Positions 1-7,394 of a stretch of 7,394 nt of DNA are shown here, one piece after another (position 1 is the stretch's first letter; each line of letters starts with the position of its first letter). Location of the stretch: the IMG/VR virus record IMGVR_UViG_3300036763_000250, one strand, 5' to 3'. The translations under genes were made by a program, and so were the position numbers. The stretch comes from a virus. A model generated the notes under the pieces. It ran no database searches. It was not told where the DNA came from and saw only the letters and a list, made by a program, of their open reading frames with translations.

Positions 1-121
1 AGAAGTGCGTGACGTTTCGTTCGCACAGATGACCGCTGAGCAAAAAGCGCAACTAACTAGTTCGCTGCTCGGTTTCTTTTGCCTGATCTTCGTACTGATA
101 AAACTCAGGCGTATTACTTAA
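1..121 (+). CDS. 3' part (duplicate copy) of the small membrane protein gene annotated at 7257-7388
   Basis: Codons starting at nt 2 read EVRDVSFAQMTAEQKAQLTSSLLGFFCLIFVLIKLRRIT*. This is identical to the end of the 7179-7388 ORF. The stop TAA lies at 119-121 and overlaps the coat gene SD. Confidence 0.5.
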   Translation, partial: EVRDVSFAQMTAEQKAQLTSSLLGFFCLIFVLIKLRRIT

Positions 122-127
122 GGAGCT
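1..127. repeat. Terminal direct repeat copy 1 (identical to 7268-7394), a circularisation overlap
   Basis: A base-by-base comparison of 1-127 with 7268-7394 shows 127/127 identity. 127 is the largest default k-mer of common de Bruijn assemblers. Confidence 0.95.
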
Positions 128-132
128 ACACA

Positions 133-369
133 ATGAACAACTCTCTCGCCGCTCGTCTGCGTCAATCCAACATCGCCAAGGGTCTGGTGGCTGCTGGTAC
201 TGCCATTTTGGCCGCTCCCAGCTTCGCCGCTGTGACCACCATCGACACCGCTGACGCTACCGGCCAAGTTGCCGAAGGGGCCACCGCAGCCGGTGCCATT
301 GGTTTGGCTTTCATCGCGTTTGTCATCCTGATCGGCGTTCTGCTCAAGGTACGCCGCGCCGGCTCGTAA
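133..369 (+). CDS. Major coat protein precursor (g8p-like, Pf1-class)
   Basis: SD AAGGAG (120-125) sits 7 nt before ATG 133. The upstream extension to 79 overlaps the previous ORF and is unlikely to be used. The 78-aa precursor has a 32-aa leader ending PSFA|A. The 46-aa mature peptide has an acidic N-terminus (D, D, E), a continuous hydrophobic core (AAGAIGLAFIAFVILIGVLL) and a basic C-terminus (KVRRAGS). This is the canonical inovirus coat layout. From memory, the mature length equals that of Pf1 coat. A strong terminator follows the gene. Confidence 0.85.
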   Translation: MNNSLAARLRQSNIAKGLVAAGTAILAAPSFAAVTTIDTADATGQVAEGATAAGAIGLAFIAFVILIGVLLKVRRAGS

Positions 370-379
370 GTTTTGCCCA

Positions 380-413
380 GGCCCTGCCGGGTTTCCGGCT
401 GGGCCTTTTTTTT
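380..413 (+). terminator. Rho-independent terminator after the coat gene
   Basis: Arms GGCCCTGCCGG (380-390) and CCGGCTGGGCC (395-405) form an 11-bp stem with one T:T mismatch and loop GTTT. A run of 8 T (406-413) follows. A terminator directly after gene VIII is typical of Ff-like phages. Confidence 0.8.
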
Positions 414-428
414 GCCCGGAGAATTTTT

Positions 429-1925
429 ATGCGAGGACTAACGTCATGTTTTGGGCTGATCCGAATAACTGGGTGTGGCTTGTTCTTCTCGCTGGTTTTG
501 GCGCTCTTTGCGTCGGGCGCTAGTGCTGCGATTTATTCATGGACGCTTAGTTCCACAGGGGTGGGTGGATTTTCTACGCCATTTTCTGCATGTTCTTCTA
601 GGTCATATACAAACGGTCTCAAGTCTGTAACGCCAACTCAATTCAATTCAAATTCATTTGATTGTAATTCTGAGTTTGGACCTGGCTCTCCGGGTATTTT
701 TGATACTGTTATACGTTCTGGCGACTCATGCCCCCCTGATTACACTTACAATGCCGCTACCGGCGCATGTGATGCACCCGAAGCTGATCGTTGCGAGCCA
801 ACTATCGGTGTTGAGGTTAAACATAGGCATAGGGCAGGGGAGTTCACTGGCGCGGGTGTTATTGGTGGTCGCGTTGATCCTCCTGGGTCTGTTTGTAAAG
901 ATCAGTGTCAATACGCTTTTAGCTTCAAGCCTGCTGTTGAAGCCTATCGTTTTGAGAATGGTGATCCTAGCGGCGCATTCTTAGCCTATATATATCGCGG
1001 CAATGGTGTTTCATGTGCTGCTAGCGAGCCTGAGCTTGTTCCTCCTGGCGATACAACGCCTAGTTCTGATCAGCAATCGCAGTGCACTAATAAGGTTGTC
1101 CATGCCGATGGAAGTCAGACTTTTGATTGTCGCTTGACTGAAGTATCAAAAGAGCCGGGCATTGTTGAATGCAGTTATGGTCAAGTCGGTGGCGAGCCCG
1201 TTTGTATTGCTAAGACACCCAAGCCAAAGTTAAACGACAAGACCACAGACACTACCGTCGAAGAAAAAACCAACCCTGATGGTTCCAAAGACAACACCAC
1301 TACGACAACGACCACAACGACCAATTGCAGCGGAGTTAACGCCTGCTCTACCAGCACAACCACCAACGTAACCAATAACAAAACCAATGCAGACGGTACG
1401 CCTGGCGACACTTCCAGCAGCTGCACCGGCAAGGGCTGCAAGGGTGGCGGCGATGGCTCTGGTGATCCTGAGGAAGAAGAGCCAGAGGATGAATCTCTGG
1501 TGACTGGCGATTCAGTCTGTGAGGCGCCACCGGCCTGCAAGGGTGACGCTATTCAATGCGCAATTCTTCGCCAGACCCACAAATCACGCTGTGACCAAGC
1601 AGATTTTCAAGACCTCAGCGCCGACAAGGTGGATGCAGCAAAAACGACTCTCGATAGCGAGTTTGCTGGTGATGATTACTCTCCCCTTAGCGCTGGTGAT
1701 TCCGGCACTTTTGATATGGCGGGGATGATTGATACCAGTTCCAGCATCACCGGTAGTTGCCCGGCTTTGCCCGATATCGTCTTTAGCATTGGCGGTCATT
1801 CTGGCAGCTTTAGTTTTACCCAGTGGATGGCTGAGCTTTGTAAATATGCCGTCTGGTTTTCCTACCTTTTGGTGGCCTTCGCCATGCGTGGCGCTGCTGA
1901 AATTGTTGCGAAGGGGCTCACCTGA
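429..1925 (+). CDS. Minor coat / host-adsorption protein (g3p-like, CoaA/OrfU position)
   Basis: SD GGAG (418-421) sits 7 nt before the ATG. The N-terminal signal peptide is ...LALFASGASA|A. A Cys-rich N-terminal region is followed by a low-complexity Thr/Asn/Gly/acidic linker (NTTTTTTTTTN..GGGDGSGDPEEEEPEDE). A C-terminal hydrophobic anchor (YAVWFSYLLVAFAM) follows the linker. It is the largest structural ORF and lies immediately after the coat gene, as g3p does in all inoviruses. Confidence 0.75.
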   Translation: MRGLTSCFGLIRITGCGLFFSLVLALFASGASAAIYSWTLSSTGVGGFSTPFSACSSRSYTNGLKSVTPTQFNSNSFDCNSEFGPGSPGIFDTVIRSGDSCPPDYTYNAATGACDAPEADRCEPTIGVEVKHRHRAGEFTGAGVIGGRVDPPGSVCKDQCQYAFSFKPAVEAYRFENGDPSGAFLAYIYRGNGVSCAASEPELVPPGDTTPSSDQQSQCTNKVVHADGSQTFDCRLTEVSKEPGIVECSYGQVGGEPVCIAKTPKPKLNDKTTDTTVEEKTNPDGSKDNTTTTTTTTTNCSGVNACSTSTTTNVTNNKTNADGTPGDTSSSCTGKGCKGGGDGSGDPEEEEPEDESLVTGDSVCEAPPACKGDAIQCAILRQTHKSRCDQADFQDLSADKVDAAKTTLDSEFAGDDYSPLSAGDSGTFDMAGMIDTSSSITGSCPALPDIVFSIGGHSGSFSFTQWMAELCKYAVWFSYLLVAFAMRGAAEIVAKGLT

Positions 1926-2239
1926 TGCCGGCAGTTATCGCGTTATTCCTACGTTTACTCGGGGCGTCTCTTGTTCCGCTAGGTTGGCGGTTGTTGCGTG
2001 GTCTTGGCTTTGCCGCGTTCACGTTTACCGGCATTCAATTGATGATGGATCAGGCCAAGGACTACGTATTTCAGCAGCTCCTTTCCTTGCCTTCTGAGTG
2101 GGTGCAGATGATTGGTCTGCTCAAACTCGATGTCTGTTTCAACATCTTGTTTTCAGCCTATGTTGCCCGTGCCGTCCTGTGGGGCATGAATCAAGCGACA
2201 GGCAGTAAATCCGGCGTTCGCTGGGGAGGAGGGGCCTAA
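1925..2239 (+). CDS. g6p-like minor coat / membrane protein (Ace position)
   Basis: The 104-aa protein has several hydrophobic segments. It lies between the g3p-like and Zot-like genes. Its start overlaps the g3p stop (TGATG) and its stop overlaps the zot start (TAATG). Confidence 0.6.
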   Translation: MPAVIALFLRLLGASLVPLGWRLLRGLGFAAFTFTGIQLMMDQAKDYVFQQLLSLPSEWVQMIGLLKLDVCFNILFSAYVARAVLWGMNQATGSKSGVRWGGGA

Positions 2240-3453
2240 TGCTTATTCTGAGAACTGGCCTGCCGGGCTCTGGAAAAACGCTCAACACCATCCGCGAAAT
2301 TGAGCTTGAACATGGTCCAGATCCTAAGAACCCTGCAAAGGAGCTTCGGACGGTTTACTACTACGGAATTCCCGACCTCGACTTAGACAAGCTGGGTTGC
2401 AACTGGGTCGAATTCGACACGCCGGATGAGTGGTACAACCTGCCAGACGGCTCCGTCATCGTCATGGACGAGGCTCAGCGGGTTTTTGGTGCGCAGGATG
2501 GCCGCAAGGCACGACCCGAGAAGGTCGCCCGCTTCGAGACTCACCGTCACCAGGGCTTCGATATCCACCTGATCACGCAGCACCCCAGCTTGATCATGAG
2601 CCACGTCAGGAAGCTGGTCGGCAAGCACATCAACATGTACCGGCCTTACGGTGGAAAGCGCCTGCTGCGGCATGAATACGAGTTTTGTATCGACAGCCCG
2701 GAGAAGCGCAGTCAGTTCAAGCTTGCCCAGGAGCGCCGTGTAAAGCTCGATGCGAAGTACTTCGGTGTCTACAAGTCCGCCACGGTGCACACGCACAAAT
2801 TCAAGTTGCCAAATTACGTGTGGTACATCCCGCCGCTGGTTCTGTTCATTGGCGCAGCTGCCGTATATGTGACGTCGCTTTACAGTCCAAAGGATGCGCC
2901 TCCGATCGCTGATGCTGCCGTTGATTCGGTTCCTGTTGCGGGTTCCGATTTGAATGCAAAGCCCACTGCAGTATCTGCACCAGGTGCTCAGCAAGCTCCG
3001 TTGACGCCAGAGCAGTACGCCGAAAGCTTTAGCCCCAGGATTTCAGATGTGCCGTCCAGCGCTCCGCGTTATGACAGCCTGACAGAGCCGAAGTCCTTCC
3101 CGCGGCTTACCTGTGTGTCCAGTTTTGACCCTCTGCTGATCGACAAGCTTTATCGTCGTGGTGCGCCGGTTGGTCAGACTGATGGCAGGCAGTACGCTTG
3201 CCAGTGCTACACGCAGCAAATGACGCGCCACGACACCAGCGCGGAATTCTGTATGTCTGTGGTTGAGAATGGCTACTTTGATGACACGCTGCCTGACAAG
3301 CTCGCTGCCACGCAGCACGTGTTCAACTCAGATCGACAACAACCGGCTGCTGCAACAGGGCGAGTGCCCGCAGCCCAGATGCCGCAGCCGGCAGCCAACT
3401 ACGTCCCGGCGGTAACGGTGGTTAATTCTGGCAAGCCTGGGCACCTTTGGTAA
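2239..3453 (+). CDS. Zot-like assembly ATPase (g1p family)
   Basis: SD GGAGGAGG lies upstream. The N-terminal Walker A motif is GLPGSGKT (aa 7-14) and the Walker B-like motif is VIVMDEAQ. A single TM helix (WYIPPLVLFIGAAAVYVTSLY, about aa 195-215) is followed by a Pro/Ala-rich, Cys-containing periplasmic C-terminal domain. This is the standard Zot/pI topology and position. Confidence 0.9.
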   Translation: MLILRTGLPGSGKTLNTIREIELEHGPDPKNPAKELRTVYYYGIPDLDLDKLGCNWVEFDTPDEWYNLPDGSVIVMDEAQRVFGAQDGRKARPEKVARFETHRHQGFDIHLITQHPSLIMSHVRKLVGKHINMYRPYGGKRLLRHEYEFCIDSPEKRSQFKLAQERRVKLDAKYFGVYKSATVHTHKFKLPNYVWYIPPLVLFIGAAAVYVTSLYSPKDAPPIADAAVDSVPVAGSDLNAKPTAVSAPGAQQAPLTPEQYAESFSPRISDVPSSAPRYDSLTEPKSFPRLTCVSSFDPLLIDKLYRRGAPVGQTDGRQYACQCYTQQMTRHDTSAEFCMSVVENGYFDDTLPDKLAATQHVFNSDRQQPAAATGRVPAAQMPQPAANYVPAVTVVNSGKPGHLW

Positions 3454-3462
3454 AAGCCAATG

Positions 3463-3551
3463 CTTCGCATAATGCGTAACGTTACGTTAAGTCGGCTCCG
3501 GAAAATGCTGTAAGCTCCGGGGGCGATTTAGACGTAACGTCCATTATGCGA
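3463..3551. other. Putative XerC/XerD-dependent attP: two dif-like sites in inverted orientation, foldable into a forked hairpin on the + ssDNA
   Basis: Site A (+ strand, 3464-3492) reads TTCGCATAA-TGCGTAACG-TTACGTTAAGT. Site B (reverse complement of 3525-3551) reads TCGCATAA-TGGACG-TTACGTCTAAAT. Compare dif, GGTGCGCATAA-TGTATA-TTATGTTAAAT. The pairings are 3465-3474/3542-3551, 3479-3487/3532-3540 and 3488-3494/3524-3530. An internal loop falls at the central-region position. Confidence 0.6.
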
Positions 3552-3778
3552 TGCCCCTCCTAGACCTCCCTGAATATCTGTTACGTGACGCACGACTCTA
3601 TGCCCCTGGTCGTGATGATCTGGGTGCTGTCCTGCATTTGCTCGAGGACTACGGCCGGCTTGTCGGTGAGCTTCGCCAGGTGCGCCGCCGGCTAGCGCAA
3701 TTGGACGAGGAGGGCGCTGCCTTGGATGCCCGTCTAGCGGCCCTTCAGGACGCCTGCCGGGCGATTCTGGAGCTTTAG
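3551..3778 (+). CDS. Hypothetical 75-aa protein, predicted helical / coiled-coil (Leu/Arg/Ala/Asp-rich)
   Basis: This is the only long ORF in the interval. First codon positions are G-rich, as in coding sequence, and there is a heptad-like LxxLxxxL pattern (ELRQVRRRLAQLDEEGAALDARLAALQDA). No recognisable SD precedes it. The ATG abuts the attP-like arm. The stop TAG (3776-3778) overlaps the stop of the convergent gene. Confidence 0.45.
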   Translation: MPLLDLPEYLLRDARLYAPGRDDLGAVLHLLEDYGRLVGELRQVRRRLAQLDEEGAALDARLAALQDACRAILEL

Positions 3779-4311
3779 ACGCACCCGTCTTCCACGAGCC
3801 TGTATTGCTTGTTGCTCCCTGCGATCTTGTTATCGATAACTCGATCTAGCTGCCGGCTCGCTTCCTCTCCGTAGATCCCCGCAACCAGGTTCTGCCATTT
3901 CCCCGACCCAGTCCGCGCCTGTAGCGTGTAGGTCTTGTCCTCGGGCAGCTCTGCTGCTGGTTGATCGCGGTGGCGTTTCACCTTTGCCGGTTTTTCGTTA
4001 CGTTGCGCTAGCTTTGTATCGGCCTCTTGGATCATTCGCGCCTGCTCTACGATTACCCGGGCGTACTTCCTGTTTTCGGCCTTCGCCTGGTCTAGTTCCT
4101 TGGCTAGTGAGTCGATTTGTGCTGCCAGGGCGCGCGCGTCTTCCCATGTCGTTCCGGTCTCTGGTTTTTCGTTACGTTGCGCTTTTTGCCGTTCGCGGTA
4201 CAGCCGCTGCCGCTCGGCATTGCTGAGCGCCTGGCCTGTGGCCGGACGCCCGCGACCGCGCTTCTCGTCCAGGGGCAGGGATTGGGTTTGCTTTTCCAGG
4301 TGGTCGATCAT
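3775..4311 (-). CDS. Hypothetical 178-aa protein with a basic AT-hook-like N-terminus (KRGRGRPATG...AERQRLYRERQ), a central coiled coil and a small C-terminal domain; putative DNA-binding
   Basis: The preferred start is ATG 4311 (MIDHLEKQ...), with GGAG 8 nt upstream. The ORF-track start at 4371 would lie upstream of the TATAAT box. The protein has a charged helical middle, contains AQRNEKP twice exactly 58 aa apart, and has no TM segment. I do not recognise a family. Confidence 0.65.
   Translation of the reverse strand: MIDHLEKQTQSLPLDEKRGRGRPATGQALSNAERQRLYRERQKAQRNEKPETGTTWEDARALAAQIDSLAKELDQAKAENRKYARVIVEQARMIQEADTKLAQRNEKPAKVKRHRDQPAAELPEDKTYTLQARTGSGKWQNLVAGIYGEEASRQLDRVIDNKIAGSNKQYRLVEDGCV
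3989..4009. repeat. Exact 21-bp repeat, copy 1 (GGTTTTTCGTTACGTTGCGCT) inside the 178-aa gene
   Basis: It is identical to 4163-4183, 174 bp (58 codons) away. On the minus strand it contains the core CGTAACGAAAAAC. Confidence 0.9.
4163..4183. repeat. Exact 21-bp repeat, copy 2 (GGTTTTTCGTTACGTTGCGCT) inside the 178-aa gene
   Basis: It is identical to 3989-4009. A third copy of its 3' 9-mer, CGTTGCGCT, lies in the 5' UTR at 4328-4336. Confidence 0.9.
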
Positions 4312-4344
4312 GGTGTCAGCTCCATTGCGTTGCGCTATGGAGTA

Positions 4345-4350
4345 ATTATA
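4345..4350 (-). promoter_or_regulatory. Candidate -10 box (perfect TATAAT on the minus strand) for the 178-aa gene
   Basis: The reverse complement of ATTATA at 4345-4350 is TATAAT, 33 nt upstream of ATG 4311. The -35 region is weak (TGGTGT) and is overlapped by iteron 1. Confidence 0.45.
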
Positions 4351-4354
4351 GTTA

Positions 4355-4441
4355 CGTAACGATAAATACACCAGCGTAACGTAACGATAAATACGACCGT
4401 TCGTCGGCTATTTGTAACGCCATGCGCGTAACGACAAATCA
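4355..4441 (+). repeat. Three direct iteron-like repeats CGTAACGA(T/C)AAAT(A/C) at 4355-4369, 4380-4394 and 4427-4441, plus an extra CGTAACG at 4375
   Basis: CGTAACGATAAATAC occurs twice exactly, 25 bp apart. CGTAACGACAAATCA is a third, degenerate copy. All lie immediately upstream of, or overlapping, the putative promoter of the minus-strand 178-aa gene. Confidence 0.8.
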
Positions 4442-4548
4442 ACTCGGATTCGCCCCGAGCCCGGCCCCAGGCCGCCCCTTTACTGTCCAACCCGCCTTTC
4501 GCTCTCCGTGGTCATAGGCTCAGCCGCGTGCGGTACACCCGCACATTT

Positions 4549-4625
4549 GCGATCGGCCCGGAGGGGCGAGGGGCGAAGCCCTGCCTTTGGGTGCCTCGAT
4601 CTGGCGCCCGGAGGGGTGGGGGTGC
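4549..4625 (+). repeat. Imperfect ~25-nt direct repeat containing GCCCGGAGGGG (4556-4566 and 4606-4616), G-tract rich
   Basis: Copy 1 is GCGATCGGCCCGGAGGGGCGAGGGGCG and copy 2 is TCGATCTGGCGCCCGGAGGGGTGGGGGTG. No ORF of 60 aa or more is present on either strand. Confidence 0.7.
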
Positions 4626-4639
4626 TGTAACACCCCCAC
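4616..4639 (+). other. Perfect 9-bp GC-rich hairpin (GTGGGGGTG ctgtaa CACCCCCAC)
   Basis: The arms are exactly complementary, the loop is 6 nt, and TTTGG follows on the + strand. Confidence 0.75.
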
Positions 4640-4643
4640 TTTG

Positions 4644-4664
4644 GTATGCAATCGCATACTTTTT
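4644..4664 (+). terminator. Terminator-like hairpin on the + strand (GTATGC aatc GCATAC + TTTTT)
   Basis: The 6-bp perfect stem has a 4-nt loop and is followed by 5 T. The T-run follows the stem only in + orientation, although the nearest gene (XRE) is on the minus strand. Confidence 0.5.
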
Positions 4665-4666
4665 GG

Positions 4667-4996
4667 CTATCTGAGTGCTTCTTGCTCGTAGCCGAACAGG
4701 ACTCCTTTTAGAGCAATTTTTGCCTGATTCCTGATATCTGCGGGCAGTGCATCGAAGCGCTTCAAAATCGGTGCTATGTCTTCGGATACTGACCGTTCTT
4801 GTTCGTCTAGCAGTAACTCATCAGTCGTTGTCCCGAGTACTTTCGCTAGGGCTACAACGGTGTCACCTGCTGGAATAGCCTTGCCGGCCTCGTATGACAC
4901 GTAGCTTGATTTGCTGACGTGGGCAGCCTCCCACACATGGCGTTGAGTCAGCTTTTTAGCCTTTCTGCACGCCTTGAGGTTCTCGGCGATTGTCAT
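4667..4996 (-). CDS. XRE-family (Cro/CI-type HTH) transcriptional repressor; candidate phage lysogeny/immunity repressor (RstR / Pf4r position)
   Basis: The HTH_3-like signature is LKACRKAKKLTQRHVWEAAHVSKSSYVSYEAGKAIP. The gene is divergent from the Rep gene. The preferred start is ATG 4996, with GAGGA 7 nt upstream (109 aa). The alternative ATG 5023 would add 9 aa. Confidence 0.85.
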   Translation of the reverse strand: MTIAENLKACRKAKKLTQRHVWEAAHVSKSSYVSYEAGKAIPAGDTVVALAKVLGTTTDELLLDEQERSVSEDIAPILKRFDALPADIRNQAKIALKGVLFGYEQEALR

Positions 4997-5023
4997 GGCT
5001 CTATCCTCTTGATCGGTGTTCAT

Positions 5024-5154
5024 TTCCCGACCTTAATCGCTGGCTGCTTATACAGTGCCGAAATCCTGATACATTTCTGCTTGCTTTCTGATAGCTGCAA
5101 ATCCTATGATCCTGTCCATCAAGTATTGGTTTCCTGATATTGACAGGGATTGGC
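5024..5154. promoter_or_regulatory. Divergent promoter/operator region between repressor and Rep
   Basis: The repeated motif T(C/T)CTGATA occurs at 5064-5071, 5086-5093 and 5132-5139. The related AAATCCTaTGAT is at 5099-5110, compared with AAATCCTGAT at 5061-5070. The candidate + strand promoter has -35 TTGCTT (5081-5086), an 18-nt spacer and -10 TATGAT (5105-5110). The candidate minus-strand -10 is TATAAG (5052-5047). Confidence 0.55.
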
Positions 5155-6279
5155 ATGTTCTACGATTGGATCAAGGCATATCAGGATTATGACTACGACC
5201 TTCCGAAGGTTGGTGACGTCATCTGTCGCCGCTTTGATTCCGAGACCGAAGAGCTCCTGTCAACGAGCGTTCCTGCCTTCTTTGCAGAGGGTAGCTACTG
5301 CACCACGTTCCGCATTCATGTGTGCGGGCGCCGCATCACAGTTGATGGCAATGCCTCCCGGTTAAATCGCCTGGATAACGTCTTCGGCATCGAACGTCTC
5401 GACGACTGCATGAAGGTGATTAACGCGCTGCTCGCTGAGTACGGTCTGCCGCCTATGACCAAGTGCAAGAACATCCAGCGCCTTCAAGACGGTTCGTCGA
5501 TTGCCGACGGCGCGGTTTTTCAGCGCCTCGACCTGACCAGTAATTTTTATGTAGGGCAGGGCAACGAAAGGGCGTTTCTCCGGGGTATTTCGAGCCAGCG
5601 TTTCCGTAATTCGATTGCCTATCTGTACCCCGATGGCAATACATGCGTCTGGACCCCGAAGGGCGGTGAGAAGGCCGGCTCTCTGGTTTATCCCGGTAAT
5701 TACAACAAAGCGGCTGAGTTAGACGCTCACCTGTTGCCCAAGGTCAAACGTACTTTTGGCGAAGATTCTGACGAATTCCGCTACGTGCGGGAGTTGCGCG
5801 ATCACTGTAGAGCGGTCGGCATGGTGCGTTCCGAACTCAAGTGCCGTTCGGAATATTTGAAGAGGGAAGGGCTCCGGTTTTGGGGGCTTTTCGATGAACA
5901 GAAACTTGTGGAAATCCACAGGGGGTTTCTCATGGTTGGCGAGAAGTGCGAGATCAATAATTTTGATCAACTGACAGTGGCGGACGAGCTGCTGGCCAAG
6001 GGCATTTGTGAGCACCGTAAAGCTGCAATGACTACCGCTGGTTATTCGGCGCTTTGGCAGTCTGGTCAGCAGTTTGACTTCGAAACTTCGGCTGTTAAGA
6101 AGCACCGTGCGCGCTTACGGCAGATCGGTATTGATATCAAGTTGCCGTTCGATGCTACTCGCCACGGTGTTGTTTTCATCCGCAACGTCCGCGAAATCGA
6201 GCGTGTTTTCGAGCTGCCGACTCCGGCGTTCTATCGTCCTGCCGTGATCCCGCGTCACCTGCAATTGGTGGCTGCATGA
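5155..6279 (+). CDS. Rolling-circle replication initiation protein (gene II / RstA / Phage_CRI-like)
   Basis: The 374-aa protein starts at ATG 5155, with AGGGA 5 nt upstream. The ORF-track TTG 5140 is less likely. The N-terminal FYDWI and the block ITVDGNASRLNRLDNVFG match, from memory, the IDWL and GNxSK..(G)HNVFG signatures of filamentous-phage replication proteins. It is the first gene of the + strand operon, next to the repressor as in CTXphi. Confidence 0.8.
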   Translation: MFYDWIKAYQDYDYDLPKVGDVICRRFDSETEELLSTSVPAFFAEGSYCTTFRIHVCGRRITVDGNASRLNRLDNVFGIERLDDCMKVINALLAEYGLPPMTKCKNIQRLQDGSSIADGAVFQRLDLTSNFYVGQGNERAFLRGISSQRFRNSIAYLYPDGNTCVWTPKGGEKAGSLVYPGNYNKAAELDAHLLPKVKRTFGEDSDEFRYVRELRDHCRAVGMVRSELKCRSEYLKREGLRFWGLFDEQKLVEIHRGFLMVGEKCEINNFDQLTVADELLAKGICEHRKAAMTTAGYSALWQSGQQFDFETSAVKKHRARLRQIGIDIKLPFDATRHGVVFIRNVREIERVFELPTPAFYRPAVIPRHLQLVAA

Positions 6280-6452
6280 TTATTCTCGATCGGGTTTATT
6301 GCGATCTCTGCGAGTGCAGCATGGGTCAGCTTCATGCAGCCCCTGTGCAGGCTCCCGGCCTCATCGCTGACCAGACCAAGCCACCATATTTCTGTGTCTG
6401 TCCTGACTGCCTGGACGCGGCTTGTGATGAGTGTTTCGAGGTGGCAGCATGA
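6276..6452 (+). CDS. 58-aa Cys-rich (putative zinc-ribbon) protein, absent from the supplied ORF track
   Basis: My own translation is MIILDRVYCDLCECSMGQLHAAPVQAPGLIADQTKPPYFCVCPDCLDAACDECFEVAA*. It has 8 Cys, arranged CxxCxC...CxCxxC....CxxC. ATG 6276 overlaps the Rep stop (ATGA) and its own stop overlaps the next ATG (ATGA at 6449-6452). Confidence 0.6.
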   Translation: MIILDRVYCDLCECSMGQLHAAPVQAPGLIADQTKPPYFCVCPDCLDAACDECFEVAA

Positions 6453-6769
6453 GAACGGTCAGTTTCCAGGGTACTCAGCTATCTGCTGGCCAGCGCCGTC
6501 GCCTTCAGGTCGAACGCTCAATTGTTGCTAACCACTATGCGCCTGTTGATTGGGACGCCTTCCGCGATCAGGTCAACAGCCGCATGTTTGTCGGCCCTCC
6601 GGCACCTATTGAAATTCGGCCAGAGTTCCAACCTGACCGACAGGCCGAACGTTTCTGGCGACTCGCTGCTGAGTTCAAGCGTTACGGCTATTCAGAGATT
6701 AATCAATGTGGCACGCCCTTTGTCGGTGATGCCTTCGGCTGCGGCCAATCAATAGAGGTGTATGTATGA
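6449..6769 (+). CDS. Hypothetical 106-aa protein (RstB position)
   Basis: ATG 6449 has GAGGTG 6 nt upstream. ATGA overlaps occur at both ends (6449-6452 and 6766-6769). I recognise no motif. Confidence 0.6.
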   Translation: MRTVSFQGTQLSAGQRRRLQVERSIVANHYAPVDWDAFRDQVNSRMFVGPPAPIEIRPEFQPDRQAERFWRLAAEFKRYGYSEINQCGTPFVGDAFGCGQSIEVYV

Positions 6770-7125
6770 AAATCCTTCGTGGCTTCGTTCAAGGTGTTGT
6801 TCCTATGGGCAGTCCTGAAAAGCCTTGGGCACTTGTCGGTATTAACAGCATCAGCAAAAACCGTAACGGATTCGATGAAACTGACCTTATTGAATTTATG
6901 GTTGCGGGCAAGCAATACAAAGACGGTTTGCACAACGCTTATCGTCAACTAGAAGGCACTGAAGTGTTCGCACCTTACTCCGACGAAATCGATACTTATA
7001 ACGGTAAGTCTCGTATCCGTTATGGCCTCCTGGGTGTCCCTGTTCGCCTTCAAGAAGCTCGCCCAGTTCAAGAAGCCCGACCCTCTTCCGCCACACAACA
7101 GCAACCTGCTGCTAAGGCTGGTTAA
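6766..7125 (+). CDS. Putative ssDNA-binding protein (g5p analogue)
   Basis: The 119-aa protein has SD AGAGGTG 5 nt upstream. It sits just before the small TM protein and coat genes. A globular body is followed by a flexible Pro/Gln/Ala-rich tail with the tandem QEARP-V-QEARP. From memory, the Pf1 gene 5 protein also has a P/Q-rich C-terminal tail. The assignment rests mainly on position. Confidence 0.45.
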   Translation: MKILRGFVQGVVPMGSPEKPWALVGINSISKNRNGFDETDLIEFMVAGKQYKDGLHNAYRQLEGTEVFAPYSDEIDTYNGKSRIRYGLLGVPVRLQEARPVQEARPSSATQQQPAAKAG

Positions 7126-7128
7126 TGA

Positions 7129-7169
7129 TTAATCCCCCCCTCGCAGCTCGCCTGCGAGTGGGGGATTAA
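7129..7169 (+). other. Strong 18-bp hairpin (one C:T mismatch, 5-nt loop CTCGC) directly after the ssDNA-binding protein gene
   Basis: Arms TTAATCCCCCCCTCGCAG (7129-7146) and CTGCGAGTGGGGGATTAA (7152-7169) pair. The stem is not immediately followed by a T-run; TTTTT lies at 7185-7189. Confidence 0.75.
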
Positions 7170-7256
7170 GGGGGAACTTTGGAATTTTTGGTGTGTGATG
7201 GAACGTGGATTAGAGCCGCTGGCGGTTATCTCGACTGTGACGGCACTGTCTCGACC

Positions 7257-7388
7257 ATGACGCTTCAAGAAGTGCGTGACGTTTCGTTCGCACAGATGAC
7301 CGCTGAGCAAAAAGCGCAACTAACTAGTTCGCTGCTCGGTTTCTTTTGCCTGATCTTCGTACTGATAAAACTCAGGCGTATTACTTAA
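7257..7388 (+). CDS. Small membrane protein (g7p/g9p-like minor coat or PfsE-like), start uncertain
   Basis: The ORF ends at TAA 7386-7388 (equivalent to 119-121), just before the coat gene. The C-terminal hydrophobic helix plus basic tail is LLGFFCLIFVLIKLRRIT. Possible starts are ATG 7257 (43 aa), ATG 7296 (30 aa) or upstream TTG/GTG 7179/7191. No clear SD precedes any of them. Confidence 0.5.
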   Translation: MTLQEVRDVSFAQMTAEQKAQLTSSLLGFFCLIFVLIKLRRIT

Positions 7389-7394
7389 GGAGCT
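7268..7394. repeat. Terminal direct repeat copy 2 (identical to 1-127)
   Basis: Same as copy 1. Confidence 0.95.

Follow-up and report, generated by a model that had tools for sequence, protein, structure and literature searches.

Among integrase-less inoviruses that rely on host XerCD and dif, the VGJphi-type integrative elements exploiting the host Xer system (IMEX), together with Cf1c, phiLf, XacF1 and RSS1, each have as attP one dif-like duplex site whose central region has the usual length, and they can excise. IMEX of the TLC type possess an attP with a good XerC arm and homology in the central region but without a XerD arm, and the XerD-first exchange is helped by the phage Xaf factor (DUF3653). 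The duplex XerCD substrates known so far have a central region of 6-8 bp. A third route, integration of the folded single-stranded genome, was reportedly described for CTXphi by Val et al. in 2005, and to our knowledge XerCD-mediated ssDNA integration has been demonstrated essentially only for this phage.

In Vibrio cholerae, attP1 and attP2 of CTXphi form a forked hairpin, attP(+), which is integrated as ssDNA at dif1 in a reaction catalysed by XerC (PMC3089051, PMC5357621). The spacers of attP1 and attP2 are 12 and 7 nt long, and the non-canonical spacer of the recombining site was the argument that established ssDNA integration for CTXphi (PMC3089051). CUS-1phi of E. coli O18:K1:H7 and YpfPhi of Yersinia pestis also reside at dif, with an attP described as having "features for direct ssDNA integration" (PMC3089051).

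Filamentous phages of Pseudomonas are described as users of their own integrases and are contrasted with the XerCD users (PMC7549136, PMC4863604, PMC7307601). Pf1, Pf4 and Pf5 encode tyrosine integrases and are found at tRNA or tmRNA genes or at direct repeats (PMC7549136, PMC4863604). Evseev et al. (2023) described integrase-less filamentous prophages of 6.6-7.4 kb in P. aeruginosa (groups 4-7), which have terminal repeats of 11-12 nt, occupy an "intergenic region" and "may" use host-encoded integrases; the paper makes no mention of dif, XerCD sites or a folded attP (PMC10675462). The locus described below lies in a phage of this kind, and its features are compared with those of the systems above.

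Genome and gene content of the phage

The window, which is the whole stretch of DNA analysed here, has 7,394 nt and carries an exact terminal repeat of 127 nt, so that it represents a circularly assembled genome of 7,267 nt. The phage is a small inovirus of the Pseudomonas group. Its assigned genes and the two open reading frames beside the hairpin are as follows.

Coat-like protein, + strand
429-1925, + strand, pIII-like protein
1925-2239, + strand, pVI-like protein (DUF2523)
2239-3453, + strand, Zot/pI, product of the assembly gene zot, stop codon at 3453
ATG at 3551-3553, ORF75, the start codon abutting site B
Beside the hairpin, - strand, ORF198, a protein of 198 aa with no assigned function
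4667-5023, - strand, HTH repressor
5140-6279, + strand, Rep, rolling-circle replication protein of the G2P type

The Zot protein of the window matches the "CTXphi Zot-like" family of PHROG (5e-41). The phage had been predicted to be devoid of an integrase, and this holds in both scans performed: no recombinase, integrase, resolvase or transposase family was matched by the 20 ORFs searched against Pfam or by the 10 main ORFs searched against PHROGs. ORF75 and ORF198, which flank the hairpin, have no match in Pfam, DUF3653 included. ORF75 was considered as a known DNA-binding or Xer-activation protein and rejected, as it has no Pfam match and its PDB matches are coiled-coil design proteins only. 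A small ORF homologous to ORF75 follows the hairpin in relatives as well.

Copies of the window sequence were found in metagenome contigs only, as one circular contig and two fragments. A megablast search of GenBank phages with the whole window gave "Phage blackswan219-1", of metagenomic origin, as the nearest (81% nucleotide identity over zot), and the sole other match is a stretch of 68 nt in Pf 36-2. The named homologues all belong to Pseudomonas, Stutzerimonas and Ectopseudomonas, with the exception of one MAG contig of 3.4 kb labelled Geobacter; this contig, whose Zot is 81% identical, is probably mis-binned.

The hairpin downstream of zot

Two inverted dif-like sites, A and B, are found directly after zot. 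The parts of the hairpin that they form are listed below.

3462-3554, + (packaged, gene-sense) strand, whole candidate folded attP(+) hairpin, 93 nt
3464-3472, + strand, XerC arm of site A, TTCGCATAA, the same as in dif beside related prophages
3473-3481, + strand, spacer of site A, TGCGTAACG, 9 nt, in which 3475-3478 form the 5'-side asymmetric loop
3482-3492, + strand, XerD-arm-like half of site A, TTACGTTAAGT, 9/11 matches to TTATGTTAAAT, pairs with 3526-3537
3496-3522, + strand, apical stem-loop CTCCGGA...TCCGGGG, with the motif GGA-N-W-AT at 3500-3506 (GGAAAAT)
3526-3537, - strand, XerD-arm-like half of site B, TTACGTCTAAAT, whose extra base, G3531 on the + strand, is bulged in the fold
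3538-3543, - strand, spacer of site B, TGGACG, the canonical 6 nt, forming the bottom strand of the folded central region
3544-3552, - strand, complement of the XerC arm of site B, ATCGCATAA, pairs with 3464-3472 to give a duplex XerC arm

The hairpin starts 9 nt past the stop codon of zot, and its 3' end shares the first four bases of ORF75. Site A reads TTCGCATAA / TGCGTAACG / TTACGTTAAGT on the + strand at 3464-3492, exactly as originally predicted. Site B, the reverse complement of 3526-3551, reads TCGCATAA / TGGACG / TTACGTCTAAAT; the sequence proposed for it was correct, while its coordinates had been placed one base off, at 3525-3551. The two sites had been said to share the XerC arm and the first two bases of the central region, and indeed both contain the exact 10-mer TCGCATAATG, which occurs twice in the window, at 3465-3474 (+) and 3542-3551 (-), against 0.00 expected from 200 shuffles. 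With one mismatch allowed, the search returns 2 matches against 0.41 expected and is uninformative, the exact search being the relevant one. Both sites had also been credited with XerD-arm-like halves. The 9/11 matches of site A stand, but the half in site B is weaker, with 7/11 ungapped matches to TTATGTTAAAT because of its one extra base.

When folded as DNA, the + strand of 3455-3560 reaches -31.9 kcal/mol, compared to -13.1 +/- 2.3 in 200 shuffles (z = -8.2, 0/200 as good), and the - strand is less stable at -26.8 kcal/mol; the proposal that the region folds as ssDNA is thus borne out, and more so for the packaged strand. The three predicted segments of pairing between the sites, 3465-3474 with 3542-3551, 3479-3487 with 3532-3540 and 3488-3494 with 3524-3530, appear both in the output of the repeat finder and in the minimum free energy (MFE) fold; the last segment contains one G.T pair, and G3531 is bulged. 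The asymmetric internal loop of 4 nt (3475-3478) against 1 nt (3541) is likewise seen where the dif central region lies, and within it the MFE fold adds a G3476-C3541 pair. The layout is a stem of 10 bp at the XerC arm, the 4-versus-1 loop, a stem at the XerD-like arm, and the apical stem-loop. The XerD arm of the fold, with one bulge and one G.T pair, is poor, and this counts against a CTX-type reading. No RNA family of Rfam matches the hairpin.

Conservation of the hairpin in relatives

Relatives were gathered by a search with the Zot protein, which yielded 10 loci from bacterial genomes and 53 from IMG/VR. Hairpin sequences were detected in 27 cases; one of them (L006; 143 nt, with poor arms) is a false positive and was excluded by hand, which leaves 26 distinct homologous hairpins. 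They are always located downstream of zot on the gene strand, in relatives whose Zot is 38-81% identical to that of the window, and blackswan219-1 has the same hairpin in the same place, after zot and before the homologue of ORF75. Neither a hairpin nor a nearby dif was found in L010 and L013, whose Zot is 39% identical.

The 13 members of the short class were aligned (alignment A1), with a consensus structure of 32 pairs. Compensatory double changes occur in 16 of these pairs. The proportion of paired cells is 92.3%, as opposed to 80.4% in column shuffles and 30-42% when the partners are slid, and the covariation score of 0.383 (0.169 in shuffles) was reached by none of 500 shuffles. G.T oppositions outnumber A.C oppositions by 38 to 7 in A1 and by 84 to 24 when the arms of all 26 hairpins are aligned against each other. 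The covariation and G.T counts are drawn from related sequences and do not represent independent events; the G.T direction on the + strand is consistent across deep divergence. In addition, the fold of the + strand is the more stable one in 24 of the 27 detected hairpins (the false positive included), by 4.2 kcal/mol on average. The excess of G.T over A.C points to folding of the + strand, since an inverted repeat acting as duplex would give no such asymmetry. The hairpin is a conserved structure selected on the + strand.

The architecture of the two sites is conserved along with the fold. Each relative has a XerC arm and a XerD-like arm in both site A and site B. The spacer is 8-13 nt long in site A and 6-8 nt in site B; it reaches 9-13 nt in site A of 25 of the 26 hairpins, the exception being L008 with 8 nt, and it is the top strand that carries the extra bases in every case. 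Forked hairpins are present in L007, L009 and L012, while that of the window is unforked. The XerD arms of some relatives read TTATGTTGAGC / TTATGTTACGC.

Prophages of relatives at dif

A bona fide dif was defined as CGCATAA-N6-TTATGTTAAAT/C. The dif beside related prophages is (G)ATTCGCATAA-TGTATA-TTATGTTAAAT, with TCTATA and TACATA as variants of the central region. Its XerC arm, TTCGCATAA, is common to these dif sites and to both sites of the window, as was anticipated from the sequence of the phage. At 16 prophage loci in Pseudomonas and related hosts, dif lies on the strand of zot, 13-243 nt past its stop codon; in the window, the core of site A starts 13 nt past that codon. The orientation of the prophage is the one set by site A at each of these 16 loci, all of which contain a bona fide dif. 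Every relative with host flanks is located at dif, and tRNA-like att sites are not involved, so the expectation that prophages would be found at dif rather than in a tRNA gene was confirmed in the relatives.

Junctions were resolved in L005, L007, L009, L069 and L070. Crossovers in L005, L007 and L069 are confined, within site A, to the XerC arm and the 1-3 central bases next to it, corresponding to 3464-3474 of the window. In L005 (Pseudomonas mangiferae), the left junction is host GGAAA-TTCGCATAATG-GGGTTCGAGG phage, the tandem junction is phage AGGGC-TTCGCATAATG-GGGTTCGAGG, and the right junction is phage AGGGC-TTCGCATAATG-TATATTATGTTAAAT host. As the XerC arms of host and phage differ in L007, the crossover can be narrowed there to CGTATAATGT, an interval that includes the XerC cleavage point at the border of arm and central region. 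The same pattern, with TACATA and TCTATA as dif central regions, is seen in L068-L070, the integrated relatives nearest to the window phage (Zot 70% identical), and at their left junctions host ...GATTCGCATAA is joined to the spacer of phage site A. Site A and the host dif agree in no more than the first central base (T) in several relatives, and the central-region pairing rule of CTXphi may be looser in these Pseudomonas-group inoviruses.

Tandem arrays are present in L005, L007, L009, L035, L041, L043, L044 and L060, and a decayed prophage remnant occupies dif in L068. We also note that L008 contains an inverted duplicate of attR and dif, which is probably an assembly artefact. For the window phage itself, exact-pattern scans with its right junction GCCAATGCTTCGCATAATGTATA and site A CGCATAATGCGTAACGTTACGTTAAGTC gave no match in IMG/VR and none in a metagenome collection that evidently does not include the JGI contig carrying the window phage (L001).

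Proposed mode of integration

The hairpin at 3462-3554 is, with good probability, the attP of a CTXphi-type IMEX. The original prediction had arrived at this interpretation from the window, and it is supported by the comparative evidence from the sequences of relatives. In the proposed mechanism, sites A and B would anneal on the circular + strand to give a dif-like pseudo-duplex with a perfect XerC arm, a partly unpaired centre containing 3 extra bases on the top strand, an imperfect XerD arm, and an apical stem-loop. This pseudo-duplex would be bound by the host recombinases and brought into synapsis with chromosomal dif, after which XerC would exchange one pair of strands, the phage strand being cut between 3472 and 3473. 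The resulting pseudo-Holliday junction would be converted to a prophage by replication.

At the left boundary of this prophage, the host XerC arm would be joined to the spacer of site A. Because both XerC arms have the same sequence, the whole hairpin sequence would be rebuilt at the left end, where it would be masked in duplex DNA. At the right end, directly past zot, a functional dif would be regenerated. For the window phage, the predicted attR is ...AAAGCCAATGCTTCGCATAA joined to TGTATATTATGTTAAAT, and the predicted attL is the host XerC arm joined to TGCGTAACGTTACG. The duplex ends of the prophage are expected to be poor Xer substrates, which would make integration effectively irreversible, and progeny + strands would come from rolling-circle replication across tandem copies. 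The tandem arrays and the remnant in L068 are consistent with irreversible integration and do not prove it. We infer by analogy the binding of XerC and XerD, catalysis by XerC alone, replicative resolution and irreversibility, as well as integration of the window phage itself, which is extrapolated from relatives with a Zot at most 70% identical (the 81% relative is a fragment without junctions).

The observed junctions show that it is the top strand of site A that is exchanged. Use of site B as a duplex attP is ruled out by the orientation of the prophages in relatives; its use would give the opposite orientation, with zot far from the regenerated dif. A more serious competitor is a duplex attP of VGJphi type, in which site A of the replicative form recombines with dif in a XerC-first exchange and the complementarity between A and B serves another purpose. 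This explanation predicts exactly the junctions and the orientation that are seen, and would leave the apical loop conserved for some other function. The junctions alone fit either ssDNA or a duplex at site A; what favours ssDNA is the length of the spacers, the retention of site B and the G.T bias. The tolerated spacer range of known Xer sites, cer among them, takes in 8 nt, and the 8-nt spacer of L008 would be accommodated by a duplex. The 9 nt of the window and the 9-13 nt found in 25 of the 26 hairpins, on the other hand, exceed the 6-8 bp of the duplex range and are too long for a duplex XerCD site. Site B keeps a XerC arm, a spacer of 6-8 nt and a XerD-like arm everywhere, which would be needless for a mere stem partner. 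The persistent pairing of A with B, the placement of extra bases on the top strand only and the excess of G.T pairs on the + strand go against a duplex site and are expected if the substrate is the folded + strand. A duplex attP would also allow excision, in contrast to the tandem arrays and the decayed remnant at dif. We therefore regard the duplex explanation as unlikely.

Apical loop and a possible second function

G41, G42, A43 and T47 of the first sequence of A1, corresponding to positions 3500-3502 and 3506 of the window, are invariant in this alignment. The motif GGA-N-W-AT occurs on the + strand in 19 of the 26 hairpins, compared with a single one of the 26 that has it on the - strand and about 1 expected by chance. 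Conservation of the apical loop indicates that the hairpin is also selected for something besides Xer recombination, which is a point against a pure CTX-type reading, and the apical stem-loop may carry a second function, e.g. that of a packaging signal.

A further rival explanation is that the hairpin is mainly a signal for morphogenesis or replication, i.e. a packaging signal or complementary-strand origin as in the Ff phages, in a purely episomal phage whose dif-like arms are relics. The packaging signal of Ff phages is located in the corresponding intergenic region, and the hairpin lies in the intergenic region past the last morphogenesis gene; position and strand specificity fit, as does the conserved, strand-specific apex, and such a role is not exclusive of an attP. 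The window is a contig of the circular episomal form, and the scans of IMG/VR and the metagenome collection returned no integrated copy. Relics, however, would have decayed, whereas the spacer asymmetry and the XerD-like arms are intact and both XerC arms are exact 10-mers equal to Pseudomonas-type dif plus TG. The location at dif of all relatives with host flanks is a further argument against this explanation, which we consider improbable, more so than the duplex attP.

It is quite plausible that the apex serves in addition as a packaging signal or complementary-strand origin, which would be compatible with an attP at the base. In a stricter form of this idea, the hairpin would be two structures in one, with the base as the XerCD attachment site and the apex (GGA-N-W-AT, 3500-3506) as packaging signal or complementary-strand origin; in this combined form, it is a tentative proposal that we think could be right but would not expect to be. 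If it were true, export and integration would compete for one structure, and the outcome would commit each new + strand to one or the other. The minimal CTX-type site would then be defined by the 26 natural variants, comprising a paired XerC arm, 2-6 extra bases on the top strand and an imperfect XerD arm, with the fork being optional, and this mode of integration would be ancient and widespread in Pseudomonadaceae, clinical P. aeruginosa included.

An intrinsic terminator or attenuator closing the zot operon can be dismissed as highly improbable: a strong stem-loop right past the zot stop would suit it, but no T-run follows the stem, the terminator scan is empty at 3455-3560, the stem is far longer than needed, and the dif-like sequence and the prophage junctions would be left unexplained.

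Significance

The mechanism of integration has itself been known since 2005, and the present locus is a solid and useful case rather than a mechanistically surprising one. The original prediction had described the ssDNA mechanism as not known to be established for Pseudomonas-type inoviruses, in agreement with the searchable literature, in which no account of dif or of the hairpin in integrase-less small Pseudomonas inoviruses was found; the coverage of that literature is incomplete, and a prior description is possible.

The data indicate that a large and diverse family of Zot-encoding inoviruses of ~7 kb carries a CTX-type device. The hosts are Pseudomonas, Stutzerimonas and their relatives, and the family includes prophages in P. 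aeruginosa isolates from cystic fibrosis. This would explain prophages that have so far been annotated simply as lying in an "intergenic region" with repeats of 12 nt, and it predicts that dif is occupied and modified by such prophages, which would be unable to excise. The dozens of naturally covarying variants could be used to define what a folded Xer substrate needs. The textbook contrast, according to which filamentous phages of Pseudomonas use their own integrase, would have to be corrected.

Comparison with known systems

Unlike Pf1, Pf4 and Pf5, the window phage has no integrase, and its relatives are located at dif. It belongs to the same phage family as groups 4-7 of Evseev et al., of which it is a different and more distant member; the Zot homologues of P. 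aeruginosa are 49-53% identical to that of the window. The same hairpin is found in Pf 36-2 (OR621019, L014) at the left end of the record, which begins and ends with the 12-nt repeat TTCGCATAATGT, i.e. the XerC arm plus TGT.

With VGJphi-type elements and the dif inoviruses of Xanthomonas, Stenotrophomonas and Ralstonia, the window phage shares the lack of an integrase, the apparent use of host XerCD and dif, and a similar XerC arm. It differs from them in having two inverted sites that are kept as a + strand hairpin, with a 9-nt spacer in the one that would be used. Instead of a single duplex site with a normal centre, the window offers a normal 6-nt site that is wrongly oriented for the observed prophages. 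The TLC type does not match either, as XerD-like arms are present (9/11 in site A). CUS-1phi and YpfPhi resemble the window phage as non-Vibrio inoviruses for which ssDNA integration is predicted from sequence; their hosts (Enterobacterales) and phage lineage differ, the comparison being made by description.

CTXphi is the closest counterpart. Folded with the same tool, its tandem junction gives -42 kcal/mol (z = -6.8) and a layout of the same kind, in which the XerC arm is paired, an asymmetric loop lies on the 5' side, the XerD arm forms a stem and the distal part is forked. Several differences are evident. The XerC arm of the window is of the Pseudomonas type (TTCGCATAA), in contrast to GCGTATTA in CTXphi. 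The hairpin of the window has 93 nt and is unforked, as compared to ~150 nt in CTXphi, and its XerD arm is bulged where that of CTXphi has a 2-nt mismatch. The apical loop motif is conserved in the window family, unlike in CTXphi, and central homology in the several relatives that share the first T only is weaker than that of CTXphi attP1 with dif1. Between the two phages, the proteins for structure and replication show no more than a distant relationship.

The similarities concern the features on which integration would depend. As in CTXphi, a phage recombinase is absent, and inverted dif-like sites are flanked by the end of the zot module on one side and by a divergent repressor on the other. 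The top-strand spacer is over-long (9 nt in the window, 8-13 in the family, 12 in CTXphi) and that of the bottom strand is 6-7 nt. A paired XerC arm, a 5'-side central loop and an imperfect XerD arm are common to both hairpins, and the XerD arms TTATGTTGAGC / TTATGTTACGC of relatives are nearly identical to TTATGTTGAGG / TTATGTTACGG of CTXphi. The prophages of relatives are found at dif in the orientation of the long-spacer site, with dif regenerated on the zot side and with tandem arrays, as is the case for CTXphi. Every feature of a CTX-type IMEX that can be read from a sequence was thus found, the prophage feature in the relatives, which points to the hairpin of the window phage as a probable counterpart of CTXphi attP(+).

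Genome form, prophage boundaries and remnants

The window carries an exact direct repeat of 127 nt at its two ends (1-127 and 7268-7394), which identifies it as a genome of 7,267 nt assembled as a circle; it represents the episomal or virion form, in which attP is intact. The deposited record of a related phage, Pseudomonas phage 36-2 (L014, OR621019.1), contains the attP hairpin at the left and is annotated with a 12-nt terminal 'repeat_region', TTCGCATAATGT, at 1-12 and 7090-7101. This repeat comprises the XerC arm of dif and the first three central bases, and OR621019.1 as deposited is therefore a prophage excerpted at its own Xer crossover points. In another related locus, L068, a prophage remnant of ~3 kb (7306-10244) contains the hairpin, part of pIII, pVI and zot, and is still bordered by attL (the left junction) and a dif. 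The arrangement is consistent with an element that is unable to excise and is decaying in place.

Two irregularities were observed in L008, a contig of an ONT-derived MAG. The phage-dif right junction is present a second time, together with a zot fragment (20411-20438 and 20598-21048, both minus strand); this copy is inverted relative to the first and lies 9 kb away from it. A fold-back artefact of assembly is its probable source, not a second dif. We also note an additional XerC-arm-like copy, TTCGCATAG-TTAAC-TTCGCATAA, at 4200-4214, upstream of the left junction; an earlier Xer-mediated event may have left this copy behind as a scar.

Hosts of the relatives

The closest match of the window Zot in the genome collection, with 81% identity, is encoded by L004 (DKFG01000078.1), a 3.4-kb contig of the MAG 'Geobacter sp. 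UBA6802'. All other named hosts belong to Pseudomonas, Stutzerimonas or Ectopseudomonas, and the L004 contig is likely mis-binned. Two more distant relatives, L010 (Stutzerimonas stutzeri MAG) and L013 (Pseudomonas sp. ML96), whose Zot is 39% identical, possess no such hairpin and no dif within 10 kb; these may use a different route of integration.

Elements within and around the hairpin

Three further elements of the window were considered:
3496-3522, plus strand: apical stem-loop of the hairpin, with the motif GGAAAAT at 3500-3506
3551-3778, plus strand: ORF75, whose ATG (3551-3553) directly adjoins the XerC arm of site B, the inverted bottom-strand dif-like site
4441-4461, minus strand, and 4643-4660, plus strand: two terminator-like hairpins in the regulatory region that separates the repressor gene from the 198-aa ORF

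The apical motif is conserved and strand-specific. GGA-N-W-AT occurs on the plus strand in 19 of the 26 distinct hairpins and on the minus strand in one, the chance expectation being ~1. It is located at the equivalent apical position in L005, L007, L009, L011, L012, L016, L019, L025, L035, L038, L041, L043, L055, L056, L058, L059 and L067. The motif would not be required for Xer recombination; it is a candidate for either a packaging signal or the origin of the complementary strand.

Homologues of ORF75, 72-84 aa in length, lie 3' of the hairpin in L003, L006, L008 and L011, and small ORFs occupy the equivalent position in L069-L072. ORF75 is assigned to PHROG 13909 (function unknown); it has no match in Pfam, and the PDB search returned coiled-coil design proteins only. 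In the integrated state ORF75 would be the first gene beside attL, and a role in hairpin binding or Xer activation is pure speculation. The terminator scan of the window found two terminator-like hairpins against 2.0 expected, which is not above chance.

Comparison with CTXphi

Among the hosts of the closest relatives, the dif central region is TCTATA instead of TGTATA at L020:4326, L021:9244, L028:5189, L069:10246 and L070:7229, and TACATA at L068:10244. The spacer of site A, the top-strand dif-like site, starts with TC in L021 and likewise in the episomal blackswan219-1 (L003). In L069 and L070 (TTTT) the site A spacer has only the first T in common with the host central region, which suggests that central-region matching is looser than under the compatibility rules of CTXphi.

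The XerD-like arms are paired as TTATGTTGAGC (top) and TTATGTTACGC (bottom) at L015:4913, L016:5769, L058:117 and L059:1135, and also in L008 and L052 with TTACGTT.... The attP1 and attP2 arms of CTXphi, TTATGTTGAGG and TTATGTTACGG, are nearly identical to this pair, and the GA/AC mismatch at arm positions 8-9 is common to both. The common mismatch may reflect either a functional requirement or a shared ancestry of the attP sites of Vibrio and Pseudomonas phages.

What the first reader, a model, noticed from the sequence alone, without database searches (positions are those of the whole stretch)
3551..4311. Orphan two-gene cargo module at the ctxAB-equivalent position, convergent with overlapping stop codons
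All core inovirus functions are accounted for elsewhere in the genome. Between zot and the repressor, the slot where CTXphi carries cholera toxin, lie two genes with no recognisable family. One is a 75-aa helical/coiled-coil protein on the + strand. The other is a 178-aa protein on the minus strand with a GRGRP AT-hook-like basic N-terminus, a long charged coiled coil and a small C-terminal domain. They converge and share the tetranucleotide TTAG at 3775-3778 (TAG on +, TAA on -). Their transcripts must therefore overlap or collide at the 3' ends unless terminated very tightly. The region looks more GC-rich than the structural genes, which suggests separate acquisition. It could be a maintenance, partition, regulatory or host-modulating module. 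Function is open.
Basis: partly seen in the sequence, partly recalled or inferred. Interest (0 to 1): 0.7.

Follow-up and report, generated by a model that had tools for sequence, protein, structure and literature searches.

The report
Phage DNA-binding regulator plus attP-linked gene
The two "orphan cargo" genes belong to widespread filamentous-phage families: one is very probably a DNA-binding regulator that sits on repeated sites at its own promoter, and the other is a conserved small protein of unknown function fused to the phage's chromosome-integration site.

Summary
Both ORFs and their 4-nt TTAG stop overlap are real. They are not orphans and not an obligate pair.

**ORF178 (3775-4311, minus strand)**
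- It belongs to phrog_10506, the "AT-hook protein downstream of pI/zot" family found in Pseudomonas, Ralstonia and Cupriavidus inoviruses and in tiny plasmids.
- Its layout is an RGRP motif, a basic helix, a coiled coil and a small, fast-evolving C-terminal domain.
- The 7-mer CGTAACG occurs 11 times in the window (0.69 expected). Nine copies lie in 3475-4433. One copy forms a palindrome that abuts the gene's own TATAAT, and two lie inside its own coding sequence.
- Across 74 homologues, two helix residues co-vary with the repeated 7-mer: N..RQ with CGTAACG, D..RA with CGTGACG, P/A..KQ with GGTAACG. The 7-mer class does not follow Rep or the XRE repressor.
- Best reading: an operator-binding, self-repressing regulator.

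**ORF75 (3551-3778, plus strand)**
- It belongs to phrog_13909, is under purifying selection, and is predicted to be helical.
- Its start codon lies in or next to the XerC arm of a CTXphi-type attP hairpin (3462-3554). A relative is integrated at dif in tandem arrays.
- Its function is unknown.

The slot between attP and the repressor does vary among relatives, so the cargo reading is partly supported. Both genes are new members of known but uncharacterised families.

The parts
3462..3554 (.). attP: two inverted dif-like sites (site 1 about 3463-3492 on the plus strand, site 2 about 3525-3554 on the minus strand). They fold into a forked hairpin in the plus-strand ssDNA. The XerC-type arms read TTCGCATAA and the XerD-like arms read TTACGTTAAGT / TTACGTCTAAAT.
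   Evidence: ssDNA fold of -31.9 kcal/mol, z = -7.45. The hairpin is conserved in 24 relatives. In P. segetis the last zot of a tandem array is followed by ...GGCTTCGCATAA|TGTATATTATGTTAAAT, which I read from memory as the Pseudomonas dif consensus.
3551..3778 (+). ORF75: a conserved 75-aa acidic helical protein (phrog_13909). Its ATG lies 5 nt after the TTATGCG of the site-2 XerC arm and has no Shine-Dalgarno sequence.
   Evidence: purifying selection; AlphaFold2, pLDDT 92.6; start codon in or next to the XerC arm in all 24 loci; small stand-alone family.
3775..3778 (.). TTAG, shared by the two stop codons (TAG on the plus strand, TAA on the minus strand).
   Evidence: The same 4-nt overlap or similar tight packing is seen in relatives.
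3775..4311 (-). ORF178: RGRP (AT-hook-like, residues 20-23), basic recognition helix 31-47, coiled coil 56-105, and a beta-beta-alpha-beta C-terminal domain 127-175 (phrog_10506).
   Evidence: The recognition-helix classes co-vary with the repeated 7-mer.
3989..4009 (+). Operator copy inside the ORF178 coding sequence (GGTTTTTCGTTACGTTGCGCT). On the minus strand it encodes AQRNEKP, just before the C-terminal domain.
   Evidence: An exact 21-nt repeat. The internal sites keep their position in relatives.
4163..4183 (+). Operator copy inside the ORF178 coding sequence (+135 from the ATG), identical to the 21-mer at 3989-4009. It encodes AQRNEKP directly after the basic helix.
   Evidence: In the CGTGACG class the +135 site lies in the same codon frame (CGT GAC G = R-D, against CGT AAC G = R-N).
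4312..4337 (-). 5' leader of ORF178: GGAG 8 nt before the ATG, partly inside a small stem-loop (CCATAGCGCAACGCAATGG). Relatives keep the stem through sequence changes.
   Evidence: Read. Not tested further.
4345..4360 (-). Core promoter and primary operator: TATAAT (4350 to 4345 on the minus strand), directly abutted by the 10-bp palindrome GTTACGTAAC (4351-4360).
   Evidence: The layout [ATTTAT][palindrome][-10-like hexamer] is the same in the four operator classes examined (TATAAT in three, TATAT in the Aeromonas plasmid), each with its own palindrome.
4351..4441 (-). Iteron array upstream of ORF178: three full copies of (T-rich)CGTTACG at 4351-4369, 4376-4394 and 4427-4441, plus a partial GTAACG at 4414.
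4441..4461 (-). Terminator-like hairpin with a T run, upstream of the ORF178 promoter. It probably ends the XRE-repressor transcript, so ORF178 would have its own promoter.
   Evidence: a consensus scan only.

Best explanation
**Setting.** The interval lies in the attP-proximal variable slot of a 7,267-nt circular Pseudomonas-type inovirus. The phage carries no integrase-like ORF. By inference from relatives, it integrates at the host dif site through XerCD from a folded ssDNA attP, as CTXphi does. The slot holds two independent genes.

**ORF178** is a sequence-specific DNA-binding regulator.
- Inferred: it dimerises through the 56-105 coiled coil.
- Inferred: helix 31-47 reads the CGTTACG half-sites, and the invariant RGRP contacts the adjoining T-rich ATTTAT.
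- Shown: the sites lie at and upstream of its own -10 box, and twice inside its own coding sequence.
- Inferred: occupancy of the palindrome that abuts TATAAT shuts off its own promoter. The upstream and internal copies could add cooperativity, looping or a roadblock against the converging plus-strand operon.
- Speculative: operator-like palindromes in or beside attP, and the structured intergenic region next to the iterons, suggest a further role in maintenance, replication control or Xer recombination of the replicative form.
- The fast-evolving C-terminal domain is probably a partner-binding module.

**ORF75** is a real, strongly conserved, acidic helical protein. It travels with attP rather than with ORF178, Rep or zot.
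- It shows no DNA-site signature.
- My best guess (about 0.3) is that it acts on a conserved host protein, most plausibly the XerCD-dif machinery.
- Some dif-integrating relatives lack it, so it is dispensable.
For: **ORF178 and its sites**
- Site enrichment: CGTAACG occurs 11 times against 0.69 expected, with 0 of 200 shuffles reaching 11. Nine of the 11 copies lie in 3475-4433.
- Five copies share the T-rich flank. Two exact 21-mers lie inside the coding sequence.
- The promoter layout [ATTTAT][palindrome][-10-like hexamer] is kept while the palindrome changes. It is GTTACGTAAC in the window, GGTAACGTTAC in L012-type phages, CGTGACGCGTCACG in Pf 42-1, and CGTCACATGTGACG in an Aeromonas plasmid.
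- Covariation over 74 distinct genes: helix N..RQ has CGTAACG dominant in 27 of 31, with none in another class. Helix D..RA has CGTGACG dominant in 15 of 15. Helix P/A..KQ has GGTAACG dominant in 13 of 27, CGTGACG dominant in 2, and 12 below threshold.
- The de novo top 7-mers agree with these classes.
- RSS1 ORF10 (helix TNAERQA) has all 4 CGTAACG copies of its genome within 5002-5486, around the gene.
- Pf 42-1 has 8 of its 9 CGTGACG copies within 127-696.

**Controls**
- L027 (CGTAACG class) has a Rep 98% identical to that of L021, 96% to L019 and 94% to L030, and all three are in the GGTAACG class.
- The XRE repressor is absent from L006, L011, L027 and L032, which still carry CGTAACG iterons.
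- Loci with ORF75 but no ORF178 homologue have no iterons.
- There are no CGTAACG sites in the XRE-Rep intergenic region of the window.

**Structure:**

**Integration site:**

**ORF75:**
Against: - No binding, transcription or phenotype data exist for either family.
- No sigma-70 -35 element passes the scan at the ORF178 promoter. Activation rather than repression is therefore possible.
- The gene and its iterons are physically linked, so part of the covariation reflects cassette co-inheritance. The concerted change of 5-10 sites, however, needs a cassette-encoded binder.
- About half of the P/A..KQ genes fall below my 7-mer count threshold.
- The CGTTACG inside attP is largely explained by the XerD-like arm TTACGTTTAAT, which is also present in loci that lack ORF178.
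- No known fold or family supports any biochemical function: Pfam, NCBIfam and PADLOC are all below cut-off, and Foldseek E-values are 0.0056 or higher.
- For ORF75 the proposed host or Xer partner is pure inference. Related dif-integrating phages that form tandem arrays lack it.
Confidence: 0.6

Rival explanations
1. Replication or partition reading. ORF178 would primarily be a copy-number, replication or segregation factor of the replicative form, in the manner of RepB or KfrA. The iteron array next to the structured intergenic region would then be an origin-control or centromere-like site, and autoregulation would be secondary.
For: - The GenBank annotation of the Pf 42-1 homologue is 'replication regulatory protein RepB'.
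- There are weak hits to NF038291, a plasmid replication DNA-binding protein (E 0.018). The Aeromonas plasmid homologue weakly hits PF10723 RepB-RCR_reg (E 0.022).
- The N-terminal module is common in 2-4 kb plasmids. One member is labelled 'OriV' by its source.
- The iterons adjoin an intergenic region that is strongly structured as ssDNA (z = -3.86).
Against: - All family hits are far below their curated cut-offs.
- There is no partner NTPase.
- There are no sites at the rep promoter.
- The iteron class is independent of the Rep type.
- This reading is compatible with the best explanation rather than exclusive of it.
Confidence: 0.3
2. The two genes would be accessory cargo that modulates the host, in the slot where CTXphi carries ctxAB.
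For: - The slot varies among relatives. In one P. aeruginosa element it holds a 110-aa protein whose N-terminus reads like a signal peptide (my reading of the sequence, not a tool result) and an unrelated repeat protein.
- GC content is modestly elevated.
- ORF75 has no DNA-site signature, is acidic, and is very conserved, which fits a conserved host target.
Against: - ORF178 has its own operators at its own promoter. Its family sits in the post-zot position across three host genera.
- On my reading of the sequences, neither protein has a signal peptide or membrane segment.
- Both families are confined to small replicons.
Confidence: 0.15
3. The two genes would form an interacting pair. This could be protein-protein antagonism, or mutual control through convergent, overlapping transcription.
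For: - About three quarters of ORF75-bearing loci have a convergent ORF178 homologue with overlapping or abutting stop codons.
- There is no terminator between them.
- ORF75 is acidic and ORF178 is basic.
Against: - They assort independently.
- ORF75 sequence groups do not follow the ORF178 specificity classes: L022 and L027 are in a different class from L028 and L030.
- The ORF178 coiled coil is hypervariable while ORF75 is conserved.
Confidence: 0.12
4. The iterons would be bound by Rep, the XRE repressor or a host factor, as part of the origin. ORF178 would be unrelated to them.
For: - The iterons lie near the structured intergenic region, which may contain origins.
- The 7-mer resembles the XerD-like arm of attP.
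Against: - Near-identical Reps (94-98%) go with different iteron classes.
- The iterons are present without XRE and absent without ORF178.
- Helix residues and the 7-mer change together in 74 genes, including in RSS1 and an Aeromonas plasmid.
Confidence: 0.06

Closest known systems
'AT-hook motif protein downstream of pI' of Cupriavidus/Ralstonia filamentous prophages (PMC10011098). Includes Ralstonia phage RSS1 ORF10 and PHROGs 10506, 9651, 6334 and 23279.
   Same: - Same family by HMM.
- Same N-terminal MxD...RGRP...AERQ..YR module, and the same place after zot.
- RSS1 ORF10 also has GTAACG-type repeats upstream of and inside its gene.
   Different: - In the window the gene is on the opposite strand and converges on ORF75.
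- The C-terminal domain differs.
- The family has no experimental characterisation. The paper only postulates H-NS-like silencing, whereas the evidence here points to specific operators.
Eukaryotic bZIP / bHLH-zip transcription factors (for example the Pap1/Yap and CREB types; recalled from memory)
   Same: - A basic helix followed by a dimerising coiled coil.
- Short ACGT-centred palindromes built from TTAC/GTAA or TGAC/GTCA half-sites.
- The N31...R39 spacing resembles the bZIP N-x7-R signature.
- Specificity is set by a few helix residues.
   Different: - No Pfam bZIP hit at E up to 1.
- The model breaks the helix at 48-55, around Pro50.
- An RGRP arm and a T-rich flank are added.
- The similarity is one of working principle, not of family membership.
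Plasmid replication-associated DNA-binding proteins: Pfam PF10723 RepB-RCR_reg and NCBIfam NF038291 rep_pAB02_ORF2
   Same: - Small-replicon proteins with an N-terminal DNA-binding part followed by a helical part.
- Weak sequence similarity.
- The GenBank name of the Pf 42-1 homologue.
   Different: - Scores of 15.4 against an 85-bit cut-off, and 15.2 against 21 bits.
- The window protein itself gives no PF10723 hit.
CTXphi attP / XerCD-dif integration (integrative mobile elements exploiting Xer, IMEX)
   Same: - Two inverted dif-like sites that fold in plus-strand ssDNA.
- No integrase.
- A relative sits at dif with a crossover on the XerC side, in tandem and hybrid arrays.
   Different: - This concerns the flanking feature, not the two genes.
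- Here a conserved gene (ORF75) starts inside the XerC arm of the second site. I know of no CTXphi counterpart.

Membership tests
phrog_10506 and allies (inovirus 'AT-hook protein downstream of pI', RSS1 ORF10-like) | Significant match to the family HMM | tested here: met
   phrog_10506 at E 3.4e-21, covering residues 21-188 of the 198-aa frame. Also phrog_9651 at 1.1e-07 and phrog_6334 at 9.5e-07. RSS1 ORF10 and the Pf 42-1 protein hit the same set of families.
phrog_10506 and allies (inovirus 'AT-hook protein downstream of pI', RSS1 ORF10-like) | N-terminal RGRP motif followed by the A..A..R...YR helix, with the gene placed after zot/pI | tested here: met
   R20, G21, R22, P23, A28, A32 and R39 are invariant in 33 homologues. 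The gene is the second after zot here and the first after zot in RSS1 and Pf 42-1.
AT-hook (Pfam PF02178) | R-G-R-P core flanked by basic residues, with a match to the Pfam model | tested here: inconclusive
   The KRGRGRP core is present, but the window protein gives no PF02178 hit at E up to 1. RSS1 ORF10 scores exactly at the cut-off (17.4 bits). The T-rich ATTTAT next to every operator class fits minor-groove binding, but that is inference.
bZIP (Pfam bZIP_1 / bZIP_2) | Match to the family model | tested here: not met
   No bZIP family was listed for the window protein at E up to 1, or among the 25 families shown for the 33 homologues.
bZIP (Pfam bZIP_1 / bZIP_2) | Uninterrupted basic-region-to-zipper helix | tested here: not met
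   The AlphaFold2 monomer model has helix 31-47, a break at 48-55, and helix 56-105. A monomer model without DNA cannot settle this.
bZIP (Pfam bZIP_1 / bZIP_2) | Dimer binding to short palindromes of two half-sites | not testable with these tools
   The palindromes GTTACGTAAC, GTAACGTTAC and CGTGACGTCACG are present. Binding itself needs experiment.
RepB-RCR_reg (PF10723) / rep_pAB02_ORF2 (NF038291) | Score above the curated cut-off | tested here: not met
   NF038291 scores 15.4 bits against 85. PF10723 is hit only by the Aeromonas plasmid homologue, at 15.2 bits against 21.
phrog_13909 (ORF75) | Significant match to the family HMM over its full length | tested here: met
   E 1.4e-29, residues 4-75 against profile positions 10-81 of 81. 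There are 209 homologous clusters.
Ribbon-helix-helix / VapB-type small DNA binders (considered for ORF75) | Match to an RHH family model or to a solved RHH structure | tested here: not met
   No RHH family was found for ORF75 or for 10 distant members, even at E up to 10. A profile of the N-terminal 42 positions finds no RHH chain in the PDB. Foldseek hits to FitA have probability 0.07-0.10.
CTXphi-type attP (the flanking feature) | Two inverted dif-like sites that pair in the packaged strand | tested here: met
   A hairpin at 3462-3554 with z = -7.45. It is conserved in 24 relatives.
CTXphi-type attP (the flanking feature) | Prophage at dif with a junction on the XerC-arm side | tested here: met
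   Shown for a relative, not for this genome. In the P. segetis array the right end reads GGCTTCGCATAA|TGTATATTATGTTAAAT.

The most novel reading that the evidence does not exclude
The ORF178 family would be an uncharacterised, Pfam-less class of small-replicon transcription factors found in inoviruses and tiny plasmids. It would work like a prokaryotic bZIP/bHLH-zip fitted with an AT-hook arm. A two-residue recognition code (N/Q, D/A, P/K) would reprogram the half-site. Operators would be written into the protein's own coding sequence at fixed positions, and would also sit in or beside attP, coupling regulation to Xer recombination. ORF75, whose start codon is supplied by or abuts the XerC-binding arm, would be a phage-encoded modulator of XerCD-dif.
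Probability: 0.2. Interest if true: 0.65.

Novelty: new member of a known kind. Interest (0 to 1): 0.42.

Why it matters
Integrase-less, dif-integrating Pseudomonas inoviruses were only recently recognised (PMC10675462). Their regulation is unknown apart from a presumed XRE repressor.

**A testable recognition code.** The post-zot 'AT-hook' protein has specificity classes that co-vary with its operators. That gives a directly testable code: residues N31 and Q35 against base 4 of the 7-mer. It also offers a handle on how these phages control the minus-strand side of the genome, and possibly replicative-form maintenance or hetero-immunity. The same module occurs in Ralstonia phages that alter plant virulence and in many tiny plasmids.

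**ORF75.** It is among the most conserved proteins of this phage group and is physically welded to attP. That makes it a reasonable candidate in the search for phage factors that touch the Xer machinery.

**Limits.** None of this is a new kind of system, and all of it is inference from sequence.

Tried and rejected
- **Family searches.** Pfam, NCBIfam and PADLOC scans of both proteins gave only sub-threshold coiled-coil noise.
- **Sequence searches of solved structures.** PDB searches with family profiles found only coiled coils.
- **Fold searches for ORF178.** Foldseek against the PDB gave a best E of 0.12, a PaaB-like match to the C-terminal domain. Against BFVD, the C-terminal domain resembles many 50-70-aa uncharacterised phage proteins, with E of 5.6e-3 or higher, which says nothing about function.
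- **Fold search for ORF75.** Nothing useful; best E was 2.
- **RHH/VapB idea for ORF75.** The resemblance came from my reading of the distant members' N-termini. HMMs did not support it.
- **The 85-aa protein in the same slot of another P. segetis element.** It is not related to ORF75 (hhalign probability 0.3).
- **Remote search for ORF75.** The profile search of 1.84 billion representatives found 40 matches: about 35 stand-alone proteins of about 45-100 aa, plus a few long proteins with many short matched stretches that I read as coiled-coil noise. There were no informative fusions.
- **Last protein search, on the N-terminal module.** It found 536 proteins, with no Pfam domain and no informative names except one 'OriV' label among the 120 listed.
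- **Rfam.** No hit in the window.
- **Rep or XRE as the iteron binder.** Rejected.
- **ORF75 conserved only as DNA.** Rejected.
- **CGTAACG copies in attP as ORF178 sites.** I first read them that way. Most are explained by the XerD-like arm, which is also present in loci without ORF178. ORF178 binding at attP therefore stays a hypothesis.
Full report
**What the window is.** The first 127 nt recur at 7268-7394, so the window is one circular genome of 7,267 nt with a terminal overlap. The gene order is:

- major coat gene, pIII-like gene (429-1925), pVI-like gene (1925-2239) and Zot (2239-3453)
- the finding's two ORFs
- a 355-nt intergenic region
- an XRE/HTH_3 repressor on the minus strand (4667-5023)
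- a G2P-type Rep (5140-6279), small ORFs and a probable ssDNA-binding protein

The only nucleotide-level relatives among deposited phages are Phage blackswan219-1 (81% identity over zot) and a 68-nt stretch of Pseudomonas phage Pf 36-2. Both belong to the recently described integrase-less, repressor-bearing Pseudomonas inoviruses (PMC10675462).

**Checking the observation.** Both ORFs exist at the stated coordinates and share TTAG at 3775-3778.

- The 178-aa reading from the ATG at 4311 is the right one. Homologues start there with MID. A GGAG lies 8 nt upstream of that ATG, and the longer GTG frame would run through the promoter.
- GC content is 0.62 for ORF75 and 0.59 for ORF178, against 0.54 for the genome and 0.505-0.574 for the structural genes. 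The excess is real but modest.
- The word 'orphan' is wrong. ORF75 matches phrog_13909 (E 1.4e-29) and ORF178 matches phrog_10506 (E 3.4e-21), both of unknown function.
- There are 209 and 243 homologous clusters respectively. They lie mostly on 7-8 kb contigs and in Pseudomonas chromosomes.

**ORF75 is a real gene.**

- Among 23 distinct alleles, variability at codon positions 1/2/3 is 0.32/0.19/0.54. Uncorrected pN/pS is 0.41, against 1.07 and 1.81 in the other two frames.
- Relatives are 60-91% identical to the window's ORF75. That is usually more than Zot (24-70%), Rep (38-78%) or XRE (28-75%) in the same loci.
- The family is small and always stand-alone. There are 40 matches among 1.84 billion representatives: about 35 proteins of about 45-100 aa, plus a few long proteins with many short matched stretches that I read as coiled-coil noise.
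- The model is a short helix (8-17), a conserved turn, and a 52-residue helix (23-74), with pLDDT 92.6.
- The protein is acidic: 14 D/E against 10 K/R by my count from the sequence.

**The feature next door explains the position.**

- Residues 3462-3554 form a strong imperfect hairpin as ssDNA (-31.9 kcal/mol, z = -7.45). It is made of two inverted dif-like sites with TTCGCATAA arms.
- All 24 relatives examined keep it.
- In the Pseudomonas segetis chromosome a close relative sits in a tandem array of three copies, next to a hybrid element. The last zot is followed by GGCTTCGCATAA|TGTATATTATGTTAAAT. This reads as the phage XerC arm joined to the central region and XerD arm of dif. I recognise the Pseudomonas dif consensus from memory.
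- P. aeruginosa chromosomes carry similar arrays.
- This matches the CTXphi style of XerCD integration.
- In all 24 loci the ORF75 start codon is either the ATG inside the site-2 XerC arm (TTATGCG) or an ATG 5 nt after it.
- I see no Shine-Dalgarno sequence, and the ATG is paired in the hairpin.
- The upstream ORF (zot or a small ORF) always ends 0-32 nt from the XerC arm of site 1 at the hairpin base, within 22 nt in all but one locus. Translational coupling is therefore possible, but it is only an idea.

**ORF178 carries its own binding sites.**

- CGTAACG occurs 11 times against 0.69 expected. Nine copies lie in 3475-4433.
- When oriented, five copies share a T-rich flank, (T-rich)CGTTACG.
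- Three of these lie upstream of the gene. The proximal one forms the 10-bp palindrome GTTACGTAAC (4351-4360), which directly abuts a perfect TATAAT (4350 to 4345 on the minus strand).
- The other two are exact 21-mers inside the coding sequence (3989-4009 and 4163-4183). Both encode AQRNEKP.

**Covariation with the recognition helix.**

- In relatives the layout [ATTTAT][palindrome][TATAAT] is kept while the palindrome changes with residues of the predicted helix 31-47. S-N-A-E-R-Q-R goes with GTTACGTAAC. T-P-A-E-K-Q-R goes with GGTAACGTTAC. T/S-D-A-E-R-A-R (Pf 42-1) goes with CGTGACGCGTCACG.
- I then fetched 64 more loci and scored 74 distinct genes:

| Helix class | Dominant 7-mer near the gene | Count |
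|---|---|---|
| N..RQ | CGTAACG | 27 of 31 (no other class; 3 of the 4 misses are truncated contigs) |
| D..RA | CGTGACG | 15 of 15 |
| P/A..KQ | GGTAACG | 13 of 27 (CGTGACG dominant in 2; 12 below the count threshold, most carrying two GGTAACG copies) |

- An unbiased top-7-mer count gives the same picture.
- The pattern extends to Ralstonia phage RSS1. All four CGTAACG copies of its genome lie within 5002-5486, around ORF10, against 0.49 expected.
- It extends to Pf 42-1, where 8 of 9 CGTGACG copies lie in 127-696.
- It extends to a 2.8-kb Aeromonas plasmid, which has ATTTAT, CGTCACATGTGACG and TATAT before the homologous gene.
- The internal site at +135 sits in the same codon frame in two classes: CGT AAC G gives R-N and CGT GAC G gives R-D. 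The peptide there therefore follows the DNA site.

**Controls.**

- The iteron class does not follow Rep. L027 (CGTAACG class) has a Rep 98%, 96% and 94% identical to the Reps of L021, L019 and L030, which are all in the GGTAACG class.
- It does not follow the XRE repressor. XRE is absent from L006, L011, L027 and L032, which still have the iterons. L012 and L002 have XRE proteins 65-69% identical to the window's but belong to the other class.
- Loci with ORF75 but no ORF178 homologue have no such repeats.
- Because sites and gene are adjacent, co-inheritance contributes to the association. The concerted change of many copies still requires a cassette-encoded binder. ORF178 is the only protein common to all cassettes.

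I put the claim that ORF178 binds these sites at about 0.85. I put the claim that it represses its own promoter at about 0.65. The operator lies in the spacer directly upstream of the -10, but no -35 element passes the scan.

**How ORF178 probably works (inferred).**

- The invariant RGRP pairs with the invariant ATTTAT, suggesting a minor-groove arm. The RSS1 homologue scores exactly at the Pfam AT_hook cut-off.
- Helix 31-47 reads the 7-mer, with positions 31 and 34/35 setting specificity.
- The 56-105 helix (pLDDT 96-98) dimerises. It is hypervariable in sequence and length between relatives.
- The C-terminal beta-beta-alpha-beta domain evolves fast or is replaced. It resembles only small uncharacterised phage proteins.
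- In working principle this resembles a bZIP or bHLH-zip factor on ACGT-core palindromes. One Pf 42-1 site is CGTGACGTCACG. Membership is not supported: there is no Pfam hit and the modelled helix is interrupted.
- Weak sub-threshold similarity points to plasmid replication DNA-binding proteins. This matches the 'RepB' label given to the Pf 42-1 protein.
- A 2023 paper had already noted an 'AT-hook motif protein' downstream of pI in Cupriavidus and Ralstonia prophages, and guessed at H-NS-like silencing (PMC10011098).

**Are the two genes a module?**

- About three quarters of ORF75-bearing loci have a convergent ORF178 homologue. The overlaps are 4, 17, 18 or 27 nt, or there is a gap of 1-2 nt.
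- P. aeruginosa arrays and Pf 42-1 have the ORF178 homologue abutting attP with no ORF75.
- L025 and L031 have ORF75 with unrelated small ORFs.
- One P. aeruginosa element has an unrelated 75-aa repeat protein and a 110-aa protein whose N-terminus reads like a signal peptide, which is my reading rather than a tool result.
- ORF75 sequence groups do not track the ORF178 classes.

The two genes are independent tenants of it.

**Open points.**

- Each operator class has an operator-like palindrome in or beside attP. The window has CGTAACGTTACG in site 1. Class-2 phages have GGTAACGTTAC in site 1. Class-3 phages have CGTGACGTCACG 2-10 nt from the XerC arm.
- The TTACG core is also part of the XerD-like arm in loci without ORF178. 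Binding at attP is therefore unproven.
- No intrinsic terminator separates the two genes. The attP hairpin and bound ORF178 may be what limits the converging transcripts.
- The function of ORF75 remains a guess. Its constancy beside attP and its high conservation suggest a conserved host partner, possibly XerCD. It is dispensable in related phages.

**Verdict.** The finding is real but over-read. The two genes are members of known, uncharacterised inovirus families, in a variable attP-proximal slot. For one of them, comparative evidence now gives a specific and testable mechanism.

Noticed in passing
window 1-127 and 7268-7394: The first 127 nt are repeated at the end. The window is a complete circular genome of 7,267 nt with an assembly overlap.
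   Followed up: yes
window 3462-3554; L032 17455-17490; L033 1800-1910: A CTXphi-type attP hairpin. In P. segetis a close relative forms a three-copy tandem array at dif, next to a hybrid element. That element has a different repressor/Rep module and a partial duplication, reminiscent of CTX/RS1 arrays.
   Followed up: partly
window 4436-4666 (especially 4581-4648): The intergenic region is strongly structured as ssDNA (z = -3.86). It contains a GGGGGTGCTGTAACACCCCC hairpin that is 91% identical to Pf 36-2 and recurs in relatives with different Rep and repressor types. It is probably an origin or packaging element.
   Followed up: partly
window 4441-4461 (-) and 4643-4660 (+): Two terminator-like hairpins. 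The minus-strand one lies between the XRE gene and the ORF178 promoter. The plus-strand one would end any plus-strand read-through only after it had crossed ORF178 in antisense.
   Followed up: no
window 4319-4337 (-): A small stem-loop in the ORF178 leader (CCATAGCGCAACGCAATGG) overlaps the GGAG. Relatives keep a stem of the form CCATG...CATGG with different inner sequence.
   Followed up: no
L006, L011, L016, L019, L021, L022, L027, L002 (upstream of the ORF178 homologue): In these relatives an extra small ORF of about 85-90 aa lies between the operator/promoter and the ORF178 homologue. The minus-strand unit is therefore sometimes a two-gene operon.
   Followed up: no
L033 1950-2400: A different P. 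segetis element has, in the ORF75 slot, an unrelated 85-aa protein (phrog_8031). It is surrounded by its own GGTAC(T/C)AAAA repeats.
   Followed up: partly
L034 (Aeromonas media plasmid pAeme1, 2,785 bp) 745-805 and 174-186: The N-terminal module of ORF178 occurs as proteins of about 60-115 aa on many 2-4 kb Aeromonas plasmids. The promoter layout is the same, ATTTAT + palindrome (CGTCACATGTGACG) + -10.
   Followed up: partly
window 6680-6686 and 6862-6868: Two further CGTAACG copies lie inside the 112-aa ORF and the ssDNA-binding-protein gene. Neither has the T-rich 5' flank of the five full iterons. They may be chance or weak sites.
   Followed up: partly
window 3578-3591: GTTACGTGACGC lies inside the 5' end of ORF75. 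It is a hybrid of the class-1 and class-3 half-sites and is not conserved as DNA in relatives.
   Followed up: no

Follow-up and report, generated by a model that had tools for sequence, protein, structure and literature searches.

Operators lying inside coding regions are of a known kind: auxiliary operators within coding sequences include lac O2 in lacZ, lac O3 at the end of lacI, gal OI in galE and purR O2 in purR. In the lambda origin the iterons that bind the O protein lie inside gene O itself, in the segment that encodes an inter-domain linker, and specificity and sites are therefore co-inherited in recombinants. Short direct or inverted promoter repeats that are bound cooperatively by a small dimeric autoregulator are also well established, for instance for the Omega repressor of inc18 plasmids and for ParR/parC; Omega and ParR have ribbon-helix-helix (RHH) folds, and their sites lie outside the coding sequence of the regulator. 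In the case of lac O3 the site acts as a roadblock on transcription of lacI, resulting in autoregulation of LacI (PMC3711431). As regards filamentous phages, proteins termed phiRSS1-ORF11-like, or "AT-hook motif protein", are encoded downstream of pI in phages of Ralstonia and Cupriavidus, and have been described either as proteins whose function is unknown or as putative regulators; neither operators nor intragenic copies of operators are reported for them in the two papers concerned (PMC4471427, PMC10011098).

The DNA analysed here (the window, 7394 bases in length) is a complete-looking filamentous phage (inovirus) genome of 7.4 kb. It contains a coat-like ORF and a pIII-like ORF, Zot/pI (2239-3453), a 75-aa ORF designated orf75 (3551-3778), a gene for a 178-aa protein on the minus strand (3775-4311), an XRE-type HTH gene, likewise on the minus strand and just upstream of the 178-aa gene (4667-5023), and a pII-like rolling-circle initiator (G2P; 5140-6279), downstream of which there are some small ORFs. 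The 178-aa gene, an ORF backed by homologues, follows zot and orf75 in the opposite orientation and is convergent with orf75, the two stop codons overlapping at 3775-3778; its ATG is at 4309-4311, with a Shine-Dalgarno sequence, GGAG, at 4320-4323. It has in common with the phiRSS1-ORF11-like proteins its homology, its position downstream of pI/Zot and an N-terminal RGRP, and tblastn finds distant homologues in phages RSS30, RSCq, RSBg and RS603 (E = 2e-5 to 7e-4). Most relatives belong to phages and prophages of Pseudomonas. When 1.84 billion representatives were searched with a profile, the number of clusters (at 50% identity) was about 250 for E <= 1e-10, rising to about 1,150 for E <= 1e-3, and for comparative purposes approximately 100 related loci were gathered from IMG/VR, GTDB genomes, Logan/ENA/JGI contigs and GenBank phages. 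In a megablast search with the whole window the only matches were a distant one to zot and an intergenic one of 68 nt, and an Rfam search of the window gave no match.

The preliminary description of this DNA drew attention to an exact 21-mer, GGTTTTTCGTTACGTTGCGCT, that occurs at 3989-4009 and again at 4163-4183, 174 bp apart and inside the 178-aa gene, and this is indeed the case. No further copies are present in the window when up to three mismatches are allowed, the corresponding figure in 200 shuffles being 0. On the sense strand of the gene both copies read AGCGCAACGTAACGAAAAACC and encode AQRNEKP, in the contexts K-AQRNEKP-E and L-AQRNEKP-A. In-gene site 1 (4163-4183, minus strand; gene nt 129-149, residues A44-P50), with its core CGTAACGA at 4169-4176, codes for the end of a basic helix and for a first linker, while in-gene site 2 (3989-4009, minus strand; gene nt 303-323, residues A102-P108) carries the same 21-mer at the junction of a coiled coil with a second linker. 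A shorter core of 12 nt, CGTAACGAnAAA, is found five times in the window against an expectation of 0.15 (0 of 200 shuffles gave five), and all five copies in the genome are confined to 3991-4438. As had been claimed, three of these lie upstream of the gene in the opposite orientation to the two within it: the in-gene copies are on the minus strand (3991-4002 and 4165-4176) and the promoter copies on the plus strand (4355-4366, 4380-4391 and 4427-4438). Of 19 positions in the middle promoter site (4373-4391), 17 are the same in the in-gene copies; each of the latter consists of one perfect half-site together with a degenerate GCAAC, and they lie 186 and 360 bp downstream of the proximal promoter site. 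The repeat as observed is far beyond chance.

The upstream copies belong to a conserved promoter cassette. The putative -10 hexamer of the 178-aa gene, a TATAAT read from the sequence (4345-4350, minus strand; the -35 is weak), is kept in all three of the specificity types, or groups, A, B and C that can be distinguished among the relatives. Immediately next to it is a promoter-proximal putative operator, O1 (4351-4369, plus strand; gene-sense GTATTTATCGTTACGTAAC), whose palindrome GTTACGTAAC abuts the -10 box; beyond this are the putative operators O2 (4373-4394, plus strand; AGCGTAACGTAACGATAAATAC), which provides the best match to the in-gene sites, and O3 (4427-4439, plus strand; CGTAACGACAAAT). 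Between O3 and O2 there is in addition a conserved box, CCGACGAACGG, with an extra half-site GCGTTAC (4397-4418, minus strand), seen in groups A and B. Written in gene sense, the conserved cassette runs ...ATTTATCGTTACG(N)...CCGACGAACGG..ATTTATCGTTACGTTACG..TATTTATCGTTACGTAAC-TATAAT-..-GGAG-..-ATG, and TAAAT or AAAAA adjoins the core at every site. In some relatives this same cassette stands ahead of an extra ORF of 72-88 aa, which is then followed by the homologue, and the distance from the proximal operator to the in-gene sites is in these cases 415-460 bp, as compared with 186 bp in the window. The layout is shared by the three specificity types, the proximal operator (GTTACGTAAC in A, GTGACGCGTCAC in B and GTAACGTTAC in C) in each case standing directly against TATAAT. 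Since this is so in all three, the upstream repeats, which the preliminary description had called iterons, appear to behave as promoter operators and not as replication iterons. A scan with a strict sigma-70 consensus found no full promoter and no -35, and because there is no canonical -35 the sign of regulation is uncertain, activation being possible instead of repression. The preliminary description also pointed to a third appearance of part of the repeat, as a 9-mer in the 5' UTR; this is present, within a partial copy, TTGCGTTGCGCTA, between the -10 box and the Shine-Dalgarno sequence (4325-4337, plus strand), but it has neither the A-tract nor an intact core and is kept in the closest relatives only rather than throughout the family, and that it has a function is doubtful. 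A cluster of GTAAC/GTTAC pentamers at 3412-3585 was also considered as a source of extra operators and rejected, since these pentamers belong to a dif-like hairpin.

If the in-gene sites matter as DNA, one would expect this to be visible in the choice of synonymous codons, and it was on this comparison that the preliminary description proposed that the question be decided, with divergent codons beneath a conserved AQRNEKP as the adverse outcome. In a codon alignment of 22 group-A genes, the conserved residues 20-43 are each encoded by 2-5 different codons (3-5 for each of the six Arg columns in this stretch), whereas Q45, R46 and N47 are each encoded by a single codon in all of the 20-21 group-A genes that retain the residue. 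In 58 unique homologue genes, which between them have 44 QRN or SRN sites (two of these being SRN), the Arg codon is CGT at 44 of 44 sites, whereas in the rest of these genes CGT accounts for 53 of 483 Arg codons (11%); the Gln codon is CAA at 42 of 42, as against 39% elsewhere, the two SRN sites carrying Ser; and the Asn within the core is always AAC. The outcome of the comparison favours selection at the level of the DNA.

A second line of evidence comes from relatives in which the site is retained while the peptide is not. In group B (the P. aeruginosa type) the motif CGTCACGAAAA occurs at gene nt 149, where it encodes PSRK, and at nt 282, where it encodes RVTKK, that is to say in different frames; in L018, L021, L029, L036 and L083 site 2 is inverted, and encodes LSLRG; the in-gene sites of group C encode xNVT, and those of L069, L071 and L072 encode VTVT. 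The Ralstonia phage RSCq, an RSS-type relative, displays the same phenomenon with a motif of its own, which encodes KSVTxSNGN and does so twice. As in the window, the in-gene sites have the recognition sequence of the promoter operators in RSCq, L069, L071 and L072 as well as in groups B and C. Some relatives have only one in-gene site, or none. For a quantitative assessment, the most-repeated upstream 8-mer of each locus was counted in the gene and in synonymous-codon shuffles of it (this replaced a more generic test, based on how long an exact match the gene shares with the 400 nt upstream of it, that was too blunt, the chance level being 9-10 nt). Family-wide there are 74 in-gene matches, compared with 12.3 +/- 3.8 in the shuffled genes (maximum 25 in 300 shuffles), while for the window itself the automatically chosen 8-mer, CGTAACGA, is present twice in the gene against 0.24 expected (p about 0.007). 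On the strength of these comparisons among homologues, the sites can be shown to be selected as DNA, and the AQRNEKP peptide would then be largely a by-product of the DNA site. The preliminary description had left a choice between such selection and very recent conversion. The codon data and the frame-shifted and inverted copies speak for the former; as to the latter, it need not be invoked, because the 21-bp span of identity amounts to the conserved site plus two or three bases and breaks off directly beyond that site, at positions that are wobble or non-synonymous: a Pro wobble position at one end, a Lys/Leu codon at the other.

Some indication of what the sites mean for the protein can be had from structure prediction. 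AlphaFold2, run with a 118-sequence alignment, gives a disordered N-terminus containing RGRP (the disorder being predicted with modest confidence), a helix at residues 31-46, a break containing Pro and Gly at 47-55, a very confidently predicted coiled-coil helix at 56-105, a disordered stretch at 106-126 and a small beta-beta-alpha-beta domain. The 16 residues of the first helix, 31-46, are basic in character (NAERQRLYRERQKAQR), and the AT-hook-like KRGRGRP that precedes it is invariant in homologues, with G21, R22 and P23 conserved. Given these helix limits, the two sites (residues 44-50 and 102-108) fall on the two helix-to-linker boundaries of the predicted structure, which, as modelled, are places where arbitrary peptides are tolerated. 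The segment between the sites is hypervariable among homologues and the C-terminal domain is freely swapped, and thus the sites also coincide with mosaic junctions. Searches of Pfam, NCBIfam, PHROGs and PDB sequences, together with Foldseek against the PDB, did not assign the 178-aa protein to any informative family, the matches amounting to coiled-coil noise, a weak SPOR match for some C-terminal variants, a sub-threshold Pfam AT_hook (12.4 bits against a cut-off of 17.4), a PHROG of unknown function (phrog_10506), and an NCBIfam match to a plasmid replication DNA-binding protein that, at E = 0.018, is far short of threshold. In the GenBank record of phage 42-1 the homologue is labelled "replication regulatory protein RepB", but no support for this label was found, and searches of the literature on phage 42-1, RepB-RCR_reg and prokaryotic bZIPs turned up nothing relevant.

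A pointer to what binds these sites is that they covary with the basic helix of the protein. The helix is of type A, [ST]N-AERQR-x-YR, type B, [ST]D-AERAR-R-YR, or type C, TP-AEKQR-A-YR, the overall pattern that tracks operator type being N/D/P-xx-[RK]-[QA]-xx-Y-R, and the promoter operators are correspondingly of the GTAAC type (CGTAACGA, A), the GTCAC type (CGTCACGA, B) or GTAACGTTAC (C). Among 58 loci, the helix type and the operator type agree in all those having an operator within 450 nt upstream, with 0 mismatched, and the in-gene sites nearly always follow suit. Particularly instructive are L022-L024, where C-type operators and a C-type N-terminus are fused to the A-type middle segment of L015 and L020: site 1 in these loci differs from the A form by one A-to-T change, which matches it to the C half-site at the cost of replacing Asn by Tyr. 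Among more distant relatives, N-type helices are found with GTTAC(0-2)GTAAC, P-type helices with everted GTAAC(0-1)GTTAC, and D-type helices with GTGA-type half-sites, and in all the helix residues covary with the half-site in at least eight classes. From this we infer that the binder is probably the product of the 178-aa gene itself. However, there is a clear caveat: with fewer than 200 bp separating the operators from the DNA that codes for the N-terminus, the perfect association of helix and operator could reflect linkage, not recognition.

The basic helix also invites comparison with eukaryotic bZIP proteins. Residues 31-39 of the window's protein, N-A-E-R-Q-R-L-Y-R (N-x2-R-Q-x2-Y-R), have the same spacing as the NxxAQxxFR signature of Pap1/Yap. 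In Pap1 this signature reads the TTAC half-site of TTACGTAA (PMC7261193), a sequence that is bound also by NFIL3 and C/EBP (PMC10941009), and the GTTACGTAAC contained in O1 may be set beside this TTACGTAA of the Pap1/Yap and PAR/NFIL3 types of bZIP. The combination of a bZIP signature, N-x3-[AQ]-x2-[FYSC]-R, with a TTAC or TGAC half-site is seen here, as a resemblance only, in the pairing of NAERQRLYR with GTTACGTAAC and of DAERARRYR with GTGAC..GTCAC, the latter being the group B case in which Ala replaces Gln and the half-site is TGAC. As in bZIPs, a coiled coil comes after the basic helix; unlike in bZIPs, the AT-hook-like RGRP comes before it. When membership of the family was examined directly the outcome was negative. 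Four N-terminal queries gave no match to bZIP_1, bZIP_2 or bZIP_Maf at E <= 10, bZIP is absent from the 25 most-matched families listed for 118 scanned members, and BLASTP against the Pap1 bZIP produced no alignment; moreover, where a bZIP has a continuous helix the prediction shows the Pro/Gly linker break at 47-55, and where a bZIP has a fixed half-site spacing the spacing here is 0, 1 or 2 bp, with direct, inverted and everted arrangements all occurring. On these grounds bZIP membership was rejected, and the resemblance may be convergent or coincidental. It is therefore appropriate to say that the protein may work like a basic helix plus coiled coil, with the AT-hook reading the adjacent A/T tract, and not that it is a bZIP.

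Putting these strands together, the reading we prefer is that the two 21-mers are intragenic copies of the operator in the gene's own promoter, most likely bound by the gene's product, and to this we would assign a probability of roughly 0.55. The recognition element would be a GTAAC half-site followed by an A/T tract, and the protein would dimerise through the coiled coil, connected by a flexible linker to the basic helix, so as to bind sites composed of GTAAC and an A-tract. The proximal operator would fill the spacer beside TATAAT, such that occupation of O1 and O2 would occlude the promoter, and the five sites together would give negative autoregulation, probably of a cooperative kind. The weaker in-gene sites could then raise the local concentration of the protein and stabilise repression by looping, or else block the elongating polymerase, although it should be said that the looping or roadblock mechanism is speculative; the distance between promoter and in-gene sites varies among relatives (about 186 bp or 415-460 bp, as described above). 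Since the operon of orf75 is convergent and the stop codons overlap, such a roadblock could also affect antisense read-through. So far this resembles lac, gal and purR, where copies of a promoter operator lie in the downstream coding region, are weaker, and are supposed to act by looping or as a roadblock. It differs from them in that there are two copies in the regulator's own gene, in linker-coding DNA bracketing a variable dimerisation segment, that the sites are kept across a phage family in which specificity changes, and that the regulator is from an uncharacterised family. Sites inside the gene likewise distinguish the present case from Omega and ParR, as does the lack of an RHH signature in the 178-aa protein.

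Other explanations have to be weighed against this one, and one of them, that AQRNEKP is a repeat at the protein level whose codon identity was left by recent duplication or conversion and which has no function as DNA, would suit the window taken by itself, as the two copies there encode the same heptapeptide in the same frame. It is already contradicted by the homologue sequences, in which the codons stay identical even where the proteins share no more than 35-45% identity, though wobble positions on either side vary, and in which other lineages have other frames, the opposite orientation and other peptides, and we regard it as extremely improbable. It is also very unlikely that the inverted copies exist to pair with the promoter copies in packaged ssDNA or in mRNA as a structural element: the in-gene and O2 copies are complementary at 17 of 19 positions on one strand, but the loops would be of 189-363 nt, the orientation is not conserved (site 2 being inverted in L018-type loci) and the spacing varies. 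Rather more can be said for the view that the sites are mainly short homology blocks for exchange of the coiled-coil and C-terminal modules, with protein binding secondary, given that the two sites precisely bracket the hypervariable middle segment, that there are mosaic homologues with junctions at site 1 and at site 2, and that L022-L024 combine a C-type N-terminus with the A-type middle of L015 and L020. Yet the group B copies share only 11 nt and are in different frames, site 2 is inverted in some phages, and the motif follows the operator type of the promoter, which homology alone does not require; this view is therefore thought unlikely, and it is more probable that modules are exchanged as an incidental result of operator conservation.

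It might alternatively be that the sites are operators but that something else binds them, whether the XRE protein, pII, orf75 or a host factor, the 178-aa protein being merely regulated. The XRE gene (4667-5023) is suitably placed just upstream, but XRE proteins that share 65-75% identity with the window's are found beside operators of types B and C, and in many A-type loci XRE is missing altogether; pII is 38-48% identical in A, B and C alike, and the ranges of orf75 identity in A and C overlap. Because none of these three tracks operator type they were rejected as binders, and with the residues of the basic helix covarying with the half-site in at least eight classes this alternative is regarded as quite improbable. 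A further possibility, also unlikely though less so, is that the five-site array forms a nucleoprotein complex concerned with copy-number control or handcuffing, with partition, or with enhancement of replication. The array adjoins the structured intergenic (origin) region, the coiled coil might serve to bridge DNA molecules, a single locus makes up the regulon, and there are the RepB label of the phage 42-1 homologue and the weak NCBIfam plasmid replication match to consider; however, the latter two are respectively of unstated basis and below threshold, O1 is inside the putative promoter in each of the three groups, a ParA-type partner is lacking, and pII, the rolling-circle initiator, does not covary with the sites. 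The comparison with lambda is relevant at this point, since there too the sites lie in linker-coding DNA of the candidate binder's own gene. In lambda, though, O initiates replication and the iterons constitute the origin, whereas here the initiator is the separate pII-like protein (5140-6279), and its failure to covary with the sites, together with the overlap of the proximal site with the putative promoter, is not what an iteron origin of the lambda O type would show. The suggestion made in the preliminary description of centromere-like behaviour, comparable to parS sites inside parB, is unlikely to be correct, because the 7.4-kb genome has no ParA or ParB; no ATPases were found in it besides Zot/pI, and no ParB, RHH or HTH centromere-binding domains were found in the 178-aa protein.

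With operators in coding regions being a familiar phenomenon, what would be new about the preferred reading is that, throughout a phage family that is diversifying, the sites are placed systematically in the linkers of the regulator itself, and that an uncharacterised DNA-binding module is apparently used. A more ambitious reading takes all the parts jointly: a new prokaryotic module comprising an AT-hook, a single basic recognition helix and a coiled coil, having a code parallel to that of bZIPs, with its own operators placed systematically in linker-coding DNA and linker peptides dictated by the DNA. This can be proposed only tentatively, as something possible but short of probable. If it is true, the code would be that N..Q..[YF]R specifies TTAC, and that Ala in place of Gln specifies TGAC; the linker peptides QRNEK, PSRK, NVT, VTVT and SNGN would be set by the DNA sites, not by what the protein requires; and the specificity module would be self-contained, portable by recombination and capable of being diversified into many orthogonal immunity types.

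The finding, if true, would be a natural case of a DNA-binding site, and not protein function, dictating part of a protein sequence, and one that is documented in many lineages by frame shifts, inversions and single-base specificity switches. It may also amount to a new prokaryotic DNA-recognition architecture with a simple and apparently readable specificity code, of which at least three natural operator-regulator pairs, with more classes in distant relatives, could serve as orthogonal regulatory parts. For the phages themselves, it would provide a testable function for a widespread inovirus gene family, the phiRSS1-ORF11-like and AT-hook proteins included, members of which are found in phages of Pseudomonas and Ralstonia, hosts whose virulence and biofilms are influenced by filamentous phages; and the classes of operator and regulator could explain types of superinfection immunity.

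Between the stop codon of zot (the Zot/pI gene) and the start of orf75, a 75-aa open reading frame, lies an inverted pair of dif-like sequences (window 3461-3549), consisting of CTTCGCATAATGCGTAACGTTACGTTAAGT and an inverted partner that ends in ...CCATTATGCGATG. Folding computation predicts that as plus-strand ssDNA this pair forms a hairpin of about 90 nt, at -31.9 kcal/mol (z = -7.1); the element looks like a folded attP of the CTXphi type for XerCD integration. The same dif-like element occurs upstream of the regulator homologue in the related loci L074-L078. Integrated filamentous phages of the CTXphi type are known to form tandem copies, and tandem copies of the related prophages are likewise seen within single contigs for L002/L003 (IMGVR_UViG_2684622643_000003) and L093/L094 (ENA scaffold_27).

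A second strongly folding stretch is the GC-rich intergenic region running from the operators to the XRE gene (4441-4660), for which the folding computation for ssDNA gives z = -3.45; it is the probable site of the minus-strand origin, of packaging hairpins, or of both. Within it, the stretch 4581-4648 matches Pseudomonas phage 36-2 at 91% identity, the remainder of the two genomes being unrelated at the DNA level.

On the promoter side of the regulator gene, an 11-nt box (minus strand, CCGACGAACGG; 4397-4407) lies between the candidate operators O3 and O2. It is kept in cassettes of both operator-specificity groups A and B despite their different operator cores, and may be a host-factor site or part of a second promoter. 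Group-B operators also stand upstream of the homologue in the 7.3-kb record of Pseudomonas phage 5a-DAzarov (PQ758391.1), whose filing under Caudoviricetes looks like a taxonomic mislabel. In the closest relatives an additional ORF of 72-88 aa, of unknown function, separates the homologue from the operator/promoter cassette (L091, 3735-4001; L093, 3779-3997; L095, 2777-2995; L092, 3012-3245); the window is without it.

In the regulator family itself, at least five unrelated-looking C-terminal domain variants are exchanged on one N-terminal module, as judged from homologues in alignments A1 and A2 and from loci L006, L017, L031 and L047; seven members give weak SPOR-domain matches (best E = 5.5e-4). 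At its 3' end the 178-aa gene overlaps the convergent orf75 (phrog_13909, of unknown function) by their stop codons (3775-3778), with no terminator between the two. Some 50 related loci share this convergent layout, in which orf75 starts near the regulator gene's end, so convergent transcription across the regulator gene seems to be a built-in feature.
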